Assembly: GCA_026023565.1 (NCBI GenBank)
Contig: JAPETS010000006.1
Span: 62,001 to 126,000 of the forward strand
DNA length: 64,000 nucleotides
Direction: 5' to 3'
From: Cirrosporium novae-zelandiae
Taxonomy: Eukaryota
Shown here: in pieces, positions 1-64,000 of the stretch
Layout: each line of letters begins with the position of its first letter
Numbering within the stretch: position 1 is the first letter of the stretch
Position numbers and translations under genes: made by a program
The notes under the pieces: model-generated
Told to the model about the DNA's origin: nothing
Databases searched by the model: none
Seen by the model: the letters and a program-made list of their open reading frames with translations, nothing else

Positions 1-923
1 GTTTCACTTCTTAGCCCTCTGTACTTATCCTCTATATCCTTTAGCTTATTCTCCAGGTGCTTTATCCTCTGCTCCTTTCTCGTCCGAAATGCCTTCTGCG
101 CAGCTCTATTTTGTGCCCGTCGACGTTCCTTGGCCGTTTCTCCATGCATGGGAGGCGGACTGAGAGTGTATGGAGGAGAGGGAAGGTTTGATGGCGCAAG
201 GTCGGCGGAAGTGAAAGTGGGGGAAAATGGTATGCTAGAAGACGAGAAGGGATTATAAGATCCATGGAGATGCGAATTGGACCCGGGAGAAGGGAAGGAG
301 GGCGGGAAAGGATCTGTTTGGGAGAGCCACTGTTGGTCGATTATCTGTAAGCAGGTGATATAGGTTAGCCAGGGTCATGGTATTGAGACAATTAACGATG
401 TGATATGCAAATAAGCATGGTTGTTTTATCCTTTGGGAAAATGGTGCATGATCTGGTAAAATTGCATCGGATAACGAATCTACTTCAATTGACGATATTG
501 GTAGATAAAGCTCACGAGCTGCATCTGATAGCGAGCCTTTTCCATGGAAATTCTAAATAGTGCTGACGTGTTGGCTTCCTTTTGATTGGGAAGGCGGGGA
601 TATGCCAAGTCAAGCCTCCTTAGTGGATGCCGAATATGGTACCAAGATACATCAAAGACGTTATTAAGTACCTCGTGTAATTGCTTGACGCTTCTTTCAC
701 GTGTAATTAAAGCAGTAACAAGGAGACGAAACCGACAGTGCATATGAAGTCGATAGCAATCCTGGATTCAAGAGAGAATGAGACTAACATCAAGTACTTC
801 AGGGCTCATTGCTTGATCTTGTGTGCTAGGAGCATCGAAATCCATGTCCTGTGGACTGGTACTTGGCATTGGAACGTCTGAGTAGTTTGACCCTTCAAAT
901 GATGGTAGGTAAGATTTGGACAT
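1..923 (-). CDS. bZIP transcription factor (AP-1/Yap-like basic region); 3' end runs off the window
   Basis: Not in the ORF track in this frame. Exon 344..1 reads ...HGETAKERRRAQNRAAQKAFRTRKEQRIKHLENKLKDIEDKYRGLRSE, a basic region plus leucine zipper. A probable first exon 923..789 (MSKSYLPSF...PEVLD) joins in phase 0 through a GTTAGT..CTAAC..CAG intron (788..345). The first exon is less certain. Confidence 0.85.
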
Positions 924-2944
924 GATAATATAACGTGACGGTTATGTCAATTGAATATATGATTGTAATATCAATTATGTCAGTCGGGTGGAATGTAGTG
1001 AAGTGGAAGATTGTCACAGTATAATAATGAGATAAAACTTCCAGATTGATTGCTGGGTGTTTGGACTGCAAGGTTAGTTGGGACCTTTATATTATTGCTC
1101 CTTTGCTTTGGCATTCCCAGCTCGTTAGCTAGTTGCAGGATGACCGAATCATCCATCGCTACAGTAGCCGTATCTGCCGTTGAAAAGACAACATAACATG
1201 GTGACTGCCGTATGGTAGCAGGGAAAAATGGTCGTCAGCAAAATACAGAAAGATCGACGCTAATTTAACTCTCTGAATTAAGAAAAATGAAAAAAAAAAT
1301 AAGGACTACTATGGAAGTGGGTAACATTTTTCCTACCTGGTTCCGTTAGGTTTCTTACTCCATAAGAGCATCTTTCCATCCTACGACATGAAAAGGAACT
1401 CGGCCTGCTCTGTACATCCGAGATGTCCAACAACAGTCGGGGTTTCGTACCGACTCTCACTGGCGGCTGGACGGCTCGGATGGCGCGCTATTTCCGCCAA
1501 AAAATCAAATCAAGCTCCACTGAAAAATTAAAAAAAAAAACCATGAAGGATTTTCCAGGTCATTCAGATTGACTATCGACTGGGATTGGACAATTATCGA
1601 AAAGCCTTTCGACAGGCATATATGTCGGAAGCCGTTACCCCGACTTCAGCTCTAGATGCTGCATTGAGAATAAAACTTTCCATGGCTCAACCCCAATGCC
1701 CACCTAGATTCGGATTTGTGAACAAATACAAATATATGAGGCTTCCAGTCTTTTTTGTCTCTTAGTTCTTCTGTATCTATCATGTATGAGAACGAACCAG
1801 GGGGGGGGTAGATTGCTCGATTAGCCAAATCCTTCACCCTTAGCCATTTTTGGCTATTGATCCCTATCGGCTTCCATATATCTATGTACATGGATTTATT
1901 AGATACAACAGACGGCAAGAAATAAACCAGAAAGTCATTGCGGGGAAGTTTCAGGCTGATAGTCCAATATGCGATGAAGATGTATCGTGTTGCATCCATC
2001 CTAGGACCATCTCCGGGAAAATCCACGTCTCAGAAGTAGATATGTGAATAGGATTCTGTGGAAATAGCCAACTCAGTTTCAATTCCATGCTGCTTCATTC
2101 TAGCATGTGTAAAAAGGTGGATTAATCGATGGTGCCAAGGAAGTCAAGTTCTTTATCCAGTTAAATCAAGGATGTCGGGAACTGGTAACGGTGCTATAAC
2201 TAAGCACTATTCATTGGCCAAGAATTGTTATATGCACTTCGGGGGTAGAATTGAAGATGGTGGCTGTTGTTTTGCTGATTTTTAGATAGTAGGGCGATAA
2301 CCATCTGCTTTGAGCAAAGCGCCGGAGTTTGGAAGGTTCATGCAGCTGCTTGTTTGAACCTCGTCGAAAGTCAACTATGAAGGATTTGGTATTGTAGGAC
2401 TTATACCTGCATATGCAGTAACCTGTAACTCTCTACTGAGGAATCATGATTGTCTTCCCTTAAGGCTCAAGGTGCTCAAAGGTTGCTCATCTGTTAATTA
2501 TTATTGTTCATTGGTTTGATCAAACGTGGAGATAAAAATCCTACAGTTGTCACAATTTTGTAATTTTTGTAACAATTAGCTAGCTAGGTAGCTATGCAGA
2601 TTCTTCGTATTGATGCATATATTGTGTGTGGCCGTTAGAGAGTAAACCAATATTGGAAAAGGATGCCGAGCTCGTTGACGAGATAACCTACTGTAGGTAG
2701 ATAGGAAAATTAATATTTCCACGGAAGTAATAATGAAAGCGAAGAAAACTAAGCGAAGTACAGTACATACAAAACCCATTTTTAGAAATCTTCAATCTGG
2801 TTTAGCTTGTGCAAATATTAATGCCATTAATTATTCACTTCTGTGTACCTAGGTAAGTATAATGCGGTAAATGTCTCTAAGGCACTCAAACTTTCGGAGA
2901 AACTTTCGGCCCCTTGAAAAATATCGGCGTTCGGAAAACTGACA

Positions 2945-3366
2945 TAGAATCGCGAACCGAGAAATAGGCCAACAGGGAAATGGCCACCTCAATTTTTATA
3001 TTTAATGCACCTTTGAATATATTTTTTTTAAAAAAAAATTTGATAATTGGTATACTATAACAAGTTGATATTTGTATATATTTTTTTAAAAAAATAAAAA
3101 ATAAAAGTGAATGGGTCAAGTGTAAATTTCTCATGCAAAATATTTGTATAGCAAAACAGTATTTAGCCCATTGACTGTTATTGTTTAATTTTTTTTTAAA
3201 AAAAGTAAATTGATAGGTTTGTTTATTACTGTATAACAATTAATCCTTTGACTCTATTAAGTGTGTTAAATATAAATTTTGCAAGATTTCTATTTTTTAG
3301 TAAGGCCTCATACAAAAATTGAGTTGACTATTTCCCTATCGGACTATTTCTCGGTCCGCAGTTCTA
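2945..3366. mobile_element. MITE / non-autonomous DNA transposon, probably Tc1/mariner-pogo type (coordinates include the putative TA target-site duplication)
   Basis: 2945-3000 and the reverse complement of 3311-3366 align without gaps over 56 nt with 10 mismatches. Both ends are TA. The interior is very AT-rich and non-coding. Confidence 0.8.
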
Positions 3367-3606
3367 ATGATGAAACTGTGAGAGACCATTAAGCTTAAGT
3401 TCCTTAGCGTGCTTCGAGCTTTCAGGTCTTGTCGCGTACAATCATGGAAACGTCCTCGGCGTTGAACCGCAAAGTCGCTACTCTAGAACCCTCTCAAAAC
3501 ATTCACTCACGTTGAGCCTACCTATCTTATATCTATCTCGCATCTAAGAGATTGGTCGATCCCTTTCGAGATGTTGCGCAAGCTATATCCGCATCGATAA
3601 TTAAAT

Positions 3607-6600
3607 ATGCATTACATCAAGCCTGTTTGGCTAACCCACGGAGGTAAATTTGCGAATTTCTTACCCTAACCACGCCATGGGTAAATCCGTACTCAACGTG
3701 CTCCTATTAATTTATGGATAGCTTTAGACCTTGTACTAACATTATGTAGGGGAAAGGAAGGACCACGAAGTCTATAGTTGTGATGTCTCGCCTGATGGTA
3801 GTCGCCTTGTCACAGCCGCAGGTGGTAGGTAACCGGCTTCTCTTGGACTATAATATTTGCGAATTGTGCTGAAATACGAGAAATAGATGGACATGTCCGA
3901 GTATGGTCTACCGAGGCAATCTATCATGCTAATGATCCGAGCTACTCGAAACCCAGGCAATTGGCTTCTATGAACTATCATTCTGGCACGATACATACAG
4001 TTCGATTCTCCCCTAATGGGCGGTACCTCGCATCTGGCGCGGACGACAAAATTGTTTGTGTATATAATCTGGATCCTTCTCCTCCATCGCATATAGCTAC
4101 TTTCGGTAGGTGCTATCCTGTCTTGACGTTGGGATATCTGAGCAGTCGATAATTGACACATCGTCGTAGGATCGAATGAATCTCCTCCAGTAGAAAATTG
4201 GCGAATATTCCGACGATTAATAGGGCATGATAATGATGTTCAAGATCTTGGCTGGGCACATGACTCTTCGATCCTCGTTTCAGTCGGTCTCGATTCGAAA
4301 GTAGTAGTCTGGTCTGGCTTTACGTTCGAAAAGCTCAAGACGATATTAAACCACCAAAGTCACGTTAAAGGCATCACTTTTGACCCTGCGAACAAGTATT
4401 TTGCCACAGCTAGCGATGATAGAACAGTCAAAATATTTCGCTTTACATCACCAGGGCCCAATTCTTCGGCTCATGACCAGGGCCACAACTTTATCCACGA
4501 GAAGACAATCACCGCACCGTTCAAATCCTCGCCGCTTACGACATATTTTCGACGATGTTCCTGGTCCCCCGATGGAGCTCATATTGCAGCCGCAAACGCT
4601 GTCAATGGCCCAGTGAGCTCTGTTAGCATTATCGCCCGTGGAACATGGGATAGCAGCATTAATCTCATAGGACATGAGGGACCTGTTGAAGTTTGCGCCT
4701 TTTCCCCAACCCTCTATGGTGCGGTGCCATCCTCAAATAATGATGATTCGGAACAAGCTAAACAATCGATGACTGTTATTGCCTGTGCTGGCCAAGACAA
4801 GTCTCTGACAGTATGGCTTACTACAAGTCCAAGGCCAGTTGTGATTACACAAGATCTCGCGAAGAACACAATATCTGATTTGGCATGGACCCCAAATGGG
4901 AGTACGTTATTCGCTACAAGTCTGGATGGAAGTATTCTTGCGATTGTTTTCGAAGACGGCGAATTGGGTTACCCAAAGCCAATGATTGAGACCGAAAAAG
5001 CACTGACTAAATTCGGTGCTAATAGAAAAGGCACGGGGATTCTTGAAGGGCCTGATGCCCTATTGTTGGAGGAGAAAAGTAAAGCAGGGGAGATTAAAGG
5101 TGTCGAAGGTCGAATGGGTGCCTTAATGGGTGATGGTCACACGAATGGGACAGCAAAGCCTTCAAATGGAAATCCGCCAGTGATAAATGGTTCCGCAGCT
5201 GGTCCAGGTATCAATATGCTAAACACACCTCATAATGGAACTACGGAAGGAGGTCCTCCCGCTCAGCCCCCTGTTGCATCACCGGCTCAAGAGGACCCAA
5301 ATGCGGCAAAAATTGCGAAGTTAAAACAAAGGGTAACTATCACCAAAGATGGTAAAAAACGCATTGCTCCTCTCCTTGTTTCCAGCACCGGTGGGGCCGA
5401 ATCGTCACTTCCTCAAACACAGCTTATGGCAGCTGCTGCACAGGCTTCAAAAGCGGATGCACCGCAATCAATCCTCGACCTCTCAAAACCCTTTGACGGA
5501 CTTCCAAAAGGCGGATTGGCTTCGGTTCTGCTGGGAAATAAACGCAAATTAGCTGCAATTGAGGGAGGTGAAGATAGTCAGGCTGAAAAACGGCTTGCTT
5601 TGGCAACTAGAGATGGAACCGCAGTTCCAATCCTCATAAATGCCCCTGAAGGACTAGTAATCCCACGGCCACTGCAACCCATGACTGGTTCAATGCCAAT
5701 ACCTGCATTTATTCGGCCTGCTGTCGTCAATCCAAGCACCACAGTTAGTCAAGTCCGTTTAGCTATACCGAAAATGCGAAGTCTCATTACACAACGACTG
5801 AAACATGGCGAAGAAAGAGATAACGATGATCCTGATGATGGTCTTGTCTTTGAGGTACGAAATTCACCAAACACACCAGTAGGACCCCGCCATAATGATC
5901 ATGAACCGGTACGAGTAACCCTTACGCGACGAGGGCAACCATTGTGGCAGGATTTTATACCACGAAATGCTTTGCTTGCCACTGGAAACCACCGATTCTG
6001 GGCCGTAGGAAGCGAGGATTGTTGCATATACATATGGACACCCGCCGGAAGAAGATTAGTAAATGCGTTTGTCTTGGACTCCCAGCCCGTAATCCTCGAT
6101 TCATTTTGTTGGTGGCTACTAGGTATAACGACTAATGGCCTATGCTATGTGTGGAACCTTGAAACGGTATCAGCCCCTCATGGGCCAATATCCCTCGCAC
6201 CGGTGCTTGACACTGCACTTTTTAACCTACAACCACACACCATTAATGGCCCTTCTATTACATCCGCTCGCATCAATTCAGAAGGCAGGATAATTGTTAG
6301 TGTCTCAAACGGCGATGGGTATGCGTACTCGCCACCGCTGCAGACATGGCAAAAACTATCTGAAATGTGGTGGGCTGTCGGTAGCCAATATTGGAATTCA
6401 ACTGATGCGTCTGTCGGAAATATTGCTTCGACTGCCGAAGAGATGAAGGATGATCCTTCCATGAGAATTTCGGCTGGAATTATACCTCATCTCGAACATT
6501 ATACAACTAGAGAATTAATTTCGCATGGACGTGGTGCCAGTCTCCAGAGAATGACTAAGACGTTGTTGAAGAAGGAGGGGTATGAAAGCTTTGAGGCAAC

Positions 6601-7067
6601 TATATCAATTGCTCATCTTGAAAATCGTGTCGCTGCTGCGCTTATGCTAGGCGCAAAACGAGAATTTCGCATTAATCTTCGGATGTATGCTAAACGATTA
6701 GGAGCTGAGGGTCTAAAAATCAAGGTCGAAGAGCTTTTCAGAACCCTCATTGCTGGATCTTTTGAAGCCGATGAAGTCGCTAATAACGATGAGGATACTT
6801 TTATCAACAAAACATTAGAAGAAAGGGGCTGGCATAGTGGTAAATCTCAACTTTGTGGATGGGAAAGACAGGATTTACTCAAAGAGGTCGTGCTCCTGAT
6901 TGGTATGTATTAGAACTGGCCCCAAGTAGAGATTACCGTAACTGACGTCCTTAGGCAAAAACCGCGAATTACAGCGAATTACTTCACCATATGCAAAACT
7001 TTTTAACATCACAGAAGAAGAGTTTTCAAATGGTCCAGAATCAGATCCAGATACTATGAAATCTTAG
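3607..7067 (+). CDS. HIR1: Histone chaperone / transcription regulator Hir1 (HIRA family, WD40)
   Basis: Spliced N-terminus MHYIKPVWLTHGGERKDHEVYSCDVSPDGSRLVTAAG; WD40 repeats (GHDNDVQDLGW, FRRCSWSPDG); HIRA B motif KQRVTITKDGKKRIAP; Hira domain with IAHLENR; last exon ends in TAG at 7065-7067. Confidence 0.95.
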
Positions 7068-7739
7068 CATTTTTAGTGATGAGAAATGGGGAGGGCGTTA
7101 TCATTCATAGGCTTCAGTGATCTAGGTTCCGAGGCGGGCATCTACGCCGGTTAGGTGTCTTACCTAGGTATTATTACACATAGCTAGGATTTGGTGGAGC
7201 TTAGGTTGGCGGTTGTCTCCGTAAACAGAAATAAGGGCATTGCGGGATTTGTTATTTTAGTGGTATTGATATCTCACCCTTTGATAAGCTGTTAAAATAT
7301 AGTACTAGGCCGTTAGTATTTACCCCTCTCACATACCTAAGCATCTCTAGTGGACCTCAACGAACTTCAAAGACGACGTACTTCACTAGCTAGTGTATGG
7401 AAAAGCTTTCAAGAAAAACAGGACTTTGACTAAAATCAACTTTAGCATTTGGGATGTTGAAGGGTGTCCTGGCAAACCTAGGAACTGGTATACTCGCTGA
7501 ATTGCTTAGGGGGTAAATATTAATAGGCTGGGATTGTAAGGTATATAAAACGGGTATGACCAACTTCACTCATAATGGCTTTTACATACCCTAGAAGTTA
7601 AGATAAATGTGCTGATTTCATGTATCCAACTATGAAGTTGCATTTTGTCTAATGGACTTTCCTTCAAAAGCTCCATGACCGAGGTTGCCTACACCAGACT
7701 TTCGCGAATTCAAAATATAGCCCTTACGATAAACACGAT

Positions 7740-9232
7740 ATGGCTTCTCCTAAAGATATATGGCGTGCCATTTTACGACGCCGAATATTAGTCTTGCTAT
7801 GCGTGTTATTTGCAATAGTAATTTTGACAGTACCAGCACCGTCAACATTAGAAAGGTTTGCACAACAGCCTGATCCAACCAAGTGGCTAAAGGAGAATTC
7901 GAACAATAAATACGCTATATCGTCTCCCCACGACTCAATGCATTTGAGGTCATCTAGGCCGCGAGCCGCAATTATTAGCCTCGTGAGGAACTCAGAGCTA
8001 GATGGGATATTACAGAGCATGCAGGGGTTGGAGTTCACATGGAATCAAAAGTACCAATATCCATGGATTTTCTTCAACGACGAACCGTTCAGTGAGAACT
8101 TCAAGGCAAGAAATCACCGTAAAGGAGGGAGCTGTCAACCGTTTTACCTAATCTATGAATAGGCAGCCACAAGGAATGCCACTCTCGCCGAAGCCTATTA
8201 TGAAATCGTCCCTAAAGAACACTGGTCAGTCCCGAACTGGGTGGACGAAACTAAGTTTATGGACAGTCTCGAATATCTGGGACAGACGGGAGTTGGGAAA
8301 GGCTGGATGCCTAGTTATCGTCACATGTGTCGTTGGAATAGCGGCTTCTTCTACAAGCACCCGCGGTTGTTGGAGTTTGACTATTACTGGCGTGTTGAAC
8401 CGGACGTAAGTTGACGATTTAAGGGATTTTGGAGAAGGTCTCGAGATTACTAAATAAGGGATGGGGTTGACAGGTCCACTTTTTCTGCGACATCGAGTAT
8501 GATGTTTTCCGCTTCCTTCGCGACAACAACCTAAAATATGGCTTCAACATGAATATTCTTGATGATGCCCGCTCCTTTCCTTCTCTGTGGCATCATACCC
8601 TTTCTTTCATCTCCGCCCACCCAGAGCTCATTCACCCCTCTGCCGACCTCTCGTGGCTCCTGGACCCCCAAACCGGAGGTGACTATAACAACTGCCAATT
8701 CTTTTCGAACTTCGAGGTCGGAGACCTTCGCTTCTGGAGAGGGGAGGCGAATGAAAAGTACTTCGAGTGGTTGGACAGGGCTGGAGGATTCTTCTACGAG
8801 AGATTTGGAGACGCACCGATCCATACTTTGAGCCTGGCCATGTTTGCGGAGAAGAGGGAGGTATGGTTCTTTAGGGATGTAGGCTATCAGCACGATATCA
8901 ACCGGTGAGTGGTGAATTGCTTATCAAAAAAATCTCCGCTAGATTTATTTTCTGTCGAGTTGCTAATCCCGCGCTCTCCTTTTTCTTCTTCTAGGCACTG
9001 CCCTCCACGCTCCTCCCACCGCTGCGCTTGCGAGCCTACGCCCATTGATGAAAATTTCTACAAACTAGTGCCGTTTGAATCGCCCCAGAAGAAACCGAAA
9101 GATACATGTATACGACAGTTCCTCGGTGGTGATTGGCTGACGACGAAGAAGGGGTGGTCCCAAGAGGCAGAGAGAGCATTTGGAGGTGATGGGTACCATG
9201 GGTATGAACTAAATGGATTTGAGGAGCTGTAG
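7740..9232 (+). CDS. Golgi alpha-1,2-mannosyltransferase, GT15 (KRE2/KTR family)
   Basis: Type II N-terminal TM anchor; motifs AAIISLVRN, YPWIFFNDEPF, SYRHMCRWNSGFF, YYWRVEPD, CQFFSNFEVGDL, GGFFYERFGDAP; three introns, the first GC-AG. Confidence 0.93.
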
Positions 9233-9753
9233 TCACTCAGCTCTGTTGATGATTTCTTGAAAAGTTACCTTTGTTTATCTAATTCTTAATTTTATGCAGG
9301 GGGGAACGTAGTGTGTACACTAGTTACGTTTATTAAATACCTACCTAGGTAGGTAGGAATGTTGACTAATTCATTGTTCACAAAAACACGCAATGGCATA
9401 TTTATAAAATCTCGGTTTCGGTAGACAGTTAAAAGTTTTTTTATTATCTCATTTTACTTGAAAGGTTTCTTGGGTACAAAGTAGTGGGGTTCGTGTAAAT
9501 AGGATCAACGTCGAAAGGCCTTCGAAAGTAGGTAGGAGTAATAGTTAACAGGATGGCAGGACAGGCAGTATAAAACTATGCTTGATTTCACTCACTTACA
9601 ATGCTGCTAATTCCCGACCAACCTTGAACGCCTTTCCTGATCCATGTCAAACGTTCCTTACCCATCTACCCCCAAGAGAATATTTAAATAAATTTGTTAA
9701 CACATGATCCAATTTCATAGTACAAGTCCAAAAGGCAAGATCTGTCACCTTGA

Positions 9754-10530
9754 TTAAGGTCGAGGTGCTCGATCAGCAGGAGGTATCCTTCTCCCTTCTG
9801 TATCTCTCATTAAACCCTTGCCCTTCCCGTTTCCGCCTTTTCTTCGATCATCTTCACTATTCCAAGCTGAATCATCAGAGCTTTCGTCTACAGGCTGAGG
9901 TCTTCGTCTATCGTGTTTTAACATAGCAGAGCGTTCATCATCATCGTCGTCTTCATCTAGCAGCTCGCCACCAGCTGTGTCGTGATCTGGTGCTTGTATC
10001 CACTCTCTTGGGACAACACATGGAAGTGCCACTCCAATGCTTGCGGCGCGGTTTAACCAGCTCGGAGCGGGCCTTGAAGTCAATCTTTCGCAGAGATAGG
10101 ATGTGAAGTGGTTGCAATTGTTTGTCAATAGGTTATAGTTTGTTCCCAGAAATTTTCGTGAGCATTCAGCGATAATCTCCTCAATCTCTGAGTCCGGCCT
10201 TATCGTAAACCCGTGCAATATCTCACAGCGAAATGTACCTCCGGGAGGGGCTTGTCTTGGCTTGGTCCAATATACGCCTGAGGCATTAGGCTTGTTGTGT
10301 CCACCATAAGCATATTCTCTTTCGCCAATTACGACACCGGAGTGAAGGAGGGAGGACCCAACAACCCAGAGGACAGAGGAGATGCGACCCGGAGGAAGAA
10401 GGTCATAGGCATTTATGAGGATTTCGGTTTTTTGTAGGGAGAGTGTGGTTCGGTGACTTATATGGCCGGAAGAGTGACGAGTTGATGAGGGTCGGTGAGA
10501 ATGCTTCTTAGAATTTTGAGCCATACTCAT
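9754..10530 (-). CDS. PPPDE/DeSI family peptidase (deSUMOylase/deubiquitinase-like)
   Basis: Motifs INAYDL, LLHSGVV..EYAYGG (catalytic His) and YNLLTNNCNHF (catalytic Cys). Intronless; start at ATG 10530 or 10524. Confidence 0.92.
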   Translation of the reverse strand: MSMAQNSKKHSHRPSSTRHSSGHISHRTTLSLQKTEILINAYDLLPPGRISSVLWVVGSSLLHSGVVIGEREYAYGGHNKPNASGVYWTKPRQAPPGGTFRCEILHGFTIRPDSEIEEIIAECSRKFLGTNYNLLTNNCNHFTSYLCERLTSRPAPSWLNRAASIGVALPCVVPREWIQAPDHDTAGGELLDEDDDDDERSAMLKHDRRRPQPVDESSDDSAWNSEDDRRKGGNGKGKGLMRDTEGRRIPPADRAPRP

Positions 10531-11324
10531 AGGGGATGAGGAGCAGAATGAAGTGGGTGAGACAATCAAAGGTGCCGAGAGGCTGCTTGCATATTCAGGG
10601 TGTCGTTGCTCAGAAGGCGGAGAAGAGTATAATAGCTTTCAGATGGATAATGGGACAGCAACAGCATATAGGTCTATAAAGATTTCAGAAATGTCAATTC
10701 TTCAAGCAGAAGGTGAAAGACGGCGTAGAAGTGAAATTGTGTAAAATCCAGGTTGATTGTACAGCTGGTGGTGAGGCTATTAAAAGGATTATTCTTGTAA
10801 TGGTCTGTTATTACTTGTGGCTGATCCGATACGGGAAAGAACCTCAGCAAGGCCGATAATTGAATGCAGGCAATCGATGTCGCATCCTTTGACCCAAACC
10901 GTCACAAGTAACTCGTTTAGGTTGCCGTCTAGTCTTCTCGGTCCAAGGTCCAAATGCCCCGCCCGAGAGATCTCACGTGATTTAACCGACTCATTTCCTC
11001 CCGACGCAGAATTTCGATAATTATTCTTGTTCCCACTTCACCTCACTCACAAAGTCTGTCCATTTTTTCATCAACTTCCCAGCAGGTCTTGTATCTGCAA
11101 ATAATCCAAGGAAGAAATTGCTAGGGAGATTACATCTTGTTGCCCTCAAGACGTCTTCCCTTCGCCCCCTTTCCTTTATCTTCACTTCTTCATCTCTCTT
11201 TCCCCCTCTTGCAGCCGGTACTGCAACTTCAGTCAATGCTACTGGCTGTCGCTTGCGATTATTAATTCTCCCAACCACCCTTTTCTATTCTTCAACTCGA
11301 TCCTACTCACAGAAAAGGAAGAAA

Positions 11325-13054
11325 ATGCCTCCAAAAAAGCAAGTTAAGGAAGAGAAAATTCCTCTCGGTCGGCCGGGGAACAATCGTACGTTGTTCGAAT
11401 TTTTCTCTTTTTTTTTGTTTCACAAAAACTTTGTGTGCCGAGCTAAAACTGAATTGCAGTGAAGAGTGGTATCGTATGTAGGAGATACCATGCACATCAA
11501 AGTAAAAATATCTTTGGCTAAGACAATCTTCTTCAGGTTGGCCTTGCAAACGTTGGGAAATCAACTCTCTTTCAAGCCATCACGAAATGTTCGCTGGGTA
11601 ATCCAGCTGTGAGTCTTATTGTTGCACCACTTCTAAAGGGTGGAGATGCTGATGTTATATTCTACAGAATTATCCTTACGCCACAATTGAACCTGAGGAA
11701 GCTCGGGTCATTGTGCCTGATGAAAGATTTGATTGGCTCTGTGAACACTATAAGCCAAAATCTCAAGTCCCAGCTAATCTCACTGTCTACGATATTGCTG
11801 GGCTTACACGAGGGGCTTCAACCGGAGCTGGTTTGGGAAACGCATTCTTGTCACACATTAGAGCAGTAGATGCAATTTTCCAGGTTGTACGTTCTTTCGA
11901 TGATGCTGAAATTACTCACGTCGAGGGTAATGTCGACCCTGTTCGGGATCTAGATATCATTAGTGAAGAGCTCCGGATCAAAGATATTGAATTCGTTGAG
12001 AAAGAGTTAGAGAATAAGAAAAAATTAACGCGGAGAGGGGGCCAGAGTTTGGAGATGAAAAAACTCAAAGAAGAAGAGGCTACAATTGAGAAAATCCTCG
12101 CATGGTTGCAGGATGGGAAGGATATAAGGAAAGGGAATTGGACCAAGAAAGAGGTAAGATTTGTTTCCCCCTAGTTCTCTATATGTTTCCTTCACCCCTT
12201 ATGCTTTCATGATGAATAAGAGCCTCTGGCTCGATCTATAACCCAGCTCGTCGACGACCTCATTCAATCTCACGTAAGAGGTCTTAATGAGATTAACTCC
12301 AACTCTGATATGCAATACTGCACTAAACCATTTTACAAAACTTATTTTGCTTTTTGGATCCATGGGAAGCTTACTTTTGTATATCAGATCGAAGTTATCA
12401 ATCCTCTCTTCCTGCTCACCGCCAAATCCGTAGTCTTCCTTATCAATCTGAGTGAGAAGGATTACATCCGACAAAAGAACAAGCACATTCCCAAAATCGC
12501 TGAATGGATAAAAACCAATGCCCCTGGTGATCCTATTATTCCAATATCGGTATCCTTCGAAGAGCGTTTGACCCAGTTTGGTGACGATGCTGCTGCAGAA
12601 GAGGAATGCAAAAAATTAAGTACGAAGTCTGCACTTCCCAAAATCATTACCACTATGCGGAAAGCTTTGGGTCTTGGAAGCTTTTTCACAACTGGTCCTG
12701 ATGAAGTACGGCAATGGACTATTCGAAATGGAACCAAAGCGCCACAAGCCGCTGGCGTTATCCATACAGGTATGTTTAAGTCCCACATCCTTTCATTGGG
12801 TTCTTTTGATTGATTTTTTCATTGTATAGATTTCGAGAAGACCTTCATCCAAGTTATTGTATACAACTACACTACGCTTAGGGAGTATGGCGACGAAGGC
12901 GCTGCTAAGGCAGCCGGGAAAATCATGACCAAAGGCAAAGGTATGGCTCCTATTCACCGCAAACATACTGGATCACAGCTTCTAACTATTAACAGACTAT
13001 GTTGTAGAGGATGGAGACATTCTTCTGATCAAGGCGGGAGCAGCGAAGGCTTAG
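11325..13054 (+). CDS. OLA1: Obg-like ATPase 1 (YchF family)
   Basis: Spliced reading MPPKK..LGRPGNNL/KSGI/VGLANVGKS (P-loop), YPYATI, DIAGL, GLGNAFLSHIRAVD, FFTTGPDEVRQWTI, KAPQAAGVIHTDFEK, TKGKDYVVEDGD. Six introns, with a 14-nt microexon at 11460-11473. Confidence 0.97.
12204..12313 (+). ncRNA. Intronic box C/D snoRNA, snR69-like (predicted guide for 25S rRNA Cm2948, yeast numbering)
   Basis: Lies in the 234-nt OLA1 intron (12154-12387). C box ATGATGA 12209-12215; D box CTGA 12305-12308. The guide TCTA(T)AACCCAGCTC 12235-12249 is antisense to the conserved LSU rRNA sequence GAGCUGGGUUUAGA and is followed by a D'-like TCGA at 12251-12254. Confidence 0.85.
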
Positions 13055-13255
13055 ATACCCAATGAAATACTCATAGTGCTTTGATAAATCCTGTCATTCG
13101 CGTAGAGCGTAACTTTTTCGTTTTTGTTCATTATAGTAGACTCAATCTTGGTAACCATAATATTTTATTTCTTCAAGGTATAGCCTCAAGAACAATCCTC
13201 AAAGAACAAAATGTCATTCCATCCATATAAGTACAATCGTACTCTCCACCTAACC

Positions 13256-13996
13256 TTACAATCTCCTGGGCTTGGGGCTTCTTGATCCTCCAAACTTCAA
13301 CCGTGTAGAATCAGTAACCCTAGTTATTAAATGTCTAATCATTTTCCCCTCTTGTCCTAAAATGGCTTTTGTAGAAGCATCCCTACCAGCTCCGAAACCT
13401 CTAAACACAAGTTCCAGTTTGTTTATTTTCTCCTTAGCAATTATATTCCGTTCGGTTATGTTCTTGAGGAGAAAAGCAGTCAATTGGTATCCGGCATCAA
13501 AGCTGCCTCTTGCTGACTTTCGAAATCCAATCTCGCCAGCCGAAACGGATAGGATAGGTGCACGAGAAGGGCGAGTAAGTGTTAGATGTGTGTTATGTTT
13601 TGTGGAGTAAATGTTGAGATGGTGTGGTTCCGTGGTATCTTGTGTCTGATTGATAATGGCGTTGGACGAATTTCGAGGAGGTAACTGGGTGAGTGGAGCA
13701 TTTCTCATCAAGTCACTCATCGCCGTTCCTAGTCCGTTTGGTGAGCCTCGTTTTTGGACGGGGACGCTATCTCGCATGAAATCCAACACGTCATATATTC
13801 CCCGCCCTGTTCCGGTGGTAGTAGATGAAGCCATTGGTTTGCGCGCAGAGGGAGGTGATTTATCAGGGTCATCGTCGGCTCTCCAGCGGGGTGTAGAGGA
13901 GAAGGAGCGGAAGAACGAGGCTCGAGGATTGGAGAGTGTACGACATTGCCGACAGATTGGACTTCTCCACAACTGTCTTGTAGAAGTCGGGTTCAT
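13256..13996 (-). CDS. MRPS18: Mitochondrial ribosomal protein uS11m
   Basis: Arg/Ser-rich presequence (..RSFSST..) and an S11 domain: HLNIYSTKHNTHLTLT, SAGEIGFRK, GFGAGR, VTDSTRLKFGGSRSPKPRRL. Confidence 0.92.
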   Translation of the reverse strand: MNPTSTRQLWRSPICRQCRTLSNPRASFFRSFSSTPRWRADDDPDKSPPSARKPMASSTTTGTGRGIYDVLDFMRDSVPVQKRGSPNGLGTAMSDLMRNAPLTQLPPRNSSNAIINQTQDTTEPHHLNIYSTKHNTHLTLTRPSRAPILSVSAGEIGFRKSARGSFDAGYQLTAFLLKNITERNIIAKEKINKLELVFRGFGAGRDASTKAILGQEGKMIRHLITRVTDSTRLKFGGSRSPKPRRL

Positions 13997-14297
13997 GGTG
14001 AGCTTAAGCTTGTAATGAGGGGGGAGAAGGAAGTAGTTTGATATTACATGTAAATGCGATTAGCGAATTGTTGGTTTTCCAGGCTTCGGTTTCCCAAAAA
14101 GTTTTAGGCCGGCTTTTTCCGATTGCAAAAAGAGAGCGAGAGCCTTCCTCTACCAGATCTTTTGCGCCTTCCCTTCACTGCTCTGTACAACTTCCAATAA
14201 TTAATAGTTCTTTTCTTGACCGTCCCTTTCTCTACTATCTTCCTCTTCCAAATATTTCATTTATTCTTGCTGAAGAAGCTTTCCTCTAAAAAGTAGT

Positions 14298-15988
14298 ATG
14301 AACGTCTCCGCTAGGCTTGTTCCCGCACAAGCAAATCTCCTCGCCTGCCGGCGAGCCATCGCCTCCGCAAAATCCTTCTATGGCAGAACTACTCCCTATC
14401 GCCGGTTACAGACTCAGAGCTATGTACCGGGTTCGCAAAGAACGCAGCCCACTCGCACCTTACTGTCCCCTACCCTTTCATCAATACGGCTAAGCCCAGC
14501 AATCATATTACGCCCATTGTGGTACAGTCTGACTATTCGGAGGGGATTTGCGTCTAACCCACCTCAATACCAAGAGGCACGACAAGGAGGCCAAGTCAAA
14601 GATCCACCACGACAGAAAACTTCGGCAGAAGCCAACTCTAAGCCGACTCAAGGACCAGAGGAGACAAAAGCTTCAGAGCAGTCTAAGGATAACGAAAAAG
14701 AGGGGGAGGAGGGCGAAAAAAAGGAGGAAAAGAAAAAGGAAGAACCGCCACCGCCTCCCCCACATGGTGACAAGACCCCTTGGCAGGTCTTCACAGACAC
14801 GCTCAAATCGGAATTTAGGGCTTCTAAGGAATGGAATGAATCCACCAAAGCATTAGCGGAGGGCGCACACCAATTCACCGAGAGCGAGTCTGTAAAACGA
14901 GCGCGCGCTGCAGCTACGGCAGCATCGGAGGCAGCTACTTCCACAACTGCAAAGGTTCTTACTGGTACTGGCAAAGCAATTGGACATAGCGCGGCTTGGA
15001 CATGGGATACTTCAGTGGTTCGGGGCGTACGGGCCAGCGTCAATGCTACTGGAAGGGGCATTGAATTGGCTACAAGGCCTGTCAGGCAAACTAAAGCCTA
15101 TAAAAAGACTATTGGAGGAATTAAAGATACAATGGATGACGGCGCCAGTTCCCGGTACGGCGGATGGATTGAAAAGGAGGAGAGGAGGAAACAGCGAGAA
15201 CTCAGAGAACTTGAAGAAATTAGGGCCGGAAAACGGCCAGCACGTCCGGCCGAAGAGAATCCAAAGTATGTATTCCAAAGCTCCTAGACTTTAAGTTTTC
15301 TAACATGATTAGTGCCGGTACGAATATTACAGTCCACAAAGACGCCGCTTGGAGGGAGTCCTGGCGGGAGTTTAAAGACTCGAGCAAGTTAATGCAGTCA
15401 CTATTTACCCTAAAATCCACCTACAATGAATCCGAAAATCCCTTTATCTTAACGGCTCGAGGTATTTCCGATAGAGTTGCAGGATTTTTCGCAGAAAACG
15501 AAACGGCTCAGGTTATAAAGAAGTTCAAAGAGATGGACCCCAGCTTCCAACTCGAGCCATTCCTAAGAGAGATGAGAGAATATATCCTTCCAGAGGTACT
15601 AGATGCATATGTGAAGGGCGATACGGAAACGCTGAAGCTCTGGCTATCGGCAGCACAGTTCCAAGTTTATTCCGCACTTACTCATCAATACCACGCTGCT
15701 GGACTAGTATCGGATGGGCGTATTCTCGATATCAGAAATGTGGAGATTCTAACAGCTCGGATGTTGGACCCAGGAGAAGTCCCTGTCTTCATCGTCACAT
15801 GCCGGACTCAAGAAGTTCACGTGTACCGTAACGCAAAGACCAAAGAACTTGCTGCAGGCATGGAGGATAAGGTACAACTCGTTACATATGCAATCGGTGT
15901 CACTCGGCTTCCGGAAGAAATTACTGACCCGGAGACTCGGGGATGGAGACTGATTGAACTGCAGAAGTCGGCAAGGGACTGGATTTAA
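14298..15988 (+). CDS. TIM44: Mitochondrial import motor subunit Tim44
   Basis: Presequence; TPWQVFTDTLKSEF; SRYGGW; C-terminal Tim44 domain (FAENETAQV, MDPSF..FLREMREYILPEVLDAY, CRTQEV, GWRLIE); one intron near 15267-15312. Confidence 0.96.
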
Positions 15989-17075
15989 AGGATGGTCGAT
16001 TTGATGCTTAGGGTTTGTCTAGTGGTTTTTCCCTAGCTATATTGAGCATATGGATTTAGTGAAGGATGATGAAGGGGAAATGGCAAGGCTCTCAGGACGG
16101 GATGCATGTATGATACGTTGGGGATTTATTCAATAGGATGACAAGAGCTGGGTTTACTGTATATACTAAAGTACTAGCTATGGGATGATGGACGTCGGAA
16201 GGATTCCAGAAAGGGATGAAAATTCTACTCTTATTAATGCCGTAACTTATACTAATTATGATATTAGTGATGATAGACACACATGGTCATACTGTGGTAG
16301 TGGTGAGATATATGTGAGTCAGTGATACTACAAGTAGACTGATAGATAGTACTTAGTAAAAATCCGAGGTTATGGCGTAAGAACTGGTAATGATCTACTC
16401 GAGTAGTTGGGCCGAAGTCAATGGGCAGATTGGAGCGATTGGGGGTATGTGCACCGGGAGGATGATTGATCATTGGGGCCATTTGAGATTATCAAAATTA
16501 AGCTTCTTCGCTTCATCGACGCCACTGATAACCTTGGAAGCCAAGAAGAGAGAGAGAGCCAAGTGCCAAGTAACCGAAACCATACCAATCCGAAAGTAGA
16601 ATAGAGTAAAAGTAGAGTAATAGAGAGAAACCCTCCAGTGCCTCTCCAGTGCCTCGTCACAGGCAAAAAGAAGCTAAACAGACCATTCCCGCGACTCCAA
16701 AACGGCAATCCCAAATCAGATTAAACCATAACTTAAGTATTATGTGTATTACTTCAGCTTTTACACAGACATCTACTCTAAACTCTACCCCCAGCTTTGA
16801 CAATATCTAATCCTTAAACAAAAAAACCCTGCCGCACCTTCCTTCTATTTTTGAATTCACATAATAATACTTCCAATGCCCGTACAACTTCCGCCTTTTC
16901 CTTAACATCCTCCCAAGACCCTGGTGCCTGATCCTTTTGCCTACAATCTACAAATGCGCCGGTGCCTACCGCGATTGCCTTTTATCCCCGACTTATCAAA
17001 TTCCTTCTGTACAGCAAGCAGAAGATCGTCAAGCAACAGGATCAACCGTTGATAGTGATGCTCAGTGCCGATTGA

Positions 17076-20000
17076 ATGCCCCCATTAAACCCCTTTTTGC
17101 GTGCCTTCTTCCGAAGCACTGTCCCCTCTCAGTGTACGCCGATCCACCACCATGTACGTATCCCGCGAAATCGCATTCAATCCAGCTTTCAGCTATCAAC
17201 AGTTTGCTTTGGTCAGACACTTACTACGTCCTCCAGATCCTCCTCGTTCCCACAACCGAAGTCCTTCTTACATCTCGCGACCGAGAATCGGGTGCTTTTT
17301 ACACGGATCTAGTTGCTTCGGAAGAATTCCTTGCAAGCCACGTTCTACGTATTCAGCATGGAGCAGGAGCGGATACAAAAGAACCAACCAACGTTCGCGA
17401 GACGAAAGGGAAGGCAAAGCAGTTTTCAACTGTAAATGGGAGGACCGTGGTTATCAAGGATTCGGCTGTGTATAGTAATAAGGGTACAGTGTGATGTCAC
17501 GCTATGATGGACCTCCTGTTCCGGACTGATTGATCCTCCAGGGTTCAAAACTTTGAATCAGGCGCAGTTGCTCAATGATGCCATTTACTATGCGGATACC
17601 CTCGAAACCCAGCAATGGCTGATTTATTACATATCCCGTCCTCTCCTTGGCTCCTGGGAAGCTATCCTTATTATCCCCGCGAGCATATCAGATGCTTCAG
17701 CAGCTCGAGTAGCCGCTGCACAGTCCAAGAATCTCAAGCACGCATCGCCGATACCAGTCAAGAAAGACATTAAATCGTTCAACGAACTGCTCAATACATT
17801 CCCGATGATCGCAAGACAGATGCAGCCCGGCCTAGAACGTTTGTTTAAAGAATTTGGGAAAGAGTTAGGGAAACCATTACCTGCACCACCTTCGAGGTCT
17901 TCATCTGTGAGTTCAAGGCGCTCTACTCGACCCTCCACATCCGGCTCCGAAACAAATGGTTCCATTAATTCAGAATACACAAATGGTCATGTGAAAACGC
18001 CCAGTCAGCGGTCGCTATATATAGATGATGATGACGAGAATTTGATGCGTCGGGCTCTGGAGACCGCTGTGACAGCTGCGATCGATCTCTTCCAACTTGT
18101 TGATAAGCAACAATTATCCCTACTTGGAGCTACAACTGACCTTACAGGACCTCTCGTGGAGCGCCTGATTGAGCGTTACGTGGTGGAGCAGGTACATGAT
18201 CAATTACTATTCCCTAGGATATGCAGCTACAGTAAACTTGACGACACCATACTTGAATCACGAATCCGGCAGGTGGAACATGTCGATATCTCACAAGTCG
18301 GAATTCCTATTGGCGGCGGGCAACATGGAAAGACGGAACTTTTACGTCGGTTAACAAAGGGTGTTGCCGAGTTTCGCAAGATGGGTGTAGCGGGTAGTCC
18401 GCAGCAAATGCTAGAAGTCCTTCTATCAACCATGAAGATAATCACGTCCTCTGAACCCACCAAAGATTCCCAGCAGAATGGAAACTCGGAAAAAAATGTG
18501 TTGACAATCAATGCAGATGCTTTAGTATCTATGCTCTTGATAGTGGTCATTAGGTCACACGTTCACCACTTGTATGCGAGGCTCTCTTATATGCAACACT
18601 TCATCTACATTGACGACGTTGAGAGCGGAGAGCTCGGCTATGCCCTGAGCACCTTTGAAGCTGTGCTTGCTTATTTAACTAGGGATTCTGGGGGTTTACG
18701 GAAAGCGAGTGTTAGAAACAAAAGGTTATGGCAGGCAACAAAGAAAGGGCACGTTGCCGAATTAAAGAATATTCTTGAGCCCGATAGTGAAATCGACTCT
18801 GAACATGAACAAGAGCTTGCTATCACAAGCGAGACGGAAGAGCTTGGATCCGAACAAATAACAAACGGATGGCTTGAGGAGTATACACAGACCTGGCATT
18901 CTGAAAACGCCAATGGCTTATCAAAGTCCCCAAGATTCAGTGATGAAATTGCTGAAGATCCTATTAGTGACATGTCGGAGGCAAATGGTCTTGCACATGT
19001 GTTTCCGTGGCAAGCCTGGTCAACTGAATCCGATTCCACAGAAGATTTAACTCCCCGAAAGGGCAAAAAAGTTTCAATGGACTTGCGAAGCATGTCTGGA
19101 TCTTCAGGTCGTTCATACATTTCCCATGCCACTTTGGATTCACGAACGAGTGGTCTTGTAGGGGATACGTCGTTAGAAAAACTCTCCAGGACACAGAATG
19201 CGACAGGAGATTCTGTGCCTATGATGGCCATTGAAGCCCGTCAGCCACAATCTTTGAAATATCTTCTTTCGCTTGGCCAGTTTTATCCCATGGAGTCCAT
19301 CTTAGAAGATACAAATACTGAGGGCACGACTTTGCTGAGCGCAGCTATACAATTGGCGCATACAGAAATTGTGGATATGATCCTTGATTTTGTTTTCCAC
19401 GTACCAGAGTCCACGATCATCAAATACCTTGCAATGCAGGATACACGCGGCCGCTCGGCAGCACATTACTTGTTTAATGCGCCGCACCTAATTTCCAAAA
19501 TTGGAACGTTACTACCATGGACCCAGAAGGATAGAAATGGCCAAACCCCGCTGTTTGCTCTTTGCAGGTCATATGATCACCCCGATTATACAAATATGGT
19601 AGATGAGGCATTAACGGTGGTTGCAAAATGCCAAGTTGACGGTGCACCTCTTCATCTTGGTGATCATGTCGATGGCAAGGGAAACACACTTCTTCATATC
19701 GTCAGCGATTCGCACCTTACAAGACGCATTCTTGAAACTTGTGACGTTGATACTAATGCAACTAATGACAAGAGGTTCACACCCTTAATGGTAGCTAGTA
19801 AATATGGTCGTGTTGATGTCCTCAGAACTTTCTTCGGGGATCTTCGAACAGACCTTTCTTTGAAGGAACTTCGAGGTCTGACTGCCGTTGAGCTAGCAAA
19901 AGATGATGAAGTTAGAAACAGGATTGACGATTTGATTCTCTTCCAAAATGAACCAGGTCCTGATGGGCGTATAACCGCCGTAGTCAGGTCCTTTTTCGTT

Positions 20001-21101
20001 GAGGATGCTTCGATACGGCTGATAGTCAAGTCCGGGGCACCAAACATGACAAAGGAGACTTACACCATTACTACCTGCCGTCGGTCGGTAGCCGACTTTG
20101 AGACCCTTACCAGATGGCTCGCTATCGAGCATCCTGCTTCGTGGCTTCCATCTATCTTCACATTTAGATCGCCGTTTCAGATACCCTCCAAGCCATCTAG
20201 AGCAGTGCTTCATGATATACAGGTTCGACTAGACAATTTTCTTAAAATCATGCTTGCCCACTCCAATTTCTCAACTCATGAACTTCTCTGGGAATTCCTG
20301 CTTGTGCCTGATATCCAACTCGATATGATGGGAGATAGAAGTTCTAAGAAAGCTGAAGCAAGGATAGAGAAAGTCAGAGAAGAGTATGAACCACTGGAAG
20401 ATGTCAGAGATGTGGAATCGTTTGTCAACTTCGCCCGAGAAGCCATTCGAGGAATCAATCATTCCACCAAGAGTGTTGCCCGTCGGGTCAACAACATCCG
20501 CAACATTTCCTTCGACCTCTTTGAAGCTCAGAAACTATCATCCCAGGCCCTGTCTACTATTTCATTTCTTCCAGATTCACACAAAGCCGCCTTTTCTCGC
20601 TACTCTGCTCTTTGCGTCTTAACGGATGCCCATCCATATAATATATTTTTCTCGGACGTCGTTTCCATATCCAGCACCGTTCTCGCCATCCTTTCCTCTC
20701 TAGCCAGACCGCATGCTCTCATCGACAACATGTCTACCGTCTCAAAATCCATAGATCGCTCAAAGTCTTCCCTTCGACGTGCCGACCGATGGCCCCTAGG
20801 CCTTCTAGATGATACCCGCAACAAACTACACAAAGAAGCTGAAGAAAAAGTGGAGAAGGGAAAAGACGAATTAAGAACGCTAGGTCAGGAGCTGAGGTAC
20901 ACACAGCAGACCGTTGCGAGTGAGCTTGCCGGATGGCAGGTATTGCATGAGAAGATGGGGAAGAGAGCTATCAGGAAGTTAGCAGAGCAAATGGTGGTGA
21001 GAGAGAAGGAGAAGCTAGCCTGTTTGAGGAGGGCAGTGAGAGAAGTCGTAGATGTGGATGAGAAACGAGGACCGGAGAGGGGAAGGAAATTGAGGAGGTA
21101 A
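17076..21101 (+). CDS. VPS9-domain / ankyrin-repeat / PX-domain protein (Vrl1/VARP-like endosomal Rab GEF)
   Basis: Exon 1 MPPLNPFLRAFF; VPS9 motifs INADALVSMLLIVV and GELGYALSTFEA; ankyrin repeats (GQTPLF, GNTLLH, FTPLMVAS); PX-like CRRSVADF..L..EHP..LP; coiled C-terminus; two introns. Confidence 0.88.
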
Positions 21102-21681
21102 TGAAATGCAAATGCAAGAAATGCGGAAATCTTTGGGCTCTTTGGACTCTTTGGACATGGACACACTGGCTTCGATCTATCTACCTTGTTGATGTTATTG
21201 AAAACTATTCTCCTTATGTACGGATGGGGAGCGTGGGTGGATTGTAATGATCTGTCTGTGAGTACCTTACTTATGTTTCTAGGGTATTGGGTTCATCGGT
21301 CAATGGGATTGGGTCTTATAACTCTTTATAGATATGGCTTGGCTTTTTGGATCTGAGTTGGTCCTCTTGATGGCTGATGCAAGAGTTTTTTGCGTATCCA
21401 CCAACCATGGGTGTGAATGTGCAGAACTATTTACTTAATGAAAGCTGAATTGATCAATCTATGTTTATTATGTTTCGCCTTTTGCATAAGAAAATACCAA
21501 GTACGGTATTAGGTCATTACTATTTGCCTTAGGATTGTACTAACACAATACTCAGGGTGATTAAGTAAACAATAACCTGTCCTCCGATTTTGCTCATTCA
21601 CAATTCATCTTCCCTCCCCTCTCTCCCCCACGCCTTAACTTCCACACCACCTGCCTTGCACATATCACCATAGCAACGACC

Positions 21682-22700
21682 ATGGAGGATCACATCGCTC
21701 AACATTCTGATCCTCCCGCTGAGGCTTTCAGCTCCCTCGGCAACAATCCAACTACCCAAGCTACGCTATCTATGAACACTTCACATGTCTTGAAGGATAA
21801 CTTCCCCCAGGGCGCTGCCTTAGAAGTATGTTTCCTAACTAGGTCACTTTAGTTGAGCTTGATGTCTAACGAGAATTCTTAGCAAAAATATTCATTCCCT
21901 CACAGTCACCAGTTCTTCTGTCCGTCCAACACCAGACCCCGAAATGACAAACACTCACCATATTATGAACGAGAGCCTGGATACAATTGATTTATCTCAT
22001 GGCATTAGTTTATGGGTCTAGAGCAGAAATTTCAGCTTTTAGTATTATAATGGGCAAGATTGATTGAAAATATCAGGGTCGAGCCATCTACCTAAAAGGC
22101 CCAACTTCATGAAGAAATTCCCACGGAAAATTTGTGATATAATCTTCAACTCGTATTAGAAGAAATTGAGTATTATGCCAACTATCATAATTTTTACATC
22201 TGAGTTTACACAGTACATCCATGTTTTCTTGGAAACCGTTTCAAAGAACTTCCGGGGAACAGGGAACAGGAGCTTCAACTTTCCTCTCAGCTTGAACTCA
22301 TTCTCTGGAAACTTCATAGAGAGGCTTCTTACAAAGCCAAAAAATTTCACGATGGACCTCGCTTTTAACCACTCCATCCATAAATTAACAGTGGAAGCCC
22401 AAATATATATACCAAACGAAACGAATTAAGATTATACTAGACGTTAACTATCCTCCCCACGTATTGTTGCCATTATGCAAATTTCAGGACCTGGAAGACT
22501 TGCTTATTGAAATTAATAACCAATCCCTTCGAAGAGCACGGAGTTTTTGCTAAATATGGAAAAAGTTTTTAGTAGATTTTGTAACAGAGCTATAGGGAAT
22601 GCTTAACGACGACGATAACACCACAGCACTTCGACGTCTAACAATTCGATTTGTAGACTTCTCATATTTTTTCTTCGAATAGGGTCTACCTTGCTTAGTA
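21682..22700 (+). pseudogene. Possible decayed gene of unknown function
   Basis: CT-rich leader, ATG in ACCATGG context at 21682, and a canonical GTATGT..CTAAC..TAG intron (21826-21882). The spliced frame stops after about 83 codons and is followed by interrupted coding-like stretches. Could instead be a small real gene or noise. Confidence 0.3.
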
Positions 22701-23601
22701 GGCCCTCCCATTAAATGGTGGGTGACAAGAGCTGGTTATTTGGAAAAAATAATAGATACATGAAGTTTTGTTTTGACGCCTACTACTTACTAGGATAAAT
22801 AGATAGATAATTTATTATAGTCAGGACTATCTGTCTGCCAGATATAAAATAATAGATAATAAATACTGTACAGGTATATAGTATGTATGACTTTGTCTGA
22901 CCCGGGTTTTGGTTTGGTTTAGTTCTATGCCTATGTCTATTCTAGGTAATTAGTTACATTAATAATCTAATATATCTAAGGTCGATACGATGTCAGAAAG
23001 GTGTCAGAAAGCGGCGTTGAGTTGAATGATTTTGAAGCGAGCGCGGCGCGGAATTTATGCGCCCTTTGTTACTGTAAATTTAGTATAATTCGTGGAAGGC
23101 TAGGTATAGATAATGAGAAGATGATGGAATATTTGGCCGGAATTCCTTCCTCGACGGCAACGGTATCTAATTATTAGTAAAGTAAAGATCATCAATCAGA
23201 TTGGGCCGGAACACACAAGCAACAACAACCCTAACTTTAAACTCAATCACTCTGTCAGCCCGGTCAGAATTTGGTTTATATCCGTTAAAACTAGCCTATC
23301 TAGTGGATCCTCAATTCCCTCCCATTGGACAATTTTCGTTGTGACTCTGTGCTTTGCTGATTCGTTATATACCCTCTGGAGTTTACGGTTGTTGGGATGG
23401 GATGGCGAATTTGTATTTAATGAAGGGAGGGTGCCCGACCCCGAATCTGTCTACTGTACTGTACCTTGATCAATTGAATCCTTTGTGATATTTGCACTAT
23501 CTATATATTTCATACGAAAGCTTTCACATACAGCAACAAAACTTATTTATCGCAATTGTCCCACCCCACGAGGAATTTAACCCTACAGCTTCCACTACAA
23601 T

Positions 23602-24409
23602 ATGTCTTCCTCCCTCGCCAACAAAGTCGCCCTTGTAACCGGTGGAACAAAAGGCATTGGCCGCGCCATTGTCCTCCGCCTTGCCAAATCCGGCTCCCTC
23701 ATCTCCTTCGTCTACTCCCGTGATACCTCAGCCGCCGAATCTCTTGTGAATGAAATTGGTAAAGATCGCTGCCTCGCAATCCAGGCAGACGCTGCCAGCA
23801 TTTCCGGCATTGAGAAAATCGTGAAAGAGACGGTGAACAAATTTGGGAAGATTGATGCGCTTATACCATGCGCAGGGATTATGGCGATGAAGGATTTGGA
23901 AAGCACGACCGAGGCGGATTGGGATCAGACCATGAATTTGAATGTTAAGGGGCCATATTTTTTGGCGCAGGTGAGTTGGTTTTATTAAATTGTTAATTTG
24001 CTTACATGTTCACTGTTAACGTACTTTTTAGAAAGCCGCACCTCACATGTCCGATGGCTCGCACATAGTTTTCTTTTCCACAACTCTCTGTGTTATCAAT
24101 AACCCTCTCCCCCCAAACTACCTCCTCTATGTAACCTCCAAGGGCGCCGTTGAGCAAATGACCCGTGTCATGTCCAAAGATCTTGCTCGACGTGGAATCT
24201 GTGTCAATTCCATCGCACCAGGCCCAACAGGCACAGATCTATTCTTTGAAGGAAAGAGCGAACAGGTGTTGAAGATGATTGCAAGCATAAATCCACGTAA
24301 CCGGATTGGAACACCAGAGGAGCAGGCGGATGTTGTGGCTTTCTTAGCGAGTGATGAGAGTCGGTGGGTGACTGGACAGACTTTGAGGGTGAATGGAGGT
24401 CAGGCTTGA
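23602..24409 (+). CDS. Short-chain dehydrogenase/reductase (classical SDR)
   Basis: TGGTKGIG Rossmann motif, YVTSK catalytic YxxxK, VNSIAPGP, WVTGQTLRVNGG; one intron 23971-24031. Confidence 0.95.
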
Positions 24410-24732
24410 GAGAAGGGATGCCCTGTTACACGGATGAGGGGGTGTTAGATACTTGGGATGTTGGATGACATGTGAACTATACAAACGATGCAAACCAAAA
24501 GTTAGTGAAAAGCCTATTCAACATATGACGCAAGTCCCTCAAGCCCAGTCCTACTTGGTATTAATTAATGTACGTCATCCACCAACGTAGCAAGTAAACA
24601 GGCCTTTCCTTAAATATCAGGTCTGGTTCAACATCTTTCCTTTTATTCTTGAATTAAACATTCACAATATCCGCACAAAGTATTACCAAAATCATCGTAT
24701 ACATTACCAAACAAAAAGGAAAGATCATCATC

Positions 24733-25101
24733 ATGCCTCTTGTCATTCCAGGAATCATGTCTAAGAAAGGAGGAGACTCTCAAAACGAATGGGCAGACAA
24801 GCTCATGGGAAAGAAACTGTCAGATGGGCCAAGCGACGAGATTGTATGTTGACATAATTCCCAATTTCCAATCCCTTCTTAAAGGATAGAGGCTTACACA
24901 TAGTAGAGCTTTGCGAAGCATGACCTTCCTAAAGAACATCGTGTCATCCCTGCAGGAGAGACAATGATGACCATGGATCACAACCCCAACCGGTATGTAC
25001 AATGGTATTATTGGAAGGAATAAAGTTGAAACTGATGATAATGAAGCATGAACATTCATCTCGCTGAAGATGGAACCGTTAGGCATGTTGACTTCAAGTG
25101 A
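24733..25101 (+). CDS. Small protein, peptidase inhibitor I78-like family
   Basis: Absent from the ORF track. Three exons give MPLVIPGIMSKKGGDSQNEWADKLMGKKLSDGPSDEI/SFAKHDLPKEHRVIPAGETMMTMDHNPNR(S)/MNIHLAEDGTVRHVDFK*. The RVI..TMD..P.R.N signature fits the family; the residue at the last junction depends on the exact splice site. Confidence 0.8.
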
Positions 25102-26089
25102 TTGTCATTGGTATCTTCAAGGGGTCATACATTTTTTGAAAAACTTGCTCCCATGGGTCGATGAATATGACGATTAATGAGACTCAAGGCGTGATGACCT
25201 AGAATATCGTTACCTAGATGAGACATGACTATACCTGTACTTTAATTTAATATCCTAGTTCCTTAATGTTTTTTCTATTCACTTTCCAACCTCGAATTTA
25301 GCAAGTATCTTGGCTTCAGAACAAGACCTCGAATTTAATGATCATGCTGTACGTTGCTTTCCTATATAGAATGCTTGTTTTTAGTCGTTCAGAAGCATAT
25401 AACTACCATTTTAGAATGTTATGATCAATGACATATCTAGATAAACGGTTCATATCTACTTTCGGGGGTAAGGTTCCAGAAGTCCAGTTAAAGCCTTGAT
25501 GAACAAGATGATTGGATATATCGATTCGTGTATGTACGGTACTATGGAACTTGTCGAAAGTAAAGAGGAGATTGTACTCGACACGTGACAAACCGTTACA
25601 TCATATCAATATCAGGTAATTAATCGGAAGCAGAGTGCTGTGATAGAATCAATAATGTAAATAACATAGTCAGTCTAGTTCATTATCACAAGTAGATATT
25701 GAAATATTTCGAGAGGACTAGATAGATATGAGTTGCTCGAGGGATCTAGTGTAATTTCTTTCCATTTACAGGTTTGTAATACTATCGCATTCCATTGCCA
25801 ATGGATGATTAATAGCTTTATACTTGTAGATGCTGATAGATATCCAAGTCGTGGTTGAGTGCTATTCTGAACTCTAAAAAAAATATGGTGGTAGACACGC
25901 ACGGTGAATGTTGGAGGATAATATCGCTACTACTCGCTTGTGGCCTTGGAAGCTTCCTGAATCTGGAGCCTAACCACTTTAAATTGAATTATTTCTAGTA
26001 TGGATTGAAGTATCGAACATTCAACAACAATCTGTACATGAGAATATTCCTCTAAGAATTCAAGTAAATCAAAATCAACGGTCAAAACG

Positions 26090-27322
26090 ATGGTATTTTC
26101 CCAGCTACCCTATTTCTTGGACTATTAATACCCCGCTAACCCACTTCTACCTTGTAGGCCCCCGACGCCTCGCACAAGCGCCTTGCCTTAGCAGTCCATG
26201 ATTTCCTATCCAAGTCCCTTACTGATGGCACACTCTCTCCCGATGATGCAGAATCGATCGAGATTGCCCAGTCGTGTATTGCAGATGTCTTTCACATAGA
26301 CCCCAACGACAAGGCTGCCATTCAAGATGCCCTTGGCGGCCAGTCTCTTATGTCAATCTACAATGTGTATGAGAAACTGAAGGGAAAGAGCACCGCAAGC
26401 ACTAAGGGATCAAGCTCAGCTGAAGAAGGGAGACCGAGCACCCCTGCAGTACCTACCCAGAAAGAAAATGGGAAGGCTAGTCCTGAAGATCTGGCCAAGG
26501 CAGATGGGTTGAAGGGACAAGGAAATGCGGCTATGCAGAAGAAGGACTATACTACTGCGATCGATTTCTATACGCAAGCCCTTGCCATCTCTCCCTCCAA
26601 CCCTATCTACCTCTCCAACCGTGCTGCTGCATACAGTGCCTCCCATAACCATTCCGCTGCTGCTGAAGACGCGGAGATGGCAGTTTCTGCAGACCCTAAG
26701 TATACTAAGGCGTGGAGTCGCCTAGGCCTGGCGAGATTTGCCCTAGGTGATGCAAAAGGTGCAATGGACGCCTATAAGCAAGGGATTGATTCAGAAGGAA
26801 ATGGTGGAAGTGAAGCTATGAAACGTGGCTACGAGACCGCTAAGAAGAGGTTTGAAGAAGAGCAAACATCAACGTCAAGGGGTGCCGATAACGAGAATGA
26901 TGAAGTAGCCCCCACTCCTCCATTAGGTGCGGGAATGCCTGATCTTAGTTCTCTAGCGGGGATGTTTGGTGGCGGTGGTGGAGGGGGTGGAATGCCCGAT
27001 CTTAGCTCAATAATGAATAATCCGATGTTCAGCTCCATGGCACAAAATCTGATGCAAAATCCTGAGATGATGAGCAATTTGATGAATAATCCAAGACTGA
27101 GGGATATGGCCAATCAATTTGGGCAAGGCGGTGGCGCTGGGCAGGGAGGAGGAATGCCTGATATGAGCAGCTTGATGAATGACCCTAACATAGCTGAAAT
27201 GTGAGTATTCTGTTTTTAGAGCAACGGATTGCTGAGTGAATGCTAATGACTAAAACTCTAGGGCGAGGAACCTAATGGGTGGCCAAGGAGGTAGAGGAGC
27301 AGGAAGAGGGGGGTCCTCATAA
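26090..27322 (+). CDS. SGT2: Small glutamine-rich TPR co-chaperone Sgt2 (GET pathway)
   Basis: ATG-only first coding exon (26090-26092), then dimerisation domain KRLALAVHDFL..ESIEIAQSCI, three TPRs (LKGQGNAAM, YLSNRAAAY, KAWSRLG) and an M/N/P-rich STI1-like tail. Confidence 0.95.
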
Positions 27323-29760
27323 AGATACACCAAATTATGACTATAAATCATAGATACCGGTAATAGCTCCTATGAGCTACGTGCAGCAATTCGATGTTGA
27401 TTTTGCTCTTTTGTTACAGAAGGCATCTTCCTGTTTCTCATAGCTGTTTATTATTCTATTAAGTTTATATAGGCCATTGTCAGGTTTATTCGTAAGTGAT
27501 GTGGATGACATCAAACCACATGAATGCTTGCTATTTGGTTCCAATTGCCTGATTACTACCTGCGCCATTACCTCCTACTTCATATATCCTACTTAAAGTT
27601 AAGGGACCTTAGGACAGGTTCCTTGATCTATATTTTCTAACCAAACCACCGATTATTGACATATAACTAATTCTAGTAACGATACACTATGCTACCTACA
27701 ATTTTCGTTCCCGAATGATTTATTTTTTTACCCGTAGGTATACCTTTCTTCAATAGTCCTGCAACTATTGCTTCAGATTGAAGATAGAACAGCGTGTACC
27801 TTCTCGTTATCTCATACAAAATGGTCATCGTTCTTCAATCATCATTCCATCTCCATATATAACGCATTCCCGGATCAAACTTAGCTCAACGACTTCTTTT
27901 AGATTTGGTGAGATGAAATAGGGGGCTACCCTCACACACACATCCAGTATCACTGTGCTTTGAGTTAGGATTTCCGAGCTTCGGAACCAATCGCCTTCAT
28001 TACACCAGACGAAATTTTTCTGAGCGTCCTTCATCCTGCTTCTTACTACATACCTAAGGTACCTTTAACGACTAGGATTTGATCGAAGATATGGGGAGCT
28101 ATGGCGATGGAGAGTAGAAGATTGTCAGAAATTGAACTGAGATGTGAATGCCTTTTTCTTTCGATCACGGTGCTTCAAAGTGATTGACCACAACGTGAAA
28201 CATATACTTAAATTTCAAGCAAGCATTTAAAGGGTTAAAAATAGTCGTGATGCTTTATATTAGACAGTTGCATTGACTACAATTAGATGAATGGAATGAA
28301 GTTGTTTATTCTTCTTGCTACCACTATTGTCGGAGGTTGGGTCAGAAATACTCGAGGTCCAAAAAAAGGTTGCGCTCTCATGCACAGATCGCAGAGTGGT
28401 GGTCCGATAGTTCACAACGTTCTTTGTTGATCATTCAAGACTCGCATGAACTTTCACAACATCATTACCTAAAAAAGCCCAACTCCTTTCCATGCATGCA
28501 AAAATCAAATGACTTATCTACTGTTGCCCAATCAATTATGGACACCTTTACTGTGTGTGAAGGTGTCGTCGACTCGGGGGTATGGATATCTACTTTAAAA
28601 CTAAACTTTAAGTAAGGCAATTATTTACCAACCCCCTACTCCACTCATGGAAATTTTCTAGACAAAATCAAATTAGCTTAGAAGAGAGATGCGCTATTGT
28701 TAAGAGAGAGAGCGGTCGAGAAGAACATGGGATTCTCTCGATTTTTTTACGATTGATAATTTGGTACACCTCGGTTAGATATTCCGTTTTATTATACCTG
28801 TACTGAAGAAGGATACTGTACACTCCATCATCATATAAAACTCAGATTGTGAGGCCGAAAGAAGAGGAAAAGAAAAAGAAAAAGAAAAAAAAGTTTCCCA
28901 GCTCAAATCATCGATGTGCCTGAGGACTCTAGTTGCTCCAGCAATATATGGCCGAGCCTATTACAACCACGCTGTCTGACTGACGTAGGCGCACCAACCA
29001 ACCACATCGGCAATGACCATGACAATGATTCCGCTTTCCTCAAACCCTTTTATTCACGGTTGCAGTGAGCTTATCGGTATCAAATGGTACTGTACAATGA
29101 TGATATACACACTATGAAAAAAAAAAACGCCGTATGATACTCAATGTCATTCTCAAACCTCTCAGACTCTAATCTCCGGCTCCAAAAAAACAAATGTGAA
29201 CTCTAATCACTACTGGCGCAATGCATATGTTTAGTTTTCTGCGGGTAAACTTTGTCTTGGGTGAGGATGCACAGGATTATTTAACGAGCAGGATCTGTTG
29301 ATAATAAAGGAATTTGTTATTGCATAGGGGAATGCCGTTGTCGCTCGGACCGCTGAAAGGGTTCACCTTCTAGATGTCCATCAGCGCCCAAGCCGATATA
29401 CCCTTCCCGAGCTCTTAGGGAGGTGTCCTGTGCATAAGTGAGATCAAGCTTCGTGAAGTATTGAGGCACCAATGGTGATACAGTAGGCTGACCTATTCTA
29501 TTAAAGAATGGCTAAGCGAAATTGACGTGGTTATTTTATATTTATACATATATGTTGAAAGTATATGTAGGTATACTACAGTACCACAGTTCACATTTCA
29601 TTTGCTGAGGTCTAGCTCCTTCGAATGTCGCTCTCCATACTCATCAATCATGAATTCAACTCCTCGGAATATGTATGTAAGATCTATCCAATATTTCAAC
29701 CCACTTACCTTGATGATAATTCATTGTTTTATATCCACATCCCACTTACCTTAAAGAACG

Positions 29761-31686
29761 TCAATCAGATATCATAACACCATCCGACGCTTTATTACCG
29801 GCAGACGTTTTCTCGACCGAACATTTCTCCACATCAACATTCTCCTCCCCTTCCAACACCTCCACGGTCTCCGCTTCCTCCTCCGGTCTTATATAATTCT
29901 TCGGCTCATGCCACTCCTTTAGAGGGAACATGATCTTCGGTGGAAAAATCCTACACGAAATATAATAAATTACGCCGGAAAGGAATAGGCCGACCCAATA
30001 TGCCATGTAGTAAAAGTGCGTCACCCCAATGGGGGCACTAACGCCCATGTTGTTCAAGAAGCCGTAGAAATTCGGGATGATGCCGATGATGTACGCGGTG
30101 TATGCACGGATGTTCCATCCGTGTGTGTAGTAGTATGCACCATCGCGAGAAGAGGTGAAGAGTTCGGGTACATTGAAGTAGCCGCGGCAAATGATATAAT
30201 AGTGGCACAATAGAACCCCGGTGATGGCAGATAGGAAGATCTGATAGGAAGACATGAACGAGACAAAGATAGAGGCGGAGCCGAGCAGATACCACGGGTT
30301 GATGGCAAAGGAGATGATGGCGCACAGGAAAAAGCCCTTTCTGATGGTGAAAAATTTGGGGAATAATGCGGCAATGTCATTTCCAGCAGGTAAGCTGTTC
30401 TCGAACACCGAGCTGAATATAGCGCAGTAGGTGAACATGGCTGCGATGAAGAAGCAACCTGCGCGGTTGGCGGATGTGTATTCTTGGGTTTGGATCATGT
30501 CCAGGAGCGTCACCGGGTTCCACACAAGCTGTCATTTGTATCAGTATAAAATTCGGCTGGTTTATTTGAGAAATCCAAGACCACTATCACGCTGTTATCT
30601 TACCTCGCCGAATATAAGGGTACTGGAAGACCCAACAAAATTTCCCACCAACGCGACAATGAAATTGGCTAACGGAAACCCCAAGAGATTCCCAAGAATC
30701 ACATCATTGGGCTTTTTGGCATACCTCTGGAAATCGGCCGCATTACTAGCGAAGGTGGCGCAATTTGCAGCTCCCAACATAAAAAATCTCAGAACAAGCC
30801 ACTTCTTTTCACTGCCATGAGCGGTTGATCCTTGTCTCGCCACTAGTCCAATGCCTCCTGCTTTCGTTAATGTCCATGCAAGCATGGCTATTGCGGATAT
30901 AACGAAAACTACCAGTTTGATGTATACAAGAGATCGCATTTTAGGGACTGGTATGACGAGAAAGCAACATGTAACGAGCCAAAAGATTACGAACCCAATC
31001 ATTCCACCGGAATCTAGGGCTGAGCCTTCACCCATTTTGTTTGGGATATTTGCGATACTAGGGAATATTGCGTGTAGCATGACGCTAAAACGAGTAAGAG
31101 TACGATCAAAAGGCAAAACGGAATACAAGGGATATTACTATACGCATTGACCTGGACCAGGTCAGTTAGAAAGTGGTTGAGCATTAGAAGGTCGGGGAGG
31201 TGATCACGAACCTCCTTGAACTGCATTTACGCCATTCCAGACAATTGCCATAACAGCACGATTAAACGTCGGCCACCATGCTCCAAAGATACCAAAGGCA
31301 GCCCGATTAAGGATCGGGAATCCCACGTGATAAAGGGCACCAGGACGGCCATTTGCAGTGATGACAATAGCAATGAGAATCTGACCACCAAAACTGCAGA
31401 GTAGAGATTCCCATAAACTCAAACCAAGGGCTTGTGCCGTACTTGCACCGTACCAATTACTGACTTCAAACAATTATAAGTTTGGTTCAGCCTCATGAAG
31501 GCCGTCGGGGATTGATTGTCTCGTACCTGTAGCGGTGGCTGAGAACCAGAATGTAAAGTAAGTCAACCTAGTCCACGTCCTGTCTTTGAGAGCAAGGGGT
31601 CGAAGATCATCGTTATCAAGCCATACGTCTTTACCAGCAGTAGTTTCGGCGCCTTTGGCCGTGGTATGCCACTTGAGGAGACTCAT
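29761..31686 (-). CDS. NCS1 family nucleobase:cation symporter (Fur4/Dal4-like uracil/allantoin permease family)
   Basis: Motifs NDDLRP..RTW..YFTFW, YHVGFPILNRAAFGIFG, AIVWNGV, DFQRYAK, WNPVTLL, ENSLPAGND, INPW, YYYTHGWNIRA; four introns; 13-nt microexon at 31139-31151. Confidence 0.93.
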
Positions 31687-32720
31687 TTTCAAGGAAGTGT
31701 CCAAAAGATCCTTAAGTCAACAAAAGGATAGCCTAACGAAGCTCTTCGCAAGTGACGCAGGGTTCTATGTTCATATATCTTGGGGTTTAGATCTGAATAA
31801 AGATGTTATATGTTAGTCGCTATGATATCAAGCGCATCACCGTTTCGAATGATGTAAGCTTGCGATAGGCTGTCTCTTGGTATCATGCAGTTAGAAAATC
31901 TGCCTGCTAATGTATTCTAAGATAAGATCTGATATCAAGAGTACCTAGGTATTTGCTTTAGTAGATATGCACGTTGACAGGGATAGAGATATGGAAGACA
32001 ACGAAAGTATAGTATAAGCTAATGCCTCATGAAGTTAATAGTAGAGAACACATTAAATAACATTTATAGCAACGGAGATTATTTTTGTAGAGTGATCAGG
32101 AACTATAAACTGCAACAGTGACTGAAAGATGATTGAAGGAAGGATGAAGACAAACTAGGATTCCAGCGATACATTCATTATAAGTTCCGCAAGCATTACA
32201 GGTATAAAGGTCAATTCCGGTCGAATGCTGGTATTGAGCAAAGCCCCATCTTACACGAAGGTCTTCCCGCCGCGGATTGATAAGTTCTTTCACTTTTGAT
32301 ACTTGTTAATGGCCTGGATGGTTTGAGTGGATACGGAAGAGCCGACCTTATCGGCTGAATATCGGCTAATTGGGTTAGCGATGTCCCCTCTCCGAAGAGC
32401 AGTATACTCTGCATACATATATCCATACTATTACTCAGCGGCCAAGGCTCACTCTTCAACAGGCATCAGCAGAGATGTATCGGAGAGTGTCATGGGTGAA
32501 GTACAGATATGATGATTACGCAAAGTAACTGGGACCCCACTCCTGGATCTCATCCATTTGTTATCTTGCCCGGAGATCTTACTTGAAGGCTATCAACGCT
32601 ACTTAGAAGGATGGATATTCGATAGAGAAGGCTGGTAAGTCACCGACTATGACTACTTCAAGGTAACTCGATTCTTCGCTGACACATGTATTCCGTTAGA
32701 ACCAGTATACACTAGCCAAA

Positions 32721-33938
32721 ATGTCTACAACGGTCGTTGAGACGACTACTCCTTCCTCCTACCAGCTTGAACTTCTCACTGCCCATGGTCCAGTTTATCG
32801 AACAGTATCAAAGGCCATACCACGAGAATGTCTCCCAGATGAAATACCCGTGATTGATCTTTCACCAATATATAGTGATTTTGCAGCACGTCGGAAGCTT
32901 GCTACACAGATTAAGAATGCGGCACAGAATACGGGCTTCTTTTATATTAAAAGCCATGGTATTGATGAACAGATAATCGAGAAGGCGTTAGCACAGGCCA
33001 AATGCTTCTTCCACCAACCAGATGAAATGAAGGAACGAGTAACAAAATCCAAGTCTAAGTATTATAATGGCTGGTCTCCCCGTAGATCAGGCCATGTGAG
33101 CGTGTCTGAGTCCGCAGGTTCGTCGTTCTTCTGCTGCTGATAAAAAATACATATTTCTAAAGCAGCAACTATCTGTATTAGATTATCGAGAGGGTTTCAG
33201 TTTCCGATATGCTCCACAATATGACCCGGAGACTAAAGATCTCAATGCCATTCCAATCGAGGTGCAACCTTACATTCGTGGCGAAGAATTTGTCTGGGAA
33301 GGAACATCCTACTTACCTAACTTCAAGAATGACCTTATTGCTTACTGGCAATCATGCCTTAAACTCGCACGACGACTTATTCAGATTTTTGCCCTATGTC
33401 TTGATTTACCGGAGAATTACTTGGATAGCGTTACTACCTACCCAGGAAGTGATGGCGTTTTTAACTATTATCCAGCCATGACTCCCGAGGAGTTAAATAC
33501 TAGTAACGATGTAGGCTTAGGGAGTCATACAGATTTGCAGTGCTTCACGCTTCTCTGGCAAGATATGCTCGGAGGCTTGCAAGTTTTGAATAAACAAGGG
33601 GAATGGATCAAGGCTTCTCCAATCGAAGGCACTTTTGTTGTCAACATCGGAGACTATCTACAGCGTCTGTCAAATGATAGATTCGTGTCCACGGTTCACC
33701 GTGTGTACAATCATTCAACAATTGACAGATATTCCATGCCATTCTTCTTTGGCTTCAATTTCAACGAGACATGTGGTGTTCTTCCCACCTGTGTGGATGA
33801 GAATAACCCTCCTAAATATGAGCCAATATCATGCGGCGAGGTATACACTGATCCACGACTCTCATCTATTGCGTACTAACTCATGTTTAGTGGACCCAGC
33901 TACGATTCAAACTTACAGATGAGATGGCAAAAAAATAA
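32721..33938 (+). CDS. 2-oxoglutarate/Fe(II) dioxygenase (DIOX_N + 2OG-FeII_Oxy, IPNS-like family)
   Basis: IPVIDL, GFFYIKSHGI, HTD..H facial triad (LGSHTDLQ; STVHRV), NIGD, RYS co-substrate motif; two introns; TAA at 33936-33938. Confidence 0.94.
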
Positions 33939-35419
33939 AAAAACGACTCTAGCCGGACAATCGGGGTATTAAGATCTGTAGATATTATCTTAGTAGGGAA
34001 TAAATTTAGAGTAAAATAAAAAGAAATGTTAGGTGAAAACCATTGTTTAGAGTATTTCGGAAGGATTTAGACGACTACTCTCTGTACAGTACAGTGCAAT
34101 ATAGATAATACATAATTATGGAAGTGAATGTTCCCGGTTCCGAATTCCTATAGAATCAGGAGTCTGAACATAAGGTTAAAAGGGTTGTCGGATCTACTAA
34201 TACCTCATAGTTCCCAAATGTCCCCAAGCGTTTCCCCATAATTATTCTCCGCAAAATGTTTTATAGACTAACACTCTTGGTTATCCTTAACTTTTGTTTC
34301 AACCTCTGCCATTTGTTTCTCGTGTCTTCAACATGGCAGAATGAGGCAAACTTCTTATCATGCTTGTGATAGCCCTCTCAATGGGATTCTCAGATGATAA
34401 CTCTTGAGATCACTCGACTTTTAGGTTCTTTCCGACGGCAACCAACGAAGGTTCTGAAGTTCTGATATAACTAATTCGTTTTGGAAAGGCCTTAAATAAT
34501 AGTACATTATAACTCGACTCGTGGACTGTTCCAAGAGTTGCTATCTGAGTCATTTGTTTACCCGAATGACTTTGCCGGCGAAGGCCACGAATGTACCAAG
34601 CCCTCGGCCTCCCAAAATTTTTGACGATACCTCTTGGACTGGCTGGCCCCTTGGCCTTCCCACATTACTTCTAATTCAATCACCGCGGCAGGTTTTGGAC
34701 CCGCCTTCTTAATTATCTCACGTGGAAAATATTTCAGAAAACATTTCAGAAAACATGGCTTGAACCAACCCCCTTCCGACTTTAAACGGATGATAGCTGG
34801 ATTCCCCCAATCACAAAAGGTTAATTTGCGTCGGCCAGACGCATTCATATGGTACGGGCTACTTTAATATTGATCCTGTAGACACAAAGAAAGAGCGGAA
34901 ATGACCTGGTAGGTATGGAGGATGGCAGATTACAGGAATTCGAGAGAGAATGTTAAGTAGCCTTTTTTTTTGCAAGCCACAAATGGCAAAAATCATACGT
35001 TGAGCGGTTAAATCTTGACAGAAATTGATAGACGTGGCAAGGTTACAACCTTGCAATGTTACCAGAGATCAAAAGCTGATGAGAAACCTGACCATAAACC
35101 TAACAATTCAGGGGTCTATAATGGTCCATGGTGGTTCATAATGAGCCATCGTTTATCAACCATCGCGTATTATTCGGCCAATCCGGTCGCACTTGCTCTT
35201 CATGGGTCTACATCCGATGCCAGGAAGACCCACGCAACAAAATTAACGTGCAGTAATTTGGTCAATTCCTCTCAGCCTAACCTTGGTATTTCATCCTACA
35301 TGAGCCTTGTTAGTCTTCGGTTTCTGTCAATGCTATACGGGTCCATACCAACTTCATACTAACCCCCCCCCCCATAGTCTCTCCACTATATTGACTATCT
35401 ACACCATGGGGACCAAACC

Positions 35420-35595
35420 AGACATTTGCGGGGTGGTTGGAAACCTGGAGCCGGACTGGTCTGGTTAACCACTTCCCCAGCTTTCGCGGTTCGTCCTCTG
35501 ACCTGACAAACTCGGAGAAAACCGACCAGGTTTAACCGGCTGGGTGAATTTCTGCTGTGTTACCTTTGTGTACAGTACATCGGCCTTATAAGGAG
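35420..35595 (+). promoter_or_regulatory. Proximal promoter of the sugar porter with CreA/Mig1-type and Zn2Cys6-type sites
   Basis: TTTGCGGGG near 35425, CTGGAG at 35445, CCCCAG at 35475, TCGG-N6-CCGA at 35512-35525, TATA-like TTATAA near 35586. Confidence 0.4.
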
Positions 35596-35686
35596 CAGGC
35601 CCGCCCTCCTGAGCAAACATTCTACACCTTCAATTGATGTCCATTATTCTACCTACTTCTACATAATCGCCTATCATTAGGATAAC

Positions 35687-37504
35687 ATGAAGTTCGCACC
35701 AACCTCAAACCGTGCGGTTGGCGATGTCAACCGCGTAGAGGCCCCTGTTACCGTCAAGGCGTATTTGCTTTGTGCCTTTGCTGCCTTTGGTGGTATCCTG
35801 TTTGGATATGATTCCGGATACATCAGTGGTGTGCTTGCAATGGACTACTTCAAGATGGAATTCGGCAAGCCAGGCTCCACCGATGATACTGCGTATAATG
35901 GTTACCTGTACGCCACATGGCAGAAGTCCTTGATCACATCCATCCTTTCTTGCGGCACATTCTTCGGTGCCCTATTTGCAGGCTCTATTGCCGATTGGAT
36001 TGGCCGTCGAAGCACCATCATTTCAGGATGTGGAATCTTTATTGTCGGTGTTGTTCTTCAAGTTGCTTCAACTACCGTAGGACTGCTTGTTGCGGGCCGT
36101 ATGATTGCTGGTATTGGTGTTGGGTTTGTATCTGCCATTATTATCCTATATATGTCAGAAGTAGCCCCCAAGGCAGTCCGTGGTGCTATTGTCTCTGGTA
36201 AGCTTTCTTTCTGTTTATCAGAGCGCTGTTATTGACGCAACCTCAGGTTACCAATTCGCCATTACTATCGGTCTCATGCTTGCATCTTGCGTTGATCAAG
36301 CAACACATAAGCGAATGGATTCTGGATCATATAGAATTCCAATGGCCATCCAATTTTTGTGGGCTCTCATTCTCGGCACGGGACTTTTCCTTCTCCCAGA
36401 GTCTCCTCGTTACTACGTTATGAAGGATCAGTTGGACAAAGCTGCAAAAGCACTTAGTACTCTGCGTGGTCAACCTGTGGATAGTTCCTACATTAGGGAG
36501 GAGCTGGCTGAGCTTGTTGCAAACTACCGATATGAATTAGAGAACATGCAAAGTTCTTGGATTGATTGTTTCCGTGGTGGTATGAAGCCTTCTGGAAATC
36601 TTCGTCGTGTCTTACTTGGCATGGCAATGCAAATGATGCAACAATGGACTGGTGTTAACTTCATTTTTGTAAGCCAACTATCAACTCTACGCTATTTATG
36701 ATTCAGGTTCTAACGCTATTGACTCAAAGTACTATGGGACTACCTTTTTCCAGCAAGCTGGTATGTCGAACAGTTTCCTCATCAGCATTATTACGACAAT
36801 CGTTAACGTAGTATCCACTCCGATATCTTTCTGGACTATTGAAAAATGGGGCCGCCGTACTCTACTCCTGTACGGTGCCATAGGTATGCTGGTTTGCGAA
36901 TTCATCGTGGCAATTGTTGGGACTGCTGATGAGGGTTCCACCTCTGCATCGATTTGCCTGATTGTCTTTGTGTGCATCTATATCTTCTTCTTTGCTTCAA
37001 CATGGGGACCTGCTGCTTGGGTCGTTATTGGTGAGATATTTTCTCTGCCAATCCGAGCTAAAGGTGTAGCTTTGTCTACGGCCTCGAATTGGCTATGGAA
37101 TTTTGTGAGTCCTCTTTTTGAATTGGCCTAGTACAAAAGTTTCTAACCTTCTGGTTAGGTCATCGCTGAAATTACCCCCTATATGGTGGACTCAGACCAA
37201 GGAAACTTAAAGAGCAAGGTAGGATCCACAGAACATCGAAATGGTTGTAAATACTAATGAAAAATAGGTTTTTTTTATTTGGGGCGCAACGTGCACAGCT
37301 TGTGTCTTTTTTACATATTTCCTGGTGCCTGAGACCAAAGGTCTTTCCCTTGAGCAAGTCGACCGCATGTTAGAAGAGACCACCCCACGTACATCATCCA
37401 AATGGGTACCACACGAGAATTTCGCTGACGAGACAACGATGCATGATGTGGAAAAGGTTACTGCTACCCGGACTGAGGATGTCATGGTTGAAAACAAAGT
37501 TTGA
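35687..37504 (+). CDS. MFS sugar porter, high-affinity glucose/hexose transporter-like
   Basis: AFGGILFGYDSG, DWIGRR, YMSEVAP..RG, PESPR, QQWTGVNFIFYYG, WGPAAW..GEIF, PETKG; four introns. Confidence 0.95.
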
Positions 37505-39485
37505 GGGTGTTATGGAAAGAAGTGAAGGAATATATGCCCAAGTGATGAGCATCAACTCAGCTTCGTAAGCTATAGTGATATTACGCACGTTTAGTTATGC
37601 AAATAATTAAAAATTGCAATTTTTAGTGAATATCAACATGTATTTCTAGGCCTTAGAAGAACCAGGGACTTCAGGAACGATCTTGAATTTCGGGTTTCTA
37701 ATCTTTTATTCTGGCTCGGACTTAATAAAATACCGTATGGGCCTAGGTGTAAGATCAGCATTTTATCTCAATCCCATGAAGCCCAAATTCTCGTTTGAGA
37801 TTCTGCAGTGTATCTTAAAATTTATTTTAGCACTAATTACAGTACCTACTAGCCCTTTTCGGGATTTTATCCTAGCTTTAATTCTAGGTCTTGTTTCGGG
37901 TTGCTTTGCTCTTCTTGTACTGTTTGTTGAAATTTCTCTTCAATTTCTCTTGATCAAAATGCTAAATGTCCGCCTTCAGCTTTTGAGAACTATAATGGGA
38001 TTCCATCTTTCGCACATTTCAATACTCAAGTATGTGAGGAAATTAAATACTAATGATCTAGTACTATATGTATTGTACAGTACATTGGCTCTGTTGTTCT
38101 TATTTCATGAGGAAATTTTTATTATTGATATGGTAGATAACCCAGTAGGACGATCAGGTAGCCAACAAGAGCTTACAACTGCCGCAGACAGTCAGCAGAC
38201 CTCACAAGTCAACTTCTTGTGTCGATTATTCTCTCTTCAATATGGACATGTGGTGAATTACCCAACCTGATGATGATAACCCCCCGTTATGAGATGATAC
38301 AAACTCGGACTATTTAATTTTTTATACTAGGGCGAAACATACTAAGAAAGGACTGGACAGTGATGCGTTATTCATTAATTCAAAGACCTATACCCTTCGA
38401 TATGAGAATATATACGGATATCATGAATTTGTGGATATCGGTAAGCTTCGAGGGTAACAAAGTAGACATAAAATAGACTCACAGCAGACTAACCATTATA
38501 TGTGACAGACCATTCTCCCCTCAAAGACAAGCACTAGGTAGAGTGGATGGATGAGACTATCATACCTATCTGCCAACAATTCTTATATTCATGTTTCTTA
38601 TCCGCTGGGCAAATAGGAAACGGTTGATCTAGCTCACATTTATAAGATGATGATACCTAGAGTGACCTTAGTGTTGCAATAGGTACCCAAATATGATATA
38701 GGGATTTTATAAACTTCCGGTTCGAGAGCCTTTCGAATCAAAGCTAGACTCCAGGCAGCAACCAGACAGTAGCCTTCAAGGAAAAGGAGAGAAAGTTATC
38801 CTAGTGCATATTAGGAAACCCTGTATAGGGGTTCACTAGCTTTTATCAATAAAACAACAGAATATGAAGATTGTCGTTAAAGGGGACTGCTGGGGTGAGA
38901 ACAATACCCGAAGCTCGGCTGCTACAATGTCCATTTTTCACCCTTGGAGCGTTTCTCCTTGGATATCACAATACTCGCATGGATTTCCTGAGCTACCGAC
39001 AGCAAGGCCATTTCGGTTTATGCTCTTCTACACCGATGGCTAGGTTTCATTCCGCTTTTAATTTAGAGCCAAGGCAGTTTGGGTTCGGAAGGTTTCCGCC
39101 TCCTTCCCCGCATTACGTTGTTTGCTGTATGATGATCTACCTCGATCCGCCTTGATCTATCGGATCTTGGGTTCCTTGGTCCTTACTCAGGCGTGTCAGG
39201 TTCTATTTTCAAGCCCATTCAGGGAAATTGTCTAAAATGCGGGGCGGATGTTGCTATATCAATGTTTATTTCCGTTCTTCTCACGCGAAATAATGAGGTT
39301 CTTCCGAGCTTAACATCATGCTCATCTTTAAATATCAGCAGAAGGATTAATCCCTTGACATCACCTTCTCTTTTGGCGAAACATAACATGTCGCCTCTTC
39401 CCTTCCAAGACCGTTACTTCTACTACATTGTCCTGAGGGTACTGTTGTCGTCTACCCCCTAGCTTTACAACCCGTTATTGCAACT

Positions 39486-41246
39486 ATGTCTTTCCAAGTC
39501 GTATCAATCGCTATTGTCGTCATCTTACTCGCTGCCATTAAACTTCTAAATCAGACTGATGTCCCCAAGATAAAGAATATACCTGAGATTCCAGGTGTTC
39601 CTATCTTTGGTAACTTGCTGCAACTAGGAAGTTATCACGCGAAGAAAGCAGCACAATGGGCGAAGACATATGGGCCCGTGTTTCAGGTCCGATTAGGGAA
39701 CCGGGTATAATTAAAAGGTCTTCTATGAGGAACCAAGTTCGAGCCACTGACAATTTTATAGAGGATTATGTTTATCAATAGCTTCGATTCGATTCAATAT
39801 TTCTGGATCAAAAATCAGTCTGGCATGATGTCTCGTCCCAAGTTGCATACTTTCCACGAGGTCCTTTCTACCTCCCAAGGATTCACAATTGGCACATCAC
39901 CCTGGGACGAATCTTGCAAGCGGAGGCGAAAGGCTGCAGCTACTGCATTAAATAGGCCCGCTGTGCAGAGCTACATGCCTATCATCGACCTTGAATCCAC
40001 CGCCAGTATTAAAGAACTGCTTGCGGATACAGAAGGAGGAAAGAAAGAGGTCGACCCAAGATCATATTTTCAACGCTTCGCGCTAAACACCAGCTTGTCT
40101 CTGAATTATGGTGTCCGGATCCAGGGCAATGTGGAAGATGAATTGCTCAAAGAAATTATACATGTGGAAAGGGTTGTCAGTAATCTACGAAGTATGAATA
40201 TCTACGCACAATTCTAGACTTGGGGGCTGATGCAGACATAGGTACAAGCAATAACTGGCAAGACTATATTCCATTGATGAGGATTTGGCCGACAGTAAAC
40301 AGCGAGGCTAATGAATATCGCATGAGGAGGGATAATTATATGAACTTATTACTAAACATGCTAAAGGATAACATTGCAAAAGGAGTGGACAAACCCTGCA
40401 TTACTGGTAATGTGTTGAAGGATCCAGAAACCAAGCTAAATGACAGTAAGTAGGCCCATTGTTGCTCATGGTAATCCCCTCACTAATAAACAACAGTTGA
40501 AATCAAATCTATATGCTTGACCATGGTATCTGCCGGGCTCGATACCGTTCCTGGCAATCTGATCATGGGAGTTGCCTATCTCGCTAGTCCTCGTGGGAAG
40601 CAGATCCAGGAGCGAGCTCTTGATGAGATCACGCAGGTATATCCTGATGGAGATGCTTGGGAGCGGTGTGTGCACGAAGAAAAAGTGCCCTATGTTACTG
40701 CTTTGGTGAAGGAGGTTTTGCGCTTTTGGAGTGTGATTCCGATTTGCTTGCCGAGAGTGAATACCAAGGATATTGAGTATGGTCAAGCTGTCATACCTGC
40801 TGGCACGACATTTTACATGGTAGGCCTTCCATCAACTTTCCTAGTATCATGAATTAATCTATCTTTTGTAGAACGCCTGGGGAGGTAATTATGATGACCA
40901 GCACTTCCGAAACCCATATGAATTCAATCCCGACAGATATTTCGGTGATGCTGATGGCACCGGTACACCGCACTATGGCTATGGGGCCGGTACACGAATG
41001 TGTGTTGGTTCGCATCTTGCAAATCGAGAGTTGTACACAGCATTCGTAAGGCTTATTTCAGCATTCGAGCTTGTCCCACCCAAGAACAAAGAAGATGAGG
41101 CTATTCTGAATCCGTTAGAGTGTAATGCTATCCCAACAAGCTTAACGATCGAGCCAAAGAAATTCAAGGTAGGATTCAAAGTTAGAGATAGGGCTAAGCT
41201 TGAAGAGTGGATTTGGGAGAGCGAAGAGAGGACGAAAGATCTTTGA
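39486..41246 (+). CDS. Cytochrome P450, CYP504-like (phenylacetate / 3-hydroxyphenylacetate hydroxylase family)
   Basis: N-terminal anchor; PGVPIFGNL; STSQGFTIGTSPWDESCKRRRKAAATALNRPA (typical of CYP504); AGLDT I-helix; KEVLR; heme motif YGAGTRMCVG; four introns. Confidence 0.9.
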
Positions 41247-42131
41247 TGGTTCAATATATGTTATGAAGCGTGGGTTATCTCTATAATCTTGAATCATGGC
41301 GCTGGCAGAGATTATTATGACATGAAGAATAGATTGATATTATAATATTTACTGTATGTAACCACGTAGCGTCTTTGGTTAGAACTCGATAATGATGTGC
41401 TAGGTATTGTGTAGATAAGGAGTATAATGAGTACCTAGGTAGTTAACCATGAAAAAACGAGCCTTTCATCTATAATCATCTTCATAGAAGCCAAGTTTTC
41501 TATAGCGGTTAATAATGTAGAGTATTGTTAGGATGATTCCAGCCTAAGGTACCTACTCAACGGCTTCAAAATGTGATTTTGTGTATGGTTCTTTATTAAA
41601 TTTATCCAAAATATTCTAGTTATACTATCTAGTCTTGGCACGGCATCTTCCGAGATCCTTAACAGAAACCACAAAAAGTGACGAAGTAATTCACGTGGGT
41701 AGGATGCACGTGCACAAGTCCGTTTTAGGCTTAGTTCTAGACTAATTAATTAATTAGATGATTCGTGCTTTAGCACGGAAGCACTAGGTTTCCATTGTTC
41801 GTTTGAATTGTGTGGACCTTATTCTAACCACGACACTCTTGGCGGCTCGAAGCTCCAAGAAACCACACGATAGTTTGAAACCCTTGGCTGCTCGCTCCCC
41901 ATATTTCCTGCTTCGTCTGAACTATTCATTTGCCCCTTTTATAGCAGAGCTGGTGAGAATAAATATGCATTGATACTCCAACTCTATCAGCCAGGTTATT
42001 TTCTCTCTTTGTCCCCCCCCCAGCTTGACTTTTCCGCAAATAAACCCCATCGCCTTCGTTACGTTGGAAGAAGGATTTCAATCCATATAGTCAAAAGGAT
42101 AGAGCTATTTTTTAGTAGTAGTATTCTCGCT

Positions 42132-42648
42132 ATGGAAGCTCTGCAAGGTACCAGATCCATTTCCTGGAAATCAATGGATGTTTACCATTCCTGAACTAAC
42201 ATGTATTCCCTTTATCCCAGATATCTTCACCACCCTCGCCAACAATGGCACCCTACCCCAAAACATCTCTCCCTTGTCAATTCTCCCCTTTCTCTCGGTC
42301 CCTTCATCCTTCCTCTCCAAAATCCCGGCCTTGCCCTCTGAGCTACCCGACCTCTCATCCATTGTCCTCACGCTCCTTGCTATTTTCCTGGCATTGAAGA
42401 TACTTGGAATGGCTGTACGCACTGTCTGGGGCTGGGCGCTATTCATATTTCGACTAGCATTCTGGGGATCGCTGGTGGTGGTAGGCATCTGGGTCTATAT
42501 AAGGGGGCTAGAGACTACGGCGAATGATCTAGGATGGATATGGGGGCTCGTGAATCAAAGTATCAAGGAGGAGGAGAAGCGGATAAGGGAGTTTCAGGTT
42601 GAAGAAATGTTCCAACAACAACCGAGGCCTCCGATGGCACAGCCATGA
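42132..42648 (+). CDS. Apq12-like nuclear envelope / ER membrane protein
   Basis: Exon MEALQ, intron 42148-42220, then two TM segments: PDLSSIVLTLLAIFLALKILGM..VWGW..FIFRLAFW..GIWVYIRG. Confidence 0.7.
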
Positions 42649-42954
42649 CAGTGGTAAGATGGGCTGGAGTATCTTCGTATGGAAAAGAGTGAGATCATTT
42701 GGACTAGAGGAGAATCTAAAGTTATGGATAGAAGGAGTGGGAAATATTCTTTGAAAATACTTTTTGGGACACCTTTTAAGGATTATATCTGAGTCGCAAT
42801 TGCTCCAGGTGCATATTACCTTAGATTCCAACGAAAAACAGAAAACGCCGACGCTATGCTATGGGAATCTTATTTGAACATTGGCATTAAAATCCTCCAG
42901 ACGCCCCAAATTTTCTCTCCAAATACCTATTCCAGAAATCCTCCAAGCCGCCAT

Positions 42955-43979
42955 CTATTCCATATCCTCATCCATATCTTCCTCTGCTTCGTGTGGCTCC
43001 TTGGGCTCTTGCGCTTCATTGAATTGGATTGCGTCATCGATGTAACTTAATATCGCCCTGACGCTATCTTCATTCTGAACGTCTAGTTGCAGGAAGGAAA
43101 CCATGCTAAAGTCGTCGATTAACTGACCTACTGCACGATTCAATCTCTTGAACGAGGAGCCTCCCATGACTGCGCCCGCGCTATTAGGATCAGCACTTTT
43201 GTCTACTCCCAAAGGAGATCCAGTTGCTGCATCTGCTGGATCATCGTCCAGCAGAGAGGTATCCGGGTCGAGAAAGCGCTTGAGTTCGCGTTTGCTAACC
43301 ATCTTCTTGACTAAATCCATCTTTGATAGCACATTTACATGCGGCAACTCCAGCATTATCATGGCACTCATGGCAGAAAGGGTGCCAGCAAAATACTTAG
43401 CTCGGTCAACAACAAAGGTGCTCTCAAGGAGGTAGGCGACGCATAGGTTGATATTTAGCGACCCTCGTGTAAGGTGTTTTGTTAAGGCTGGGAGAAGTGG
43501 GATGTGGGTATACAACTCGATTTGGCCAGGCATGTCGATGATTATAAGGTACTCCTCTGTTACCGTATCGAGAGCTTCAGTGAGGAAGTCCAGGTTTTCC
43601 AATAGAAATCTAGCAAGATATTATTAGTACCGTATGATGTATCTCAGACTGTGCAGCAAAGACACACTCGAAGCAATAAATAAGACCGCCATTTGGGCCT
43701 AGTCCTAATTCCTCCATCACATCTTCCAAGGATATCAAGTCCTTGATATCTAGATCTGGTTCATATGCAAAATCCTCAGCGGCAGGATCGAGGTTGATAT
43801 AGAAACATGATCGCTTATTGTTTCTGAGGTGATTTATCAAGCCTGAGCAGAAAGTCGTCTGGAGTGGTGGTAGTAGTTGTTAGCTTGATATATCTCCAGT
43901 TAAATAGCACCTCAATAGCTTCTCTGCGCACCTTTCCTGCCCCCGCGGGGCCGGTAACAAGAACTCCAAATTTACTCAT
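42955..43979 (-). CDS. GPN3: GPN-loop GTPase 3
   Basis: MSKFGVLVTGPAGAGK/TTFC, INLDPAAE, GLGPNGGLIYCFE, DMPGQIELYTH, PHVNVLSKMDL; two introns. Confidence 0.94.
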
Positions 43980-44399
43980 GGTGATTTCGTTGAGCTTTCA
44001 GGCTCTGCTACAAAGCGTTACTGTAGTGGTACATTTCCTAAAACAAAAAAGTGTAACTATATGCTAAACGAAGGAAGGAAGGAGGCTGCTGGAGGATTTG
44101 GTATTTGAATGCTCTGACCGTGTAATTTTTAAACATTTATTAAGAGAAAACTCTTATTATGACGGTATTGGGACAATACGAAGGGTTAATTATCTCTCAA
44201 CTATGACTATAACGGATAGATCCGTATGTCGCCATTATCGGTGAGATATCTTTTAAATTGCCGGCTCTGTCCCTCCGGATCCTATTGTTTCCATTTCAAA
44301 AAGCCCACGACTTTGTTCTCTATTTTTTCCATCTCACCATTCATTGCTGCCTCTAATTCCCTCTTATTGCACTCACTCCATATCTTAGAATCTATCACA

Positions 44400-46005
44400 A
44401 TGACTGCCGAAAAACACTTTCTTTTCACCTCAGAGTCTGTTGGGGAGGGCCATCCCGACAAAATTGCGTGCGATTACCCCTCTCAGTAGCGCACATATCT
44501 TTGAATTGCTCTGTTACTGATGATTTCTATAGCGATCAAGTCTCAGATGCCGTTCTCGATGCTTGTCTGGCAGAAGACCCTCTGTCCAAGGTAAATTTGT
44601 GACCTGATCTTCCCAGCCCCCCGAAAATTTTTACTGAGCTTGAAACCAAGGTTGCCTGCGAGACCGCAACCAAAACCGGTATGATCATGGTAAGTCCATA
44701 GCCTCTCTAACTTTAGCAGAAACCTATAGTAACATGCGCATATCAGGTTTTCGGAGAAATCACAACAAAAGCTAGACTTGACTACCAGAAAATCATTCGC
44801 GATACCATCAAGGATATTGGATATGATTCATCTGACAAAGGCTTTGACTACAAGACTTGCAATGTCTTAGTTGCGATTGAGCAACAATCACCCGACATTG
44901 CTCAAGGTCTTCACTACGATGAGGCCCTTGAAAAACTTGGTGCCGGTGATCAGGGCATAATGTTTGGATGTAAGTGAAATCAAATTCCAGGTTCTCTGCT
45001 CCAACTTCATGTCCAGAAGAATGAACAAGCATATCTATCCTGCCGTGTTATAGCTTTAAATAGGTTATGCCAGAGACTTGGGGATGAATTACTCCAACGT
45101 CCTTGCTCTGGTTGCTAGAGCTGTAGCCACATTCGACTCATGGCTATACTGGTGCTTTTGTGGAACGTGCTGACCGTTTGCATAGATGCGACTGACGAGA
45201 CTCCCGAATTGCTGCCATTGACTATCCAGCTTGCTCACAAGCTTAATGCAGCCATGAAGGAAGCCCGAAACAACGGAACTTTGCCTTGGTTGAGACCTGA
45301 TACAAAAACCCAGGTTACCGTTGAGTATGCGCATGATAATGGTGCTGTTGTCCCAATTAGAGTCGACACTGTTGTCGTGAGTGCCCAGCACAGTGAGGAT
45401 ATCTCCACCGAGAAATTACGGAAGGAAATTCTAGAGAAAATTATCAAGAAGAGCATCCCCGAAAAGTATCTTGATGACAAAACCATATATCACGTAAATA
45501 TTTACCTTACCGTTTTCTCCTAAGTCTAAGACTTAATGTTTCCTAGATTCAACCCTCGGGACTGTTCATTATTGGTGGACCCCAAGGTGACGCCGGCCTC
45601 ACTGGAAGAAAAATCATTGTCGATACATACGGTGGTTGGGGTGCTCACGGCGGTGGTGCCTTCTCAGGCAAAGATTATTCCAAGGTAGATCGTTCTGCAG
45701 CCTACCTGGCCCGCTGGATCGCCAAGTCCTTGGTTCACAGCAAGTTAGCACGCCGTGCGTTGGTCCAACTATCCTACGCTATTGGTGTCGCTGAGCCGCT
45801 TTCCCTCTTCGTCGACACCTACGGTACCTCTAACAGGTCATCAGAGGAGCTCGTTGAGATCATCAGGAACAACTTCGACATGAGGCCTGGTGTAATTGTC
45901 AAAGAGCTTAACCTCACTCAGCCCATTTACTGCCAAACAGCTAAGAACGGGCATTTCACCAACCCTAACTTCTCATGGGAGAAGCCAAAGAACTTGAAGT
46001 TTTAG
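44400..46005 (+). CDS. SAM2: S-adenosylmethionine synthetase (MAT; SAM1/SAM2 ortholog)
   Basis: [64 protein letters not shown]; five introns. Confidence 0.98.
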
Positions 46006-46764
46006 ATGGGTCAATTTTTCTTATATTCTCTGGGTACGAATTTCCTTAATATTTCAACATGACATGAAAAAAGTTCCTGGAAAATACCCCATAGGTGTGT
46101 GATATAATGTACAGTGTGTGCATGGGATTCTCTTTACACAAACAAAGCCAAGTGCTGGCTTTCGGTGGGTTTGCTGTTATTCAACATTAGAAACCGCGAA
46201 CCGTCCTGTGAGGGGTTTTTTTTTTTAATAGCATGAGCGTCGGCGTTTGGAGAACTTTCAACAATGCTTCTCTGAATTGGGAATGACGATGGACAACAAA
46301 ATACCCTTTTTCTATAGATCTTTTGTATCGCGTGGCTTGCTCAACCAGCCGCAATAGAAATGGTTTTCCTTGCCTTTGTTTTCGTCCCAATTGGGATGAG
46401 ATTTGAGCGTGAATCGCGAGATAAATAAATAGTTATGAATAAAATGCAGGAATTCAGTTTTCTCAAACCATTTTGGCTTTCTTGTCGTTTATGGCTGGTT
46501 TATAATGGAAGTACTGATATGATGGGAATGTCCGGTATCGGATCGCTGTAATTCACCCGGATGAAACACCGATTTTAGGCCAATGGCCTAGGTACTGTAT
46601 ATATTGGATTGTTTTACAGAGGAACCGACTGCCCGCCCGTCTGTTAGAGCTGTAGTTAATAAACAACAATGCCCAATCAATAATAGAAACACCACAAATA
46701 GAAAGCATGCACATATGTCCTCCATCCTTCCAATAATGATCCACTAGCTCTTACCCACCCTCTT

Positions 46765-48270
46765 TTAGCTTTCAAAACTATATCTCAACCAATCACCCAA
46801 AGCCTTCAAGCTTTCCCACCGCACCGTCTCATCTCCCTCAACCATCAACTCCATAACCCTAGTCTTGAGTCCCAACCTCTCCAATTGCGTCCTCTTTTCC
46901 GGCACCTCCCTGACAAGACTCCCAACATCGTTGCATGCAATCGCGAGAACTTGCTTATCATTATCCCAACTCTTGCCCATGATTTCTGCTAGTTTCCTTG
47001 GCAGCTGGCTATTCTGATCATCTAAGATCTTGCGCGCATTTTCTCGCCAGAATATGCTACTTCGGTGTGGAGGACTCCATCTCAGATGTCCCGACAATAC
47101 CTCAGCTGCATACTCGTCGAATGTCGTTTTTGTTTTGGTGTAGTCGTCGAGCATTTCCTGAAGCGCTTGTAGATCTTCGAGGAGATCTGGGTCCGTGAGA
47201 TGGCGGGTTGCAAGATTGGTGAGGATTGCGGGCAACTTGGCGAGAGTCGCGGCGGGTAGGAGGAAAGATCGGTTAGTGGAAATTAGGTTATATAGAGTGG
47301 AAAGGAGGAGACGAGTTGTTTTTTCCTTGGGAGAAACACGGAGGAGGTGGGTGTAGAGAGGTATGATCTCGTGGTCATCCTCAAGTGTTTCACCAACTAG
47401 AGAACCCTCGAAGCTGAGCTGCCAGATCACGAGAAGGACGTGATAGAGGAGTTGGAGACCAACACCGCCGCTAAGAGCAACCTCGGTAGTGTTGCGTACA
47501 CTAGAATTGCCGCTCCATAATGTAGAATCGGTATCCTTTTCACCACCAGCAGCGGTTCGTAGAATACCTATGAGGGGAGCAATGGTGTCCTTTCTTTGAT
47601 TCCAAAATAGTTCTCTTGATTTTTTGCTTCTGAGGAGCGTAGAGTATTCTTGGACAGCAATATCTTGGAGGCCATTATCCGAGCTCTTCGCAAGGGTAGA
47701 GAGGTATTTGTAAACCTTGGGAAGGGCTTCGTAAGCTTTGGAGAGACACTTCGAGGGGTTTAGTAAGGCTTCGGATATTAATTCGGAGAGGACAGAAGAC
47801 GTGAGAAGGGGAGTTGGGTCCTGGGGGGTAGAGATATTGTTGAGGAAGGGTAAGAGCGGCTTGAAGGGATCAGGATGCTCGAGTAAAGCAGGCTTGACGG
47901 ATGGAATGTCTGGATTGATATGTAAATAACCAAATAGCATTCAATAGATTGTCGTCAAAAACTTTCTAGTCTTACCCTCAGTCAAATCTCCAGTCAACAC
48001 TAGCATATACTGTATAATGTCGGTCCTTTTTGCGGCCGATTCGAAGACACCACGGCCATTTTGACCTCCCAATAGCAAGCTTCGGATGCCCTCTAAGCTC
48101 TCATCGACAGTTTGTTTTCTAACCTCTTTCCGGACTTTATCGATGGCCCTTATTTGCTTTAAGTCGCTATCTGTTATGGTGCCCGCTCGAGCTGCTCCGT
48201 CCCATGGTATCGACCTAGCTCGAATGTTGTTCTGTAGGGACTTGAGGTAGGTTGGTGGGTCCAACGACAT
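46765..48270 (-). CDS. VMA13: V-ATPase V1 subunit H
   Basis: IRARSIPWDG, LQLLYHVLLVIWQLSF, KEKTTR, TFDEY..E..SGHLRWSPPH, AIACNDVG; intron 47975..47910. Confidence 0.96.
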
Positions 48271-48740
48271 GACGAGAGCTGAGGAGGATTAGACAAGCTG
48301 ACGAGTTGAAGCGGAATGGGAGAATGAGGAGAATAGTTTTCTATAATGTTGGTATAAAAGTAGAATACCACTATGTCCTTGTGATGTTGAGCCCTCTAAG
48401 CTTGGTCGTCATAGGTTGATTTGGACGGCTTGTTCCATCTTTCACATCGGAGCTCTCTGAAATTAATGGTCCGAGCGTTTCGTATTGCCTTACACAAAGT
48501 ATTCGTTTCTGGTATGAAGGAGACACGCAATGTGTTCACATTCCTTTTTTCTGAGGTCAAGGACTTCTTAAATAATTAATCTCGTCATATGGATATCAGA
48601 TTGCGATACTGACTACCCCACTGATGTGATTTCCAAAATTTTTACCCGTGCTCTAAAAGTACAGCTACATAGCATGTGTGCTACCCATCATTTAGGCACT
48701 TGTATTTGAAGGAAAGGGCATTTGAGCTTGAGCGCAAAAA

Positions 48741-51357
48741 ATGACTACTCCTCCAGGAAAGCAACCTTCGAGATGGGGTTCGTTCTTTGAGAAGACATTA
48801 GCTGGGGTGGAATCCAGACTCGATAATATTCTTTCTGATGAAGCTGACTTGCCCCAAAAACCTGCTCCTAAAGCAACTCCCAAAGCTGTCGGCTCAACTC
48901 AGCGTCCCTCAATAGAACGTACAGGCAGTAAGCCCCTCCAATTGAGGTTATGAGGTTCATTTTCCATGTATACTGATCTAAACCCTAGGTCTTTCTCGAA
49001 CTTCTTCCCAGCGCCGTACAGATGATCGATTACAGGAACGCCTGGCTAAGGCAATGATTAAGGCTAATGGAACACCACACACTGGTAGTCCTCGATCATC
49101 CATAGACCAACCTTCCAGACCAGCAAGTCCAGCTTTAAAAATCACAAGTCCGCGACCGAGTCTCGATGTCAAGGTCGAAAAAGAAGCAGACAGCACAAGG
49201 GTGTCGGTTGACTTGAATCAGGGTACCAAACAGAATGGTGAAATATCTACGCAAGACAAGGACAGGTTTGAAGATATACTGGTCTCAACATCCGCACCAC
49301 CAGACGCCGATACTATAGTCTCCCAGCCTTCAAGTCCGACGTCGTATTCGCAAGAGGGCTCTGAGGATAGGGAGCCCTCCACAAACGGATCAAAAGGTGT
49401 TGACTCTTCTCTTCACCCTACGGTATCTGATGCCGATTTCGCACCACTCCGAACTCAGCATGAAGCATCTGAACTCCGGTGGCAGGAGGAGGTCCATTCA
49501 TATATAGAAAAGATCGATGCCCTTCAATCCAAGCTCCAATACCTTACGCGAGAAGCAGCAGAATCTGCCAGAAAGGTTGCTGTCTCTGTAGACAAGGGAA
49601 GCCTTGAAAGGAAATTAGCCGAGAAAGACGAGCAGATAGCTTTGCTAATGGAGGAAGGCCAGAATCTCTCAAAGGCAGAACTGAAGTACATGAATATCAT
49701 CAAAAGCCTAAGGGTTCAGGCAGAGGGGAGTAACAAGAGCCTATCCGAGACCCAGAAGAGAATGGAGAAACTGGAAAGGGATAGGGTAAACTTTGAAGAA
49801 AAAGCCAAGCGCGCAGAAATGCGCGAGAAGAAGACAGCTGAGAAATTGAAAGTCCTTCCAAAAATCGAGAAGGAGATTGAAGAAATCAAGGCTGAACGTG
49901 CTTCAAGTATGGCTACAATTGGTGATCTGCAGGAGCAGCTTGTCCGTGCTGTAGCGAGAGCTGAGGAGGCCGAGAGTCGAGTACAGATGGAAGCGACAGA
50001 AGCGGAGAAGCAGAAGGTTCGATCATTATTGGATGACCTATCCAATGCTAAGATAGAGCGAGAACTTAGCGAAGAGAAACTGAAACGGCAGATTCGTGAT
50101 CTCAAAGAGCAAGCAGAAAGAGAAAAGGAGAGAGCAAGGACAACGGAAGTCGAACATCGTAGTGAACTGGCATCACAAGAAAGCCGCCTGGAGGCCCTGC
50201 GTTCCCGAGCGGAAGAGGCTTCATCCGGAAACACCGGCGATGCACAAGCAAAGCTCCTACGTCAGATTGAAATGCTTCAGACTCAATATACTGTGGCTAG
50301 TGAAAACTGGCAAGGAATTGAAGGTTCATTGCTTTCTAGAATATCTCATTTGGAAAAGGAGCGTGATGAAATGACAAAACGAGAAGGCGACATGCGGAAA
50401 AAGGGCCGAGAAGCAAATACTAGGTCAAAGAGACTCGAGGAAGAATTAGAAGGGGTGATGAGTAAACTATCAAATGCTGAACAAGAAATATTTGAAAAAG
50501 GCCAGCAGCTCGAGAAGCTACAACAACGCTTAGACTCTACGGAAAAGGAGTTTGTCAAAGCCAAGAAGGAGTTTTCCAAAGAACAGCAATCCTTAAAAAT
50601 GTCCTTCAATCAACAACTTGATGATGAGAGAGCGAAATGGCAAGAAGAACACTTGTCAAATCGATTCCTATCTCGCAATGAATCTCCTGTCGCTTCAAGT
50701 AGACATCACTCTGGCGCAGACATTTCAAGCCTACAGGCACGACAACACCATAGGGACCGAATTCCCTCCGTTGAAGTGGGCAATTTGTTTAGTACTGAAC
50801 GACTTATGAATAGGCGGCCATCTGCACAACCCATGCAGTCATCAGACCTAGGAACTCCTCCAAGACCAGACTCAGCAGCCTCATCTAGATATCCACCGCA
50901 CCAACGATTGCCACCGGAAGCGCCTTCCATTCATACGGTTGACCAAGATGAACTATTTGACGGTGTTGAATCGCCTGCTACTCCAAAAGTTAATGACCTC
51001 ATTTCAGTATCTACCGTTGCTGCAGGTCCATCTGTTCAGCTTGTAGAACGCATGAGTGCAGCTGTTCGACGTTTGGAGAGCGAGAGAGCTGCCTCAAAAG
51101 ATGAGTTGGCACGATTATCTGCACAACGCGACGAGGCACGCCAAGAGGTTGCTGACTTGATGCGAGAGGTTGAAGAGAAAAAGGTTTTGGATGAGCGAAT
51201 AAAGGTTCTTGAAAAGGAACTTGGCCAAATTAATGATCGATACCAAACAACTCTGGAAATGCTTGGCGAAAAAAGCGAGCAAGTGGATGAACTACAAGCG
51301 GACATTGCAGATTTGAAAAAAATCTATCGTGAGCTTGTGGACAGTACCATGAAATGA
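48741..51357 (+). CDS. TMF1/Sgm1-like coiled-coil golgin
   Basis: N-terminal WGSF..GVESRLD; LAEKDEQIALLMEEGQNLSK; ASENWQGIE; C-terminal VQLVERMSAAVRRLESE..TTLEMLGEKSEQVDELQADI; one intron. Confidence 0.88.
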
Positions 51358-51474
51358 TATCACCAACATTTCAATTCAGAGAACCACCCCTCGAATGAAA
51401 ATTATCTGGTTTACATTCGTTTAGGGGATCCTCCTTAGAATATATTGAAGATAATCATCCGATCCAGGCGTTTG

Positions 51475-52581
51475 CTAAGGTAGATCAATTCCCTCCCGTT
51501 CAGCACTCTGCAGGATGTATTTCCGAACCTTAATCCGAGTAAGCCACGACGTTTATTTGGGTTGATGATACAAGTTACCTTGGGGTCTGGAGCTAAATCG
51601 ACGGCAAGATTACCGTCAATATCCCTTTTATCTGCCTCAGCTCCTAATTTCAACAGGAGAAGCGCAGTATCCCCGTGACCTTCCGATATAGCTGAGTCCA
51701 GTCAGCCTCTTTAGAGAAAGACATCTCTACTCATACTGACCGTGGTGTAAAGCTGTTTGACCAGATATATCGGTGGCATTCAAAGGGCTCTTGTTATTTA
51801 CAAGCAGCTGGACCATTGGCACGGATCCTATGGCTGCCGCCCTATGAAGGGGGAGCTGCCCTCGTTTATCTTTGATGCGTGCTGAAGCGTTCTGGGCGAT
51901 TAACTTTCGAGCAATGTCAAGGTTATTCTTGGATGCACAAAAGTGGAGTGCTGTCTATATTAAAAGGTTAGCATTTAGAACGCACTTTTGTGACTATGTT
52001 TCCAATACTTGGCCGTTATAATCTAAATGAAGTAATGTTAGTTTAAGTAAATGGCATTTATTTAGCTCTGCAATGGTGTGGCACACTTTTCATATTGATA
52101 TCTGCTTCCTTCCTGAGAAGAAGATCAAAGATTTCATCTGCGTCTTTGAGGTTTGCGGATATCATTAGAGGAGTCCAACCAGATGCATCCTACACAAAGA
52201 GTCAGCGCATAGAATGATAAAATCTCGTAGTCAACACACTTGAACATCTGGATCAAAGAGTTTACTAGCAACAAGTAGTTCAACAACTGGAAGATGGTTA
52301 TAAGAAACAGCCCAGTGGATGGGTAATCGATCATCATCATCCCGCAAATTAGCTAGGCGTGGATTTGCCTGTTTACGAGATTAGTACCAATGTAAATTAT
52401 GTAGGCAGATTCAACTAATCATCTCGCGCACATTGAGGAACGACTCCACTGCCTGTTCTGGATAGTATATTAGTTCTACATTCTGTATAGACATCTAAAT
52501 ATCCGCGTTGCAACCCTACTTACCCCGACCTTCTCGAGCTGCTTCATGAATAGCGAACTTTGCCTGGCGATCTGGATCCAT
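51475..52581 (-). CDS. NAS6: Ankyrin-repeat 26S proteasome assembly chaperone (Nas6/gankyrin)
   Basis: Largely missed by the ORF track. Spliced reading MDPDRQAKFAIHEAAREGR/EQAVESFLN/ANPRLANLRDDDDRLPIHWA../DASGWTPLMI../TALHFCASK..GQLPLHRAAAIGS..GQTALHHAISEGHGDTALLLLKLGA. Eight exons, including a 14-nt microexon at 52009-52022. Confidence 0.88.
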
Positions 52582-52890
52582 CTTTTTAATGCAGCTGAAA
52601 TGCAAGCACAGATGTGAATGAATAAAATAGAAATATTAATAGATCTTTTGAATATACTTGGAAGGCAACTCGCTTTTCTTGCATAAGTTGTTGAAATATC
52701 TTGGCACTGGAAACCTGGAAGCTTGGACCACCTCAAGTTTGATCGTTACTCTACAGCAATACCTCATTATTTCAAACTCATCACACAACTTCTATTCTTT
52801 TCAATAAATCCTACAAGTGTTCTTCACGTCTTTAATCTATCCCTATATGATTGCTGAAGGGCTAATATATACAAAGAACTAGCTGCGAAG

Positions 52891-54336
52891 ATGATGGAGG
52901 TTTCCAGGGCTGAAGAGTTTCAAGCTGCTGCAGCAGAGTCCCGCAACAGATTAAGAACGCGATCGCTCTTCGGAGGTGATTATGGACTAGTGTCTACACT
53001 TGGAGATTCTATCAACACTGCTGAGAAGACAGCCCTTGCTGTCCATGTACAGAACGAATACGACGATGTCCGCGAATTACCTCCAGCTTTGGCCGCAAAA
53101 CAGGCCAACGCAGCCGCTGCAGCTAGAAAGAAACGCCAGAAAGCTCAAGGGGGCGACGATAAGCCATCAGATCCAAGAAAGGCGAAATTGATTGAAGGCA
53201 TACCTACGAAAAATGGAGCCAACGGTACTGGGGCCTCTTCGGCCTTGGTAATACGAAACGGACAGAAGGGAACACCCAATGCAAATGGGCCTACTCTACA
53301 ACGCGACACACCGTCATCAAGCTTAATAAGGAGGCAAAACATTCAACAACCAAGGCCGGATTGGCACGCGCCTTGGAAATTGATGAGAGTTATTTCTGGT
53401 CATATTGGGTGGGTTGAGAGCTTGACTGTGGAGCCAGGAAATGAGTGGTTTGCAAGTGGTGCAGGTGACAGACTAATTAAAATATGGGATCTAGCCTCAG
53501 GACAGTTGAAACTGACACTGACTGGTCACATTTCACCTGTTACAGGACTTGCCGTATCACCACGGCACCCTTATCTATTTTCCTGCGGTGAGGATAAGAT
53601 GGTCAAATGTTGGGACTTGGAAACGAACAAAGTGATTAGGCACTATCATGGCCATCTGAGTGCTGTAAAAGCATTATCCTTACACCCAACCCTCGACGTC
53701 CTTGTTACTGCAGGCCGAGATGGTGTCGCGCGTGTCTGGGACATGCGAACTAGAAGTAACATCCACGTCTTATCTGGCCATAAGCAATGGGTATCAGATG
53801 TCAAGTGTCAAGAGGCTGATCCGCAAGTTATCACCGCGTCCCAAGACTCTACCATCCGTCTTTGGGACTTAGCTGCTGGTAAAACCATGTCAGTCTTAAC
53901 ACATCATAAGAAAGGCGTTCGGACATTGGCCGTTCATCCTACGGAATTCACATTCGCAAGCGGGAGCACTGGGAGCATCAAGCAATGGAAGTGTCCGGAG
54001 GGGGCGTTTATGCAGAACTTTGAAGGACATAATTCGATTATCAACACCCTGAGTGTGAACGAAGACAACGTCTTGTTTTCTGGTGGTGACAATGGCTCTA
54101 TGGCATTCTGGGACTGGAAGTCCGGTTATAAATATCAGTCATTGAGTACAATTGCTCAACCGGGATCCCTCGATGCAGAAGCAGGAATTAAAAGCTCTAC
54201 TTTCGATCACACCGGCTTACGATTGATCGTTGGAGAATCGGATAAAACAATTAAAGTGTGGAAACAGGATGAAGAAGCGACGCCGGAAAGCTATCCTCTA
54301 GAGTGGAAGCCAACTTTAGGAAGACAAAAATACTAG
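52891..54336 (+). CDS. PRP46: Pre-mRNA splicing factor Prp46/PLRG1 (WD40)
   Basis: [52 protein letters not shown]; intronless. Confidence 0.97.
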
Positions 54337-56784
54337 ACATGGAAGGTCTTCGTCCAATGACATCCAGCATGTTTACGGATTAGCATAATTATTTCTCGGT
54401 TCGCGGATATGAGGATGCATGTGGATTATTTGACATGGCTTGCCCTCAGCCTCCAAGTCCTTTTTTCAGTGCCAGTATCCCCCTTAACGTCAAGCTTCAC
54501 AGAATAAATCAAAAATATCAGGAAGACATTATATCATGGCCACCGGTCTACCCTAGGATCTAAAATATGTAATTTAATACAGGAGAACGCGGAAGGGGGG
54601 TGTATCACAATACTGGATCTTTGGGGGCATTTAGGTAAAACAAACGACGGTCCTATTCATCTAGAGGGCTAAATACTAATGGCTTAGGATCATATGCAAT
54701 GAGCCAAGATTTGGAAAACCACTCGTCTATGGATCTAAATATGGATTGAAACACATGAACCCAATGACGAGCTATGAGCTATTTACCTGGGGTATTCAGG
54801 GCAGGTAGTCGGCCATCCTGAGGAGACGTTTTAGTGGCTATCGCGCCTAGTTGACTCCGCCTGATAGGATCGTTTACAACCAATTTATAGACTAAATTGA
54901 ATTCCCTTCTTGATCAGCACTCATACATATTGATCAGACACGAATGGATGATCTTGTCCTCTTTATATATGAGGAAGGACTCTTTCATTCCTACCGATTA
55001 TTATGAGACTGGATGAGCTAGTCACATTGTATATGACTGTCGACAGTGGTTTATGATTCATGATCTCGATCCTATATTCAATCCTTGTGAAGCGTGAATT
55101 GTTTGTATGTGACTTGGAATGGGGTAGACAGGGTTCTGGCACGTGAGAAGCGTTTATAAATACAGGCCGTGGGGATATACGAAACCTAGCCATTAGTAAT
55201 TGGTCCTCTGATACCTAATTCTTCGAACTTGATAGTAAGAGGTCTTCAAGCAAAATGAGAATTGGTTAGATATAGTCTCCGATGGGAATCGATTTTTGTA
55301 TTTTATATATCGGGGAGGCCTTCAAATAATATGAACAGAAGTAAAAGTTGAATGTGATATTGTAGACTGGACGCAAATAAACAAAGATAGTTTGCTCACA
55401 TTGTTTTAAGTCTACCTGGGTATATTGAATGAAAAATTGTTGGGTTGGATTAAAGAAGTACCTGGTATATTTTCCCAAGTCCACACTGGTGGAAGGCCTT
55501 CCCAAAGGCCAGGCCAGTTAGACATGTGGTTGTCGGTCTGTCAAGTAACTTGGTTGCATGCACGCACATGAAAGCGGGAGACACTGAAAGTCGAGTCCTA
55601 TCATAATACACTTGAAAGCTCTAGTAAAAAGAGTGAACTAGGTTTCTCGGGTTTAATGTAATAAATGTTTCTATTTCTTGGCGGACGCGCACAAATTTGT
55701 AGAGGGCTGTCGTTAAAGTATAGACAAACGTTCTAGTCATCTCGCTTGGGACAGAAAAGCATTGCAGATGCTTCATCGTGAGATTACTTGTAGCTGGTGC
55801 TAGTTTCTGCACAATAACTCTGGGTCAGACGATGGAAGAGAAAGAACGGGCCAGGGAAATGGTAAGGTAGGTAAGATTGGTAGGGATGAGTTCACCACTA
55901 GCAGGTTATTGTCTAACATGGCGAGAAGAGCCCCCTGTCAAGCTATTTCGATGGTATCTGTGAAAGGTATTGGCAAGCTAGATAGCGTGAGTGAAGGTAA
56001 AATGGTCTTCTGATTCCAGAACGAGGTCTTGATAAACTTGGACTGTTGGCATCTCAGGGTTACAAAAGAGCAGACAGTGAGGTGTTCATGAATAGTAGTA
56101 CCCATTATTACATATAGATCTAGTAAAATAAAGATGGGAAGTACCCATACTTCCCAAGAGATTTTTCCAATAGTCGAGTTAGATGAAAACGTTAGCGTCA
56201 AACCAAAGGTCGGGGTATAATCGAGAGAACTATCGGCGGACTGTGGACGATGTGAAAAATACTTCAGTGGATCAAGAGTCGTTTGCTTTAACTTCCCAAT
56301 TGTTTTGATACCCTGATACCATGGTATGATTCTTGCAGTTAGTACATATAAATTATCCCTATTTTATTGCTAATTACTCAAGGTATGACGCATATAGTTT
56401 CATATTATATGAGTGGCTGACACCTTGATCACCCGTGAGCAAGTCATTTTTTACCATTATTTTCGTGCTTGACAAGGTAACAGACCTGCCTCGTGGGTCT
56501 CATTCAGGACTCAGCCCATTTGGAAGCTATGCCCATCATGCACACGGTCCATCTCCTATGGGTTGAGAGTTGAGACAAAATATCAGACTGGGCTAGATGC
56601 AGGAGTTGCACCCAGTCCCTGGAAATGCATATCGGGCACCCACACCCCTAGATCCTTGGTCTTCATTTATTAACAAAAAACTTTGTGGTGTTGAATTATT
56701 CATATTGACTGTATTGATGGAAGTTAAAAGAAAACTACTCGGACTTGCAACAACTACATCAAATATTACGTATCAAAGCTCTTA

Positions 56785-56965
56785 CTCCGCAAAATGGGGT
56801 TTTTGGGGACTTTAGTACGGAGATGACTCTCCGCAAACTCCAGATTTGCGGAGAAAAAAAAAAGGTCAAGAGAGTGATGGTTAAATGATGGGGAAAGAAG
56901 GGAGTTCTACCACGAGTCCACGACAGGTCGACTTCCTATTGATCAATAACAGTTAATGGGCGGGG
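56785..56965. promoter_or_regulatory. Cluster of CreA/Mig1-type SYGGRG sites upstream of the second sugar porter
   Basis: CTCCGC 56785 and 56829, CTCCAG 56838, GCGGAG 56848, GCGGGG 56960; includes a perfect 10-bp inverted repeat at 56828-56854. Confidence 0.45.
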
Positions 56966-57634
56966 TGATGATATTTAGCGCATTATCATGAACCTCAGAA
57001 ATTACTGTGTTTGAGCTTTATTGGTGGAATAATTTCCATGGATATTTCGTGGAAACAAACATCTATCAAAGCAGTAATCAAGCTTATTAACTTCCTACGG
57101 CATTGTTTCCTCGTTCAATATCTCCCGTTGTCGGTCTCCTCTTAGACAGTCCGCTTAGCTTCTGGCCACCGAGTTTCGGGAGTTTAGGGTTATTCTCGGT
57201 ATCACAACCATCTCGCCATTTGGTCAACACCCAGATAGACTTCCTATCAAAATCCTAGCATTGGTCAAATCAATCAAATCAGTCAAACCCTGCTCGACTG
57301 TCAATTGGATTTTGCAAGTCCATATTTCAATCACTATTCGTTCTCGCTGTGCTGATGCGGTTATGGATCCCCCCTAAGTGGACCTTAAAGGAGAACATCC
57401 CAGTTTATCATATCCATCGATATTAACTTGACACCATATGTTATCTGTGCTTTCTTTATCCTACATCTAACTAATATTTAACTTACCATCTTCCCTGGTG
57501 CTTATTTTTTTGGTCCATTTTGCTTTATAAGGCTCTACCGAGTATATCTTTCCAGTTGATTGATACCATTAGTTGTCTACTCTAGGGAGAGGATTATTCT
57601 AATCGTTTCAAGGAACCAGAAACTGTCAGTCATC

Positions 57635-59493
57635 ATGGGGTGTTCAATGACAGGCAAGAGGGCCTATAATTGGTGAGTCGCATACCCACAATCTCCTATC
57701 TTTGATATTATGAGTGTATAACTAATCTCCCCAGGTATATCTCTTTAGTTGCGGCAGCTTCTATGCAGATTTACGGATACGATGCTTCGGTTTTGTAAGG
57801 GACCTCTCCATCGTCTTGACTTTGCTGATGTTGATCCAGTAATTCTGTCCAAGGTTCCGACAACTGGTTAGAATGGTTCGACAATCCAAGTAATGAGATG
57901 CTTGGAGCAATCAACACGTCGTATGTTGTAGGGGCAATTGTAGGAGGATGGTTCTTTGGCGGTCCCGTTGCAGACTACTTGGGTCGAAAATGCGGAATGG
58001 CTATTGGATGTTTCCTTGTCGTGATTGCAACTTTTGTTCAGGCCTTCTCTCCCAAGGGAGATATTGGTGCCTTCATTGGCGGCCGGGTTCTAATTGGTTT
58101 GGGACAAGGCATTGCTTTGAGTAGGCGTCCCTCTATCAGTTTTTTAATCACCAGCTAAGCAGTTTTCCTAGCTTCGGGTCCAATCTACATCGGCGAACTC
58201 GCACCAGCTGAGATCCGTGGTAAAATAATGTCCTTCTGGCAAATGTTTTACTCGGTCGGCTCGTTCATATGTTTCTGGGTCAACTACGGCTGCACTCAGC
58301 ACAAAGAACATTTGGGCCAGTGGGACTGGAGAATGGTTGTAATGTTCCAACTTTTGGTGCCTATCATAGTCCTCGTTTTGATTCCTTTTATTCCCGGCAC
58401 TCCCCGATGGTATGTCACCTTATTAGTTCTAATATGTAGGCATGTCTAACCGTATCCTAGGTTCATTAAGCATGGAAACAATGTGGACAAAGCGCGTCAG
58501 GCACTTCGGCGGGTTCGAGATACCGAGGAGGATATTGAAGACGAAATCCGTGTAATCCGCGAAGCCATTGAATATGAGAAAGAGGCGCTCTCTGGTGGCT
58601 ATAAAGCTATATTCACAGATCCTTCCATCCGCAAGCGTCTTCTTCTTGCTTTCATTATTAATGCCTGTCAACAAGTCAGTGGTCAGGGTACACTCAACAC
58701 TTATTCCACGAAGATCTACCAGCAAGTCTTCTCGAAAGCAAGCCAGATCTCTCTGATAAATGCTCTTAATGCGACATTTGGCATTCTTTTTACTTTAAAT
58801 GCGACATGGACTGTCGATCGATTTGGACGAAAATTCCTGTTGATTGTTGGCGGTATTGGTATGGGAATTTGCATGATCATCGTCGCGGCTGTCGACACTG
58901 AGACTCCGGATGTAAATGGAATCAAGTCTCAGCCAGTTGGCATATCGTTGGTCTTCTTATTGTTCCTCTTCATGATGTTTTGTAAGTCTAGGCTGTACAT
59001 GGATATTCATTCCCGGCAGACATTTTTTTACTAACTATTCATCTATAGATAAACCATCTTGGGGAGCGACAGTCTGGATTTGGACCTCGGAAATATTCTC
59101 CTTGAATGTTCGTGCTCAAGCTGTAGGGATGGCTTCTCAATGCCAGAACATTGCCAATGCGATTGTCCAACAGTTCTTCCCAACGTTCCTCGACAACTGC
59201 GGTTTTTGTAAGTCCTTGAGGATGCTTTTTGTATATGATATTCTGCTAACGATGATGTTATAGATGCCTTCTATATGTTTGCGGGAATCAATTTCCTCAT
59301 GGCCATATTTGTGTATTTCTGTATCCCAGAAACCAAGCAGGTGTCTCTTGAGGAAATTGATGCGCTCTTTGGTGGTGCTAATCATGTGGAGAAGGGGGCC
59401 AGTCTCATTTCTACAGTAAATTCACACCAATCCTATGGTGATGGAGGCAGCTCCGACAAGAGAATAGCTAGGACACGGGAGATTGAAGGTTAG
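57635..59493 (+). CDS. MFS sugar porter (substrate uncertain)
   Basis: YGYDAS, DYLGRK, YIGELAPAEIRG, PGTPRW, QQVSGQ, DRFGRK, KPSWG..SEIF..R, PETK..LEEID; six introns. Confidence 0.93.
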
Positions 59494-60048
59494 ATAACTA
59501 GATGGAAGTGATGGTTGAATGGGACTTCTTTTAGATAGGTACAGTACATAATAAACTAGAGTTACACGGTACACTATATTATGTATGATAGGTTCTTAGC
59601 AAGTTAGTTAGTGCCCGAGTAAGCTGAGAGTTAGTTGATTGGTTGGTTGGTTAGTTGGCTGGCTTGATGTATTAATTATTCTTAGATATCTAACTAGATA
59701 TTTTGACAGACGTTAAATATTCATCTAAGCTCAGACTTATTCAGCCCTGCAGGAAGTTGTTTGTATTCCGTGGCCGTCATTGCTCGACTATTCCTTCTTT
59801 GGTTGCATTCGGAATTCACAAATTCACAAAGTTCCCTAAACCTTCCCTTTCTCGTTCCTCAACAAGCTGTTGCCCTGCCCGCAGAATCCTCGCTAATACT
59901 TAAGAGCATCGTGTCTTCTTTGAAAAAGGCCACTACGGTCAACAACCCTCGTCACCTTTACAAGATATAGCTCTGTCGCCCTTATAAATTCCACTGACAC
60001 TTCTTTCCCGCCTTTGGATTTGTCTAAACACCATAATTGCTGCGCAAG

Positions 60049-61309
60049 ATGGCGCAGATACGAGGAACGGCGGGGTATCATCTTGGGCACCAGAATCCCT
60101 TTGGCGGTCCTGGTCGACCAGACGCAACCAACGATCCAAGTCCTTTGGATGCCATTCGAGAGCAAACAAGTAAAATTGAAGACTGGCTCGACACGATTTC
60201 AGATCCAGTGAAACCGTACGCTAGAAAATAAGTACTTCGGTCTGCGGCTTTTTACCTCGCCTTCCATTTGCACACCGGAGGCAGATGCGTAAAGCCGCAC
60301 TTAAGAGCCCCCAGCTAATATGGATTTTCTGTTACAGATATCTGCCAGCAATTGGTCGTTTCTTGATTGTCGTTACCTTCCTCGAAGATGCCCTCCGGAT
60401 AATTACGCAATGGAGTGACCAGCTTCTCTACCTCCATGATTATAGACACAGTAATCCTTTTTTTGCCCCCTCTCCCCCCCCGCCAAATTCCCCTCCTCCC
60501 GAGTCTGGGGAACAAAAGAGCTAATACTTGTAATCACTTGTCGACAGTTCCTAGTGGCCTCACGCACCTTTTCCTCCTCGGCAACGTATTTGCCATGACT
60601 GTCTCCTCTATTATGATCATTATTCGCAAACACACCGATTACGCTGTCGCAGGTCTCCTTGCTGTCGTTGTTACTCAAGCATTTGGTTATGGCCTTATCT
60701 TCGACCTCAACTTCTTCCTTCGCAACCTCTCTGTCGTCGGTGGCCTCCTTATGGTCCTTTCCGACTCCTGGGTCCGTAAGAGGTTCGTCGGTGCCGGTCT
60801 GCCCCATATCGATGACAAGGACAAGAAAATGTACTTCCAGCTGGCTGGACGTGTGTTATTGATTTTCCTCTTTGTTGGGTTCATATTTTCGGGTGATTGG
60901 AGCTTTGGTAGGGTCTTGGTTAGTATCGTGGGATTTATCGCATGTGTGATGGTGGTTGTAGGGTTTAAGGCGAAATGGTCAGCAACAATACTGGTGGTAC
61001 TTCTAAGCATTTTCAACGTGCTCGTCAACAATTTCTGGACAGTATGTCTTCTTCGCATGCCTTCTGGGAAATTTCTATTTGTGGGGACAGCTACTGACTC
61101 TCACGCGACAGCTTCATAAGAATCATCCTCACAAGGATTTCGCCAAATACGACTTCTTCCAAATATTATCCATCGTGTAGGCACCCACCCCACTTCGTTG
61201 ACTATTCGCCCCAAGGGCCTAGCTAATTCCTTCTAGCGGTGGTCTTCTCCTCCTAGTTACCAGTGGCCCCGGCCAATTTAGTGTAGACGAGAAGAAGAAA
61301 GTCTACTAG
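60049..61309 (+). CDS. ERV29: COPII cargo receptor Erv29/SURF4
   Basis: PYLPAIGRFLIVVTFLEDALRI, FFLRNLSVVGGLLM, KYDFFQILSI, C-terminal di-lysine tail DEKKKVY*; four introns. Confidence 0.96.
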
Positions 61310-62823
61310 ACGACCCCCTTTCGAAGTCTAAAAGACGAGGCCTATTATATTACAATCTTTTCCCCCACAATTGTTCGTCGGTCAATCAAGCTTGGAAATG
61401 CGGTCGTGACTTATGTGTATCTGTGTCTGTGTCTGTGTTTGCCCTAAACCGAAAAATTTCTATACCATTATTATCCCCCCAAATCATGTGAGGGATTAAA
61501 TAGAGAGTCAACCAAACCCTGTTTGCAAAGAGAAAAAGGACGAAAAGAGAAAGAAACCCCCCGAAAAAAACTAAAAGAGAACAGGGAAATTGATATAAAG
61601 CTACATACCTACCTACGTCTTCCTTTGATTTCACTACCCATCCGTCCTATAAGCACTAAACAAAACATAACAAAATCTTCCTTTTTTTATTCCTTTTCTA
61701 CAAGTTCCAACCCCCAAACATCCATCTCACTAGGTACTTGCTTTTCAATTTCTTCCTCTTTCTCCCTTAGTTAACCAACGAAGAAAAAAAAATTGTACTT
61801 ATACTTCTCTCTTTCTCTTCTTCTTTAATGAGAATAGGGGGGTCTCTCTCTCTCTCTGCATTGGAAAACGGACGACATACATAGCTTTGTAGGTTTAAGA
61901 TAGCGAAAGGGAATGGAAGAAGGAAAGAGGAAGGAGTCGGGAGAAATGTTCCATGTTGCAGTAAGGGCATGTTAAAGTATACGTTGTGATTACCAATTAA
62001 TCAATTAGTTACGGAATATATCCATCTCATCTAGCTAGTTAATATCATTCTTATCTCGGGACTCCATAAACTACGACGAGCAATGGGGGCGTCTTGTAAC
62101 TGATCCCGACTCAACTAATTGCTACAAAGTGTAGGAGAGTACCATAGTACTTGAGTTGAAGATGAAGATTCCAAAGCTGTTCTAATTTCTACCAGTACCG
62201 CTAACCTGTTCCCCCTGCATCATTTCGTCCCCAATCCCACCCCCGTCTTCCCTTTCCAACCCCGTTTCCCCTCCTTTCAAAAGTACACCCCTAACAACAC
62301 AAATCAGAACAGTCGCGACGGAGGCAGTTCATGCTTCTTTTTCTGTCACTTTACGGACCAATGAACTCCTCCATTTCAATGATGATAAACAACACCATCG
62401 CAGCAGCATGCAGGGCAAGACAATATTCAAAATGCTTTGCTTTCCTTCTTCACCGCTTATTCGTTCCCTCCCGAATTTGCCCCTTCTCTAAATACACGTA
62501 TGATAAACCCAAACTCCTTGCTCGGAAAACCAATGCAAAATATATATTTCTCAACAACCAAAAAAAAAGAACTGAATCTCAAAACCTTCCCAAAATAGTC
62601 TTGCTCATCTTCTCCCCTCCAGTAGAGATGGCAGGGGATTGTATGTACAAGTGCAGGGGTTCCTACAATGTCCAGAGAAAATTAGGGAAAACCAAACAAT
62701 AGAATGATATTGCTAAATGAGTGTACGTGACAAGCAATCAAGCAAGCCGAGTGATTTATCATGCCTCATGTCAACTTTCTTTTGTTGATCTAATGGAATC
62801 CTTCACGGAAGAATTCAGCGGAT

Positions 62824-64000
62824 TCAAAGATCCATGCTCCATCTTTGTGGAAATATATTCGTCACGTCTTCTTGTTCGTCCACCCAAGGCGCCCATGATA
62901 ACTCACTGGGAGTATACTTTTTGTTTTCGCGGATCCTGAGATCTCTTTCGTCATCGGAACCTGCTGGGGGTAGCGGAACCTTTGCTTCTGAAGCTGGTGA
63001 TACGGATTGTGAATTAAGGGTGGTAGAAGGCGTGGCTAGTTCCTGAAGAGCACGCAACGAAGGGGATCGAGAGGAGAGATTCTGTCGGGATTTCATAGCC
63101 TGTGAGGCGTGTGGGGAGGAAGAGCGTGATGCCGACGAAGTAAGAGAGTTTATTGTGGAAAGGGGAGGTCGAGTTGTGGTGGTCTGTGTATGCCTACGGC
63201 CGTGTGCGTTGGATGCAGTAAAATAATCATTAGGGCCATCGACTATGATGTCGGGTTTTATATGGACAAGATCAGGAATATCGATTGGCGGAGGAGGTCC
63301 TCTTCGTTTCGAAGAACCTTCTGAAGTCCGTCTAGGTTTCTCCGTCGACGGGAAGTTTCTATCATGTTTTTGTCCATTTAGCGTAGCTACGTCTTTCGAG
63401 CTCGGATCCTGGGATCTTCCTCTACTCCTCGTTCGTACGGAACCTCGACCATCAGTCCCCGCATTGCTGTTTAGGCGATGCCTTAAACTTGACCTGCTGC
63501 TATGCGATGTTCCTGACCGCTCACGAGTAACGGGTTCTTTACCGGCCATGACCTTCGCTCGCGGTGGAGGCTGCAACATCCATTGCACTTCTTTCCTCGA
63601 CCTACCAACCTTGGTTCCGGCAACTGGAGCTAATGGAGGAAGCTCCTTGTTCCTTCTTTTTCGTTGAGATCTCGACTTTCGAGGGGACGATGTAGACAGG
63701 CGCTCATCTGTACCTGGGAGTCCAATCGATGATCCATGGGTATTCGGGTAATCCTCGTCTTCGTCTTCGGTCTCCTGGCCCCATAATAGCTCGTCTGCGC
63801 GTTGATATCTCTTGCGATTCCAGTCAGATCCATCAGAATCATCACCTGCATCAGTAGGACTACCTACTACTGTGGTGCCTGAAGAGTTCACCGGACTGGT
63901 TGCTGTACGTGACGCCTCAATCTCCTTCTTCCTGCCTCGAGATGGGGTGGGACCAGCTATTATCTCATCCCGCCAGTATATATTGGTAGAGTATTGGACT
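62824..64000 (-). CDS. Hypothetical fungal protein (Ser/Arg-rich, disordered); 5' part lies outside the window
   Basis: Frame is open from the window edge (..QYSTNIYWRDEIIAGP..) for over 390 codons, with conserved-looking islands WNRKRYQRADELLWG, WMLQPPPRAKVMAGK and terminal RWSMDL. Confidence 0.75.
   Translation of the reverse strand, partial: VQYSTNIYWRDEIIAGPTPSRGRKKEIEASRTATSPVNSSGTTVVGSPTDAGDDSDGSDWNRKRYQRADELLWGQETEDEDEDYPNTHGSSIGLPGTDERLSTSSPRKSRSQRKRRNKELPPLAPVAGTKVGRSRKEVQWMLQPPPRAKVMAGKEPVTRERSGTSHSSRSSLRHRLNSNAGTDGRGSVRTRSRGRSQDPSSKDVATLNGQKHDRNFPSTEKPRRTSEGSSKRRGPPPPIDIPDLVHIKPDIIVDGPNDYFTASNAHGRRHTQTTTTRPPLSTINSLTSSASRSSSPHASQAMKSRQNLSSRSPSLRALQELATPSTTLNSQSVSPASEAKVPLPPAGSDDERDLRIRENKKYTPSELSWAPWVDEQEDVTNIFPQRWSMDL

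Follow-up and report, generated by a model that had tools for sequence, protein, structure and literature searches.

A conserved N-terminal extension upstream of the OLA1 start codon in Pezizomycotina, probably read from a near-cognate ACG as a mitochondrial presequence

Few P-loop ATPases are conserved in all organisms; OLA1/YchF is one of these, and what it does in the cell continues to be a matter of debate. In a 64,000 nucleotide stretch of the Cirrosporium novae-zelandiae genome (contig JAPETS010000006.1, positions 62,001 to 126,000 of the forward strand; this whole stretch is called the window below, and its first letter is position 1) the OLA1 start codon is preceded by a long in-frame stretch of codons with neither a stop nor an ATG. 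Is this simply a 5' leader that happens to be open, or is it translated from a codon other than AUG into an extension that could carry some of the OLA1 made from this gene into mitochondria?

The OLA1 gene and its upstream open frame

Translation of a spliced seven-exon model of the gene is identical to the 394 amino acid database protein P0004, which contains the domains by which OLA1/YchF proteins are recognized (Pfam MMR_HSR1, PF01926, 3.1e-15, and YchF-GTPase_C, PF06071, 5e-34), and the gene is OLA1, a YchF-type ATPase. P0004 is also the NCBI model of the window gene; it starts at MPPKK and lacks the extension. The features of the spliced model, and two features of the DNA upstream of it, are as follows:

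11118..11120, + strand, TTG proposed earlier as the start, in frame, 69 codons upstream of the ATG, A at -3, unconserved
11236..11265, + strand, out-of-frame uORF (ATG + 8 codons + TAA) in weak context (T at -3, C at +4)
11325..11385, + strand, main ATG (11325-11327, MPPKK) and OLA1 exon 1 (MPPKKQVKEEKIPLGRPGNN)
11460..11473, + strand, OLA1 exon 2, a 14-nt micro-exon, as in P0004
11537..11608, + strand, OLA1 exon 3
11668..12153, + strand, OLA1 exon 4, the query used for collecting orthologous loci
12388..12769, + strand, OLA1 exon 5
12830..12940, + strand, OLA1 exon 6
12996..13054, + strand, OLA1 exon 7, ending in the stop TAG (13052-13054)

What the first-pass annotation had described at this locus is present in the DNA: the TTG, in the context GGAAGAAA-TTG, lies exactly 69 codons 5' of the ATG at 11325, these codons include no stop and no in-frame ATG, and the 69-residue peptide they specify has no D or E and ends in ...STRSYSQKRKK. 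The frame is indeed open further upstream, back to 10986 (113 codons before the ATG, with an in-frame stop at 10983-10985), and the short uORF it had placed inside the extension is there in frame +1 (9 codons, stop at 11263-11265), its ATG at 11236 being the sole ATG in 10955-11324. The secondary structure predicted for 11140-11335 has a z of -0.61, so in this interval no stable RNA structure that might enhance initiation is predicted. A sigma-70 promoter and terminator scan was set aside as inapplicable to a eukaryote.

In the window alone the open frame is weak evidence and is not beyond chance. Its DNA there is 66% pyrimidine, and in pyrimidine-rich leaders of this kind the other frames reach the same openness, 57 codons or more, in about 37% of relatives. 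One explanation that has to be weighed is therefore that the frame is open by accident in a pyrimidine-rich 5' UTR and that its presequence-like composition is a by-product of C+T content.

Conservation of the frame and of a near-cognate start codon

Orthologous loci were collected with exon 4 as query. This search found 80 metagenome loci, 76 of which reach the start codon and give 66 distinct sequences including the window; 50 distinct loci with at least 600 nt of upstream DNA were used for the open-frame test and 64 delimited extensions for counts within the extension. It replaced a first word-based protein search with a 158-aa ORF as query, whose three matches were only ORFs of 86-277 aa and thus a biased sample. 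(A single-sequence search for longer proteins returned the annotated 394-aa protein and the same three ORFs only.) The sample is deep, with a median pairwise DNA identity in exon 4 of 74% (44% at third positions) and 42-50 clusters at 85-90% identity; its members are metagenome contigs without species assignment and are therefore not fully independent phylogenetically.

At least 57 in-frame codons are open upstream of the ATG in 50 of the 50 loci (median 90), while the other two frames are open to this extent in 18/50 and 19/50, and it is this comparison that gives the open frame its significance. The extensions are 47-76 codons long among the loci, and in the 64 distinct ones there is no in-frame stop, compared to 46 and 65 stops in the other two frames, so the stops or frameshifts in orthologs that would have spoken against the first-pass proposal are not seen there. 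Substitutions in 14 disjoint pairs fall on the three codon positions of the extension in the ratio 78/60/125, with the peak at position 3 (chi-square p = 2.6e-6); over the 180 nt that lie 5' of the start the counts are 86/89/68. Acidic residues (D+E) make up 0.7% of the extensions; translation of this DNA in the other frames gives 4.4% and 6.0%, a 6-9-fold difference. An accidentally open frame is already contradicted by these frame and periodicity comparisons, by the codon degeneracy of conserved residues and by the conserved start codon (both below), and we consider it extremely improbable. The gaps in the 14 disjoint pairs contribute weakly (9 of 15 are multiples of 3); indel phase in the all-pairs alignment was rejected as coding evidence, since its 1- and 2-nt cancelling gaps at 70-80% identity are alignment artefacts. 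A profile built from the extension plus exon 1 matches 376 cluster representatives at E <= 1e-3, and the extension is present in five classes of Pezizomycotina.

Where does the conserved frame begin? Alignment conservation starts at a single near-cognate column, with none upstream of it, and this delimits the following features in the window:

11151..11153, + strand, putative conserved near-cognate start ACG, context CTCAAG-ACG-TCT with A at -3, 58 codons 5' of the ATG
11151..11324, + strand, N-terminal extension coding region of 58 codons (TSSLRPLSFIFTSSSLFPPLAAGTATSVNATGCRLRLLILPTTLFYSSTRSYSQKRKK), from ortholog frame conservation and substitution pattern
10986..11150, + strand, 55 further open codons 5' of the ACG in the same frame, unconserved in the ortholog alignment and most likely 5' leader

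In the 64 distinct loci the aligned codon is ACG in 52, ATA in 6, ATT in 4 and CTG in 2, and position -3 is a purine in 62 (A in 55, G in 7). ACG is otherwise rare in the extensions, accounting for only 21 of 318 Thr codons. The first-pass annotation had proposed non-AUG initiation at the TTG; a putative near-cognate start is indeed conserved, but it is the ACG at 11151, 11 codons 3' of the TTG, and some relatives have in-frame stops in the unconserved part upstream of it. The TTG may serve as an extra, species-specific start in this fungus. (If the ACG initiates, residue 1 of the extension would be Met.)

The leader is also strongly depleted of competing starts. Only 4 ATGs occur in the 10,503 nt of the extensions, where base composition would predict 98 and dinucleotides 36.5, a depletion of roughly 10-25-fold; in exon 4, as a control, 491 are observed and 476-541 expected. 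The path to the main AUG is ATG-free in 60 of the 64 loci, and the window, with its weak-context out-of-frame ATG at 11236, is among only four exceptions.

Might the extension nonetheless be coding and yet begin at an AUG, through a spliced upstream exon or a different transcript? An in-frame ATG does lie in the open upstream frame of 11 of the 66 loci, and among the 13 NCBI-named gene models that include the extension, which come from four further classes, seven begin at an in-frame Met 54-72 residues upstream and some add 119-196 upstream residues. Against this, the other 55 of the 66 loci have no such ATG, and conservation starts exactly at the ACG/ATA/ATT/CTG column with its -3 purine. Measured in 60 loci, the nearest upstream in-frame stop lies 1-130 codons from the start (median 28.5); it is within 10 codons in 11 of the 60 and within only 1-3 codons in 6 (for example TGA AAG ACG in locus L072). 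An AG precedes the start in only 5 of 64 loci, and a splice acceptor before the start was accordingly rejected as a conserved feature. RNA-type sequences bear on the same point. In ten database proteins of non-NCBI origin, either full-length or partial, the extension runs on into spliced OLA1 (GIVGLANVGKS...); five of them are on contigs of 1.5-1.8 kb (P0180, P0200, P0202, P0203 and P0206) and four ("merc") have no recorded contig. These spliced, cDNA-type proteins of relatives include 41-121 residues upstream of the OLA1 start, and the cDNA-type sequences follow the genome collinearly through the extension, which leaves an AUG-started extension with very little likelihood in our estimation. 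One further "merc" protein, P0028, was rejected as an mRNA-derived copy, as it leaves the OLA1 frame after ...GKSTLF.

Three of the cDNA-type proteins are identical to the genomic translation of locus L069 apart from an initial MG that the genome lacks, which stands at -119, -94 and -55 codons. Two of the three apparent 5' ends in this species thus lie 5' of the ACG and one lies downstream of it, inside the extension, and alternative transcription starts may therefore contribute to the choice of isoform.

Presequence-like composition and conserved motifs

Besides being nearly acid-free (43 of the 64 extensions have no acidic residue at all), the extensions carry a mean of 8.2 K+R and are rich in Ser, Thr, Ala, Leu and Phe; the 58 codons of the window specify a net charge of +8 and no D or E. 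Three motifs stand out in the ortholog alignment:

11181..11189, + strand, conserved F-(S/T)-S motif (TTC ACT TCT); column 84 is F in 58/64 and column 86 S in 55/64, F11 being nearly invariant
11211..11225, + strand, conserved A-A-(G/S/R)-(T/S/P)-A core (GCA GCC GGT ACT GCA)
11298..11309, + strand, R-S-Y-S, a processing motif of the -3R type, with MPP predicted to cut after R-x and Icp55 to remove Y, leaving SQKRKK-MPPKK...

The last of these agrees with the definition of the -3R MPP/Icp55 motif in the available part of PMC8847149, and the same part defines cleavable matrix presequences by an acid-free, basic, hydroxylated composition together with such a motif. The columns of R-x-Y/F-A/S are R in 62/65, Y or F in 65/65 and A or S in 60/65, and the conserved Arg is written with many codons (CGT 16, CGC 15, CGA 14, AGA 10, CGG 5). 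The pattern R.[YFL][AST] occurs in the last 20 residues of the extension in 58 of the 64 loci, compared to 7 and 1 in the other frames. Because the extension is basic and almost acid-free and ends in R-x-Y/F-A/S, it is most likely a cleavable mitochondrial presequence.

The earlier suggestion of a resemblance to mitochondrial presequences thus stands as regards composition and the conserved processing motif, but in their maximal helical hydrophobic moment the extensions do not exceed composition-matched shuffles (mean z 0.1; window maximum 0.34), so that this test does not demonstrate a classical amphipathic helix. That result would also fit an extension that is translated from the near-cognate codon without being a presequence, and that has another destination or activity such as membrane association, regulated degradation or altered ribosome binding. 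So would the lack of any Pfam match to the extension, and so would the F-S/T-S and A-A-x-x-A-F motifs, whose degree of conservation is unusual in a targeting peptide; that of the A-A-x-x-A(F) core goes far beyond the norm for presequences. The first two Ala columns of the core are invariant or nearly so (65/65 and 64/65) and the third is Ala in 63/64. The almost acid-free, basic and hydroxylated composition and the -3R type motif just before the mature N-terminus argue the other way, as does the alignment, in which no conserved PTS2-like or hydrophobic signal-peptide core was seen by eye. We regard a translated extension of this other kind as unlikely, and a cleavable mitochondrial presequence remains our preferred reading.

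The core has oddities at the nucleotide level as well. Its T/S/P column is NCT in 62 of 65 sequences and the core contains a GCAG...CTGC arrangement, so that what is being conserved may in part be the DNA or RNA itself, or a different function. Could the in-frame reading be mainly a device for translational control, through ACG initiation or a DNA/RNA element, with the extended protein a by-product? Such nucleotide-level columns, the pyrimidine-rich leader and the one cDNA-type 5' end inside the extension would fit this. A purely regulatory uORF, however, has no need to share the frame of the main ATG and to reach it with no stop, as this reading does in 64 of 64 loci, nor would it need an acid-free composition or a processing motif and core whose conserved Arg and Ala are written with degenerate codons (the third core Ala uses all four GCN codons: GCG 22, GCA 17, GCT 16, GCC 8), and the absence of a predicted stable RNA structure in the window also speaks against it. 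We give a mainly regulatory role little credence.

Two predicted OLA1 isoforms and their relation to known systems

We conclude that the OLA1 mRNA leader is probably coding in this fungus and in Pezizomycotina generally, and that it specifies an ACG-started presequence and hence two isoforms. The expected course of events is as follows: a minority of scanning ribosomes would start at the conserved near-cognate codon (in the window the ACG at 11151, with its A at -3) and read 58 in-frame codons into the normal ORF, and most would scan past the nearly ATG-free leader, start in the strong context of the ATG at 11325 and produce the 394-aa cytosolic OLA1, giving an isoform ratio in favor of the latter. 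The extension would act as a cleavable presequence that MPP cuts and Icp55 then trims. Near-full-length OLA1 (SQKRKK-MPPKK... in the window) would in this way reach the matrix, where mitoribosomes would be possible targets of a ribosome-binding ATPase of the YchF type. The central idea of the first-pass annotation, that one gene yields cytosolic and mitochondrial Ola1, is thus partly supported by the ortholog comparison, with initiation at the ACG, mitochondrial import, cleavage and a function inside mitochondria as the parts that we infer: since the extension resembles a signal for mitochondrial import, cytosol and mitochondria are probably both supplied from one gene.

The OLA1 extension would be a new case of the known ALA1/GRS1 type of dual targeting; our literature search found no paper describing it. 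In yeast ALA1 (ACG) and GRS1 (TTG) an upstream near-cognate start gives the mitochondrial form and the main AUG the cytosolic form, and ACG, ATA, ATT and CTG, the four codons found at the OLA1 site, can all initiate in yeast ALA1 (available part of PMC2909995). As in these genes, OLA1 has a conserved in-frame extension, putatively for targeting, behind an upstream near-cognate codon in good context within one gene, and ACG is preferred. Unlike them, OLA1 is a ribosome-associated YchF ATPase and not an aminoacyl-tRNA synthetase, its extension is longer (47-76 codons) and has strongly conserved internal motifs, and the case is known here from sequence.

Other fungal genes show parts of the same pattern. 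In the "DualNCC" and "DualAUG" genes (Wallace et al. 2020, PMC7049704, available part), which include Cryptococcus ArgRS started from AUU and LeuRS from ACG-AUU as well as Neurospora predictions, a weak upstream start in otherwise good context comes first, a predicted targeting sequence follows it and a strong AUG comes last, and AUG and near-cognate starts interchange between lineages, as OLA1 also suggests with its seven Met-started named species; the main text of that paper contains neither OLA1 nor YchF. A genome-wide screen for non-AUG N-terminal extensions with targeting signals (Monteuuis et al. 2019, PMC6582344) shares the concept of a cryptic pool of mitochondrial proteins from upstream near-cognate codons, but covers S. 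cerevisiae only, and OLA1, YBR025C and YLF2 are absent from its main text. Neurospora cpc-1 has a conserved non-AUG extension (Ivanov et al. 2017, PMC5487733) and a fungal 6-phosphogluconate dehydrogenase has a non-AUG peroxisomal form (PMC7214817). Both resemble OLA1 in having a Pezizomycotina-wide in-frame leader with a conserved near-cognate codon that was found by comparative sequence analysis; they differ in that cpc-1 is a transcription factor and the dehydrogenase has a peroxisomal PTS2, and OLA1 is mentioned in neither article in the parts available.

Is a YchF protein inside mitochondria plausible? The predicted mitochondrial proteome of the protist Andalucia godoyi includes a YchF (available part of PMC7050145). 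The proposed OLA1 isoform would be like this protein in placing a member of the YchF family inside mitochondria. The same holds for S. cerevisiae YLF2, which is a mitochondrial paralogue of OLA1. Unlike these, which are separate genes, the cytosolic-type OLA1 gene would itself give the organellar copy. We can extend this, as a speculation that we rate as possible though doubtful, to filamentous ascomycetes as a group: they would obtain a mitochondrial YchF from the cytosolic-type OLA1 gene through the conserved ACG presequence, and not only from a YLF2-like gene, and the F-S-S...A-A-x-x-A-F core would serve import and at the same time set the cytosolic/mitochondrial ratio at the nucleotide level (as promoter, through the choice of transcription start, or as RNA). 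On this speculative reading OLA1 would regulate cytosolic and mitochondrial ribosomes from one locus.

If the two-isoform reading is true, a mitochondrial isoform that is conserved but missing from annotation would bring a further compartment into the debate about the role of OLA1 for a whole fungal subphylum, the Pezizomycotina, which include major model organisms, plant pathogens and industrial species. With its open frame, periodicity, fixed ACG with -3 purine and ATG-poor leader, the locus would also illustrate ACG initiation cleanly and with deep conservation. Start-site predictors could be trained on such a case, and gene models could be corrected with its help; the models of other species either omit the extension or add arbitrary upstream sequence. 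A last small likeness concerns the start itself: ALA1 uses two successive ACG codons, and the same tandem, ACG ACG, stands at the start in 15 of the 64 OLA1 loci.

The OLA1 locus and its upstream frame

The + strand of the window carries a gene for OLA1 (Obg-like ATPase 1, YchF family) whose seven exons span 11325-13054, as follows:

OLA1 exons in the window
11325-11385, + strand, exon 1
11460-11473, + strand, exon 2, a 14-nt micro-exon
11537-11608, + strand, exon 3
11668-12153, + strand, exon 4
12388-12769, + strand, exon 5
12830-12940, + strand, exon 6
12996-13054, + strand, exon 7

Every intron has GT...AG borders, and the spliced model translates into the 394-aa database protein P0004 with each residue identical. 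P0004 contains the Pfam domains MMR_HSR1 and YchF-GTPase_C and is annotated as beginning with MPPKK; NCBI assigns it, under the name hypothetical protein, to a MAG of Cirrosporium novae-zelandiae (Xylobotryomycetes, Pezizomycotina; exon 4 identity 100%). The micro-exon, TGAAGAGTGGTATC, encodes part of L-K-S-G-I and is flanked by introns of 74 nt and 63 nt; it is spliced in, since it is present in the annotated protein, and the first of these introns is absent in many relatives, as their genomic ORFs read unbroken through GRPGNNLKSGIV. The divergent upstream neighbor is a long minus-strand ORF (9754-10638) that contains …LLPPGRISSVLWVVGSSLLHSGVVIGEREYAYGGH…NNCNHF… and that we take to resemble a PPPDE/DeSI-type peptidase; its likely ATG is ~620 nt from ACG 11151 (the putative start site of the OLA1 extension, below), so the two genes share an intergenic promoter region. 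Just downstream of OLA1 is a convergent minus-strand ORF (13256-14059; …HLTLTR…GFRKS…FGAGR…KFGGSRSPKPRRL) with a long S/R-rich N-terminus; its sequence is reminiscent of ribosomal proteins of the uS11 family, and it may encode the mitochondrial member.

The first-pass annotation proposed that the frame upstream of the OLA1 ATG encodes a mitochondrial-type extension, started perhaps at TTG 11118, and its description of the window is accurate: the TTG has A at -3 and is followed by 69 stop-free in-frame codons up to ATG 11325, which include no in-frame ATG, encode no D or E and end in ...STRSYSQKRKK; there is an out-of-frame uORF at 11236-11265, and the open frame continues upstream of the TTG to 10986 (113 codons). 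The extension stretch is 66% pyrimidine, which disfavors stop codons and acidic codons alike, and in 18/50 and 19/50 orthologous leaders the other two frames, too, have 57 or more open codons, so the window's open frame is unremarkable by itself. Is it, then, a chance ORF?

Conservation of the extension and its putative start site

Orthologous DNA was collected from metagenome contigs by means of exon 4, a conserved exon whose choice does not favor any type of leader; 586 pattern matches yielded 273 confirmed loci, and the best 80 of 273 (81-90% protein identity) were used. Four contigs (L025, L044, L066 and L075) stop short of the start codon, and the 76 remaining loci all have the M-P/A-P/L-K-K start. 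There are 66 distinct sequences, window included, and they have diverged deeply: their exon 4 has a median DNA identity of 74% and a third-position identity of 44% (42-50 clusters at 85-90% identity). In 50/50 distinct loci whose contigs extend 600 nt or more upstream, at least 57 in-frame codons (median 90) are open. Frame conservation in orthologs, which had been proposed as a check, is found throughout the 64 delimited extensions (47-76 codons, median 54), which contain no in-frame stops, where the other frames have 46 and 65. Substitutions at codon positions 1/2/3 number 78/60/125 in the extension (14 disjoint pairs, p = 2.6e-6) and are flat, 86/89/68, over the 180 nt that precede the start. 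The peptide alignment has conserved blocks in all lineages:

Blocks of the extension in the peptide alignment
Block 1, T-(T/S)-S
Block 2, F-(S/T)-S
Block 3, F-x-R-(S/P)-A-A-(G/S/R)-(T/S/P)-A-(F/I)
Block 4, often present, L-L-x-C-T-V
Block 5, (T)-R-x-(Y/F)-(A/S)
Block 6, a K/R run, then MPPKK

The conserved Arg column (62/65) uses CGT 16, CGC 15, CGA 14, AGA 10 and CGG 5 times, and one conserved Ala column (63/64) uses GCG 22, GCA 17, GCT 16 and GCC 8 times; because such columns use mixed synonymous codons, selection acts on the amino acid. By these sequence comparisons the extension is coding sequence, and a chance ORF, for all that the base composition favors one, is scarcely credible.

The conserved part opens with a Thr column, encoded nearly always by ACG. 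The aligned start site in 64 loci (L022 and L064, on incomplete contigs, were left out, and the assignments of L029, L031 and L078 were corrected by hand) is ACG in 52, ATA in 6, ATT in 4 and CTG in 2, with A at -3 in 55/64 and G in 7/64; tandem ACG ACG occurs in 15/64, and elsewhere in the extensions only 21/318 Thr codons are ACG. For yeast ALA1, PMC2909995 reports that every single-base variant of ATG can initiate, bar AAG and AGG, with activities relative to ATG of about half for ACG, CTG, TTG and ATT and about one fifth for ATA. The nearest in-frame stop is 1-130 codons upstream of the start site (median 28.5; 60 loci), and in 6/60 loci only 1-3 codons upstream (e.g., TGA AAG ACG in L072), a spread such as would be expected of non-coding sequence beyond the site. 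Could translation begin instead at an AUG supplied by an upstream exon or a different transcript? AG immediately precedes the start site in only 5/64, which rules out a splice acceptor there, and we regard such an AUG start as very improbable.

In the window the start site is ACG 11151-11153 (CTCAAG ACG TCT), 58 codons upstream of the ATG. The TTG at 11118 has a good context but is not the conserved start: it falls in the unconserved part, 11 codons upstream of the conserved ACG, and in this species it could yield an additional, somewhat longer isoform. A second ACG, 14-24 codons before the ATG, is conserved in a subgroup of loci, L026, L030, L041, L045, L046, L048, L050, L060, L065 and L069; it has T at -3, lies inside an S-C-T-V motif (TGC/TGT ACG GTY or CTC), and could reflect preferred codon usage, an effect of CpG or some initiation at an internal site.

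The 64 extensions (10,503 nt) contain only 4 ATGs over all frames, where 98 are expected from base composition or 36.5 from dinucleotides; control exon 4 of 63 loci has 491 (418 out of frame) versus 476-541 expected. A leader would need such depletion if most ribosomes have to pass over a weak start before arriving at the main ATG. Among the 4/64 loci with an ATG inside the extension is that of the window: ATG 11236 (frame +1, T at -3, C at +4) opens a uORF of 9 codons that ends 60 nt upstream of the main ATG, and its cost is probably small.

Predicted targeting and proposed dual initiation

D plus E make up 0.7% of the extensions versus 4.4% and 6.0% in the other frames of the same DNA; 43/64 have no acidic residue, and the mean K+R per extension is 8.2. 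The motif R.[YFL][AST] lies within the last 20 residues at 58/64 loci versus 7 and 1 in the other frames, and as a putative cleavage site it matches the -3R pattern, R-X-(F/Y/I/L) then (S/A), which according to PMC8847149 originates when MPP cuts at -2R and Icp55 then trims one destabilizing residue. Cleavage is predicted inside the window's TR-S-Y-S, and the product, SQKRKK-MPPKK..., would be essentially the whole of OLA1. In its maximum, the helical hydrophobic moment does not exceed that of shuffles (mean z 0.1; window maximum 0.34), which counts against a classical presequence, and the A-A-x-x-A core is conserved beyond what targeting peptides usually show; weighed with the composition and the cleavage motif, these points leave another destination or function of the long form unlikely.

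The core (window 11211-11225, aligned columns 102-106) reads GCR GCN RGN NCT GCN, and GCAG...CTGC within it is a short inverted repeat. Its T/S/P column is NCT in 62/65, codon position 1 varying and CT being kept. Because the core is so highly conserved and this column is fixed as NCT, extra constraint at the nucleotide or protein level is possible, and there are hints of a nucleotide-level constraint overlying the coding one. No stable RNA fold is predicted for the window leader, and with the synonymous codons mixed as they are, mainly regulatory translation, or a DNA or RNA element, seems improbable.

We propose dual initiation on a single OLA1 mRNA, in which a minority of ribosomes would initiate at the conserved near-cognate codon, yielding presequence-OLA1 for import, and the majority would initiate at the ATG, yielding cytosolic OLA1. 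Translation of the extension from the near-cognate site is highly probable; the full statement, with mitochondrial targeting included, is likely, though held less firmly. Yeast ALA1 (ACG) and GRS1 (TTG) are known cases of the same kind (PMC2909995), hundreds of yeast cases are predicted (PMC6582344), and Cryptococcus mitochondrial ArgRS (AUU) and LeuRS (ACG) are near-cognate-started (PMC7049704); Pezizomycotina cpc-1 has conserved non-AUG leaders (PMC5487733). A literature search, with subscription journals mostly outside it, found no link of OLA1/YchF to non-AUG initiation or an N-terminal targeting extension: within it OLA1 and "non-AUG" are co-mentioned only in an unrelated cancer study, the main text of PMC6582344 names none of OLA1, YBR025C and YLF2 (its supplement may list yeast OLA1), that of PMC7049704 names neither OLA1 nor YchF, and PMC5487733 does not name YchF. 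Sequence comparison supports the OLA1 extension well as a further case of this known kind, with a predicted localization.

Occurrence in databases and cDNA-type sequences

A profile built from an alignment of extension plus exon 1 was searched two ways. Against representatives of 15 billion proteins it gave 376 matches at E <= 1e-3, of which 162 reach E <= 1e-10, and 143/150 among the matches listed have M-P/A-P/L-K-K after 14-279 in-frame residues in which the same motifs recur. Most are ORFs called on contigs of fungi, a sample biased towards open frames, and so were used for breadth only. A word-based search for longer proteins gave 558 matches, and among the 120 of 558 inspected at least 13 NCBI-named gene models include the extension:

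NCBI-named gene models with the extension
Parastagonospora nodorum, Periconia digitata, Hortaea werneckii, Neofusicoccum parvum, Xylogone sp.
Phlyctema vagabunda, Coleophoma cylindrospora, Rhynchosporium graminicola, Zalerion maritima
Aspergillus tanneri, Trichophyton verrucosum, Arthroderma uncinatum, Onygenales sp.

By the lineages checked, these species belong to Sordariomycetes, Dothideomycetes, Leotiomycetes and Eurotiomycetes. Among the matches listed, 7/13 of these models take as their start an in-frame Met that lies 54-72 residues upstream, so AUG replaces or accompanies the near-cognate codon in some lineages; Wallace et al. describe a like interchange in fungal tRNA synthetases (PMC7049704). 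The extension is partly in databases via automatic gene models, without interpretation there.

At least 10 non-NCBI proteins among the matches listed join the extension to spliced OLA1 (GIVGLANVGKS...), a point at which genomic ORFs instead run into the intron; where contigs are recorded, they are 1.5-1.8 kb and mRNA-like. Three such proteins (P0180, P0173 and P0189) are the same as the genomic translation of locus L069 over the extension, are spliced downstream, and each begin with a Met-Gly that the genome lacks, placed at -119, -94 and -55 codons. Template-switch oligos end in ...ATGGG, and the Met-Gly looks like a 5' adapter artifact (ATG GG) marking cDNA ends. The L069 species has ACG ACG at -61/-60 codons, so two of the three ends would lie upstream of this pair and one downstream; in agreement with the first-pass annotation, transcription in this relative would then not start solely downstream of the extension. 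If this reading is true, such an "MG" start in a protein catalogue marks the 5' end of a cDNA. Proteins P0170, P0216 and P0200 also start with MG. P0028, an entry from the catalogue source labeled "merc", has the full extension and the OLA1 N-terminus, departs from the OLA1 frame after ...GKSTLF, and is either unspliced or chimeric; its sister entry P0170 continues correctly in OLA1.
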